Source of the DNA: Xanthobacteraceae bacterium
Lineage (GTDB): Bacteria > Pseudomonadota > Alphaproteobacteria > Rhizobiales > Xanthobacteraceae
NCBI GenBank assembly: GCA_035574295.1
Contig: DATLYX010000125.1
Coordinates: 1-32,000 of the forward strand
Length of the DNA: 32,000 bases
Direction: 5' to 3'
Part shown: piece by piece, positions 1 through 32,000 of the stretch
Layout: each line of letters opens with the position of its first letter
Position numbering within the stretch: the first letter of the stretch is position 1
Program-made: the position numbers and the translations under genes
Notes under the pieces: generated by a model
Databases searched by the model: none
What the model was told of the DNA's origin: nothing
The model's input: only the letters and a program-made list of their open reading frames with translations

Positions 1-1968
1 TTGGATGATCTCTTCGCCTTCGAGGGCGCGGACGAGCTGCTGCAATGCTGGCGCGAGGGGCTGACCCCCGACCCGGCGCTTACCGTCTCGCAATGGGCCG
101 ACCGGCACCGAGTGCTAAGCCCACGCGCCTCGGCCGAGCCCGGGCGCTACCGCACGGACCGCACGCCGTACATGCGCGGGATCATGGATGCGCTGTCGCC
201 GGCCCACCCTGCAAGGCGGGTCGTGGTGATGAAGTCGGCGCAGGTCGGCTTCACCGAGGCTGGCAACAACTGGATCGGCTACGTCATTCATCACGTGCCC
301 GGGCCGATACTCGCGGTCCAGCCGACGGTCGAGCTCGCCAAGCGCTTCTCGCGCCAGCGCATCGATCCGCTGATTGCCGAGAGCCCGTCCTTGCGCGAGC
401 GGGTGAAGCCCGCGCGCTCGCGCGACGCCGGCAATACGGTGCTGTCGAAGGAATTCCCGGCCGGGCTCCTCGTCATAACCGGCGCCAGCTCGGCGGTCGG
501 CCTGCGCTCGATGCCGGTGCGGTATCTGTTCCTCGACGAGGTCGACGCCTATCCGCCGTCCGCCGACGAGGAAGGCGATCCCGTCGCGCTTGCGGAAGCC
601 CGCACGCGCACCTTCTCGTGGCGTGCAAAGATCCTCATCGGCTCGACGCCGACGATTCATGGCCTCTCGCGAATCGAGCGCGAGTACGAGGCCTCGGACC
701 AGCGGCGCTACTTCGTGCCGTGCCCGCACTGCGGGGCGATGCAGTGGCTCAAGTTCGAGCGGCTGCGCTGGGAAAAGGGACGGCCCCAGACCGCCCACTA
801 CCAGTGCGAGTCATGTGACGGCCGGATCGAGGAGCACCACAAGACGGGGATGCTTGCCGCCGGCGAGTGGCGCGCCACGGCGCAGGCACAAGACCCCGGC
901 ACGATCGGCTTCCACATCTCAGCGCTCTATTCGCCGGTCGGGTGGCTCTCCTGGGAGGCGATAGCCCGCCTCTGGGAGGCGGCAACCACCGACGAGGCCA
1001 AGCGCACCTTCAAGAACAGCGTGCTCGGCGAGACTTGGGTCGAGACCGGCGAGGCCCCGGACTGGCAGCGCCTCTACGAGCGCCGCGAACCCTGGCAGAT
1101 CGGTACCGTGCCGACCGGCGGCCTGTTTCTCACGGCGGGCGCCGACGTGCAGAAGGATCGCATCGAGGTCTCGATCTGGGCCTGGGGAAGAGGCCTCGAG
1201 AGCTGGCTCGTCGATCATGTCGTGATCGACGGCGGCCCAGAGCGCGACGAAACGTGGGCCAAACTCTCGGCGCTGCTTGGGCACACATGGCCGCATGCGC
1301 ATGGCGCGCGCCTCGGCATCGCAAAGCTTGCGATCGACACCGGCTACGAGGCACCCGCGGTCTATGCCTGGGCGCGCCGGATCGGTCACGCCCAGGTCGC
1401 GCCGATCAAGGGCGTCGAGGGTTTCAATCGCACAGCGCCGATCGTCGGTCCGAGCTATGTGGACGTCACCGAAGGCGGCAAGAAGCTGCGCCGCGGCGCG
1501 CGGCTGTGGACGATTGCGGTTGCCACTTTCAAGAGCGAGACCTATCGTTGCTTGCGCCTTGCGGCACTGACCGACGAGGAGCTCGCCGCGGGCGGGAAAT
1601 TCCCCGCAGGCTACGTGCACCTGCCGCGCGGGGTCGAGGCCGAGTGGGTCAAGCAGCTCGTTGCCGAGCAGCTCGTCACGGTCAGGACCAGGCGGGGTTT
1701 CACCCGGCTCGAGTGGCAGAAGATTCGTGAGCGCAACGAGGCGCTCGACTGCCGTGTCTATGCGCGCGCTGCGGCCTGGATCGCGGGTGCGGACCGTTGG
1801 ACGGACGCGATGTGGCGCGATCTCGAACGGCAGATCGGCATGCCGACACATGACGACGAGCCATCGCCCTTGACGGATGATGCATCGGACGCGCAGCTGC
1901 TCGCCGGGGTCGTGCGGCGCTCTCCCTTGCACCGTGGTCGGCGCGTGTTCCGGTCGAGCTATCTTTAG
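1..1968 (+). CDS. Phage terminase large subunit, lambda GpA family (5' end probably upstream of window)
   Basis: The frame is open from base 1, so the TTG at 1 is probably not the real start. The translation shows LTVSQWADRHRVL near the N-terminus, a Walker-A-like VVVMKSAQVGFTEAGNNW, Walker B YLFLDEVD and a CPHCG...CESC zinc-ribbon-like pair. It is the first gene of a lambda-order head module. Confidence 0.9.
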   Translation: MDDLFAFEGADELLQCWREGLTPDPALTVSQWADRHRVLSPRASAEPGRYRTDRTPYMRGIMDALSPAHPARRVVVMKSAQVGFTEAGNNWIGYVIHHVPGPILAVQPTVELAKRFSRQRIDPLIAESPSLRERVKPARSRDAGNTVLSKEFPAGLLVITGASSAVGLRSMPVRYLFLDEVDAYPPSADEEGDPVALAEARTRTFSWRAKILIGSTPTIHGLSRIEREYEASDQRRYFVPCPHCGAMQWLKFERLRWEKGRPQTAHYQCESCDGRIEEHHKTGMLAAGEWRATAQAQDPGTIGFHISALYSPVGWLSWEAIARLWEAATTDEAKRTFKNSVLGETWVETGEAPDWQRLYERREPWQIGTVPTGGLFLTAGADVQKDRIEVSIWAWGRGLESWLVDHVVIDGGPERDETWAKLSALLGHTWPHAHGARLGIAKLAIDTGYEAPAVYAWARRIGHAQVAPIKGVEGFNRTAPIVGPSYVDVTEGGKKLRRGARLWTIAVATFKSETYRCLRLAALTDEELAAGGKFPAGYVHLPRGVEAEWVKQLVAEQLVTVRTRRGFTRLEWQKIRERNEALDCRVYARAAAWIAGADRWTDAMWRDLERQIGMPTHDDEPSPLTDDASDAQLLAGVVRRSPLHRGRRVFRSSYL

Positions 1969-1978
1969 CTGACCGCCC

Positions 1979-2191
1979 ATGACCCTCGAAGAGCTGATGG
2001 CGCAGCGCGAGGCGCTGCTCGCCGCCCGCTTCCGCGGCGTGCGCACGGTCGAGATCGAAGGTCGACGCGTCACTTATGCGTCCGACGCCGAGATGGCGGC
2101 CGCCATTGCGGATCTGGAACGGCGCATCGCGGCTGCCGGTGAAGGCGGCCGACGGCGCCGAATTCTCACCTCTGCGTCGAAGGGACTGTGA
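1979..2191 (+). CDS. gpW-like head-tail joining (head completion) protein
   Basis: 70 aa ORF starting 10 nt after the terminase stop. Its stop TGA (2189-2191) abuts the portal GTG at 2192. Its size, helical Ala/Arg-rich sequence and position between GpA terminase and portal match lambda gpW. Confidence 0.75.
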   Translation: MTLEELMAQREALLAARFRGVRTVEIEGRRVTYASDAEMAAAIADLERRIAAAGEGGRRRRILTSASKGL

Positions 2192-3643
2192 GTGCTCCGA
2201 TCGCTGCAACAGTTCCGACGGCGGGTCGGCGCTTTCATCGGCGGCTTCGAGGCAGGCCTCGCCAACCGCAGGCTGAAAGGTTTTCAGCCCAGCCGCGCCC
2301 ACCTCAACACGCTGATCGCCGCGGCGGGTCCCGACATCACCGCGCGGGCCCGCTGGCTCGTGCGCAACAACGGCTATGCGGCCAACGCCATCGAGAGCTG
2401 GGCCGGCAACGTGATCGGTGCCGGCATCAAGCCATCGTCTCTGATCAAGGCTGCAACGCTCAAGGCACAGGTCCAGAAGCTCTGGCTCGACTGGACGGAT
2501 GAGGCCGACGCGGAAGGCTTCACGGACTTCTATGGCCTGCAGCGGCGCGCGGCACGCGAGGTGTTCATCGCCGGCGAAGTGTTCTTCCGCTTCCGCCCAC
2601 GCCGGCCGCAGGACGGGTTCACCGTGCCGCTGCAGCTGCAGATGCTGCCGTCGGAGATGCTGCCGCTCAACCGCAACGAGCTGGCGCCCGGCGGCAACGT
2701 GATCCGTCAAGGGATCGAGTTCGATCGGATCGGCCGGCGTGTCGCCTATCACTTTCTGCGGCGGCACCCGGGCGACGTGACCGATCCCGGGATCGCGGGC
2801 GAGACGGTACGAATCCCGGCCTCCGAGATCATTCACGTCATCGATCCCGTGGATGCGGGGCAGCTCCGAGGCGTCTCCCGCTTCGCCCCCGCCATCGTGA
2901 AGCTGTTCCTGCTCGACCAGTACGACGACGCCGAGCTCGACCGCAAGAAGGTCGCGGCAATGCACGCGCTGTTCATCACGACGCCGGCGCCGGCCGAGCC
3001 GCTCGACGCCGCCGAGGGGCGCGATGAGAACGACGAGCGCACGCTCGATCTGCAGCCCGGCACGATCATCACGCTGGAGCCGGGCGAGGAGGTGCAGACC
3101 TCTTCGCCCGCGGAGTCGGGCCAGACCTATGAGCCGTTCCAGTACCGCACGCTCTTGCAGGTGTCGGCGGCGCTTGGCGTGCCCTATGCGTATCTCTCGA
3201 ACGACATGCTGAAGGCGAACTACTCGAACTCGCGCCTTGCGCTACTCGAATTCCGCCGCCGCATCGAAGCCTACCAGCACGCCGTCGTTGTCTGGCAGCT
3301 CTGCCGCCAGGTCTGGGCGCGCTGGATGGACACCGCCGTGTTCGCCGGCGCGCTCGATCTGCCGGGCTATGAGGAACGCCGGCGTGAGTATCTCGCTTGT
3401 ACCTGGCTGCCGCCGAAGTGGGATTGGGTCGATCCCTTGAAGGATGCCCGCGCCGAGATCGAGCAGATCGAGGCGGGCCTGAAGAGCCGCACGCAGGCGC
3501 TCGCCGAGCGTGGCTACGACGCCGAACAAGTGGATGCCGAGATCACCGCCGACAGGGCACGCGAGAAATCGCTCGGCCTGACATTCAGTTCGCAGGCGGT
3601 CCCAGCAATCGACGGGCAAACAGACCAATCACAAGCGGCGTAA
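2192..3643 (+). CDS. Phage portal protein, lambda (gpB) family
   Basis: 483 aa. The N-terminal RLKGFQPSRAHLNTLIAAAGPDITARARWLVRNNGYAANAIESWAGNVIGAGIKP is typical of lambda-family portals. The gene sits after terminase and gpW. GTG start. Confidence 0.9.
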   Translation: MLRSLQQFRRRVGAFIGGFEAGLANRRLKGFQPSRAHLNTLIAAAGPDITARARWLVRNNGYAANAIESWAGNVIGAGIKPSSLIKAATLKAQVQKLWLDWTDEADAEGFTDFYGLQRRAAREVFIAGEVFFRFRPRRPQDGFTVPLQLQMLPSEMLPLNRNELAPGGNVIRQGIEFDRIGRRVAYHFLRRHPGDVTDPGIAGETVRIPASEIIHVIDPVDAGQLRGVSRFAPAIVKLFLLDQYDDAELDRKKVAAMHALFITTPAPAEPLDAAEGRDENDERTLDLQPGTIITLEPGEEVQTSSPAESGQTYEPFQYRTLLQVSAALGVPYAYLSNDMLKANYSNSRLALLEFRRRIEAYQHAVVVWQLCRQVWARWMDTAVFAGALDLPGYEERRREYLACTWLPPKWDWVDPLKDARAEIEQIEAGLKSRTQALAERGYDAEQVDAEITADRAREKSLGLTFSSQAVPAIDGQTDQSQAA

Positions 3644-3679
3644 GATGCTGACATCAATGACGCAAAAGCACCGTGCCCG

Positions 3680-3973
3680 CTAAGCCGCCCGCGGATGCAC
3701 CCGCGCTTTGATCTTCTTGCCGATCCGATCGCGGGCAATTTCCAGGTCGTAGGTGGCCTGCATGCCGATCCAGAATTCAGCGCTGGTTCCGAAGTAGCGG
3801 GCAAGCCGCAGCGCCGTATCCGGCGTGATCGCGCGCTTGCCGTTGACGATCTCGCTGACGCGAATCTGCGGCACACCGATCGCCTTGGCGAGCGCGTACT
3901 GCGAAAGACCGAGCGGCTTCAGGAAGTCCTCGCGCAGGACCTCGCCGGGATGGGCTGGGGGAAAGTCCGCCAT
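3680..3973 (-). CDS. higA: HigA-family antitoxin (XRE-type HTH)
   Basis: 97 aa. HPGEVLREDFLKPLGLSQYALAKAIGVPQIRVSEIVNGKRAITPDTALRLARYFGTSAEFW is the classic HigA/VapI HTH. It lies 13 nt downstream of a HigB-like ORF on the same strand, in toxin-first order. Confidence 0.85.
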   Translation of the reverse strand: MADFPPAHPGEVLREDFLKPLGLSQYALAKAIGVPQIRVSEIVNGKRAITPDTALRLARYFGTSAEFWIGMQATYDLEIARDRIGKKIKARVHPRAA

Positions 3974-3986
3974 GGTTCAAATCTCC

Positions 3987-4268
3987 TCAGTGGTAGTCGA
4001 CGATCTCGACGTCGTAGGCGTCGCCGCCATGCCAGCGAAAGCAGATACGCCACTGGTCGTTGATCCGAATGCTGTATTGCCCTTTGCGGTCACCGGCGAG
4101 GCGCTCCAGCCGATTCCCGGGTGGGGCGCGCAAATCGTCGAGGCTGCGGGCGTTGTGAATCTGCATCAGCTTCCGGTTCGCCGACTTCATTATGTCGTTC
4201 GGAACGCCCTTGACGAAACGGCGCTCCCAGGCCGCCTCGGCTGCAGCGTTCCGGAACGATTTGATCAT
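3987..4268 (-). CDS. higB: HigB-family toxin (RelE/ParE superfamily mRNA interferase)
   Basis: 93 aa. MIKSFRN...KLMQIHNARSLDDLRAPPGNRLERLAGDRKGQYSIRINDQWRICFRW...DVEIVDYH matches the plasmid-maintenance killer HigB pattern. It lies upstream of higA. Confidence 0.85.
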   Translation of the reverse strand: MIKSFRNAAAEAAWERRFVKGVPNDIMKSANRKLMQIHNARSLDDLRAPPGNRLERLAGDRKGQYSIRINDQWRICFRWHGGDAYDVEIVDYH

Positions 4269-4276
4269 CGACGGCT

Positions 4277-4305
4277 ATACTAACGGACCGCGTTAGCTAA
4301 CGCAA
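4277..4305 (-). promoter_or_regulatory. Predicted higBA promoter with overlapping palindromic operator
   Basis: On the minus strand: -35 TTGCGT (4300-4305), 17 nt spacer, -10 TAGTAT (4277-4282), then 8 nt to the higB ATG. A perfect 14 bp palindrome GCGTTAGCTAACGC (4290-4303) overlaps the -35 and spacer. An extra TAACG half-site lies at 4281-4285. Confidence 0.45.
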
Positions 4306-4340
4306 GACATAAGTATTCTTTTTAAGCCCCGCAAGCCATC

Positions 4341-5627
4341 ATGAACCTGCCACACATCGCGTCCCGGGTGTTCGGCACGCCGCTCTTGATCGCGCGCGCC
4401 AAGCTCGAGGTGATCCTCGGCCTGCTGGGGGCGCGGCTCGCGGGCGGCACCTTGGAGCCGCTCGAACCGGGAACCGAACCGCGGCCGCTCAGCTCGGTCA
4501 CCGCCGAGAAGATCGCGGTCGTGTCGGTTATCGGCACGCTGGTGAGCCGCTCGGCCTATCTCGATGCCGCAAGCGGGCTTGTGTCCTATGGCGACATCGG
4601 CGACGCCATTGCCGGCGCGATGTCGGACCCAGCCGTCCGCGGCGTCATCCTCGATGTCGACTCTTCGGGCGGTGAGGTCGGCGGTCTGTTCGATCTCGTC
4701 GATCGCATTCGCGCCCTGCGCGCGGCGAGTGACAAGCCGCTGTGGGCGGTGGCGAACGAGAGCGCGTTGTCGGCGGCCTATGCCATCGCGAGCGCCGCGG
4801 AGCGGCTCTACGTCACCCGCACCGGCGAGGTCGGCTCGATCGGCGTCGTGGCCGTGCACGTCGACGAGAGCGGCGCCGATGCCAAGGCCGGGCTTGCCTG
4901 GACCTTCATTTTCGCGGGCGACCGCAAGGTCGATGCCAATGCGCATGAGCCGCTCTCCGAACGTGCGCGCGCTACGATCCAGGCCGACGTCGACCGTCTC
5001 TATGCCGAGCTCTGCGCGCTGGTTGCCGCGAATCGAGGACTGAGCCCCGAAACCGTGCACGGCACCAACGCTGCGATCTATCGCGGCGAGCTTGCCATCC
5101 GCGCCGGCCTCGCCGACCGGCTCGGTACCCTCGACCTCGCCATCGCCGAGATGGCGGCCGAACTCGATCGCGCCGCGTCCATGGCGCGCATGCCCATCAA
5201 CCCAACACCCAAGAGGAGCCTCTCCATGGCGACGAACGAAACCGAACAGTTCCAGGATCAGCCGCATGAGCCGCAGCCGGCCGCCGCCGCTCCGCCGGCC
5301 GTAACACAGGCTGCATCGCATACCGCGCCGCCGGCAGCGCCGGCACCAACCACGGCGGAAGCGAGCGCGGACGAACGCTTGCGCGCGGAGCTTGCCGAGG
5401 TTGTCGCGATTGCGACGCAAGCAGCTCGGCTTGGGGTTGCGGTCGATGCCGCCGACGCCCTGAAAAAGGGCCTGACCCCCGATGCGCTGCGCCGTTCCGT
5501 GCTCGAGGAGCTCGCCGCGCGCGCCGAGGCAACGAGCGTGATTGCCGCGGCACCATCCACTCCCACGGCCGGCGACAGCCCGATCGTACGGCGTGCACGC
5601 GAGCGGGCCGCGGCGGCTCGTGCCTGA
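4341..5627 (+). CDS. Head maturation protease, S49 (SppA/ClpP-like, lambda gpC-like) with C-terminal scaffold-like domain
   Basis: 428 aa. VRGVILDVDSSGGEVGGLFDLVDRI...ANESALSAAYAIASAAERLYV...GSIGVVAVH is the S49 peptidase core. The C-terminal 130 aa are Ala/Pro-rich and helical. Its position between portal and decoration protein matches lambda gpC. Confidence 0.85.
   Translation: MNLPHIASRVFGTPLLIARAKLEVILGLLGARLAGGTLEPLEPGTEPRPLSSVTAEKIAVVSVIGTLVSRSAYLDAASGLVSYGDIGDAIAGAMSDPAVRGVILDVDSSGGEVGGLFDLVDRIRALRAASDKPLWAVANESALSAAYAIASAAERLYVTRTGEVGSIGVVAVHVDESGADAKAGLAWTFIFAGDRKVDANAHEPLSERARATIQADVDRLYAELCALVAANRGLSPETVHGTNAAIYRGELAIRAGLADRLGTLDLAIAEMAAELDRAASMARMPINPTPKRSLSMATNETEQFQDQPHEPQPAAAAPPAVTQAASHTAPPAAPAPTTAEASADERLRAELAEVVAIATQAARLGVAVDAADALKKGLTPDALRRSVLEELAARAEATSVIAAAPSTPTAGDSPIVRRARERAAAARA
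5226..5627 (+). CDS. Possible nested in-frame scaffold protein (lambda Nu3 analogue)
   Basis: An in-frame internal ATG at 5226 is preceded by AGAGGAG (5212-5218) at 7 nt spacing. The 133 aa product is acidic, Ala/Pro-rich and then helical, which is scaffold-like. Lambda expresses Nu3 from inside gene C in the same way. Confidence 0.4.
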   Translation: MATNETEQFQDQPHEPQPAAAAPPAVTQAASHTAPPAAPAPTTAEASADERLRAELAEVVAIATQAARLGVAVDAADALKKGLTPDALRRSVLEELAARAEATSVIAAAPSTPTAGDSPIVRRARERAAAARA

Positions 5628-5647
5628 ACACTCGAGGAGTACAACAC

Positions 5648-6037
5648 ATGCCCACCCTGACGATGGCGCCGACGCTCGGCGACCTGCTCAAATACGAGCT
5701 CAACGGCAACTACAATCGCGAGACGGTGACGCTGAAGGCCGGCACGAACTACCCGCTCGGCGCCGTGCTCGGCAGGATCACCGCCACTGGCAAGTATCGG
5801 CTCTCGCCGGCCGCGCAGGTGATCGGCGACGAGGGCGCAGAGACCGCGGTCGCGGTTCTGATCGAGGCGGTCGACGCCACCGCCGCCGATGCGGCCGGTC
5901 TCGTCATCGCCCGCGGTCCCGCGATCGTGTCCAAGGCCGCGCTCGTGTTCGACACCTCCGTCGACCAGGCGGCCGAGAAGGACGCGAAGCACGCGCAGCT
6001 CGCCACGGCCGGTATCGTGCCGCGCGACACCGCCTGA
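5648..6037 (+). CDS. Head decoration protein (lambda gpD-like)
   Basis: 129 aa with a GAGGAG Shine-Dalgarno upstream. PTLGDLLKYE...YNRETVTL..G....LGAVLGRIT.TGKY resembles the decoration-protein family. It lies directly upstream of the gpE-type capsid gene. Confidence 0.8.
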   Translation: MPTLTMAPTLGDLLKYELNGNYNRETVTLKAGTNYPLGAVLGRITATGKYRLSPAAQVIGDEGAETAVAVLIEAVDATAADAAGLVIARGPAIVSKAALVFDTSVDQAAEKDAKHAQLATAGIVPRDTA

Positions 6038-6067
6038 TCCCGAGCAAAACATCTGAATGCCACCATC

Positions 6068-6095
6068 GGGCCGCGACGGAAACAGGTCGGGGCCC
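6068..6095 (+). other. Stem-loop between decoration and capsid genes
   Basis: GGGCCGCGAC (6068-6077) pairs with GTCGGGGCCC (6086-6095) at 9 of 10 positions, with an 8 nt loop. A short T-run (6102-6105) follows after 6 nt. It lies just upstream of the capsid SD GAGGA (6106-6110). Confidence 0.3.
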
Positions 6096-6116
6096 GAACC
6101 ATTTTGAGGAACCGCA

Positions 6117-7139
6117 ATGGCCCCGATGATCAATCCCTTCGACGCGGGCGGCTACACGCTCGCCGAGATGACCCAAGCCATCAACATCCTGCCCAATGTC
6201 TACACCCGCCTCGGCCAGCTCGGCCTGTTCCGCTTCGAGGGCATCACCCAGAGGAGCGTCATCATCGAGCAGGCCGAAGGCGTGCTGAACCTCTTGCCGA
6301 CGGTGCCGCTCGGCGGGCCCGCCACGGTCGCCAACCGCGATGCGCGCTCCATGCGCTCGTTCACGGTGCCGTGGATCCCCCACGACGACGTGATCACGCC
6401 GCAGGACATCCAGGGCGTGCGCGGCTTTGGTGTCGCCGATGCCGCCGACCCGCTCGCGACCGTCATGGAGCGCAAGCTCACCCGCATGCGCGCCAAGCAC
6501 GCCCAGACCCGCGAGTACATGGAAGTCAATGCGCTGCGCGGTGTGGTCAAGGATGGGGCCGGCATTCAACTCTACGATTACTTCGCCGAGTTCGGGCTTG
6601 CCCAGCAGTCGGTCGACTTCGTGCTCGGCACCGGAACCACGAACGTCCAGGCCAAATGCCGCGAGGTGCTGCGCGACATTGAGACCGAGCTCAAGGGCGA
6701 GACCATGACCGGGGTGCTGGCCCTGGTCAGCCCCGGCTTCTTCGACAAGCTGATCGGCCATGCCAAGGTCGAGGACGCCTACAAGTACTTCTCCTCGACC
6801 GGCGCCCAGCCGCTGCGCGAGGACACGCGTCGCCGCTTCCCCTTCGCCGGCATCGTGTTCGAGGAATACAACGCCACCGTCACGCTCTCGACCGGCGCGA
6901 CCGAGACGCTTGTTCCGGCGAACGAAGGCATCGCGTTTCCGCTCGGCACCATGGACACGTTCGTCACCTACGGGGCGCCGGCGAACCTGATCGAGACCGT
7001 CAACACGGTGGGCCTGCCGATCTATGCCCGCCAGATCGCCCGGCCCGACGGCAGCGCCATCGACGTGAAGACCGAGGCCTCGCCGCTGCCCGTGAACAAG
7101 CGGCCGCGACTCGCCGTGCGCATCTACACCTCGAACTGA
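6117..7139 (+). CDS. Major capsid protein, lambda gpE family
   Basis: 340 aa. The N-terminal INPFDAGGYTLAEMTQAINILPNVYTRLGQLGLFRFEGITQRSVIIEQAEGVLNLLPTVP is characteristic of the gpE-type capsid family. Confidence 0.9.
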   Translation: MAPMINPFDAGGYTLAEMTQAINILPNVYTRLGQLGLFRFEGITQRSVIIEQAEGVLNLLPTVPLGGPATVANRDARSMRSFTVPWIPHDDVITPQDIQGVRGFGVADAADPLATVMERKLTRMRAKHAQTREYMEVNALRGVVKDGAGIQLYDYFAEFGLAQQSVDFVLGTGTTNVQAKCREVLRDIETELKGETMTGVLALVSPGFFDKLIGHAKVEDAYKYFSSTGAQPLREDTRRRFPFAGIVFEEYNATVTLSTGATETLVPANEGIAFPLGTMDTFVTYGAPANLIETVNTVGLPIYARQIARPDGSAIDVKTEASPLPVNKRPRLAVRIYTSN

Positions 7140-7459
7140 TGCACGAGGCCTTTGCGGCTGCGATCGACGCGATCTTTGGCGACTCCAGCATGGCCGAAGA
7201 CGCGCTCTGGCGCGCCGGCGGGAGCGATCCCGCCGTGCCTGTGCGCGTCATTCGGCGTGCACCGGACGCGGTCGTGGGCTTCGGCGACAGCCGTGCCCTG
7301 CTGCCGTCCGTCCTGATCGACGTGCGCCGGTCGGAGGTCGCTGAACCTGCGAGCGGCGACACGGTCGAGATCGAAGGGGAGCTGTTCGAGGTCATTGCCG
7401 CGCCAGTTGTGGACAGCTTCGGTCTCCTATGGACATGCGAGTCTTGTCTGCGTCGTTAG
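7139..7459 (+). CDS. Putative head-tail connector/head completion protein
   Basis: 106 aa. Its ATG overlaps the capsid stop (TGATG at 7137-7141), so it is translationally coupled. The position is typical for an adaptor or FII-like protein. I do not recognise a family confidently. Confidence 0.5.
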   Translation: MHEAFAAAIDAIFGDSSMAEDALWRAGGSDPAVPVRVIRRAPDAVVGFGDSRALLPSVLIDVRRSEVAEPASGDTVEIEGELFEVIAAPVVDSFGLLWTCESCLRR

Positions 7460-7498
7460 AGGGGCAATGTCGCGGTTCCTGCTCCGTCCAGCGATTAC

Positions 7499-7527
7499 TT
7501 GTACATTGTTAAAATAACTGCTATCCT
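7499..7527 (+). promoter_or_regulatory. Candidate sigma70-like promoter for the DUF2798 gene
   Basis: TTGTAC (7499-7504), 17 nt AT-rich spacer, TATCCT (7522-7527), in a locally AT-rich patch just after the last head gene. About 55 nt upstream of the GTG at 7583. Confidence 0.3.
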
Positions 7528-7582
7528 GCGAGGATCATTCTGGTTGCCCATCGTGGGTCGACCAAAGCAGGGAGCATGCAGG

Positions 7583-7849
7583 GTGTCGAAAGGAACCGAC
7601 GAGCGGCGTGGCCCTCCGGCTGTACCGTTCAGGATTCGCGCCGTGGTGACGGCGGTAACCGGATTGGTATCGGCGCTGGTGATGTCGTTCTTGGGCCTTG
7701 CCATCAACTATGGCTTCCGGTCTGATTTTCTATCGCGATGGCTTTTCGCCTTCGTGACCGGCTATGTCATCCTCGTCCCGGTCTTGTTGTTCATCCTGCC
7801 GATCGTGCAACGCGTGGTCGTCCGCTACTTCACACCTTTTCAGCAGTAG
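7583..7849 (+). CDS. DUF2798-type small membrane protein (moron)
   Basis: The track ORF 7499-7849 is trimmed to the GTG at 7583, which has GGGAG 9 nt upstream. The translation has two hydrophobic helices around the motif FRSDFLSRWLFAFVTGYVILVPVLLFILPIV, resembling DUF2798 proteins. The start site is uncertain. Confidence 0.6.
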   Translation: MSKGTDERRGPPAVPFRIRAVVTAVTGLVSALVMSFLGLAINYGFRSDFLSRWLFAFVTGYVILVPVLLFILPIVQRVVVRYFTPFQQ

Positions 7850-7857
7850 CGTGCCTT

Positions 7858-8406
7858 TCACTTTCGGCCGCGCGTCGCGATGAGCGCCTCGCACGCATCC
7901 ATGCAGGCCACCTGTACGCGCGGCCACCAGGCACTGGCCTTCTTGTCGGCGAGGCGCGTTGTGCTTGCACCATGGAGGACCAACCACACCTGAAATGCTC
8001 GCTCGCGCGCGAGATCAGGGGCAAGCCCCGATTCACGCGCAATGCGGTTCCCAAGCTGAGCGAGCAAGGCCTCGAGATCGGATTCGGTCGTACGACGCTG
8101 GGAACGCGAGCCGAACAAAAGGCCGTATTCGTATGGGTTATTCTCGGCAAACGTCAGATAGGCTCGGCAAGCGTCGCGGAAAGTCGTCTCCTTCGACATC
8201 GTCTCCTTCAAACGACGGCTCGCATCGTTCTTCAGCGCGGCGAGGAGGTGCTCTTTTGTCTTGAACCGTGTGTAGATCGTCGGCGTCGTCGTGCCGACCT
8301 TTGTCGCCAAGGCGCGCATCTGAACCTTCCCACCCTGCGACGCGAGCATGTCTCGTGCCGCAGCAAGGATCTGTTCGGTGAGGTTCGGATCGGAAGGTCT
8401 GGCCAT
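7858..8406 (-). CDS. TetR/AcrR-family transcriptional regulator (moron)
   Basis: 182 aa. The N-terminal HTH ILAAARDMLASQGGKVQMRALATKVGTTTPTIYTRFKTKEHLLAAL is a canonical TetR DNA-binding domain. It converges tail-to-tail with the DUF2798 gene, with an 8 nt gap. Confidence 0.85.
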   Translation of the reverse strand: MARPSDPNLTEQILAAARDMLASQGGKVQMRALATKVGTTTPTIYTRFKTKEHLLAALKNDASRRLKETMSKETTFRDACRAYLTFAENNPYEYGLLFGSRSQRRTTESDLEALLAQLGNRIARESGLAPDLARERAFQVWLVLHGASTTRLADKKASAWWPRVQVACMDACEALIATRGRK

Positions 8407-8451
8407 GTGGGACCGCTATTTTCTGCGAGATCCCGCCTTTCGTCGCACGCA

Positions 8452-8469
8452 GATTGCGCCAGCGCAATC
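8452..8469. promoter_or_regulatory. Inverted repeat GATTGCGC-CA-GCGCAATC, candidate TetR operator
   Basis: Perfect 8 bp arms with a 2 nt spacer. It lies 46 nt upstream of the tetR ATG (8406) and 79 nt upstream of the first tail-module ATG (8548), in the divergent intergenic region. Confidence 0.35.
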
Positions 8470-8547
8470 CAGTTCTATCCGCAGACAGGCGCGGGCAAGT
8501 GAGTGCATGGGTACAACCATTTGCCTGCCCCGCCGGGGTCGAACCTG

Positions 8548-9180
8548 ATGCGCTTCACCCTCAAGACGGATGATCTCGTGAAGGGGTCGCGCCAGGCCGA
8601 GGCAGATACGGCGCGCTCGGTCACCCGCGCCATGCGCGCGGTGACGGAAGGCCTCAAGGCTGATCTGCGTGCCGACGTGGTCGATGCGGGCCTTGGCCAG
8701 CGTCTTGCCAACACCTGGCGTGGCAAGACGTTTCCCGAGAGCGGGGCGAGCATCGAAGCGGCAGCCTTCGTGTGGTCGAAGGCGCCGAACATCGTCGATG
8801 CCTTCGACCGTGGCGTGACGATCCGCTCGCGTCATGGGTTCTGGCTCGCGATCCCGACGCTGGCGGCGGGCAAGACCGGTCTCAACCCGACCGGCGCGCG
8901 CAAGCGGATCACCCCGGGCGGTTGGCAACGGCGCACCGGCATGCGCTTGCGTTTCGTCTATCGCCGCGGGCGGCCGTCGCTGCTCGTGGCCGACGAAGCA
9001 CGCATGACAAGGCGTGGCCTCGCAGCCAAAAGCCGAAGCAAGAGCGGGCGTGGGCAAGTAACAGCCATCATCTTCCTTCTCGTTCCACAGGTGACGCTCC
9101 GAAAACGCCTCGACATCGAGGTGAGCGCTACCCGCTGGGCCGCCCGCGTGCCGGGCCTGATCGCAAGCCATTGGAGATGA
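8548..9180 (+). CDS. Phage neck/tail-completion protein (DUF6441-like by recollection)
   Basis: The track ORF starts at GTG 8503. I prefer ATG 8548 (MRFTLKTDDL...) because remembered homologues begin that way. AGLGQRLANTWRGKTFP...FWLAIPT...LRFVYRRGRPSLLV resembles a conserved Hyphomicrobiales prophage protein family. It lies upstream of the tail terminator and tube genes. Confidence 0.6.
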   Translation: MRFTLKTDDLVKGSRQAEADTARSVTRAMRAVTEGLKADLRADVVDAGLGQRLANTWRGKTFPESGASIEAAAFVWSKAPNIVDAFDRGVTIRSRHGFWLAIPTLAAGKTGLNPTGARKRITPGGWQRRTGMRLRFVYRRGRPSLLVADEARMTRRGLAAKSRSKSGRGQVTAIIFLLVPQVTLRKRLDIEVSATRWAARVPGLIASHWR

Positions 9181-9187
9181 CGCTGCC

Positions 9188-9619
9188 GTGAGCAAGCGCG
9201 AGCAGGTGATCGAAGCCGTCGTTGCGCTGGTCGCGACAGCGCTGCCGGCGGCGAAGGTCGAGCGCAACGCGGCAAAGCCCGAGCGCATCCCGCAGGGTGG
9301 GCTCGTCATCGTGCGCGATGGCGATCCGGGCGAGCCTGATGTGTTGCTGTCGCCGCTGACCTATCTTTATACGCATCGCATCCCGCTCGAGGTCGCCGCG
9401 CGCGAGAGCGGCACGCAATCGCGCGAAGACGCGCTCGATGCGATGCTCGCGGCGATCGGCGCGGCGGTTGCCGCCGACCGCACGCTCGGCGGTCTCTGCG
9501 ACTTCTTCGAGGCCGAGGCGCCGGCCACAGCCGATATCGAAGCCTCGGGCGCACAACCGGTTCGATGGGCCGACGCCGCGCTCATCGCCAGTTACGGCAC
9601 GCCCGATCCGCTGAACTGA
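9188..9619 (+). CDS. Putative tail terminator / tail completion protein
   Basis: 143 aa with a GTG start 8 nt after the previous stop. It lies immediately upstream of the tail tube gene. The call rests on synteny; no family is confidently recognised. Confidence 0.5.
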   Translation: MSKREQVIEAVVALVATALPAAKVERNAAKPERIPQGGLVIVRDGDPGEPDVLLSPLTYLYTHRIPLEVAARESGTQSREDALDAMLAAIGAAVAADRTLGGLCDFFEAEAPATADIEASGAQPVRWADAALIASYGTPDPLN

Positions 9620-9644
9620 TTCCTGTCATTTCAGGAGGTATTCC

Positions 9645-10583
9645 ATGGCACGCGCAAGGGGCGCCAACGCTGTTCTGGCCGCGGCGTTCGAAACCACCTA
9701 TGGCACGCCGCCGGCAAGCGGCTACAAGAAGCTGCCGTTCGTCTCCTCGGCGCTCGGCGAGGAGCAGAACCTGATCGAAAGCGACCTTCTCGGCCTTGGC
9801 CGGGAGCCGCTGCCGCCGAGCAAGGACGTCGCCAACAACGAGGGCGACGTGGTCGTGCCCGTCGATCTGCGCAACTTCGGTTACTGGCTCAAGCTCCTGC
9901 TCGGCGCGCCCACCACGACCGGCGCCGGTCCGTATACGCACACCTACGTCTCGGGCGCGCTCGCGCTTCCCTCGATGGCGATCGAGATCGGGCTTCCCGA
10001 CGTGCCGAGCTACGGCATGAACTTCGGGGTGCGCGCGAATTCCATGAGCATTCAGATGCAGCGCTCGGGGCTTCTCAACGCGACCATGGGTCTGATCGCG
10101 CAGGGCGAGACGCGCTCTGCCTCTTCCGGCGCGGGCACGCCGTCGGAGGCCGCGATCGAGCGCTTTTCGCAAGCGATCGGCGAAATCAATCGCAACGGTG
10201 TTGCGCTCGGCAACATCGTCTCGGCGGAACTCACTTATTCCAACAATCTCGACAAGGTCGAGGTCATCCGCTCCGACGGTCGAATCGAGGACGCGGAGCC
10301 AGCGATGGTGGCCGCGACCGGCAATGTCGTCGTGCGCTTCGCCGATACGACACTGCTCGACCAGGCGATCGACGGCACGGCCTGCGAGCTGTCCTTTGGC
10401 TGGGAGATCGACGCGGACCGGTCGCTTCTCTTCACGCTGCACGAGGTCTTCCTGCCGCGCCCGAAACTCCCCGTGAGCGGCCCGGGCGGCATTCAGGCGA
10501 CCTTCGCCTTCCAGGCGGCCAAGGACCCGAGTCTCAACAAGACCATGACCGCGGTACTCGTCAACGACGTGGCGACCTATTGA
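9645..10583 (+). CDS. Major tail (tail tube) protein
   Basis: 312 aa with a strong AGGAGG SD (9634-9639). Its position is upstream of the chaperone and tape measure genes. The sequence resembles phage tail tube proteins annotated in alphaproteobacterial prophages. Confidence 0.75.
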   Translation: MARARGANAVLAAAFETTYGTPPASGYKKLPFVSSALGEEQNLIESDLLGLGREPLPPSKDVANNEGDVVVPVDLRNFGYWLKLLLGAPTTTGAGPYTHTYVSGALALPSMAIEIGLPDVPSYGMNFGVRANSMSIQMQRSGLLNATMGLIAQGETRSASSGAGTPSEAAIERFSQAIGEINRNGVALGNIVSAELTYSNNLDKVEVIRSDGRIEDAEPAMVAATGNVVVRFADTTLLDQAIDGTACELSFGWEIDADRSLLFTLHEVFLPRPKLPVSGPGGIQATFAFQAAKDPSLNKTMTAVLVNDVATY

Positions 10584-10591
10584 GGCTGGCG

Positions 10592-10945
10592 ATGCTCAAG
10601 CTTTTCATCGATCGCGAGCCGTTCTGGCTCGACGTGCAACCTGGTGTGCGCATCAGGCTGCGGCCGGTCACGGTCGCCGCGATTCTTGCCGCGCGCGCCG
10701 CGGCCGCCGAGGTGCTGCGCAAGGGCGGCGAGGATGCGGAGACGCGGGCGAGCTTTGCCTTCACGCGCGCGCTTGCACGTTCCGGCATTATCGAGTGGGA
10801 AGGCATCGGGGACCAGGACGGCAATCCGGTCGCGCCTTCGCCCGAGGCGATTGATGCGGCGCTCGAATGCTGGCCGGTGTTCGACGCGATCGACCGGCTC
10901 TACGTCGCGCCGGTCCTCCTTCAGGCCGAAGAAAAAAACGCCTGA
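10592..10945 (+). CDS. Tail assembly chaperone (G-like, zero-frame product)
   Basis: ATG at 10592 with GAGG 6 nt upstream; the track uses the TTG at 10580. The product is 117 aa and ends ...LLQAEEKNA* directly after an A_AAA_AAC slippery heptamer. It lies between the tube and tape measure genes. Confidence 0.7.
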   Translation: MLKLFIDREPFWLDVQPGVRIRLRPVTVAAILAARAAAAEVLRKGGEDAETRASFAFTRALARSGIIEWEGIGDQDGNPVAPSPEAIDAALECWPVFDAIDRLYVAPVLLQAEEKNA

Positions 10946-11247
10946 TCGCCCTCGCCGAATGGCATTTCGGCGGAGGCGCCGGCTACTGCGCCGTGTGCCG
11001 GGAGACATGTGCGGAATGTCCCTATGTTCTGCATGCCCCGCGCACGCCTGAGGGGATCGTGGCCTGGGAGGTAATCCGGCGCGCGGCGGGGCAAGTCCGC
11101 GTTGCGGCAGGTGGCGTCTATGCGCTCGACTTCGGCGCGGTGCTCATGCTGGCGCACGCCATGGGCGCGCTCAATCCGCTCCTCGTCGAGGCGCTGTCCG
11201 AGATCGAGCCGATCGTCGTGCGCGCCTATGCCGGGAATGCCGACTGA
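10592..11247 (+). CDS. Tail assembly chaperone frameshift fusion (GT-like); join(10592..10939,10939..11247)
   Basis: The downstream ORF is in the -1 frame, has no convincing start of its own, and ends 34 nt before the tape measure ATG. This is the conserved G/GT arrangement of long-tailed phages. Confidence 0.6.
10933..10939 (+). promoter_or_regulatory. Programmed -1 ribosomal frameshift slippery site A_AAA_AAC
   Basis: Zero-frame codons are GAA AAA AAC GCC TGA. A -1 slip reads AAA AAA CGC CTG ATC..., giving KKRLIALAEW, which is exactly the frame of track ORF 10867-11247. Confidence 0.7.
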
Positions 11248-11281
11248 ATGAGCACGACGCAACCGCGGGCGTAAGCGAGCG

Positions 11282-13948
11282 ATGTCCACTACAAATGTCT
11301 CGATCCGCCTCAACATCGAGGGCAAGGCGGACGTCAAGCGCGCTTTCGACGAGGTCGCGGTCAGCGGCACGGCCGCATTCCGTGGCATCGCCTCTGCGAT
11401 GGACGCGGCGGGCGCCGCCACCGACCGGGAGACGCAGCGCCTGCAGCGCCTTGCGCAGGCGGCGAAGCAGGCAGCGGCCGCCGAGCAGGCGCAGCGCGCA
11501 TTCAACCAGTTCCTTGGGATCGGCACTGCGCCGCCGAAATCGGCACGCGAATCGGCGGCGGTCTTCGAGGAGGCGGCAAAAGCGGCCGAGGACCTCGAGC
11601 GGCGCAGCGAGGCGCTGCGTGCGCAGATCGACCCTCTGGGCGCCGCGCAGAAACGGCTCAATGCCGAGCTCGCTGAGGCCGACACGCTCTTCAAGGCGGG
11701 CGCGATCACTGCCAAGGAGCAGGCTGCGGCGCATGCGCTCGCGCGGGCGCGGTTCGAGGCAACCGCGAAAGCGCTCGGCGCGGTGGGTGGTCAATCGCGG
11801 TTGACGTCCTATCAGCTGGCCAACCTGTCATATCAGTTGCAGGATGTTGCCGTTTCCCTTGCATCCGGCCTTCCCGCATGGATGGTGCTGATCCAGCAGG
11901 GCTCGCAGATCTCCCAGATCGTTGGTCCGGTTGGCTTGACCGGTGCCATGAGAAGCCTCGGTTCGGCGCTCGCGTCGATCCTCACCCCCGCGCGGCTCGC
12001 GGGAGGCGCGATCGCCGCGATCGCCATCGGCGCCGCGGCCGCCTGGAACGCCTGGTTCGAAAGCCAACGGAACGTGATGACCGCGCTCGCCGGCGCCGGA
12101 CGTATCGCCGGCGCCACGGTCGCCGACATCAACCGGATTGCCGAGGCCGGCGCCATTGCCGGCAACGTTTCTGCCGCGGCCGCGCGCGAGATGGCGGTGG
12201 AACTGGCGCGCACCGGCAAGATCGGCAAGGAGCTCTTCGGCGATCTGATCGCTATCGCCAAGGACTACGCCACGACGGTCAATACGGACCTTGGCGATGC
12301 CGTCAAGCAGCTCGCGCAGGCGTTCGCCGACCCGGCGCGCGGCGCCGAGACGCTCAACAATCAGCTCGGATTTCTCGACGATCGCACCCGGCAATATATC
12401 CGCAGGCTCATCGAGCAGAACGATCGTACCGCCGCGCAGCGCGTCCTGCTCGAGGCCATGCGCGGCAGCCTCGTCAACGCCGAACAGGCAACCTCCGCGC
12501 TCGGCCGCGCCTGGGATTGGGTCAAGCGCGCGGCGTCGAATGCCTTCGATGCGCTCGGCCGCGCCGTCGATCGTGCGACCGGTGGCGGTACGCCGGAAGA
12601 GCAGCTTGCGGCCATTGAACGCCGGATCGCGGCGCTCTCGCGCGGCGGTGGCGCGCCGACGCGGGTGCTGAATGAGCTTCGGCGGCAGGCCGACGAATTG
12701 CGCGCCAGAATTGCCGAGACGCGCCGGCAGGCCGATATCGGGCGCATCGAGGCGCAGGCGCGAGAGCTGTCGCTCCGAGTCGGCGAAGCCGTCCGCGACA
12801 TCGTCCCCGGCACGGAGACGATCCGGCAGCTCGAGGCCGTTCGCGGGTCTCTCGGCCGCCTCCTCGAGGACCCGATTGCGGCCAGGCATGTCGGCAATCT
12901 GCGGGACGTGGAGGATGCCTATCGCCGCGTCACGCAGGCCTTGGAGAGTTATCGGGGCGAGAATGTACGCTTTCTTGATCCCATGGAGCGAAAGCTCAGG
13001 CTCCAGCAGATCGAGATTGCGCTCATCAACGCGACGACGCCGGCGCAGAAGGCGGCGCTCGAAGCCGAGCGGACACGCATTGAGCTGATCGGCCAGGCCA
13101 TCACGCCCGAGCAGCAGACGCTGGCGGTCGCGCAGGCCCGCAACCGCGTGCTTGCGGAAGCATCCAAGTGGGTTCGCGACTATGTGCGCGATCAGCAATT
13201 CGCGATTGAGCAGACGCAGGCGGAGATTTCCTTCGTCGGCAAGAGCGTCGAGGAGAAGGATAAGTACATCGCCCGGCTACGCGCCGAACAGGATCTGCGT
13301 CGGCAGGGGATTTCCGCGGCGAGTGCCGAGGGCCAGTTGATCCTCGCCAATGCCGCGCGTCAGGCCGCGCTCAATGCCGAGCTCGACCGCGCGCGGGAGA
13401 TCGTGCAGGGCTGGCAAGGCGTGTTCGACTCTGCGATGAACCGCTTCGCCGACCTATTGGCGCAGGGCAAGCTCGACTGGAAGTCCTGGGCCGACGCCGC
13501 GCGCGCCGCGATCATCGATATCAACAAGGAGATCATCAAGCTCGCGCTGATCAATCCGCTCAAGAACCTCCTGTTCGGCACCAATGTGCCGACCTTGGAA
13601 GGCGCGGGTGGCTTGATCGGCGATCTGTTCAAGGCGTTCAGGTTTCACGACGGTGGTGTCGTCGGTCTTGCTGGCGCACCGGCGCTCGCGCCTGCCGCGG
13701 CCTTCGTCCGCGCACCCCGGTTTCACGACGGGGTGTTCCTGCGGCCCGACGAGGTGCCGGCGATCCTCCAGCGCGGCGAGCGCGTGCTCTCGCGCGATGA
13801 GGCGCGCCGTTACGAGCGCGGCGGCATGAGCATGCCGGTCGTCAACGTCACGATCCAGACGCCGAGCCCGGCCGCGTTCCAGGCAAGCCGCACCCAGGTC
13901 GCAGCCGATCTTGCGCGTGCTGTGCGGCTCGGCATGCGTGGAATGTAA
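11282..13948 (+). CDS. Tail tape measure protein
   Basis: 888 aa, Ala/Arg/Glu/Gln-rich coiled coil with a hydrophobic Gly/Ala-rich central segment (LPAWMVLIQQGSQISQIVGPVGLTGAM...). It sits at the canonical position after the G/GT chaperone. Confidence 0.85.
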   Translation: MSTTNVSIRLNIEGKADVKRAFDEVAVSGTAAFRGIASAMDAAGAATDRETQRLQRLAQAAKQAAAAEQAQRAFNQFLGIGTAPPKSARESAAVFEEAAKAAEDLERRSEALRAQIDPLGAAQKRLNAELAEADTLFKAGAITAKEQAAAHALARARFEATAKALGAVGGQSRLTSYQLANLSYQLQDVAVSLASGLPAWMVLIQQGSQISQIVGPVGLTGAMRSLGSALASILTPARLAGGAIAAIAIGAAAAWNAWFESQRNVMTALAGAGRIAGATVADINRIAEAGAIAGNVSAAAAREMAVELARTGKIGKELFGDLIAIAKDYATTVNTDLGDAVKQLAQAFADPARGAETLNNQLGFLDDRTRQYIRRLIEQNDRTAAQRVLLEAMRGSLVNAEQATSALGRAWDWVKRAASNAFDALGRAVDRATGGGTPEEQLAAIERRIAALSRGGGAPTRVLNELRRQADELRARIAETRRQADIGRIEAQARELSLRVGEAVRDIVPGTETIRQLEAVRGSLGRLLEDPIAARHVGNLRDVEDAYRRVTQALESYRGENVRFLDPMERKLRLQQIEIALINATTPAQKAALEAERTRIELIGQAITPEQQTLAVAQARNRVLAEASKWVRDYVRDQQFAIEQTQAEISFVGKSVEEKDKYIARLRAEQDLRRQGISAASAEGQLILANAARQAALNAELDRAREIVQGWQGVFDSAMNRFADLLAQGKLDWKSWADAARAAIIDINKEIIKLALINPLKNLLFGTNVPTLEGAGGLIGDLFKAFRFHDGGVVGLAGAPALAPAAAFVRAPRFHDGVFLRPDEVPAILQRGERVLSRDEARRYERGGMSMPVVNVTIQTPSPAAFQASRTQVAADLARAVRLGMRGM

Positions 13949-13953
13949 AGGGC

Positions 13954-14544
13954 ATGCCACAACCGTTTCTTGATATTGCGTTCCCGCCATTCGTTGCGCG
14001 CGGGGCGACTGGAGGGCCGACGTTCTCGACCAATGTCGTCACGCTCGCCTCCGGCGCCGAACAGCGCAATGTGCTCTGGGCGAACGCACGCGGGCGGTGG
14101 AACATCTCGACGGGCATCCGCACCCGCGCGCAGATGCTCGACGTGATCGCCTTCTTCCATGTCGTGAAGGGGCGCGGCTACTCGTTCCGCTTCAGGGACT
14201 GGAACGACTATCAGGCCTCCGACGTGCCAATGGTCGAGGTCAGCCCAACCGTGTGGCAACTCGTCAAGCGCTACACCATCGCCGGCTTCGAGCACGTCCG
14301 GACCATCACCAAGCCCGTGCCCGGCACCGTGACGATCGAGGTGAACGGCACGCCCGTCACGCCCGCCGACATCGACCACCTCACTGGCCGGGTCACCTTC
14401 GCCTCGCCACCCTCGGCGGCGCCGAATGCGTCGTTCGAGTTCGACGTGCCGGTGCGCTTCGACACCGACCACCTGCCGGTTCAGGCCAATGCCTGGGACC
14501 AGCAGGTGGTCTCGCAGATCGACCTCGTCGAGGTCCGCGAATGA
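13954..14544 (+). CDS. Distal tail protein, DUF2460 family (RcGTA g12-like)
   Basis: 196 aa. FPPFVARGATGGPTFSTNVVTLASGAEQRNVLWANARGRWNIS...FFHVVKGRGYSFRFRDWNDY is the DUF2460 signature. Confidence 0.8.
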   Translation: MPQPFLDIAFPPFVARGATGGPTFSTNVVTLASGAEQRNVLWANARGRWNISTGIRTRAQMLDVIAFFHVVKGRGYSFRFRDWNDYQASDVPMVEVSPTVWQLVKRYTIAGFEHVRTITKPVPGTVTIEVNGTPVTPADIDHLTGRVTFASPPSAAPNASFEFDVPVRFDTDHLPVQANAWDQQVVSQIDLVEVRE

Positions 14545-15428
14545 AAGAGCTCTCCTCCGGCCTCGCCGGTCATCTTGCCGGCGGGGTCACGACCCTCTGC
14601 CGCTGCTGGCGGCTTGCGCGCAAGGACGGCACGGTCATGGGCTTCACCGACCACGACCGCGATATCGTCTTCGACGGTGTCACCTATCAGGCGGCGACCG
14701 GCTTCGCAGCGTCGGCAATCGAGGATCAGTTGGGCTTGGCTGTCTCCAATCTCGATGTCGATGGCGCGCTGAGTTCGGCCGCAATTACGGAAGCGGATAT
14801 CCATGCGGGGCGTTACGACGATGCCGAGGTGACCGTGTTCCTGGTCAACTGGGCGGACCCGGACGAGCGCGTGGTGCTGCGCAAGGGCTTTCTTGGGCAG
14901 GTCGAACGCGGCGAAGTGGCCTTCAAGGCCGAACTGCGCGGGCTTACGTCGCGCCTCGATCAAGTCGCGGGCCGGGTGTTCCAGCGCACCTGCCCGTGGG
15001 AACTTGGCGACGCGCGCTGCGGGGTCAATCTCGACGCGCCGGAGCACCATGGCGCCGGAACGGTCGCGCAAGCTTTCGATGCTTTCGACTTCACCGCGAC
15101 CGGCCTCGACAGCTTCGCGGCCGGGGTCTTCTCCCGCGGAAAGCTCACCTGGACGTCCGGCGCCAACACGGGCCTTGCGGTCGAAGTGAAGGCGCACGCC
15201 TCCGCGGGCAGCGTCGCGCGTATCTCGCTGTTCCTGCCGGCGCCCGAGCCGATCGAACCGGGCGATGCCTTCACGATCACCGCCGGCTGCAACAAGAGCT
15301 TCGAGACCTGCCGCGATCGATTCGGCAACGTCCTCAACTTCGGCGGCTTTCCGCACGTCCCCGGCAACGACTTCGTCCTTTCCTATCCGACGCAAGGGAG
15401 TGACAACGACGGTGGCAAGCTCGGCTAA
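14541..15428 (+). CDS. Tail hub protein, DUF2163 / BR0599-like family (RcGTA g13-like)
   Basis: The track ORF 14097-15428 is trimmed to the ATG at 14541, which overlaps the previous stop (ATGA). MKELSSGLAGHLAGGVTTLCRCWRLARKDGTVMGFTDHDRDIVFDGVTYQAATGF is the typical DUF2163 N-terminus. Confidence 0.8.
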   Translation: MKELSSGLAGHLAGGVTTLCRCWRLARKDGTVMGFTDHDRDIVFDGVTYQAATGFAASAIEDQLGLAVSNLDVDGALSSAAITEADIHAGRYDDAEVTVFLVNWADPDERVVLRKGFLGQVERGEVAFKAELRGLTSRLDQVAGRVFQRTCPWELGDARCGVNLDAPEHHGAGTVAQAFDAFDFTATGLDSFAAGVFSRGKLTWTSGANTGLAVEVKAHASAGSVARISLFLPAPEPIEPGDAFTITAGCNKSFETCRDRFGNVLNFGGFPHVPGNDFVLSYPTQGSDNDGGKLG

Positions 15429-15846
15429 CCGAACGGCGATCGTCGCCGAGGCGCGGAGCTGGATCGGCACGCCCTATCACCATCAGGCGAGCGTCAAGGG
15501 CGTGGGCTGCGACTGCCTCGGCCTCGTGCGCGGCGTGTGGCGCACGCTCTATGGCGAGGAGCCGGAAGCGATCCCACCCTATTCGCGCGACTGGGCGGAA
15601 GCGGGCCGCGAGACGCTCGCCGAGGCCGCCGCGCGTCACATGCGTTGGTCGTCGCCAAACCGCATGCTGCCGGGCGACGTGCTCCTCTTCGCGCTTAACG
15701 AGCGCGCGCCGGCCAAGCACTGCGCGATCCTGACCGAGCCCGAACGCATGGTGCATTCCTACGAACGCCACCCGGTCGCAGAGGTCTCGCTCACGCTCTG
15801 GTGGCGCCGGCGCATCCGTTTCGTGTTCTCGTTTCCAGGCTGCTGA
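15412..15846 (+). CDS. Phage cell-wall peptidase, NlpC/P60 family (RcGTA g14-like)
   Basis: AIVAEARSWIGTPYHHQASVKGVGCDCLGLVRGVW carries the catalytic Cys motif, with a His later (HCAIL). The start is GTG 15412 (AGGGAG 11 nt upstream) or GTG 15400. The track start at 15265 is an off-frame overlap artefact. Confidence 0.8.
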   Translation: MASSANRTAIVAEARSWIGTPYHHQASVKGVGCDCLGLVRGVWRTLYGEEPEAIPPYSRDWAEAGRETLAEAAARHMRWSSPNRMLPGDVLLFALNERAPAKHCAILTEPERMVHSYERHPVAEVSLTLWWRRRIRFVFSFPGC

Positions 15847-15859
15847 TCCGGGCTGCTGA

Positions 15860-18800
15860 ATGGCGACGCTTCTTCTGACCGTCGGCGCGAGCGCGCTCGC
15901 GACGAGCGCGGGGCTCGGCACCTTCGCCGCGCTCGGCCTCAGAACCGCGGCGGTGCTCGCCGGCAGCTTCATCGACAATCGCCTGTTCGGCCTTGGCGGC
16001 GGGAATCAGCACATCGAGGGGCCGCGGCTCGACAATCTGCAAGTGCAGGCCTCGACCGAGGGCGCGCCGATGCCGGAGGTCGCCGGCCGCGTACGGCTTG
16101 CCGGCCAGATCATCTGGGCCACGAGGTTCCGCGAGGTCGCGACCACCACCACGCAGGAAATGGGCGGTGGCAAGGGCGGCGGCGGCGGCACCGTCACGCA
16201 GACGACCTACGCCTATTTCGCCAACTTCGCGGTGGCGCTGTGCGAAGGGCCGATCGATCGGGTCGGGCGCATCTGGGCCGACGGAAAACCGCTCGATACC
16301 GCCAACATCGTGATGCGGGTCTATCGCGGCACGGCTGACCAGATGCCCGACCCGCTGATCGAGGGCGTCGAAGGTGCCGGCAACGCGCCGGCCTATCGGG
16401 GGACGGCCTACGTGGTGTTCGAAAACCTCGCGCTCGAAAAGTTCGGCAACCGCATTCCGCAGCTCAACTTCGAGGTCTTCCGCCGCGTTTCCCCCAGCGA
16501 CGGCACCGGCGTCGAGGACCTCGTCAAGGCGATCACGATCATCCCGAGCTCGGGCGAGCGGGTGTACGACCCCGTCGTGCACACCCGCGATCTCGGCGGC
16601 GGCGCGAGCGCTCCGGAGAACCGGTTCGCCGGGAGGGAGCGCGCGGACTGGACGGTCGCCATCGACGACCTTGAGGCGTCGCTGCCGAACGTGAACACGG
16701 TCCTGCTTGTCGTCGGCTGGTTCGGGGACGATCTGCGTGTTGGCGCCTGCACCGTGCGGCCGAAGGTCGAGGTGCCGAACAAGATGACCGCTCCCTACGC
16801 CTGGCAGGTGCACACCCTGACGCGCGCGGCCGCACAGATCGTGAGCACCGTCGATGGCCGGCCGGCCTACGGCGGCACGCCGTCCGACGACTCGGTCGTG
16901 CGGGCGATCCGCGATCTCAAGGCGCGCGGACTGTCGGTGATCTTCTATCCGTTCCTGCACATGGACATTCCGGCCGAGAACACGCTGCCTAATCCTTGGA
17001 CCGGGAGCATCGGTCAGCCGGCCCATCCCTGGCGCGGGCGCATCACCTGCGACCCGGCGCCCGGGCAGCCGGGCACCGTCGACCAGACCGCCGCCGCAGC
17101 CGCGCAGGTCGCAAGCTTCTTCGGCACGGTGACGCGCAATCAGGTCAACGTCTCGGTCAATCCATCCACCAACGAGGTAACCACGACCTACACGGGGCCC
17201 GCCGAATGGAGCTACCGCCGCTTCATCCTGCACTGCGCACGGCTCTGCGCCGCGATCAACGCGGTCGATCCGGGCGCGGTCGACGCCTTTCTGATCGGCT
17301 CCGAGCTGCGCGCGCTCTGCGCCGTGCGCGACAGCGCGACCCACTTCCCGGCCGTGGATCACTTGAAGGCGCTCGCAACCGATGCCAAGGCGATCCTGGG
17401 ATCGGGCGTGAAGGTCGGCTATTCCGCCGACTGGTCGGACTACAACCGCTATCAGCCGGGCGGCGACGAGCTCTTCTTTCATCTCGATCCGCTCTGGGCC
17501 GACCCGAACGTCGATTTCGTCGGGGTGGACGTCTACGTGCCGCTCTCCGACTGGCGCGACGGCAACGCGCATCTCGACGCGCTCACGGGCCACGCCTCGA
17601 TCTACGACCGCGATTATCTGCAGGCGAACATCGAAGGCGGCGAGTTCTACGACTGGTTCTACGCATCGCAAGCCGACCGCGATGCGCAAATTCGCACGCC
17701 GATCACCGACGGCGCCTACGGCAAGCCGTGGGTCTGGCGCGCCAAGGACTTCCGCAATTGGTGGCTCAACCCGCACTACGACCGGCCCGGCGGCGTCGAG
17801 AATGCGACGCCGACCGCCTGGGTGCCGCAATCGAAGCCGATCTGGTTCACCGAGTTCGGCGTGCCGTCCATCGATCGCGGCACCAATCAGCCGAACGTCT
17901 TCTTCGACCCCAAATCGTCCGAGAGCGCGCTACCCTACTACTCGCGCGGAAACCGTGACGACCTGATCCAGCGCCGCGCCATCGAGGCGATGCTCTCCTA
18001 CTGGTCCGGCGCCAACAATCCGGTCTCGACCGCCTACGGCGGGCCGATGATCGAACGGATCGCGGTCTGGACCTGGGACGCCCGACCCTATCCCGCCTGG
18101 CCGGCGCGCACGGATGCCTGGAGCGACGGCTCGCACTGGCCGGTCGGCCACTGGCTCAACGGCAAGATCGGCCTTGCCGATCTCGGCGCGCTGGTCGCCG
18201 AGCGCTGCCAGCGCGTCGGCTTTACGACCGTCGATGTGAATGCGCTCGCCGGTGTCGTGGTGGGTTATGTGCGCGACCGGCCGATGGCGCCGCGCGCCGA
18301 GATCGAGATGCTGATGTCCGCTTTCTCCTTCGACGCGGTTGAAAGCGAAGGTCTGATCCGTTTCGTGCCGCGCGGCCGCAATCCGGTGGCCGAGGTCGTG
18401 CGGGATGCCTGCGTGCTGCCCGACCAGGGCGACGTCATCATGCTGGCCCGCTCCCAGGAAACGGACCTGCCGGACGTGGTGTCTGTGACCTTCATCGACG
18501 GGGCCTCGGACTACGCATCAGGCACGATCTCGGCGAGCCGCCTTGCCGGCTATTCCGAGCGCAAGAGCGATGCAAGCTTCGCGCTGGTCATGGATGCGAC
18601 GCAGGCGCAGACAATTGCCGACCGGATGCTGGCCGAAGCCTGGATCGGTCGCGAGACAGCGCGCCTTGCCCTTCCGCCGTCCTTCATCGCCTTCGATCCG
18701 GGTGACGTGATCGAGATCGTGGTCGATGAACGGCCGCGTGCTTTCCGCATCGACCGGATTCGCGATGCGGGCGCGCGCGAGATCGAGGCGCGGCGTGCCG

Positions 18801-19804
18801 AAGCCGCCGTCTACGGCCCGCCGCTTCCCGGCATCGAGCCGCCGACAATCAGCACCCCGCCCGTCTATGGCGCCGCAATCCTGCGGATCATGGACTTGCC
18901 GATAGTGCGCGAAACCGACGTGCCGTGGGCGCCCTATGCGGCGGCCTCGGCCTCGCCCTGGTCCGGCATCGTCGTGCTCGACAGCGCAACCGGCACCGGC
19001 TTCGCGCTCGACACTACGCTCCCCGTGCGCGCGATCATGGGCGAGACGCTTGCCCCCTTCGGCGCCGGCCCCACCGCCTATTGGGACCGCACGAACGTTC
19101 TTGCGCTCAAGCTCTATGCCGGCGAGCTCGCGAGCCGTTCCGAGGACGACATTCTCTCCGGCGGGGCGAATGCGCTCGCCATTCAGAACCCAGATGGCGA
19201 CTGGGAGATCGTGCAGTTCAGCCAGGCGGAGCTCGCCGGAAGCGGCACATATAATGTATCGACGCTCCTGCGCGGCCGGCTCGGCACCGAGCACGCCATG
19301 CGCTTGCCGCTGCCCGCCGGCGCGCCGGTCGTGCTGCTCGATGGTGCGATTTCCCAGCTCCAGACGACGCTCGCCGAACGCGGTCAGGCGCGCTTCTACC
19401 GCTGGGGGCCGCCCGGGATCGACCTTTCGGACCCCGCCTGGCAGCAGGCGACCTTCACTGCCCGCGCGGTCGGGCTCATGCCCTGGGCGCCGGTCCATGT
19501 CCGCGGCACGCGCAACGGCGCGGGCGATCTCACCATCACGTGGGTGCGGCGCACCCGCCTCGGCGGCGTCTGGGCCGATGGTACGGACGTGCCGCTCAAC
19601 GAGGAGAGCGAGCGCTACGAGGTCGACGTCCTTGACGGCGCTGGCGCGGCGAAGCGCACCATTGCCGTCACCGCGCCAGCGGCGACGTACACCGCCGCCG
19701 AGCAGATCGCCGACTTCGGCGCGCCGCAGGCTTCGATCGCGATCAAGGTCTATCAGCTTTCCGCCACCGTCGGCCGCGGCCGGCCCGCGGCGGTCACACT
19801 CTGA
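15860..19804 (+). CDS. Host-specificity / central tail (megatron) protein with TIM-barrel-like glycoside-hydrolase domain (RcGTA g15-like)
   Basis: 1314 aa. It has an N-terminal hydrophobic segment, then the conserved block PMPEVAGRVRLAGQIIWATRF...YAYFANFAVALCEGPI...IWADGKP. A central region is typical of the GTA TIM-barrel-like domain (FYPFLHMDIP..., WFTEFGVPSIDRGTNQPNVF). Confidence 0.85.
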   Translation: MATLLLTVGASALATSAGLGTFAALGLRTAAVLAGSFIDNRLFGLGGGNQHIEGPRLDNLQVQASTEGAPMPEVAGRVRLAGQIIWATRFREVATTTTQEMGGGKGGGGGTVTQTTYAYFANFAVALCEGPIDRVGRIWADGKPLDTANIVMRVYRGTADQMPDPLIEGVEGAGNAPAYRGTAYVVFENLALEKFGNRIPQLNFEVFRRVSPSDGTGVEDLVKAITIIPSSGERVYDPVVHTRDLGGGASAPENRFAGRERADWTVAIDDLEASLPNVNTVLLVVGWFGDDLRVGACTVRPKVEVPNKMTAPYAWQVHTLTRAAAQIVSTVDGRPAYGGTPSDDSVVRAIRDLKARGLSVIFYPFLHMDIPAENTLPNPWTGSIGQPAHPWRGRITCDPAPGQPGTVDQTAAAAAQVASFFGTVTRNQVNVSVNPSTNEVTTTYTGPAEWSYRRFILHCARLCAAINAVDPGAVDAFLIGSELRALCAVRDSATHFPAVDHLKALATDAKAILGSGVKVGYSADWSDYNRYQPGGDELFFHLDPLWADPNVDFVGVDVYVPLSDWRDGNAHLDALTGHASIYDRDYLQANIEGGEFYDWFYASQADRDAQIRTPITDGAYGKPWVWRAKDFRNWWLNPHYDRPGGVENATPTAWVPQSKPIWFTEFGVPSIDRGTNQPNVFFDPKSSESALPYYSRGNRDDLIQRRAIEAMLSYWSGANNPVSTAYGGPMIERIAVWTWDARPYPAWPARTDAWSDGSHWPVGHWLNGKIGLADLGALVAERCQRVGFTTVDVNALAGVVVGYVRDRPMAPRAEIEMLMSAFSFDAVESEGLIRFVPRGRNPVAEVVRDACVLPDQGDVIMLARSQETDLPDVVSVTFIDGASDYASGTISASRLAGYSERKSDASFALVMDATQAQTIADRMLAEAWIGRETARLALPPSFIAFDPGDVIEIVVDERPRAFRIDRIRDAGAREIEARRAEAAVYGPPLPGIEPPTISTPPVYGAAILRIMDLPIVRETDVPWAPYAAASASPWSGIVVLDSATGTGFALDTTLPVRAIMGETLAPFGAGPTAYWDRTNVLALKLYAGELASRSEDDILSGGANALAIQNPDGDWEIVQFSQAELAGSGTYNVSTLLRGRLGTEHAMRLPLPAGAPVVLLDGAISQLQTTLAERGQARFYRWGPPGIDLSDPAWQQATFTARAVGLMPWAPVHVRGTRNGAGDLTITWVRRTRLGGVWADGTDVPLNEESERYEVDVLDGAGAAKRTIAVTAPAATYTAAEQIADFGAPQASIAIKVYQLSATVGRGRPAAVTL

Positions 19805-19814
19805 GGTCCGTCCC

Positions 19815-21176
19815 ATGCCGACGCCCAATCTCGGTCTGCCCTTCATTGCCCAGGGGCAGGCGCAGAAGGAGGTCACCCACAACGAGGCGCTGCGCATCCT
19901 CGACACCCTGGTGCAGCTCGCGGTGCTCGACCGCGATCTCTCCGCGCCACCCGGATCGCCGAGCGAAGGCCAGCGCTGGATCGTGGGCGCGTCGCCCACC
20001 GGCGCCTGGGCCGGACATGCGAACCATATCGCCGCCTGGCAGGACGGCGCCTGGCAGTTCAGCGTGCCGAAGATCGGCTGGCTCGCCTACGTCATCGATG
20101 AAGGCTCGCTGCTCGCATGGGACGGCAGCGCCTGGGTCGCGGCCCTTGAATTCGTACTCGACAATCTCAGCCACCTTGGCATCAATACGACCGCCGATGC
20201 CAACAACAGGCTGGCGGTGAAGAGCAACGGAGCGCTCTTCTCGCACGATGACGTCACGCCCGGCACGGGCGACATGCGCGTCAGTGTCAACAAGGCCACC
20301 GCGAACAAGGACGCAAGCTTCGTCTTCTACGACGCCTGGAGCCCGCGCGCCATGTTCGGGCTGCTTGCCGACGATGACTTCGTGCTCAAGACGTCGCCGG
20401 ACGGCGCGAGCTTCTTCAGCGCGGCGCGGGTCTTCAACTGGTGCGGCCGCGCCGACGTGCGCGATTCAGCCCGCCGGCGCTATGTCGAGTGGTTCCCCAA
20501 CGTCAATACCACGACCCTCAACGCTCAGGGGCTGACGTCGACCATCACCGGCACCGCCACCGCCGCGGCACTGTCCAACGTCAGCATGTTCGCGCAGAGC
20601 CCGCGGCTGATCTTCGCCTCCGCTGCTGCGGCTGGCTCATCGGCCGGGGTCAACGGCGCGCAGCTCATCGTCTGGCGGGGCAGCAGCGGCGACCGCGGCG
20701 GGTTCTATCTCCTGATGCGTTTCGGCTGGGAGACGCCGCAGGCGCAGGGCCGCTGCTTTGCGGGCCTGCGTGGCTCGACCGCGGCGATTGGCAACGTCAA
20801 CCCGAGCACGCTCACCGACATCATCGGGATCGGCTTCGACTCCGGCCAGACCACGATGCGCATTCTTTCCAACGATGCCTCTGGCACCGCGTCCGCTCTC
20901 GATCTCGGCGCGAACTTTACCTCGAACCAGGGGCATGACTTCTACGAGCTGATGCTCTCCGCCGAGCCGGGCGGCAGCGAGGTGAAATGGCGCGTCGAGC
21001 GGCTCAACAGCGGCCACATCGCGACGGGCACCATCAACGCGGATTTGCCCGCCGCCGGCACGTTCCTCACCCCGCATCTGTGGGGCAACAACGGAACGAC
21101 CGCCGCCGCCGTCCAGATCGCCCTTCACACCATGTACCTGGAAAACGCGAGCCTCTACGGCTCGCGCGGGTTCTGA
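19815..21176 (+). CDS. DUF2793-domain tail fibre / receptor-binding candidate
   Basis: The track ORF 18936-21176 is trimmed to the ATG at 19815. MPTPNLGLPFIAQGQAQKEVTHNEALRILDTLVQLAVLDRDL..PP.SPSEGQRWIV is the DUF2793 N-terminus. The C-terminal 300 aa are Ser/Thr/Gly/Ala/Asn-rich and beta-type. Confidence 0.75.
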   Translation: MPTPNLGLPFIAQGQAQKEVTHNEALRILDTLVQLAVLDRDLSAPPGSPSEGQRWIVGASPTGAWAGHANHIAAWQDGAWQFSVPKIGWLAYVIDEGSLLAWDGSAWVAALEFVLDNLSHLGINTTADANNRLAVKSNGALFSHDDVTPGTGDMRVSVNKATANKDASFVFYDAWSPRAMFGLLADDDFVLKTSPDGASFFSAARVFNWCGRADVRDSARRRYVEWFPNVNTTTLNAQGLTSTITGTATAAALSNVSMFAQSPRLIFASAAAAGSSAGVNGAQLIVWRGSSGDRGGFYLLMRFGWETPQAQGRCFAGLRGSTAAIGNVNPSTLTDIIGIGFDSGQTTMRILSNDASGTASALDLGANFTSNQGHDFYELMLSAEPGGSEVKWRVERLNSGHIATGTINADLPAAGTFLTPHLWGNNGTTAAAVQIALHTMYLENASLYGSRGF

Positions 21177-21213
21177 CACGCTCCGGTCACGCTCCCAGAA
21201 AAGGACGTCCGCC

Positions 21214-21504
21214 ATGACTCTCCCCCGGTCGGACGAGGATCACGTTCGCATGACCCAAGCCGAAATCGAGGAACTGCTCGCCCGCGCCGCCGAGCGTGGC
21301 GCACGCCGGGCGCTCGCCGACGTCGGACTCGAAGGCAAGGAGGCCGCGCTCGATATCCGCGATCTGCGCGCGCTCCTTGAATGCGTGCGTCTCGTGCGCC
21401 GGACCGTGGTGCAGACCATCGTGCGGCTGATCACCACCGGCATCCTGCTCGCGCTCCTCGCCGGCATCGCCGTCAAGCTGAAGCTGTTCGGCAACGGCTC
21501 TTGA
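21214..21504 (+). CDS. Small membrane protein, possible holin / lysis regulator
   Basis: 96 aa with a charged helical N-terminus and a single C-terminal TM segment (VVQTIVRLITTGILLALLAGIAV). It lies immediately upstream of the endolysin. The function is inferred from position only. Confidence 0.45.
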   Translation: MTLPRSDEDHVRMTQAEIEELLARAAERGARRALADVGLEGKEAALDIRDLRALLECVRLVRRTVVQTIVRLITTGILLALLAGIAVKLKLFGNGS

Positions 21505-21529
21505 TCTCGACGCAATGCAGGACGGCTGC

Positions 21530-21559
21530 GGCCCGCCTCCCCGGCGGGCCTTTTCGTTT
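21530..21559 (+). terminator. Rho-independent terminator-like hairpin inside the lysis cassette
   Basis: GGCCCGCC (21530-21537), loop TCCCC, GGCGGGCC (21543-21550), followed by TTTTCGTTT (21551-21559). Confidence 0.5.
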
Positions 21560-21571
21560 GGAGGACCACCC

Positions 21572-22261
21572 ATGACCCCGAAATGGTACCAGATCGCGAT
21601 GGCCGAGCTCGGCCAGCAGGAGTTCGCCGGCACCGCGCACAATCCGCGGATCGTCGAGTATCACCAGGCGACCGGGCTCCGCGCCGAGGACGATGAGATG
21701 CCCTGGTGCGGCGCCTTCGTCGCCTGGTGCCTCGGCGCGGCGGGTATCCCCTACGACAAGGCGTCGGCAGCCTCGGCACGCGCGTGGCTCGATTGGGGAC
21801 GCGCGCTCGAACACCCGACCATCGGTTGCGTGGTGGTGTTCTGGCGCGGGCGCCGCGACGGCTGGCAGGGCCATGTCGGCTTCTATGCAGGACGCGATGC
21901 GCAGGGTCGCATCCTGGTGCTCGGCGGCAATCAGGGCAACGCGGTGAGCGTGCGCCCGTACTCCGCCGATCAGCTCCTCGGCTATCGCTGGCCCGCGAGC
22001 GTGCCGCTGCCGCCAGACATTCAGCCCCTGCGCCAATCGGGTGTCGTCCAGGGCAGCACTGTCGCCGCGGCAAGCGGCGCCGCGGTCGTTGCCGAGAACC
22101 TGCCGATGCTCGTGAGCGACCTCGAGCGCGCCGACGGCCATCTCCAGGCCGGTACGCTCTTCGGGGTCGTCATCGGCCTGCTGATCATCGCCGGCGCCGG
22201 TTGGGCGCTGTGGCAGCGCATCCGTGCCGCGCGCGAGCTGCGCGATGGAGTAGCGCCATGA
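21572..22261 (+). CDS. Peptidoglycan hydrolase (TIGR02594 / CHAP-NlpC-like family), endolysin candidate with C-terminal TM segment
   Basis: ATG at 21572 with a GGAGGA SD. WYQIAMAELGQQEFAGTAHNPRIVEYHQATGL...DEMPWCGAFVAWCL...GHVGFY...LGGNQGNAVS matches the TIGR02594 pattern. The C-terminus carries LFGVVIGLLIIAGAGWALW. Confidence 0.8.
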   Translation: MTPKWYQIAMAELGQQEFAGTAHNPRIVEYHQATGLRAEDDEMPWCGAFVAWCLGAAGIPYDKASAASARAWLDWGRALEHPTIGCVVVFWRGRRDGWQGHVGFYAGRDAQGRILVLGGNQGNAVSVRPYSADQLLGYRWPASVPLPPDIQPLRQSGVVQGSTVAAASGAAVVAENLPMLVSDLERADGHLQAGTLFGVVIGLLIIAGAGWALWQRIRAARELRDGVAP

Positions 22262-22503
22262 TCTCCTGGATTCTCTCGCCTGCCTGGGTGCGACGGCTCG
22301 GTCTCTGGATAGGCGCCGTCATCGCAGCCCTTGCGGCCGTCGTCGCCATCCGCCGGTCCGGCGAGCGCGCCGGCCGCCTCGAGGAACGCCTCAACCAACA
22401 GAAGGAAATCGCCGATGCCGAACGTCGGATGCTGGATGCCGCGCGCGATCGCCCTCGTGATCGCGACGAGCTTGCTCGCCGCCTGCGCGACGGCTCGTTC
22501 TGA
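22258..22503 (+). CDS. i-spanin-like protein
   Basis: The ATG at 22258 overlaps the endolysin stop (ATGA). The product is 81 aa with an N-terminal TM (LGLWIGAVIAALAAVVAI) followed by a charged coiled-coil region. The rest of track ORF 21706-22503 is an off-frame artefact. Confidence 0.55.
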   Translation: MISWILSPAWVRRLGLWIGAVIAALAAVVAIRRSGERAGRLEERLNQQKEIADAERRMLDAARDRPRDRDELARRLRDGSF

Positions 22504-22669
22504 CCGGCCCGCCGGCGTCGTCTGCCCGCCGGTCCCCGTCTACAGCAAACCATTCCTCAAACGCGCCGCCGACGAGCTCGACCGCCTGCCGTCGGGATCG
22601 GCGATCGAGCAGATGCTCGCCGACTATCAGGTCATGCGGGACCAGGCGCGGACGTGCCGGCGAGATTAG
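22415..22669 (+). CDS. o-spanin-like lipoprotein, overlapping the i-spanin gene in another frame
   Basis: ATG at 22415 with AAGGAA 7 nt upstream; an alternative ATG lies at 22436. The signal peptide has the lipobox SLLAAC. The short mature part is Pro/Cys-containing. It overlaps the 3' end of the i-spanin gene (overlapped spanin architecture). Confidence 0.6.
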   Translation: MPNVGCWMPRAIALVIATSLLAACATARSDRPAGVVCPPVPVYSKPFLKRAADELDRLPSGSAIEQMLADYQVMRDQARTCRRD

Positions 22670-22700
22670 GGCTTGATGGCATAAAAGGTGGCCTTCGCTG

Positions 22701-23525
22701 CTATGCCCTTGGTGGCATGCGGGCCGCATCCAGCCGGCGATGAATGAGGGATGCCAGAGACAAGAGATCCTCGGCATCGGCCTTGTTCATGACCCAATGG
22801 ATGCGAGGGGCATGCGCTGTCGGGTTCCGGAACATTCCGAAGACGCCCTTGACGAGGTTGGCGAAACCGCGCTGTTCGCCCCGCTCGCTCTCGGAGCTGA
22901 GATCGTTGATCGCCAGCATTGGAAGATCGCCGCCGAGAGCACGATCGACGAGAACGGCTCCGTCGTCAGCGAGGCCAGTGCGGGCGCGCAGCTTGTCAGC
23001 GATGCTCTTGGTCGCCTCCAGGACCGCATGAAAATAATCGTCTGCCACCAGCTCAGCTCGACAGAAACGCAGCACGTCCGGGTGGACGCCGCGCGCGGTC
23101 AGGTCATCCTTCAGTTCCTGGGCCCGGCGCTCAGCCTCTGAGAGCGTTCGCGCCCGCTCGGCCGAACTCAGTGTCCCGGCGGCGTCGACGGCGAGCCCGG
23201 CAAATGAGAGCGCACGATTGAGGTTGGTGCGCATCGGCTCGAAGCGCTCGGGACAGCGGGCATAGCGCTCAGGCTTCATGGCATGGCGGATGAACGCCAG
23301 GATGGCCCGCCGATCTTGACGGCTGTTCTGGCTTTCTGCGAAGGCGTTAAAGAGGCGATGTCGCTTGGTCATATTCGGGGTCGGATCAGCCATACGGCAC
23401 GTCGCCAGGAGATGGGCGATTTCAGATCCGGTGAGGCCTTCGCTTGTGTCTGCGAGCGCTGCAGCAATGGCCTCGAGCTGGCTTTGAGTGAAGAGCGGCG
23501 GAACGTCGTTCACTTGCGATCCCAC
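22701..23525 (-). CDS. TIGR02391 (Hypoth_Ymh) domain protein, last gene of defence operon
   Basis: The C-terminal DDYFHAVLEATKSIADKLR...ERGEQRGFANLVKGVFGMFRNPTAHAPRIHW...DAEDLLSLASLIHRRLD is the TIGR02391 signature. The track start at 23777 overlaps the upstream gene in an Arg-rich junk frame. I prefer GTG 23525 (AAGGACGG upstream), or GTG 23513. Confidence 0.75.
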   Translation of the reverse strand: MGSQVNDVPPLFTQSQLEAIAAALADTSEGLTGSEIAHLLATCRMADPTPNMTKRHRLFNAFAESQNSRQDRRAILAFIRHAMKPERYARCPERFEPMRTNLNRALSFAGLAVDAAGTLSSAERARTLSEAERRAQELKDDLTARGVHPDVLRFCRAELVADDYFHAVLEATKSIADKLRARTGLADDGAVLVDRALGGDLPMLAINDLSSESERGEQRGFANLVKGVFGMFRNPTAHAPRIHWVMNKADAEDLLSLASLIHRRLDAARMPPRA

Positions 23526-23547
23526 TGGCAATCCGTCCTTGCCGGAC

Positions 23548-26500
23548 CTACGTCTTGAGCCGCAGGTCGGGGCTGACCTCCTCCAGCAGCCCGTTGATCG
23601 ATTCGACGGTCTCGGTGCTGATTTCCTGGCCGTCTCCCAACGTGACGGAGAGTTGGAACTGCAGGGGCACCCCAGCGGCCGCCTTGACGACGTCCGGCAG
23701 CACGTCGACCAGGTCTTGCAGCGCGGACGGCTCCAGGGCAGCCGAAGACGTATAGACGCCCTTCGGCTTCGGCACATACCCGCCTGGTTGAGGCTCCGCC
23801 ATTCCGCCCGGGGCGGCAGGCTGCTTCAGCATTACCGCCGAAGCGCCCGCCATATCGCATGGCCACGTGCCGCTCCCAGACGCGAGCTCAAGCCACCGGG
23901 CCTTGATCGCATCGTCGATGGCGCGCCGTAGGACCGTCCACGGAATGGGGTGGTCGGTCTGGGCAGACAACGCGACCGAAAGCGCAAGCGCCGTGGTTTG
24001 CCCATCTTTCCATGCGTCCGGCACCGCATCCTGCATCAGGCGGTTGACCGGCAGCGGCGGCATCGGTGCCCGCAGCTGGGCGGTCGCGGTCAGCACGCCG
24101 GAGGGTACCGGCTCGCCCTGGAAGCTTGCGGGTCCGTTCACGAGCCAGAGGATGCCCTGGCGGACAGCATCCGAGATCGCCGCCTCGACGGCCGCCCTCG
24201 GACAGGCCGGGATGACCACCGGCTCCTCATATCCCTCCCGCTGCACCATGACCGTCCGGCCGCCCGCAAAATAGGAGATCACGTCGGCGACGGTCACGGC
24301 GTCGCCGTTCCAGAGGCCCGGCAGGACACTGGGAGCTAGAACGCTCGGGTGGAGTTCGGACAGTGTCGCCTTTTCAGGCAGGAACACCTCGAGCGCCGGC
24401 TCCCTGCGCGCCGCCTCGTCAATCGGCGTGCGCCACCAGGTCCTGACCGACTTGTCGGGCCGGGTGAGCGACGCAACGAAAATGCCCGCCTGGACGCCCT
24501 GGTCGATGGTGTCGAGGATCTCCTTCTGGCGCAGCATCTTCGGCAGCTTCGGGTTCTCCGCGAACGCACTTACCAGGTCCTTCACGCGGCGTGACGGCTC
24601 GTCCTTGCGCCACAGGTCATAGGGCCCGCCCGGCAACATCGCCTCGGCGCTGATCGCGGTGTCCTGAATGCGCGAGCGCTTGTCCGCCTTGACGGTCGAG
24701 AACAGCGGCTCCGAGCCGACCGTGACCTTGAATGCGTGGATGTCGTTCTGCTCGTTGACGGTCACGACGATCGACCACGCCTGGCGGATCGCCTCCGGAA
24801 TCCGCCTGCGCGCCTCCTCGGTCCAACGGGCCAGCATTTCCTCCCGGATAGGATCCTGCGGCTGGTCCTTGAGCTGGCTGCGCACCTCCTCCCAGCCGAG
24901 ATATTCCCGAATCCGGGTGCGGACGGCGTCGAGGCCATCGCGCGACGGCGCAACCAGCACCACCGCATTGCGGTAGGTCCGCGGGCGGTCCGGTCCCGTC
25001 GTCTCATCGATGAAGCGCCGCGCTTCCGCGCTCGGCTTGCCCGAGTCCGAGACGGCCTTGGGACCGAGGATGGCGAAATGGAAATCCCCGTCGTTCTCGA
25101 TGTCGCGCGGCCGCTCGGGAAGCGTGTGGACGCGCGCACCGGCCGCCGCTGCCCCCTGCGTCAGGCTCTTCGTCTGCTGGACATCGGCCAGCAGCTTCAG
25201 CTCGATCGCTTCCGCCGTCACACGGTTGGCGCAGGCGTCGTGATGCATCTGCTTCAGGTTCGGCCGGTTGCCGAGTCGCCACGCCTTCGGCAGCGCCTTT
25301 GACTGGCCATTGTCCGCGACATCGCTCGCAAACTCGGCTTCGTCGAGGAACCAGGACAACTCTGTCCAGCGGCGCAGACCCTTCTCGAGTTCGATGCGGT
25401 CGGGGCGCGTCGCGCTCACCAGAGCGACGAGATCCGGCGTGCGCGCCTTCTGACCAATCGGCTGAGAGCTCAGGAACACCGCGCAGACGGCCTGCTCCAT
25501 CTCCCGGAACTTGAGCCCAGGCTGCTCCGTCTGGATCGCGCGCGCCTTGGCGAGCTCGCCTTCGAGGATCGCGGTCCACTCGTGCCCGCGGCCCTCGGTC
25601 ACTTCGCGCGTCGCGATGCCGGTCAGCTCGCGCGCCGCCTCGGCGATGCCCGTTTGCTCCGGCGCCGGCAGGAACACGTTCGGGCCGACCAGGGGCGAGC
25701 TGTCCCATTTCTCCGCGTCGCGCAGCGCCAGCGCGAATGTGCGCAGGATGCCGCGCGTGCGCTGGAAGCCGTCGAGCTGCGTCCAGCGCGTGTAGAAGAT
25801 GTCGGTAAGGTCGGGGTGGAAGGGATAGCTGCGGAGGAAGCGGTCCTCCGCGTTCTTCCTGTCTTTGCGCACCGTCTCATCGAGCTCGGCGATGTTCGCC
25901 ACCGCCGTCGTGACATGCGGCCGGAAGGACTCGGTGTCGGCGATCGACGCCGTCTCGAAGAAGCGGCGCCGCAGCACCTCGGCCACGTCCTCCTTCTGCA
26001 CCGGCTGGACACCTTCCTCCTTCTGGCGGTTGAAGATCTCGAAGATCTGGGCGATCAGCTCCTTGCCGAACGGATCGCTCTTCTCCGGGTCGGACGCGAG
26101 GAGCGAGGCGACCATGGCGCAGCGGTCGACCTTGGCGACGGCCTGGCAGAGGTACTGGAAGAAGTCGATCAGCCGGCCGCGCCAGACCTCGGCCATCGCC
26201 ACCTTCTCGCGGGCGTACATCAGCACCTCGTCGATGAGGACGAGGGTCGAGAGCCCTTCCGCTTGCGGCCTGGACAGCAGATCGACGAGCAGCGGCTCGG
26301 CAGGCGGCGTCTCCCGCTCCTCGCTCTTGCCGTCGGCATTGAGGGCGCGCAAGCCCTCATCGCCAGCAATCTGGAAGGCGAGCACGCTCCAAGGATGCTT
26401 GAGCCAGCGCATCTCGCCCTTGGGCCCGCGCACCTCCATGCCCTTTTCGACGTCGAGCTTGTCGAAGCTCAAGGCCACGACGCGCGCCTTCGGCAGCGGG

Positions 26501-26874
26501 GCGCCGATATGGGACTTGAACTGCTCGACCGCGGGCAGCGACGGAAGCGACGCTGGGTCGTGTACGAGGTGGCGCAGCGTCACCAGCGTGTGCGTCTTGC
26601 CGCCGCCATATGTGAGTTCCAGCTGGCGGATCGCCTTGGTGTTTCTGCCGGCAAGGCGCAGCACCACATCGCGCGCCAGCTCCCTCAGCGAGAAGGTCGG
26701 ATAGGTGAGCGCGAAGAACCGGGCCGGATCCTCATAGATCGGCCGTGCGCCCCTCTGCATCATCACGTCGTGCAGGTCGGCCGCGAAATCGGCGAGCGAC
26801 AGCGCGCCCGTGCGCACGTCCTCGCGCAGCTTCACCACGCCGTGCCAGGGAGTCCAGGGAAGTTTCGGTGCCAT
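23548..26874 (-). CDS. DUF499-family P-loop ATPase (about 1108 aa)
   Basis: The ATG at 26874 lies 1 nt after the methylase stop, with GGAGG at 26881-26885. Walker A LTYGGGKTH (GGGKT at 26593-26607) and Walker B LVLIDE (26227-26244) are present. The N-terminal WHGVVKLREDVRTGALSLADFAADL and the overall length are typical of DUF499 proteins. Confidence 0.85.
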   Translation of the reverse strand: MAPKLPWTPWHGVVKLREDVRTGALSLADFAADLHDVMMQRGARPIYEDPARFFALTYPTFSLRELARDVVLRLAGRNTKAIRQLELTYGGGKTHTLVTLRHLVHDPASLPSLPAVEQFKSHIGAPLPKARVVALSFDKLDVEKGMEVRGPKGEMRWLKHPWSVLAFQIAGDEGLRALNADGKSEERETPPAEPLLVDLLSRPQAEGLSTLVLIDEVLMYAREKVAMAEVWRGRLIDFFQYLCQAVAKVDRCAMVASLLASDPEKSDPFGKELIAQIFEIFNRQKEEGVQPVQKEDVAEVLRRRFFETASIADTESFRPHVTTAVANIAELDETVRKDRKNAEDRFLRSYPFHPDLTDIFYTRWTQLDGFQRTRGILRTFALALRDAEKWDSSPLVGPNVFLPAPEQTGIAEAARELTGIATREVTEGRGHEWTAILEGELAKARAIQTEQPGLKFREMEQAVCAVFLSSQPIGQKARTPDLVALVSATRPDRIELEKGLRRWTELSWFLDEAEFASDVADNGQSKALPKAWRLGNRPNLKQMHHDACANRVTAEAIELKLLADVQQTKSLTQGAAAAGARVHTLPERPRDIENDGDFHFAILGPKAVSDSGKPSAEARRFIDETTGPDRPRTYRNAVVLVAPSRDGLDAVRTRIREYLGWEEVRSQLKDQPQDPIREEMLARWTEEARRRIPEAIRQAWSIVVTVNEQNDIHAFKVTVGSEPLFSTVKADKRSRIQDTAISAEAMLPGGPYDLWRKDEPSRRVKDLVSAFAENPKLPKMLRQKEILDTIDQGVQAGIFVASLTRPDKSVRTWWRTPIDEAARREPALEVFLPEKATLSELHPSVLAPSVLPGLWNGDAVTVADVISYFAGGRTVMVQREGYEEPVVIPACPRAAVEAAISDAVRQGILWLVNGPASFQGEPVPSGVLTATAQLRAPMPPLPVNRLMQDAVPDAWKDGQTTALALSVALSAQTDHPIPWTVLRRAIDDAIKARWLELASGSGTWPCDMAGASAVMLKQPAAPGGMAEPQPGGYVPKPKGVYTSSAALEPSALQDLVDVLPDVVKAAAGVPLQFQLSVTLGDGQEISTETVESINGLLEEVSPDLRLKT

Positions 26875-26875
26875 G

Positions 26876-29800
26876 TCAGACCTCCATGGCCGTCTGCCGC
26901 GGCGCTGAGATGCCGCCGCGCGAGGCAATGTGGTTGGAGAGGGATTCCAGGATCGCGCGCTCCTCGGAGCCTGCCGGGGCCAGCTCGATCAGCGCCTGCA
27001 GGACTTTCGCGAACAGCGCGTTGCGCTTGAGCCCGCGCGAATCCAGGTAGTCATCGACCTTCGCCTCGTCGCCGGCGCGCCAGAGATGCATCAGCCGGTG
27101 CGCCTGGTCGATCAGCGGCACCGGGCGACCGCCCGGACCCTCAAAGCCCAGCCATTTGGCCTTGCGCTGGTGCCAGGGCTTCAGCTTGACCTTGTTTCCT
27201 TTGCCGCCGGAATCGCTGTCGGCGTCCTCGGCGTCGGTGTCGCTGTCCTCCTCGGCGTCCTCGGCACCGTCCAGATCGTCGAAGAGCGTGCCGCCGGTGC
27301 GCGAGAGGATGTCGAAGCGGTCGGCGAGATCGCTGTCCGAAAGGTTGCACGACAGCGCATAGAGGATGCAGGCGCCGATCGGCGCATCGTCGAGTCCGAA
27401 GTCGTTCCGGTGCAGGAGGTAGTAGGTGGTGATGTCGTCGAGGCCGCTCGCCATCTCGGCATCGCCGTTGTGCGAAAGGACCCGCCCCACCACGAAATCG
27501 ACCACGATCCGGCGCACCTCGCGCAGGAATTCCGAAACGGTCATGACCGCGCCGGGATCGTCGGCCTTCTTGACGACTGGGTATTTCGAGAAGGCTTCGA
27601 GTGCCGGTCCTGTTGCCGCCCAGACGAAGTCCGGCCCGCGGATGCCGGCATCCCAAAAGGCGCGGAGCTGGGTGTGGATGCGCTCGCGCATCTCGGCGAG
27701 GACCGCAGTGTCCCAGCCCGGCCGGGCGGCGGGGCGCTTCTTGCAGACGAGCCAGACGGAGGAGGCGAGCGCAGCGGATGCAAGCGACCGCGTGCGAACC
27801 TGCCGCTCAGTCTGGATGGGCCAGGAACCATCTACAACGAAGCCGGCGCGAATAAGGGCGGCAACTAGAGTCTCCCATGCATCTGGCTGTTTATTTGCGA
27901 ACACGACGACAAGACGGCCACTTGGCACCAGGGCCGTGTGACAAGCTTGGAACGCCCGCGCCATTCCGTTCTCGTAATTTGCCTTAGAGCGCGCCTTGTC
28001 GCCCTCAAAGCGACTGGCATCATCGATCAGTTCGCCGTCATCTGCCTCTCGGTCCCACTTAGGGCCGAGAGGAGAGTTGAACGCACCGTCTAAGGAGCCG
28101 TTGCTGGCTCCAACAGAGCGTCGCAGCCAGATGTAGAAGAAGTCCATCAAGTCGGAATAGGGGATGGCGTCGTAATAGGGCGGGTCGGTGATGATCGCGT
28201 CGTAACCTGTAAGACTATTTTCGATCGCCGACTTTCTCAGGATTGTCGGTTGAGAAGTCGTCGATGATGCGCGCGATGTGTGATCGAATACCTCTCCTAT
28301 CCACTCAATGGCCTGAACAAATCCACCAGATGAATCTACGAAGGGATTTCCTTCGGCGAAGTCCCAAGTTATCGGCAGAGCAAAGCGAGCAAAGCTATTG
28401 CGAAGCTTCTCCGGGTCGTTCTGCCATGTCGTGATTTGACTGCCACGGTCAGCAGCCCTATCCAAAGCACATGCAAGGCTGGCAACCAGCGCTTCCGACC
28501 ACGGCTGGGGAAACGAATTCGCTGTCGCAGCGTCCACCAGGGAGCGAATAACGAGCGCGAATGTCCCAAGCGAGACCAGCTGCCGATCCGTGAACAGCTT
28601 GGCCCACTGGTCGAAGCCGTAGCCGTCAACGGAGAATGCACGCGCCGCGCCGCTGCCTCCCTTCGGCGTCGGCTCCGTCGGCAGGCCGAACGGAATGCCG
28701 GCGTACAACGCATCGAGCTCGGCATTCGACACCTCGGCGGCGCGAAGCTCTTCGGCGGTTGGCAGCCGATACTCCTTGCCGTTCGGCCCATCGACGACCA
28801 CCGCCGTCATCACCGCGCCGAGCCGGCCGGCGCGCCCCTCAAGCCGGATGTCCTCCATCGTCATGATCGTCGGGCAGCAGGGGCATTGTGCGCCGGAGCG
28901 GCTCATGGTGCCGGCGCCCCGGCGCTTATCGTGCTCGCGCCGTTGCGCGGCGTTGCCGCCGACGAGCGGCACGTTGTTCTCAATGCCGAAGACGACGCCG
29001 GTCCGGTCGGCGTTCGGCGTCATGGTCAGCAGCACCCGCTTGTTGTCCTTCTTGGCGAGCCAGCGGGTCTTGAGCAGCGGAATGGTCGCGCGGCAGCCCT
29101 TGCAGCGCACCGTGCGCGCCCAGAGATAGGCCACCGTCGGCTTCGCCACCCAGCGCGGGTTGCGCGGATCGTTGAGATAGGCCCTGGCATAGCCCGCGTT
29201 GAGCGGCGCGACATCGACATTGCCGTCCGCGTCCGGCTCCAGCAGCTGAAGGGGCTGCGGCTCGAACGGCTTGTCGCCGGGCTCGAGCGGCTGGAACTCG
29301 GCATAGGTCGGATAGCGGTGGGCGAGCTTCCGGCGCGCTTGGGCAAGGACCCAGCGGCCCCAGGCACGCACCTGCCAGGCGAGATCGGCTTCGAGCAGCG
29401 GGTCGTGGGCGATCAGCTCGGGCTCCGCCTCCGTCCCATCCTCATCGAGGCCGAGTTTTGCGAGCTGGCGCTTCAGCGCCGCACCCTTGAAGCCTTTCGC
29501 CTTCAGGAAGGACTCCATGAAATCGCGGTCCTTGAGCGCGAAGTCCGGCAGCGGGCGGGTTTGCCCCGCGAGCTTCTGCGGGTATTCCAGCGTGCATTTC
29601 AGGATGAACCAGGCGACCGGGTTGATGTCGATCGCCGTCACCTCGCAGCCCAGGCGCATGGCCTCGAGCGGGATCGCGCCGCCGCCCGCGAAGGGATCGA
29701 GCACCTTCGGCGCGCGCCCGCCATAGGATTCGCGGATCTTTTCCCGGAACCAGTCGAGATCGGGGCCGCTCTCCCGCCCCCAATGCAGAATTCCGCCCTC

Positions 29801-30091
29801 CGTCTCGCGCTTGCGGACCTCGACCGTCCGCCCGCCGACCTTCTTCTGCTCGATCCTCTCCTTCACCGTGCCGGCAAGCCGCCGATAGATCGCCTTGCGC
29901 TCCTCCGCCTCGCCGGGATCGGGCAAGAGCGTGGCGATCAGCGCCGCGCGGCTTGCCGCGAGCGGCCGCCGCGCCGGCCAGATGTGCAGCGTCGAGATAT
30001 GCCCATGCCGGACGTTCTTCTCATGCACCGAGTCGAGCGACACCTGCTCCAGGGGGAAGTCGACTTCGATGAGGCGTTTATCGTTCGGCAT
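26876..30091 (-). CDS. DUF1156-domain DNA amino-methyltransferase with zinc ribbon (about 1071 aa)
   Basis: The true start is the ATG at 30091 (MPNDKRLIEVDFPLEQVSLDSVHEKNVRHGHISTLHIWPARRP, the DUF1156 N-terminus), 2 nt after the DUF3800 stop. Motif I DPFAGGG is at 29678-29698 (aa 132). Zinc ribbon CKGC is at 29093-29104 and CPCC at 28874-28885. Motif IV DPPY is at 28175-28186 (aa 636). The track extension to 30436 is an artefact. Confidence 0.9.
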   Translation of the reverse strand: MPNDKRLIEVDFPLEQVSLDSVHEKNVRHGHISTLHIWPARRPLAASRAALIATLLPDPGEAEERKAIYRRLAGTVKERIEQKKVGGRTVEVRKRETEGGILHWGRESGPDLDWFREKIRESYGGRAPKVLDPFAGGGAIPLEAMRLGCEVTAIDINPVAWFILKCTLEYPQKLAGQTRPLPDFALKDRDFMESFLKAKGFKGAALKRQLAKLGLDEDGTEAEPELIAHDPLLEADLAWQVRAWGRWVLAQARRKLAHRYPTYAEFQPLEPGDKPFEPQPLQLLEPDADGNVDVAPLNAGYARAYLNDPRNPRWVAKPTVAYLWARTVRCKGCRATIPLLKTRWLAKKDNKRVLLTMTPNADRTGVVFGIENNVPLVGGNAAQRREHDKRRGAGTMSRSGAQCPCCPTIMTMEDIRLEGRAGRLGAVMTAVVVDGPNGKEYRLPTAEELRAAEVSNAELDALYAGIPFGLPTEPTPKGGSGAARAFSVDGYGFDQWAKLFTDRQLVSLGTFALVIRSLVDAATANSFPQPWSEALVASLACALDRAADRGSQITTWQNDPEKLRNSFARFALPITWDFAEGNPFVDSSGGFVQAIEWIGEVFDHTSRASSTTSQPTILRKSAIENSLTGYDAIITDPPYYDAIPYSDLMDFFYIWLRRSVGASNGSLDGAFNSPLGPKWDREADDGELIDDASRFEGDKARSKANYENGMARAFQACHTALVPSGRLVVVFANKQPDAWETLVAALIRAGFVVDGSWPIQTERQVRTRSLASAALASSVWLVCKKRPAARPGWDTAVLAEMRERIHTQLRAFWDAGIRGPDFVWAATGPALEAFSKYPVVKKADDPGAVMTVSEFLREVRRIVVDFVVGRVLSHNGDAEMASGLDDITTYYLLHRNDFGLDDAPIGACILYALSCNLSDSDLADRFDILSRTGGTLFDDLDGAEDAEEDSDTDAEDADSDSGGKGNKVKLKPWHQRKAKWLGFEGPGGRPVPLIDQAHRLMHLWRAGDEAKVDDYLDSRGLKRNALFAKVLQALIELAPAGSEERAILESLSNHIASRGGISAPRQTAMEV

Positions 30092-30093
30092 AA

Positions 30094-30921
30094 TTATTTT
30101 CCCAAAGACATGAGCGAAGCCGGCGCGATCGAATTGAACCATCGCGAGGAGGCTCCATTCTGTTTTGCCGGCCAGCGGCAGCTGCGAGGAAGGAGCCTGC
30201 TTGCCAGGATGGCTACGTATTCTTCGATCAGCGCTTGCTCGCCCGCCCATTCCTCGGGTTTCTCGAAGTCCTTCATCTCGGCGTAGCGTCGAAATATGAA
30301 TGCGAACAGATCGGCGACCTGAACCAATCCCGCGTGGTGAGACTTGATGCTGAAGGTCGTATCCACGATCTGGTCCAGCCGGCCCTGCTTCTTTTGCCTG
30401 TCGTAATAGTCGTCGGTCCACTCCGGGGGCTGCCACAACAGATCGCTCAGCGCGTCTGCCTTCACTTTGTTGTCGTCAAAGATCAGGAACGTGTGCCCCT
30501 TATTCTTGTCCTTGTTTTGATGGGACTTTTGAATCTGTAAGGCAATATGCAGGCCTCCCGCTAGCCAATCATCGCGGCATTGCTTCGGAACGTCGGCAGT
30601 ATCATCCTTCTTCAGCTTGCTTCGGTCGATTGCTGAGAGCGCAAGGTAATGCTTGCGATCACCGATCCACTTGCAAAGATGGCCGGCAATCTTCTTGCGA
30701 ACTTCCGGATCGACCTTCCGCCAGCGGTCCCGGCCGAAGATCATCTTTGAGCCCTTAAGCTCTCGCAGGTTCTCTTCGAAAAGTCTCTGAACGTCGTCGA
30801 AAATCTCGGCGAATTCCTCCCGCGTCCGGTTCAGGCGATAGGCATCAACAAGGACCCCGACCATGACAAGGCAGGGATCCTGGGGGCTGTTGCCGCTCTC
30901 ATCGACGTAGCAGATTTTCAT
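30094..30921 (-). CDS. DUF3800-domain protein
   Basis: 275 aa. The N-terminal MKICYVDESGN and later HHAGLVQVADLFAFIFRR match the DUF3800 pattern. The ATG lies 7 nt after the helicase stop, and the stop lies 2 nt before the methylase ATG. GC content is visibly lower than in the neighbours. Confidence 0.8.
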   Translation of the reverse strand: MKICYVDESGNSPQDPCLVMVGVLVDAYRLNRTREEFAEIFDDVQRLFEENLRELKGSKMIFGRDRWRKVDPEVRKKIAGHLCKWIGDRKHYLALSAIDRSKLKKDDTADVPKQCRDDWLAGGLHIALQIQKSHQNKDKNKGHTFLIFDDNKVKADALSDLLWQPPEWTDDYYDRQKKQGRLDQIVDTTFSIKSHHAGLVQVADLFAFIFRRYAEMKDFEKPEEWAGEQALIEEYVAILASRLLPRSCRWPAKQNGASSRWFNSIAPASLMSLGK

Positions 30922-30928
30922 GTGCCCC

Positions 30929-32000
30929 TCAGTCAGTGGCTGCCATCAAGATTTCGGTCTCGGCGATCAGGACGCTGCCTTTGGCCTTGGCCAACAGCTT
31001 TCCAAACGGGTCCTGCACCTTCACGAGACGCGGTCGCGGCGTGGCGCAGTCGAAGGCGACGTAGAGCCAGTATCGGCCGCGCAGATTGCAGGCCTTCGCC
31101 CATTCGTTTTCGCTGACCTCCACGCCGCCGGCCCCGGCGCAGCCCTTGACCTCGATGGCACGCTCCTCCGCCGGGCCGTGCGGGGTGGCAGGCCGCAGCG
31201 AGCGGAGATCGAATCCGGGCCAGTCGGTGAGGCCTGCGGCGCGCGCGAGCTCGGGCCGCGACACGTCATGGACAGTGGCGCCGGCCGCCTCTTCGTGTGC
31301 GCGCGCAAGCCGTATGGCGATGGCCTCCACCTCGGCGTCGTGCCGCCGCCGCTCCTCCGGATCGTCGGTGGGAAGAACAAGCGCGTGCGCCACCATCTCC
31401 GCTTCGCCCGGAACGATCAGGGCCGGCTCCATCTTCAGCAGCTTTAGCCGCCGCTCCTTCTCGGCAGCGAGCTGGCGCTGCTGCTCCCTGACCCTGGTGA
31501 GCTCGGCCTTCGCATGGGGATCGCCCTGGCGGGCCGCTTCGCTCACGCGCTGCCGCTTGGCGATCAGCTCGGCCGTCTTGTGGTCATAGCCGCGGGTGAT
31601 CCAATCGAGCCGCTCCGGCAGGGTGTTTTCAATGCGCGCCCGGTGCTCCTCCACCATGTGGGCAAGTGCATCGCCCTTGATCCATTCGGCGGCGGCGTCC
31701 GTCAGCCCTCGCGCAAGCCGGGCGAGCGGCACGCTGCCGGGAGGCACGCCATGCGCACCCCGCAGCAGGAGCAAGTGCTCCAGCGGACAAAGAGCGATCG
31801 TGCCGTCGCTTTCCTGTCTCAGGCCGATCAGGCGGCTCTCGATGATCTCCGAGCGGACGCTGTCCTGACGCCCAAAGTGATCCTCGAAGAGCTCGACGGC
31901 CTCTGTGGCCGGCTGGCGGCGGACGACCGATACCTGGGCGAGATGGAAGAGATAGGGTGCCTTGGCGTGAGAGTCGACGAAGATCGCGCCGCGACGCGCC
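30929..32000 (-). CDS. C-terminal part of a large helicase-related protein ending in a DUF3883 (PD-(D/E)xK-like) domain; 5' end beyond window
   Basis: My own translation shows the frame stays open from 31999 down through the track ORF (ARRGAIFVDSHAKAPYLFHLAQVS...LEHLLLLRGAHG...), so the TTG at 31774 is not the start. The C-terminus GFDLRSL...AIEVKGCAGAGGVEVSENEWAKACNLRGRYWLYVAFDC is the DUF3883 signature. The helicase core itself is not in the window, so it is inferred. Confidence 0.75.
   Translation of the reverse strand, partial: ARRGAIFVDSHAKAPYLFHLAQVSVVRRQPATEAVELFEDHFGRQDSVRSEIIESRLIGLRQESDGTIALCPLEHLLLLRGAHGVPPGSVPLARLARGLTDAAAEWIKGDALAHMVEEHRARIENTLPERLDWITRGYDHKTAELIAKRQRVSEAARQGDPHAKAELTRVREQQRQLAAEKERRLKLLKMEPALIVPGEAEMVAHALVLPTDDPEERRRHDAEVEAIAIRLARAHEEAAGATVHDVSRPELARAAGLTDWPGFDLRSLRPATPHGPAEERAIEVKGCAGAGGVEVSENEWAKACNLRGRYWLYVAFDCATPRPRLVKVQDPFGKLLAKAKGSVLIAETEILMAATD

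Follow-up and report, generated by a model that had tools for sequence, protein, structure and literature searches.

The five co-directional genes at the end of this stretch of DNA (32,000 nucleotides, hereafter the window) raise the question of whether they constitute a single, unrecognised defence system, as a sequence-only reading had proposed, or a known system carrying additional genes. In all likelihood the locus, from a Xanthobacteraceae bacterium, is a copy of the Hma system (also described as a Type-1 DUF499-centred BREX-related system) whose transcription unit also takes in two accessory nuclease genes that are separable from it.

Gene content of the locus

The five open reading frames were all found on the minus strand at the positions initially claimed: the 3' part of hmaA (30929-32000, 356 codons, open at the window edge), a DUF3800 gene (30094..30921, 275 aa), hmaB (26876..30091), hmaC (23548..26874) and a trailing Ymh-family HEPN gene (TIGR02391; 22701..23525), whose translation could just as plausibly start at a GTG at 23513 (most homologues have 266-270 aa). 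The junctions of 7, 2, 1 and 22 nt, in this order, and the GGAGG upstream of the hmaC ATG were confirmed, and a GC3 of 0.70-0.87 across the five genes supports all of them as coding. The motifs reported earlier were likewise in place, namely the D at 31210-31208, EVK at 31153-31145 and YWLYV in HmaA, DPFAGGG (aa 132-138), CKGC/CPCC (aa 330-333 and 403-406) and DPPY (aa 636-639) in HmaB, and GGGKT (aa 90-94) and LVLIDE (aa 211-216) in HmaC. Pfam searches bore out every family proposed (NOV_C/DUF3883, DUF3800, DUF1156, DUF499 and Hypoth_Ymh/TIGR02391).

Identity of the core genes

The first, third and fourth genes are hmaA, hmaB and hmaC, whose synteny is kept in nearly all of 80 related loci. 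The HmaA fragment matched the PADLOC HmaA model at 5.1e-10 and shared 91-94% identity with the C-terminal ends of proteins of 1204 aa from three related loci (L084, L102 and L104); the full-length relative in L104 matched the same model at 1.1e-162. Relatives combine HTH_3, SNF2, Helicase_C and NOV_C domains, and the fragment is the 3' part of a gene for a Swi2/Snf2 helicase that ends in a PD-(D/E)xK nuclease. About 850 codons at the 5' end of this gene, together with the promoter, fall beyond the window edge. The NOV_C/DUF3883 nuclease domain (31040..31327, minus strand; Pfam match 3.6e-11 on aa 225-320) carries D264 and E283-V-K285, and the homologous domain of the Halomonas HmaA is a nickase essential against T4 (PMC11232893).

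HmaB, a DUF1156 N6-adenine-type DNA methyltransferase, was recognised by the PADLOC HmaB model (1.2e-118) and by Pfam DUF1156 (4.5e-18), with DPFAGGG as motif I, a zinc ribbon and DPPY as motif IV; its homologues (57-80% identity) were found in 80 loci spanning many phyla. A hypervariable module inside hmaB (27842..28744, minus strand, aa ~450-750) is only 32-68% identical to relatives whose flanks reach 90-100%, coincides with a GC3 dip to 0.56-0.68, and is probably the target-recognition region. HmaC, a DUF499 ORC/Cdc6-like AAA+ ATPase, matched PADLOC HmaC over aa 8-799 (1.1e-71) and Pfam DUF499 (3.5e-21); no further Pfam domain was detected in it, and the N-terminal HEPN domain of many Type-1 BREX-related ATPases is absent.

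Comparison with Hma and BREX-related systems

The operon had been read as a defence operon of methylase, large ATPase and helicase-nuclease akin to BREX and DISARM, with the helicase-nuclease as likely effector, and this reading is right on all three points. That it is an unrecognised system does not hold for the three core genes: Hma (helicase-methylase-ATPase) was named in 2021 (Payne et al., PMC8565338), experiments published in 2024 showed that HmaA blocks T4 and does so via its PD-(D/E)xK nickase domain (Liu et al., PMC11232893), and a later paper gave the system a new description as Type-1 DUF499-centred BREX-related (NAR 2026, PMC12839542).

Gene order and strand are those of Hma, the three core genes match its PADLOC models, and HmaA has the Snf2 plus NOV_C PD-(D/E)xK architecture needed for anti-T4 defence. 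As in Type-1 BREX-related systems (PMC12839542), the AAA+ ATPase is of the DUF499 type, the N6-methyltransferase has DUF1156 and the Swi2/Snf2 helicase ends in an active PD-(D/E)xK domain; DUF3780 is missing, and there are auxiliary nucleases inside or next to the locus. However, the HEPN fusion to the N-terminus of DUF499, present in 1370 of the 2446 Type-1 taxa in that 2026 survey, is lacking here, and the RNase H fold of the embedded nuclease is outside the seven auxiliary nuclease superfamilies that the survey lists. The ATPase, methylase and helicase are also homologous to those of Type 3 BREX (BrxC, BrxXI/PglXI methylase, BrxHII helicase, PglZ): HmaB matched PglX|PglXI at 1.3e-8, the full-length HmaA matched BrxHI (2.8e-92) and BrxHII (7.3e-74), and both systems follow a restriction-modification-like 'sense-modify-restrict' logic. 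Unlike Type 3 BREX, the locus contains no PglZ, BrxA or BrxB, its methylase has a DUF1156 N-terminus and its helicase has its own nuclease.

Cargo slots and the DUF3800 gene

It has been published that unrelated defence genes can be embedded in Hma (bioRxiv 10.1101/2024.01.29.577857). Embedded genes are reported for 63-67% of Hma loci, and this locus too has genes embedded between the hma genes. Among the related loci, the gap between hmaA and hmaB exceeded 1 kb in 66 of 76 and that between hmaB and hmaC in 42 of 73, and none of 70 loci was cargo-free. The hmaA-hmaB gap is a cargo slot, and in this locus it holds the DUF3800 gene, whereas Septu, GmrSD, ABC-ATPase or similar genes are the cargo of described Hma loci; the trailing Ymh-HEPN gene, the alphaproteobacterial host and the adjoining prophage are further differences. 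A DUF3800 gene was present in 2 of the 80 related Hma loci and a TIGR02391 gene in 1; both are passengers and not conserved parts of Hma.

The DUF3800 protein matched Pfam DUF3800 (1.5e-14), with no match in PADLOC, NCBIfam or PHROG; its family is absent from the 5027 models of PADLOC-DB v2.0.0, HEC and PDC models included, and from the 2026 auxiliary-nuclease list (PMC12839542). It is predicted to be an RNase H2-like nuclease: in Foldseek searches with its AF2 model (pLDDT 88, pTM 0.91) the top PDB matches were all RNase HII, H2 or H3 (best E 1.7e-4, TM 0.43-0.53), and the family has a DE...D...QxxD motif in which D149, Q201 and D204 are invariant and conservation of D7 and E8 is at least 90%. 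The gene is a compositional outlier (GC 0.551 vs 0.65-0.68 in the hma genes).

In 79 loci of this family, 25 members were in Hma, always in the slot between hmaA and hmaB, 17 were between the methylase and restriction subunits of Type III operons, and 1-2 were in Type I operons; the Type III and Type I contexts are nested within Hma-embedded lineages in a neighbour-joining tree. The family thus moves among Hma, Type III and Type I restriction operons. Of the retrievable subfamily members about half were in Hma, most often with a few nucleotides between them and hmaB. The association with Hma is more specific than random hitch-hiking, which counts against the passenger reading.

The protein might instead lack autonomy and serve restriction-type machines of all kinds as a dedicated helper, for example by clearing away RNA:DNA hybrids or R-loops, which would otherwise block translocating helicase-nucleases, or by processing the products of these machines. 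We consider this unlikely, although it survives better than the other alternatives: some 44 of about 54 family loci with identifiable neighbours are in Hma, Type III or Type I operons and co-oriented with them, the predicted fold is RNase H2-like, and in other contexts (retron type VII, Cas12a2/Cas12a3 and Cas13 loci) DUF3800 domains occur with nucleic-acid-guided systems. Yet some members are solitary, beside recombinases, transposases, Cas1 or ordinary genes, and the three types of host operon share no partner protein besides methylase and helicase.

The DUF3800 domains of these retron and Cas loci belong to the same Pfam family and share with the present protein the RNase H2-like fold, the N-terminal DE motif and the association with defence loci (PMC7736814, PMC10910872, PMC12669027), but the protein studied here stands alone, keeps an intact QxxD and is not fused to TPR or RT. 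Searches for an associated reverse transcriptase, CRISPR array or DUF3800 RNA motif found none. The gene also resembles the HEC-01 to HEC-09 and PDC candidates of 'guilt by embedding' (bioRxiv 10.1101/2024.01.29.577857), being nested in co-orientation between hma genes, with relatives in other RM-type operons and outside such operons; it differs from them in that its family matches no HEC or PDC model.

The Ymh-HEPN gene

The product of the last gene matched Pfam Hypoth_Ymh (2.3e-40), NCBIfam TIGR02391 (1.9e-41), phrog_6297, PADLOC PD-Lambda-3_B (6.1e-83, profile positions 5-264 of 270) and Aga_HEPN (4.1e-15). Its RNPTAH motif is at aa 233-238, with R233, N234 and H238 invariant in 29 homologues, and it is predicted to be a Ymh-family HEPN RNase; Ymh is classed among the active HEPN families (PMC3710099). 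PD-lambda-3 is a two-gene abortive-infection system (Vassallo et al. 2022) that behaves as such and has served as an Abi control (PMC13190303). The full-length match and the conserved HEPN RNxxxH identify the protein as a homologue of PD-lambda-3 protein B, but a PD-Lambda-3_A gene is missing here and hmaC fills the upstream position. PD-Lambda-3_A (~159 aa) was found intact on a Klebsiella plasmid. Elsewhere, members of the family come last, behind a Fic gene, an AbiJ-like gene, an unknown of 619 aa, a 778-aa gene that bears the annotation 'type I restriction endonuclease', or a true PD-Lambda-3_A.

This position close behind a variable upstream partner, like that of a module serving different sensors, is one of the arguments for a coupling of the Ymh-HEPN protein to HmaC, in which it would act as a suicide RNase in trans, comparable to the N-terminal HEPN fusion, leaving DUF3800 as the only independent passenger. 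The absence of any HEPN domain from HmaC, the frequency of the HEPN-DUF499 fusion in Type-1 taxa and the conservation of the hmaC-Ymh pair at 90-98% identity in L082-L087 point in the same direction. Against it, the fused HEPN domain is of the Abi2/Swt1 family and not Ymh (PMC3710099), all but one of the related loci with a HEPN-less HmaC have no Ymh gene, and the slot behind hmaC is otherwise taken by unrelated genes. In the one related locus with a Ymh gene (L071) the slot is a different one, before hmaB and not behind hmaC. The coupling is considered improbable, somewhat more so than the helper role considered for DUF3800.

Conservation of the five-gene order and genomic context

Outside this locus the complete five-gene order was seen only among close relatives in the Alphaproteobacteria, where order and tight junctions are kept in at least three further contigs (L084, L082/L083 and partly L102-L105; 74-98% protein identity), so that functional integration within this lineage is possible. 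Co-transcription and translational coupling are suggested by the 1-22 nt junctions. These observations, including the conserved order in L084 and L082/L083, favour the original view of one integrated, unrecognised methylation-associated system with the TIGR02391 protein as a dedicated component; it had named DUF3800 and/or the helicase-nuclease as effectors. This reading is nevertheless very doubtful: co-occurrence of the five genes as one cassette fails outside the narrow lineage (DUF3800 being missing from 78 and TIGR02391 from 79 of the 80 related Hma loci), the three core genes already have a name and a partial characterisation, both accessory genes occur elsewhere with unrelated partners, and the composition of the DUF3800 gene is foreign. 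In addition, the slot of L082 holds another unrelated insert beside its DUF3800 gene, the validated Hma-embedded candidate HEC-07 (4.5e-201).

The operon adjoins a prophage and is not inside it. The probable chromosome/prophage junction is at ~22600 (22600..22700, no strand assigned), since alignment with L084, L087 and L086 showed that ~100 nt past the Ymh-HEPN stop codon are common to the window and a prophage-free relative, beyond which L086 has PNP_UDP_1 and LytB genes and the window has prophage genes. That the operon is cargo (a 'moron') of this prophage and not a chromosomal island is most improbable, even though prophage structural and lysis genes fill the window from 1 to ~22600, L084 and L085 have the same prophage genes next to the locus, L082 has a different phage-like lysis module there, and the last gene matches phrog_6297. 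Against it, the hmaC-Ymh pair of L086 (92-98% identity) runs straight into PNP_UDP_1 and LytB without a prophage in between, similarity to the window stopping at ~22600. The operon and the prophage genes are also convergent, and relatives have a further defence gene (ietA) at the other end, beyond hmaA.

Proposed mechanism

With Hma as the core and the two nuclease genes as its passengers, published work and domain content suggest the following division of labour. HmaB would mark host DNA, acting as a DPPY amino-methyltransferase whose recognition module can be swapped. The self/non-self discrimination by methylation that had been proposed is plausible but was overstated, the sole published test of HmaB-dependent protection, in which T4 was passaged through an HmaB host, having been negative (PMC11232893). 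HmaC would assemble or license a scanning complex, and HmaA, as Snf2 translocase and PD-(D/E)xK nickase, would damage unmarked incoming DNA. The DUF3800 protein would most likely provide a semi-autonomous second-line nuclease co-expressed with its host operon, and the Ymh-HEPN protein most likely a last-resort RNase layer. The kind of system is thus already known; the combination of its cargo is new, and this cargo is in part uncatalogued.

Operon layout and assignment of the core genes

Listing and translation of the open reading frames placed five co-directional genes on the minus strand of the window: the 3' part of hmaA (G1, 30929-32000, open at the window edge), a DUF3800 gene (G2, 30094-30921), hmaB (G3, 26876-30091), hmaC (G4, 23548-26874) and a TIGR02391/Ymh gene (G5, 22701-23525). 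Successive genes are separated by 7, 2, 1 and 22 nt, as the sequence-only reading had described, and the coding status of all five is backed by codon-position GC. The motifs which that reading had pointed out (D...EVK of a nuclease, DPFAGGG, two CxxC pairs, DPPY, GGGKT and LVLIDE) are each in place, and the families it had named were recovered with Pfam (NOV_C/DUF3883, DUF3800, DUF1156, DUF499 and Hypoth_Ymh/TIGR02391). The observation is confirmed and its interpretation is supported in part: the idea of a BREX/DISARM-style defence is sound, the description of the system as unnamed and wholly uncharacterised is not, the system being Hma (helicase-methylase-ATPase), named in 2021 as a candidate system and present in 26 phyla (PMC8565338). 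As the window stops inside hmaA, the 5' end of this gene, the promoter and the upstream neighbours were inferred from relatives. Scans of 22200-32000 detected no promoter-like site, and terminator-like sites were no more frequent than in shuffled sequence, both results being uninformative in a genome of 67% GC.

The core genes were assigned with the PADLOC-DB profiles. G3 matches two HmaB models (PDLC00661, 1.2e-118; PDLC00660, 1.9e-114) and carries the SAM and DPPY motifs, and G4 matches an HmaC model (PDLC00662, 1.1e-71 over aa 8-799) and carries Walker A and B motifs. Only the last 356 aa of G1 lie in the window, the helicase part being beyond it; they match the C-terminus of the PADLOC HmaA model (5.1e-10) and NOV_C (3.6e-11), and inside NOV_C the residues D264...E283-V-K285 form the active-type PD-(D/E)xK of the helicases of Type-1 DUF499-centred BREX-related (BR) systems. 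Relatives with C-termini 91-94% identical to G1 are 1204-aa proteins combining HTH_3, SNF2, Helicase_C and NOV_C domains. The genes also follow the PADLOC arrangement rule (hma genes on one strand, at most 3 embedded genes between neighbours), with one embedded gene in the hmaA-hmaB gap and none in the hmaB-hmaC gap. No match to DUF3780 or to a PLD/HKD-helicase was obtained in G1-G5 (Pfam) or in two full related loci (L082, L084).

The three large genes are an Hma / Type-1 BR system, and the core warrants no discovery claim; it is the combination of cargo genes in this operon that is as yet uncatalogued. DISARM was rejected: the full-length HmaA of L104, the sole relative scanned, matches DrmD models (2e-92) but the HmaA model far better (1.1e-162), and no DUF1998 protein is encoded in the locus or its relatives. 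BREX of any type was rejected on finding no PglZ domain either in the five proteins or in two complete related loci (L082, L089), G3 showing only weak PglX/PglXI similarity (1.3e-8). The NCBIfam equivalogs for anti-phage-associated DUF1156 (NF042963, 162.3 bits for a curated cut-off of 1000) and DUF499 (NF042962, 85.7 bits for a cut-off of 1200) were also discarded; these models describe another DUF1156/DUF499 lineage.

The same operons were re-described in 2026 as Type-1 DUF499-centred BR systems, whose ATPase, methylase and helicase are homologous to their Type-3 BREX counterparts (PMC12839542). Phage protection by Hma has been demonstrated only for HmaA of Halomonas meridiana, which protects E. 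coli from T4 and requires its C-terminal PD-(D/E)xK nickase activity (2024, PMC11232893). The helicase N-terminal element of Type-1 BR is a TUDOR domain according to the 2026 survey, whereas an XRE-type HTH (Pfam HTH_3) stands at the HmaA N-terminus in the present clade (L104 2378-5992, and most related loci); this N-terminal region aligns across most related loci with an alignable full-length hmaA.

Close relatives and genomic surroundings

The gene order is kept in close relatives. A 176.7-kb metagenome contig (L084) encodes all five at 86-98% protein identity with the same prophage neighbours, two further loci (L082, L083) carry them at 74-90% identity with an additional, sixth gene inserted between hmaA and DUF3800, and four loci (L102-L105) show hmaA-DUF3800-hmaB-hmaC until the contig or flank ends. 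Judged from these alignments, the five-gene arrangement is a lineage trait, and a functional integration of the five genes inside this lineage is conceivable. The sixth gene of L082 (3979-5607) is HEC-07 (4.5e-201), one of nine Hma-embedded candidates picked for testing (bioRxiv 10.1101/2024.01.29.577857), and its insertion indicates that the hmaA-hmaB slot is still in use as a landing pad. HEC-07 fills this slot also in L014, L054, L067, L083 and L106, and lies directly upstream of the DUF3800 gene in L082/L083 and L106.

A prophage morphogenesis and lysis module occupies the plus strand from 1 to ~22600, convergent with the defence operon. It encodes a terminase gpA, a lambda-family portal, an S49 protease, capsid E, tail tube, tape measure, DUF2460, a GTA_TIM/Rcc01698-type tail protein (1314 aa) and a CHAP lysin (21515-22261). 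The idea that the operon is cargo of this prophage was rejected on a prophage-free relative (L086), in which hmaC-G5 is 92-98% identical to the window and is followed at once by PNP_UDP_1 and LytB. The operon thus belongs to the chromosome, with the prophage as a neighbour. Similarity between L086 and the window ends ~100 nt past the G5 stop (window ~22600-22700; L086 2701-2800), and this interval is the probable prophage/chromosome junction. The shared ~100-nt stretch is the 3' end of PNP_UDP_1 in L086 and, in the window, the 3' end of a small phage-family ORF (22331-22669, phrog_26778). In L082 a different phage-like lysis module (Peptidase_M15_3) is found at the same position. The data suggest that the junction site is an integration hotspot; no tRNA that could serve as integration target was detected in the window.

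On the far side of hmaA, a homologue of ietA (7e-157; ietAS defence system) is encoded divergently upstream in three related loci (L104 865-2112, minus strand; L002; L105), so that the operon probably belongs to a small defence island, the equivalent region of the source genome lying beyond the window edge.

A variable module in the methylase

Within HmaB, aa ~450-750 (window 27842-28744) are only 32-68% identical to close relatives, the rest of the protein being 90-100% identical, and over the same block GC3 falls from ~0.85 to 0.56-0.68. The pattern is as expected of a swapped recognition module and looks like allelic exchange of a target-recognition module. Sequence-specific marking by HmaB is supported by this variability among otherwise near-identical relatives together with the GC3 dip.

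The DPPY motif makes HmaB a putative amino-methyltransferase, most likely modifying N6-adenine. HmaB was called an "m5c methyltransferase" by Payne et al. 2021 (PMC8565338), whereas the DPPY motif IV (window 28175-28186) and the 2026 survey point to an amino (N6-adenine) methyltransferase. The sole published test of an HmaB methylation phenotype came out negative (PMC11232893).

Variable cargo across Hma loci

Loci encoding HmaB relatives 57-80% identical to G3 were collected with one genome per species (80 loci, many phyla), and the presence of the five genes was scored by tblastn with the five window proteins. The genes hmaA, hmaB and hmaC were found in almost all of them. The DUF3800 gene was found in two only (L002, and a truncated copy in L027), and the Ymh gene in L071 alone, immediately upstream of hmaB instead of after hmaC. 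The five families do not form the conserved cassette that had been proposed, their order being kept in close relatives only.

The spacing between core genes is variable: the hmaA-hmaB gap is longer than 1 kb in 66 of 76 loci and the hmaB-hmaC gap in 42 of 73, and every one of 70 loci contains inserts. This corresponds to the published "embedding" behaviour of Hma, in which embedded genes, many of them independent defence systems, occur in 62.7% of loci (bioRxiv 10.1101/2024.01.29.577857) or 66.5% (PMC11232893). The slot after hmaC is heterogeneous: some loci have housekeeping genes there, whereas others encode a helicase, a PLD-like protein or a DpnII/MboI-type REase domain.

The DUF3800 gene

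G2, separated from its neighbours by 7 and 2 nt, is the strongest compositional outlier of the window (GC 0.551, GC3 0.70; GC of the hma genes 0.65-0.68, background 0.65-0.69). Its product shows the DUF3800 (PF12686) features, with an N-terminal DE, a C-terminal QxxD and an RNase H fold. A search at E<=1e-5 gave 315 proteins, which form a compact family: almost every one of the 120 members listed has a length near 275 aa, with identities of 57-100%. D149 and Q201-x-x-D204 are invariant, D7 and E8 almost so. The best PDB fold matches of the AlphaFold model (pLDDT 88, pTM 0.91) are all RNase HII/H2/H3 (best E 1.7e-4, TM 0.43-0.53), in agreement with the RNase H-like fold of earlier DUF3800 models from retron type VII and Cas12a2 loci. 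The sequence itself gave no match to PDB chains at E<=1, and none in PADLOC-DB v2.0.0, NCBIfam or PHROGs. DUF3800-associated RNA motifs (DUF3800-I to -XI, Rfam) were absent at gathering thresholds from the whole window, and at E<=5 from 22000-32000.

Genomic contexts of the family were judged among 79 metagenome loci. In 25 the gene is embedded in Hma, always in the hmaA-hmaB slot and usually a few nt from hmaB, the host cores including some as distant as 32-44% identity. In 17 others it separates a Type III methylase gene from that of the restriction subunit, with a DrmD-like Snf2 or an AAA_15 ATPase also encoded; one or two members follow HsdM-HsdS, about ten are found beside recombinases, Cas1 or ordinary genes, and the remainder are on contigs too short for the context to be judged. 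In a neighbour-joining tree, Hma-embedded lineages enclose both the Type I member and the main clade of Type III contexts, from which it follows that the gene switched host operon several times. G2 is a mobile passenger gene that clearly favours restriction-type operons.

Two side observations concern these contexts. A recurrent four-gene operon (L113, L114, L117, L122, L125; e.g. L113 174-10182) consists of a DrmD-like Snf2 (DrmD 5.6e-179), a Type III methylase of 1000-1127 aa, DUF3800 and a Type III restriction subunit of 1066-1081 aa, and the order AAA_15 - DUF3800 - methylase - Res occurs instead in L152 and L153. In a Rhodothalassiaceae locus (L088 7579-8828), the last ~120 codons of hmaA, fused to nothing, are followed by DUF3800 and a serine recombinase/resolvase; the remnant is 70% identical to G1 aa 237-356, and the arrangement is what is left of an Hma locus after decay or transposition.

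The Ymh-HEPN gene

G5 matches protein B of the two-gene (A+B) system PD-lambda-3 (PDLC03987, 6.1e-83, profile positions 5-264 of 270), a HEPN model (4.1e-15, both with PADLOC) and Ymh (PF09509, Pfam 2.3e-40), and it contains the Rx4-6H motif. The putative catalytic RNxxxH (RNPTAH, aa 233-238) is invariant in 29 homologues. PF09509/Ymh has been classed among the active HEPN families and described as occurring "in operon with R-M" (PMC3710099), and PD-lambda-3 behaves like an abortive-infection system, infected cells lysing without spreading phage (PMC13190303). The sequence had no match to PDB chains at E<=1, and Foldseek found no PDB match for the two-domain model, probably because of its pTM of 0.54; the HEPN fold is thus a prediction from the sequence. 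The gene is a milder compositional outlier than G2 (GC 0.632, GC3 0.71).

A complete PD-lambda-3 system was rejected, as no PD-Lambda-3_A match was obtained in G1-G4 (PADLOC) and hmaC ends 22 nt before G5; a true PD-Lambda-3_A has ~159 aa, and an intact pair for comparison (A 2e-78, B 4.9e-179) is encoded on a Klebsiella plasmid. The family of G5 is very large (3061 matches). In the loci compared (L093, L096, L098, L181, L182), the PD-lambda-3 B/TIGR02391 gene is consistently the last one and its preceding partner varies: Fic (PDC-S04-like) in Sinorhizobium, an AbiJ-like protein (AbiJ_NTD3+Abi_C) in soil contigs, a 619-aa protein without Pfam or PADLOC match in Nitrospirillum, on an Agrobacterium Ti plasmid a 778-aa gene with the annotation "type I restriction endonuclease", elsewhere true PD-Lambda-3_A, and hmaC in the window. 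Such loci usually lie in defence islands beside Hachiman, Gabija-like or ABC-three-component genes.

Proposed mechanism

Roles of the core proteins were derived from their domains and from BREX homology. HmaB would mark self DNA, HmaC, an ORC/Cdc6-like ATPase, would scan or license, and HmaA would restrict unmarked DNA; HmaA alone is able to defend, through its helicase and nickase domains (PMC11232893). The passengers G2 and G5 are most likely co-expressed, semi-autonomous second and third layers, namely an RNase H-like nuclease and an abortive-infection HEPN RNase, which fits the multi-layer model proposed for BREX/BR auxiliary effectors.

A tighter coupling was considered as improbable, in which Hma of this alphaproteobacterial lineage would be a three-layer system made of the helicase-nickase, of DUF3800 as a new class of RNase H-like accessory nuclease specific to restriction operons, and of a Ymh-HEPN fired by a HEPN-less HmaC. 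DUF3800 would then be a partner of translocating restriction motors, acting for instance on RNA:DNA hybrids, which would account for its repeated moves between Hma, Type III and Type I operons, and Ymh-HEPN would be a trans-encoded suicide RNase triggered by HmaC. The related idea that G5 replaces in trans the N-terminal HEPN fused to many Type-1 BR ATPases (1370 of 2446; PMC12839542) is attractive but weakened, since the fused domain is of the Abi2/Swt1 family and not Ymh (PMC3710099), a Ymh gene is almost never present in related loci with a HEPN-less hmaC, and the structural model of G5 is without PDB match.

G5 offers a natural comparison as a PD-lambda-3 B homologue without its A partner, and a second comparison is given by the hmaB alleles, which are nearly the same outside a ~300-aa module and are suited to mapping the target choice of Hma methylases. 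The most interesting residue is the DUF3800 family that hops between restriction operons: it is absent from current defence-gene libraries, and neither RNase H nor DUF3800 is mentioned in the 2026 BREX/BR survey, where the auxiliary nucleases are grouped into seven superfamilies (PMC12839542). This family is a cheap and well-defined "guilt-by-embedding" candidate, and it may provide a route to the function of DUF3800.

What the first reader, a model, noticed from the sequence alone, without database searches (positions are those of the whole stretch)
30094..30921. Low-GC DUF3800 gene wedged with 7 nt and 2 nt junctions between the helicase and methylase genes
Seen in sequence: the gene is translationally coupled on both sides. 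Upstream the junction is TGA GGGGCAC ATG, and downstream it is TAATTATG.

Its composition differs from its neighbours. Hand GC counts on 60 nt lines are 25/60 (30481-30540), 30/60 (30601-30660), 33/60 (30781-30840) and 34/60 (30301-30360). That compares with about 44/60 in the flanking methylase sequence (29101-29160).

The N-terminal YVDESG-type acidic motif suggests a metal-dependent, possibly RNase H-like or nuclease active site; that reading is an inference. As I recall, related DUF1156/DUF499 cassettes carry a different small accessory gene (DUF3780) rather than DUF3800.

This gene could therefore be a swapped-in effector or sensor module, and it is the least understood component of the operon.
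Basis: partly seen in the sequence, partly recalled or inferred. Interest (0 to 1): 0.7.

Follow-up and report, generated by a model that had tools for sequence, protein, structure and literature searches.

The report
RNase H-like gene embedded in Hma operon
A small gene for an RNase H-like nuclease of unknown function (DUF3800) sits in a known cassette-swapping slot of an anti-phage helicase-methylase-ATPase operon, and its relatives are embedded in other restriction systems too, which makes it an untested candidate defence gene rather than a recent foreign insertion.

Summary
A 275-aa ORF lies at 30094-30921 on the minus strand, with 7-nt and 2-nt junctions. Its GC is 0.551 against 0.666 for the window (z = -4).

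The gene is a full-length DUF3800 protein. The AlphaFold model is confident, and its solved-structure matches are all type-2 RNase H. The candidate catalytic residues D7, E8, D149 and Q201xxD204 are invariant.

The operon is Hma (also called a Type-1 BREX-related system): hmaA-DUF3800-hmaB-hmaC-HEPN. The hmaA|hmaB gap is a published hotspot for embedded defence genes.

In my survey, 51 of 62 related operons had this slot occupied, by about 55 ORF clusters. This DUF3800 family filled it in only 3. Two sister operons of 85-90% nucleotide identity carry HEC-07 or HEC-01 exactly in its place.

The gene is not a recent arrival. Its divergence tracks that of hmaA and hmaB (r about 0.9), dN/dS is 0.06-0.11, and the low GC recurs in nearly every homologue.

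The same clade is also embedded in type III (mod-X-res) and type I (hsdS-X-hsdR) restriction operons. No PADLOC model matches it, and none of the papers I read mentions this.

Best reading: an autonomous embedded auxiliary nuclease. It is a new member of a known kind.

The parts
30094..30921 (-). The DUF3800 gene (275 aa). It encodes a predicted RNase HII-fold nuclease. Candidate catalytic codons are D7 (30901-30903), E8 (30898-30900), D149 (30475-30477) and Q201/D204 (30310-30321).
   Evidence: ORF. Pfam PF12686, E = 1.5e-14, full length. AlphaFold2 pLDDT 89.2. Foldseek matches to RNase HII/HIII. Invariant residues. dN/dS 0.06-0.11.
30922..30931 (-). The hmaA stop (TGA, 30929-30931) and the 7-nt spacer GGGGCAC. 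Together they form a GAGGGG Shine-Dalgarno-like run upstream of the DUF3800 ATG.
   Evidence: GAGG or GGAG lies 7-10 nt upstream of the start in most of the 12 homologous loci printed. In L004-L007, L010, L011, L013 and L111 the upstream ORF ends in a 4-nt ATGA or GTGA overlap with the start.
30089..30096 (-). The DUF3800 stop (TAA), a 2-nt spacer (TT) and the hmaB ATG. The junction reads TAATTATG.
   Evidence: L001 and L002 have TGAttATG and TGAtcATG at the same place.
30929..32000 (-). The 3' part of hmaA; the gene runs off the window. It encodes an SNF2-family helicase with a C-terminal NOV_C PD-(D/E)xK nuclease whose D...ExK...E motif is intact (GFD...IEVK...SENEW).
   Evidence: Pfam NOV_C, E = 3.6e-11. 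PADLOC HmaA and TmtA. The full-length homologue in L001 has HTH_3, SNF2, Helicase_C and NOV_C. Motif read from the translation and compared with HmaA D1084/E1104/K1106/E1121 in PMC11232893.
26876..30091 (-). hmaB, the DUF1156 N6-adenine methyltransferase (1071 aa).
   Evidence: Pfam DUF1156, E = 4.5e-18. PADLOC HmaB, E = 1.2e-118.
27842..28654 (-). Hypervariable, low-GC3 segment inside hmaB (about aa 480-750, including the DPPY motif). It is probably an exchanged specificity region.
   Evidence: GC3 is 0.50-0.66 against 0.80-0.94 in the flanks, and amino-acid identity to the closest relatives is 32-62% against more than 90% in the flanks. blastn homology breaks at about 27.9-28.2 kb and resumes at about 28.56-28.84 kb in all five relatives.
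23548..26874 (-). hmaC, the DUF499 ATPase (1108 aa). The start is the ATG 1 nt after the hmaB stop.
   Evidence: Pfam DUF499. PADLOC HmaC, E = 1.1e-71. Start; tblastn alignments to homologues begin at ORF residues 15-18.
22701..23531 (-). Terminal gene of the operon. It encodes a Hypoth_Ymh / TIGR02391 protein (HEPN-like, PD-Lambda-3_B-like). The likely start is TTG 23531, 17 nt after the hmaC stop.
   Evidence: Pfam, E = 4.6e-40. PADLOC PD-Lambda-3_B, E = 1.5e-82. NCBIfam TIGR02391. Start analysis.

Best explanation
The gene encodes a catalytically intact nuclease with a type-2 RNase H fold (DUF3800). It is one of many interchangeable cassettes that occupy the known embedding slot between hmaA and hmaB of Hma (Type-1 BREX-related) anti-phage operons.

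Shown:
- It is a real gene under strong purifying selection.
- It sits inside a tightly packed operon behind its own Shine-Dalgarno-like sequence, so it is very probably co-transcribed.
- It has been co-inherited with the operon for a long time.
- In close sister operons it is precisely replaced by other embedded defence genes.
- The same clade is embedded in type III and type I restriction operons.

Inferred:
- It acts as an autonomous auxiliary or back-up nuclease of the defence locus.
- It is made together with the helicase-nickase HmaA, the methylase HmaB, the ATPase HmaC and the terminal HEPN-like protein.
- It cuts RNA or RNA:DNA-hybrid-type substrates of the invader, or of the infected cell, by two-metal catalysis at D7/E8/D149/D204.
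- It does not depend on a specific Hma partner protein.
For: Fold and active site.
- Pfam DUF3800 matches over its full length.
- The AlphaFold2 model has pLDDT 89 and pTM 0.91.
- All Foldseek PDB hits with E below 0.5 are RNase HII, HIII or H2.
- D7, E8, D26, Q131, D149, S194, Q201 and D204 are invariant across 27 sequences of 20-100% identity.

A functional gene.
- dN/dS is 0.06-0.11.
- A Shine-Dalgarno-like run is conserved in most homologous loci.
- 225 homologues, and 364 clusters at the 50% identity level, are nearly all stand-alone proteins of about 270 aa.

Cassette behaviour.
- 51 of 62 HmaB-anchored loci have an occupied slot, holding 88 ORFs in about 55 clusters. They include HEC-09 (NYN), HEC-07, HEC-01, a Schlafen/ParA pair, a REase-PNTD protein, a CBASS cyclase and Abi_C.
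- In L023 and L024, DNA homology breaks within about 10-40 nt of the ends of the DUF3800 gene.
- In L002 and L035, DUF3800 is stacked in tandem with HEC-07-like or HEC-09-like genes.
- Published work found embedded genes in 62.7% of Hma systems, and 7 of 9 tested embedded candidates defended on their own (10.1101/2024.01.29.577857).

Autonomy.
- The same clade is embedded in type III RM as mod-X-res (L008, L107, and probably L112 and L113, where the upstream gene is cut by the contig end and was not annotated) or as drmD-like-X-mod-res (L015).
- It is embedded in type I RM as hsdS-X-hsdR with 4-nt overlaps (L102, L103).
- It lies beside stand-alone nucleases: YhcG, NOV_C and NaeI.
- On a neighbour-joining tree the contexts are interleaved.

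Long residence.
- The identity matrices correlate at r = 0.91 and 0.90, Mantel p about 2e-4.
- The low GC is a family trait.
Against: - No biochemical or genetic data exist for any DUF3800 protein. In the CRISPR-associated kinase (CASK) study of 2026 the DUF3800 protein Csx32 was left without a function.
- The substrate is unknown. The GRG motif that type-2 RNase H uses to read the RNA-DNA junction is absent (DESGN instead of DE[AV]GRGP).
- Fold similarity is moderate (TM 0.4-0.5), with a roughly 60-residue helical insertion between strands 2 and 3.
- In most Hma loci DUF3800 abuts hmaA directly, and other cassettes insert between it and hmaB (L003-L006, L109-L111). This could instead indicate a specific functional tie to HmaA.
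- Some family members are orphans in housekeeping contexts (L114, L016, L019).
- Two of the nine tested embedded candidates gave no defence, so embedding alone is not proof.
Confidence: 0.5

Rival explanations
1. Guard nuclease of the PrrC/RloC type. DUF3800 is a latent nuclease held inactive by the restriction complex it is co-expressed with (Hma, type I or type III). It is released when a phage anti-restriction factor disables that complex, and it then cuts host or phage RNA as a second line of defence.
For: The gene is embedded in at least three different classes of ATP-dependent restriction system. In the type I loci it occupies the hsdS|hsdR position that prrC occupies in EcoprrI; that comparison is from my own knowledge of PrrC, and its distribution is cited within. 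Translational coupling would favour stoichiometric co-production. Other DUF3800 proteins accompany CRISPR effectors that cut tRNA: Cas12a3 and the Cas13 CASK system.
Against: There is no ATPase or sensor domain of the kind found in PrrC and RloC. No common partner protein is shared across the contexts. Orphan copies exist. No toxicity or activation data are available. Embedded candidates tested so far act on their own when cloned alone.
Confidence: 0.2
2. Dedicated accessory of the motor nuclease. DUF3800 works in cis with the SF2 helicase-nuclease (HmaA, Res or HsdR). For example, it could remove R-loops or RNA primers ahead of the translocase, or enlarge the nicks made by the NOV_C nickase.
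For: DUF3800 almost always abuts a helicase-nuclease gene: directly after hmaA, often with an ATGA overlap, or directly before res or hsdR. Other cassettes insert downstream of it rather than between it and hmaA in 7 loci. It co-diverges with hmaA. HmaA is only a nickase in vitro (PMC11232893).
Against: Only 3 of 62 HmaB-anchored loci carry it, and 11 have an empty slot. Sister operons replace it with unrelated genes. HmaA defends on its own. The NOV_C motif of HmaA is intact here, so no lost nuclease needs compensating. HEC-07-like or HEC-09-like genes do separate it from hmaA in L002 and L035.
Confidence: 0.15
3. Selfish or passenger gene. DUF3800 is a mobile nuclease gene, comparable to a free-standing homing endonuclease, that spreads by inserting between conserved genes of mobile defence operons and gives the host no benefit.
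For: The GC is consistently lower than that of every host operon. Insertion sites are precise and cassette-like. Contexts are interleaved on the tree. Some copies lie beside transposases (L020, L105).
Against: Purifying selection is strong and the gene has co-diverged with the operon over a long period. There are no terminal repeats or target duplications at the junctions, which are only 7 and 2 nt long. No copies were found in 50,697 phage genomes or in IMG/VR. Other occupants of the same slot are validated defence genes.
Confidence: 0.07
4. Recent foreign insertion. This is the reader's implicit reading of the GC shift: the gene was acquired recently from a lower-GC donor and has not yet adapted to the host composition.
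For: GC is 0.551 against 0.666, z = -4. GC3 is 0.70 against 0.80-0.87.
Against: The same offset is present in homologues that diverged down to about 50% identity while sitting in the same operon position. Amino-acid identity to L001 and L022 (88-89%) is comparable to that of the flanking genes. Part of the shift comes from amino-acid composition (GC1 and GC2, FYMINK 26%).
Confidence: 0.03

Closest known systems
Hma-embedded candidate (HEC) defence genes of Hma systems (Payne et al. 2024, bioRxiv 10.1101/2024.01.29.577857; PADLOC-DB HEC-01 to HEC-09 and PDC models)
   Same: The gene sits between hma genes on the same strand. It is a single-gene predicted nuclease, like the RNase-type HEC-07, HEC-08 and HEC-09. 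It is precisely interchangeable with HEC-07 and HEC-01 in sister operons.
   Different: No PADLOC v2.0.0 model matches it at E <= 0.01. DUF3800 is absent from the text and the held supplements of that paper. The fold (type-2 RNase H) is not among the tested HECs. It has not been tested experimentally.
Hma system, also called the Type-1 DUF499-centred BREX-related system (PMC11232893; PMC12839542)
   Same: The host operon has all three core genes: an SNF2 helicase with NOV_C, a DUF1156 methyltransferase and a DUF499 ATPase. It also has a HEPN-like terminal gene.
   Different: DUF3800 is not a core component. It is present in only 3 of 62 HmaB-anchored loci. Neither paper lists an RNase H-fold or DUF3800 auxiliary effector.
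DUF3780 accessory of Type-2 BREX-related systems (PMC12839542)
   Same: It is a small stand-alone gene inside a DUF1156/DUF499/helicase locus.
   Different: It has a different fold (an alpha+beta reader-like domain). It belongs to a different subtype, with an HKD nuclease at the helicase N-terminus. It is near-universal in that subtype (98% of taxa), whereas DUF3800 is a sporadic cassette in Type-1. It is not a swap partner of DUF3800.
Type-2 RNase H (RNase HII, HIII and H2A; for example PDB 1EKE, 1I39, 4PY5)
   Same: It is the best and only consistent structural match. It has the adjacent Asp-Glu pair at the end of strand 1, an Asp at the end of strand 4 and an acidic residue on the helix after strand 5.
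   Different: There is no sequence-level membership: no Pfam RNase_HII hit and no PDB sequence hit. The GRG junction-recognition motif is absent. A helical insertion of about 60 residues lies between strands 2 and 3. TM is only 0.4-0.5.
Other defence-associated DUF3800 proteins: the retron type VII accessory (PMC7736814), TPR-DUF3800 of Cas12a2/Cas12a3 loci (PMC10910872, PMC13594972) and Csx32 of Cas13 CASK loci (10.64898/2026.08.25.746378)
   Same: They belong to the same Pfam family, have a predicted RNase H-like fold, play an accessory role next to a primary immune effector, and have no known function.
   Different: This clade is a stand-alone protein of about 275 aa with no TPR or reverse-transcriptase fusion. 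It keeps the QxxD motif, which the retron clade lacks. It is linked to restriction-modification-type systems rather than to CRISPR or retrons. None of the Rfam DUF3800 RNA motifs is nearby.
PrrC and RloC anticodon nucleases embedded in type I and type III R-M loci
   Same: They are nuclease genes nested inside restriction operons. Relatives of this gene lie at the hsdS|hsdR position and between mod and res.
   Different: The fold is unrelated: an ABC-ATPase with an anticodon-nuclease domain, against an RNase H fold. No evidence exists for latency or for activation by anti-restriction proteins. The PrrC details are from my own knowledge.

Membership tests
Pfam DUF3800 (PF12686) | The HMM score is above the gathering threshold and the match covers the full length. 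| tested here: met
   55.3 bits against a cut-off of 21, E = 1.5e-14, profile positions 1-149 of 149.
Pfam DUF3800 (PF12686) | An N-terminal DE motif and a C-terminal QxxD motif (as described in PMC7736814). | tested here: met
   D7-E8 in YVDESG and Q201-V-A-D204. Both are invariant in 27 sequences down to 20% identity.
Type-2 RNase H (RNase HII/HIII) | An RNase H-like fold whose closest solved structures are RNase HII or HIII. | tested here: met
   Foldseek PDB ranks 1-21 are all RNase HII, HIII or H2. The best hit is 1eke_A: E = 2.6e-4, probability 1.0, TM 0.43/0.51. The model has pLDDT 89.
Type-2 RNase H (RNase HII/HIII) | The four catalytic carboxylates (DEDD) are in the canonical structural positions. 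| tested here: inconclusive
   D7 and E8 (end of strand 1) and D149 (end of strand 143-148) fit by topology, and D204 or D187 could be the fourth. Model coordinates could not be inspected, so the geometry was not measured.
Type-2 RNase H (RNase HII/HIII) | Sequence-level family membership and the GRG motif that recognises the RNA-DNA junction. | tested here: not met
   There is no Pfam RNase_HII hit and no PDB sequence relative. hhalign probability is 6.9%. The sequence reads DESGN where RNase HII has DE[AV]GRGP.
Hma / Type-1 BREX-related system (host operon) | An SNF2 helicase with a C-terminal NOV_C nuclease, a DUF1156 methyltransferase and a DUF499 ATPase, all on one strand. | tested here: met
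   Pfam and PADLOC hits: HmaB E = 1.2e-118, HmaC E = 1.1e-71, and NOV_C/HmaA on the visible C-terminus. The helicase core lies outside the window but is present in the 93%-identical L001 homologue.
Hma-embedded candidate defence gene (HEC/PDC, PADLOC) | The gene is located between hma core genes on the same strand. | tested here: met
   It lies between hmaA and hmaB with 7-nt and 2-nt junctions.
Hma-embedded candidate defence gene (HEC/PDC, PADLOC) | The protein matches an existing HEC or PDC model. | tested here: not met
   0 PADLOC-DB v2.0.0 families at E <= 0.01. Neighbouring-slot occupants in other loci do match HEC-01, HEC-07 and HEC-09.
Hma-embedded candidate defence gene (HEC/PDC, PADLOC) | The gene confers phage defence when expressed. 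| not testable with these tools
   This needs cloning and phage challenge.
DUF3780 accessory slot of Type-2 BREX-related systems | A DUF3780 fold in a locus whose helicase carries an N-terminal HKD nuclease. | tested here: not met
   The protein is DUF3800, not DUF3780. The helicase carries a C-terminal NOV_C domain, and in the L001 homologue an N-terminal HTH_3 with no PLD/HKD domain. Subtype definitions are from PMC12839542.
PrrC/RloC-type R-M-embedded guard nucleases | A nuclease gene nested inside a restriction-modification operon. | tested here: met
   It is embedded in Hma (this window), in type III as mod-X-res and in type I as hsdS-X-hsdR.
PrrC/RloC-type R-M-embedded guard nucleases | ABC-ATPase and anticodon-nuclease architecture, with latency relieved by anti-restriction factors. 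| tested here: not met
   The protein is a single RNase H-fold domain with no ATPase. Latency and activation cannot be tested with these tools.

The most novel reading that the evidence does not exclude
This DUF3800 clade may be a previously unrecognised family of RNase H-fold guard nucleases. They would have been recruited repeatedly into the operons of ATP-dependent restriction systems: Hma/BREX-related, type III (mod-X-res) and type I (hsdS-X-hsdR). Held in check by the restriction complex, they would be released when phages inhibit it, and would cut RNA or RNA:DNA hybrids (possibly tRNA) as a fail-safe. If so, this would give DUF3800 its first function and would tie together its scattered links to retrons, Cas12a2/a3 and Cas13.
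Probability: 0.2. Interest if true: 0.8.

Novelty: new member of a known kind. Interest (0 to 1): 0.5.

Why it matters
DUF3800 has been an open problem since 2017. It is associated with eleven unrelated structured RNA motifs, with retron type VII, and with Cas12a2/a3 and Cas13 loci, yet it has no assigned activity.

The clade found here is the simplest form of the family: a stand-alone protein of about 275 aa. It sits in a very well-defined genetic setting, a single slot of a three-gene restriction-like operon, and natural sister operons carry other cassettes or nothing in that slot. This gives an immediately testable system, using the operon with and without the gene and with catalytic point mutants.

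It also adds a candidate, with a fold class not among the tested HECs, to the set of defence genes found by their embedding in other systems. Finally, it shows that one accessory nuclease is shared among Hma, type III and type I restriction systems. That bears on how layered or back-up immunity is assembled.

Tried and rejected
1. Recent horizontal insertion as the cause of the low GC. Rejected: the offset recurs in nearly all homologous loci, and the gene co-diverges with its neighbours.
2. DUF3800 as a replacement for DUF3780. Rejected: DUF3780 belongs to the Type-2 subtype.
3. DUF3800 as compensation for a dead HmaA nuclease. Rejected: the NOV_C D...ExK...E motif is intact (compared).
4. 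DUF3800-associated RNA motifs (Weinberg 2017).
- None in the window at gathering threshold.
- None at E <= 1 in 22-32 kb.
- None in 8 related loci that have intergenic room.
5. Phage origin or an anti-defence role. No match in 50,697 phage genomes or in IMG/VR. BFVD holds only one distant DUF3800 model.
6. Internal promoter or terminator within or around the gene. Nothing beyond chance.
7. A solved structure of a relative by sequence. None found.
9. The source contig (46.9 kb) could not be retrieved. Only a 2.7-kb Logan contig was returned, so the hmaA 5' end and the promoter were inferred from L001 and L022.
10. Supplement searches of the three key papers for DUF3800, PF12686 or RNase H: no occurrences, or no files held.
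11. Distant DUF3800 homologues among the other slot occupants. An HMM built from A2 found only the three tblastn-positive ORFs.
Full report
OBSERVATION

On the coding strand the upstream junction is ...GAC TGA GGGGCAC ATG. This is the hmaA stop, a 7-nt spacer, and a GAGGGG Shine-Dalgarno-like run. The downstream junction is TAA TT ATG, the start of hmaB. The next junction, hmaB|hmaC, is TGA C ATG. The last gene probably starts 17 nt after the hmaC stop. The locus is therefore one compact five-gene operon. No promoter-like or terminator-like sites beyond chance lie inside it.

Quantitatively:
- Gene GC is 0.551 against a window mean of 0.666, z = -4.0, and only 0.3% of 828-nt windows are as low.
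- GC1/2/3 are 0.58/0.37/0.70, against about 0.69/0.47/0.80-0.87 in the neighbouring genes.
- The protein is rich in FYMINK residues (26% against 13-19%).

The shift is real. It comes partly from amino-acid composition and partly from synonymous sites.

WHAT THE GENE IS

Pfam DUF3800 matches end to end (E = 1.5e-14). PADLOC, NCBIfam and PHROGs give nothing useful.

An AlphaFold2 model built from 54 homologues is confident (pLDDT 89.2, pTM 0.91). Its strand and helix order is that of an RNase H-like fold, with a helical insertion of about 60 residues after strand 2.

Foldseek against the PDB returns only type-2 RNase H (HII, HIII, H2A) in ranks 1-21. The best hit is 1EKE: E = 2.6e-4, probability 1.0, TM 0.43-0.51. 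The only strong viral hit is another DUF3800 protein. No relative has a solved structure by sequence.

Across 27 sequences of 20-100% identity, D7, E8, D26, Q131, D149, S194, Q201 and D204 are invariant.
- D7 and E8 end strand 1, as the Asp-Glu pair of RNase HII does.
- D149 ends the strand at 143-148.
- Q201xxD204 lies on the following long helix.
- A weak hhalign match lays YVDESG on GVDEVGRG of E. coli RNase HII.
- The GRG junction-reading motif is absent.

No paper I found assigns an activity. In the 2026 Cas13 CASK study, the DUF3800 protein Csx32 was left without a function.

THE OPERON

The flanking genes are as follows.
- hmaA is visible only as its C-terminus, with a NOV_C PD-(D/E)xK nuclease whose motif is intact. 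The 93%-identical L001 homologue has HTH_3, SNF2, Helicase_C and NOV_C.
- hmaB is the DUF1156 methyltransferase (PADLOC HmaB, E = 1e-118).
- hmaC is the DUF499 ATPase (PADLOC HmaC, E = 1e-71).
- The terminal gene encodes a Hypoth_Ymh/TIGR02391 HEPN-like protein (PD-Lambda-3_B, E = 1e-82).

This is the Hma system. The 2026 BREX survey renamed it the Type-1 DUF499-centred BREX-related system (PMC12839542). HmaA alone defends E. coli against T4 through its NOV_C nickase (PMC11232893).

The DUF3780-versus-DUF3800 comparison therefore crosses subtypes.

THE SLOT

Two papers already describe the hmaA|hmaB gap as an insertion or embedding hotspot.
- 66.5% of hma loci carry insertions (PMC11232893).
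- 62.7% of 1,485 Hma systems carry embedded genes belonging to 434 families. Nine Hma-embedded candidates (HEC-01 to HEC-09) were tested, and seven defended on their own (bioRxiv 10.1101/2024.01.29.577857).

None of these papers, nor their held supplements, mentions DUF3800.

I repeated the survey from the HmaB side. A metagenome scan gave 80 loci, of which 62 have a complete hmaA 3' end upstream of hmaB.
- In 11 loci the two genes abut, with a gap of at most 150 nt.
- In 51 loci the slot is occupied, by 88 ORFs that fall into about 55 clusters.
- The commonest occupant is a NYN-domain protein of about 212 aa, HEC-09, in 9 loci.
- Others are HEC-07, HEC-01A, a Schlafen/ParA-like pair, a DUF4365 REase-PNTD protein, a CBASS-type cyclase and an Abi_C protein.
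- This DUF3800 family occupies the slot in only 3 of the 62 loci. A fourth copy is cut by a contig end.

DNA alignments make the cassette nature explicit.
- Sister operons L024 and L023 have flanks 84-91% identical to the window. They lose homology at 30085 or 30079 and regain it at 30951 or 30959, within about 10-40 nt of the ends of the DUF3800 gene.
- L024 carries HEC-07 in the slot, and L023 carries HEC-01.
- L002 keeps DUF3800 and has a HEC-07-like gene inserted exactly at the hmaA|DUF3800 junction.
- L035 has a HEC-09-like gene and DUF3800 in tandem.

NOT A RECENT ARRIVAL

A motif-based genome scan for DUF3800 found 21 loci. Eight of them are Hma operons with DUF3800 directly after hmaA. 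They come from metagenome-assembled genomes (MAGs) labelled Alphaproteobacteria, Planctomycetota, Thermoflexaceae and Streptomycetaceae.

- Pairwise identities of DUF3800 correlate with those of the HmaA C-terminus (r = 0.91) and of HmaB (r = 0.90), Mantel p about 2e-4.
- dN/dS is 0.06-0.11, similar to hmaA and hmaC.
- The gene has lower GC than its neighbours in nearly all of the 12 loci tabulated. GC is mostly 0.52-0.57, and GC3 is about 0.69-0.74 where the flanking hma genes have 0.78-0.89. The exceptions are L011 (0.41), L013 and L015, where the gap is small.

The low GC is thus a stable property of the family, not a timestamp of insertion. I have no firm explanation for why GC3 stays low. 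Possible causes are weaker codon-usage selection or deliberately low expression of a nuclease; both are speculation.

The other low-GC patch of the window lies inside hmaB, at about aa 480-750. That segment does look recently exchanged.
- Identity to the closest relatives falls to 32-62%, against more than 90% in the flanks.
- GC3 falls to 0.50-0.66.
- GC2 is unchanged.

THE SAME CLADE IN OTHER RESTRICTION SYSTEMS

Outside Hma, members of 46-62% identity are embedded in type III restriction-modification operons that also carry a DrmD-like SNF2 helicase.
- The order is helicase-mod-DUF3800-res in L008 and L107.
- L112 and L113 show DUF3800-res, with an upstream gene that is cut by the contig end and was not annotated.
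- The order is helicase-DUF3800-mod-res in L015.
- L105 (Kyrpidia) holds a degraded copy.

More distant members (31-33% identity) on two conjugative plasmids of Rhodobacterales sit between hsdS and hsdR of type I systems, with 4-nt overlaps on both sides. In one of these a Shedu nuclease is embedded next to them.

Other members follow a YhcG nuclease or a stand-alone NOV_C nuclease with an ATGA overlap, precede a NaeI endonuclease, or follow an archaeal HTH-helicase. A minority are orphans or lie beside IS elements.

Of the 21 loci found by the DUF3800 motif alone, 15 or 16 are in restriction or defence contexts. On a neighbour-joining tree the contexts interleave: type III-embedded copies nest among Hma-embedded ones. 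The gene has therefore moved between classes of system.

No copies were found in phage genomes or in IMG/VR. No Rfam DUF3800 RNA motif accompanies this clade. The family is small: 364 clusters among 1.84 billion representatives, almost all stand-alone proteins of about 270 aa.

MECHANISM

Shown:
- an intact, conserved gene under purifying selection, with an RNase HII-fold product;
- a position inside a tightly packed restriction-like operon, which implies co-transcription;
- cassette-like exchange with validated defence genes;
- repeated embedding in three classes of ATP-dependent restriction system.

Inferred, with confidence about 0.5: it is an autonomous auxiliary or back-up nuclease of the defence locus. 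It would act by two-metal catalysis on RNA or on RNA:DNA-hybrid-like substrates, and it would not need a particular Hma partner.

Rivals:
- A PrrC/RloC-style guard that is released when the restriction complex is inhibited (0.2). This is attractive because of the hsdS|hsdR and mod|res positions and because of DUF3800's links to tRNA-cutting CRISPR effectors.
- A cis-acting accessory of the motor nuclease (0.15). This is favoured by its near-constant adjacency to hmaA, res or hsdR. It is disfavoured by its rarity and replaceability.
- A selfish nuclease gene (0.07).
- A recent passenger insertion (0.03).

COMPARISON AND NOVELTY

The phenomenon of defence genes embedded in Hma is published. So are the fold prediction for DUF3800 and its loose link to defence.

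Three things appear to be new within the literature and databases I could search.
1. This DUF3800 clade is an Hma-embedded cassette that no PADLOC HEC or PDC model covers.
2. The same clade is embedded in type III and type I restriction operons.
3. The low GC is a family trait, accompanied by long co-inheritance with the operon.

I classify the finding as a new member of a known kind. Interest is moderate (0.5). The finding is not strange in itself, but it offers the simplest available system for finally assigning a function to DUF3800.

Noticed in passing
window 27842-28654 (-), inside hmaB (about aa 480-750): A hypervariable, low-GC3 segment of the methyltransferase. GC3 is 0.50-0.66 against 0.80-0.94 in the flanks, GC2 is unchanged, and amino-acid identity to the closest relatives is 32-62% against more than 90% outside it. 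blastn homology breaks at about 27.9-28.2 kb and resumes at about 28.56-28.84 kb in all five relatives. It looks like a recently exchanged specificity (TRD-like) module, and it is a stronger sign of recombination than the DUF3800 gene itself.
   Followed up: partly
window 1-22300 (+): The rest of the window is a prophage-like or GTA-like structural and lysis module: lambda-family portal, S49 protease, tail tube, tape measure, a GTA_TIM/Phage-tail_3 host-specificity protein, DUF2793 and a CHAP lysin. It converges on the 3' end of the Hma operon. The adjacency is conserved in L022 at 85-89% nucleotide identity, so the defence operon may be prophage-end cargo.
   Followed up: partly
window 19934-21243: Homology between the window and the otherwise syntenic L022 is lost over the region of the DUF2793 tail protein. 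This is a likely host-range variable region of the prophage.
   Followed up: no
window 26872-26928 and 23531-23777 (-): The mechanical ORF starts are too far upstream. hmaC most likely starts at ATG 26874, 1 nt after the hmaB stop, not at TTG 26928. The first roughly 82 codons of the Ymh ORF are an Arg/Ser/Cys-rich alternative frame of the hmaC 3' end, and the likely start is TTG 23531 or GTG 23525, behind an AAGGA run.
   Followed up: yes
window 22701-23531 (-): A HEPN-like Hypoth_Ymh/TIGR02391 protein (PADLOC PD-Lambda-3_B, E = 1.5e-82) is encoded as a separate last gene of the operon. The 2026 BREX survey describes HEPN fused to DUF499 in Type-1 BREX-related systems. The gene is present in L022 and L002 but absent from most of the 80 HmaB-anchored loci.
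   Followed up: partly
L008 1031-11409; L107 110-10326; L112; L113: A recurrent four-gene arrangement found in MAGs labelled Bryobacteraceae and Burkholderiales and in two metagenome contigs: DrmD-like SNF2 helicase, a long type III Mod (about 1030-1070 aa), DUF3800, and a type III Res (about 1050-1080 aa). In L112 and L113 only DUF3800-Res is seen in full, because the upstream gene is cut by the contig end. This looks like a conserved composite restriction system of its own.
   Followed up: partly
L102 6604-12049 (plasmid NZ_CP061500.1): A type I R-M operon with two genes embedded between hsdS and hsdR, all joined by 4-nt overlaps: a Shedu-family nuclease and a DUF3800 gene. A SprT-like metalloprotease follows hsdR in both plasmids.
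   Followed up: no
L111 8469-12677; L007 11735-16733: In the two Planctomycetota loci, hmaB is abnormally long or split. In L111 it is 1402 aa with a weak Y1 transposase hit. In L007 tblastn splits it into several pieces, so it may carry an insertion. L111 also has a NYN (HEC-09-like) gene between hmaB and hmaC.
   Followed up: no
L109 8836-9162; L110 2620-2946: A conserved 108-aa ORF with no Pfam or PADLOC match directly follows DUF3800. It lies ahead of an embedded Gabija-like AAA_21/UvrD pair in the L110 operon.
   Followed up: no
L021 10930-11016; L008 336-408: tRNA genes flank two DUF3800-bearing islands. One lies 100 nt downstream of the DUF3800 gene in L021, next to a Gabija-like locus. 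These may be integration sites.
   Followed up: no
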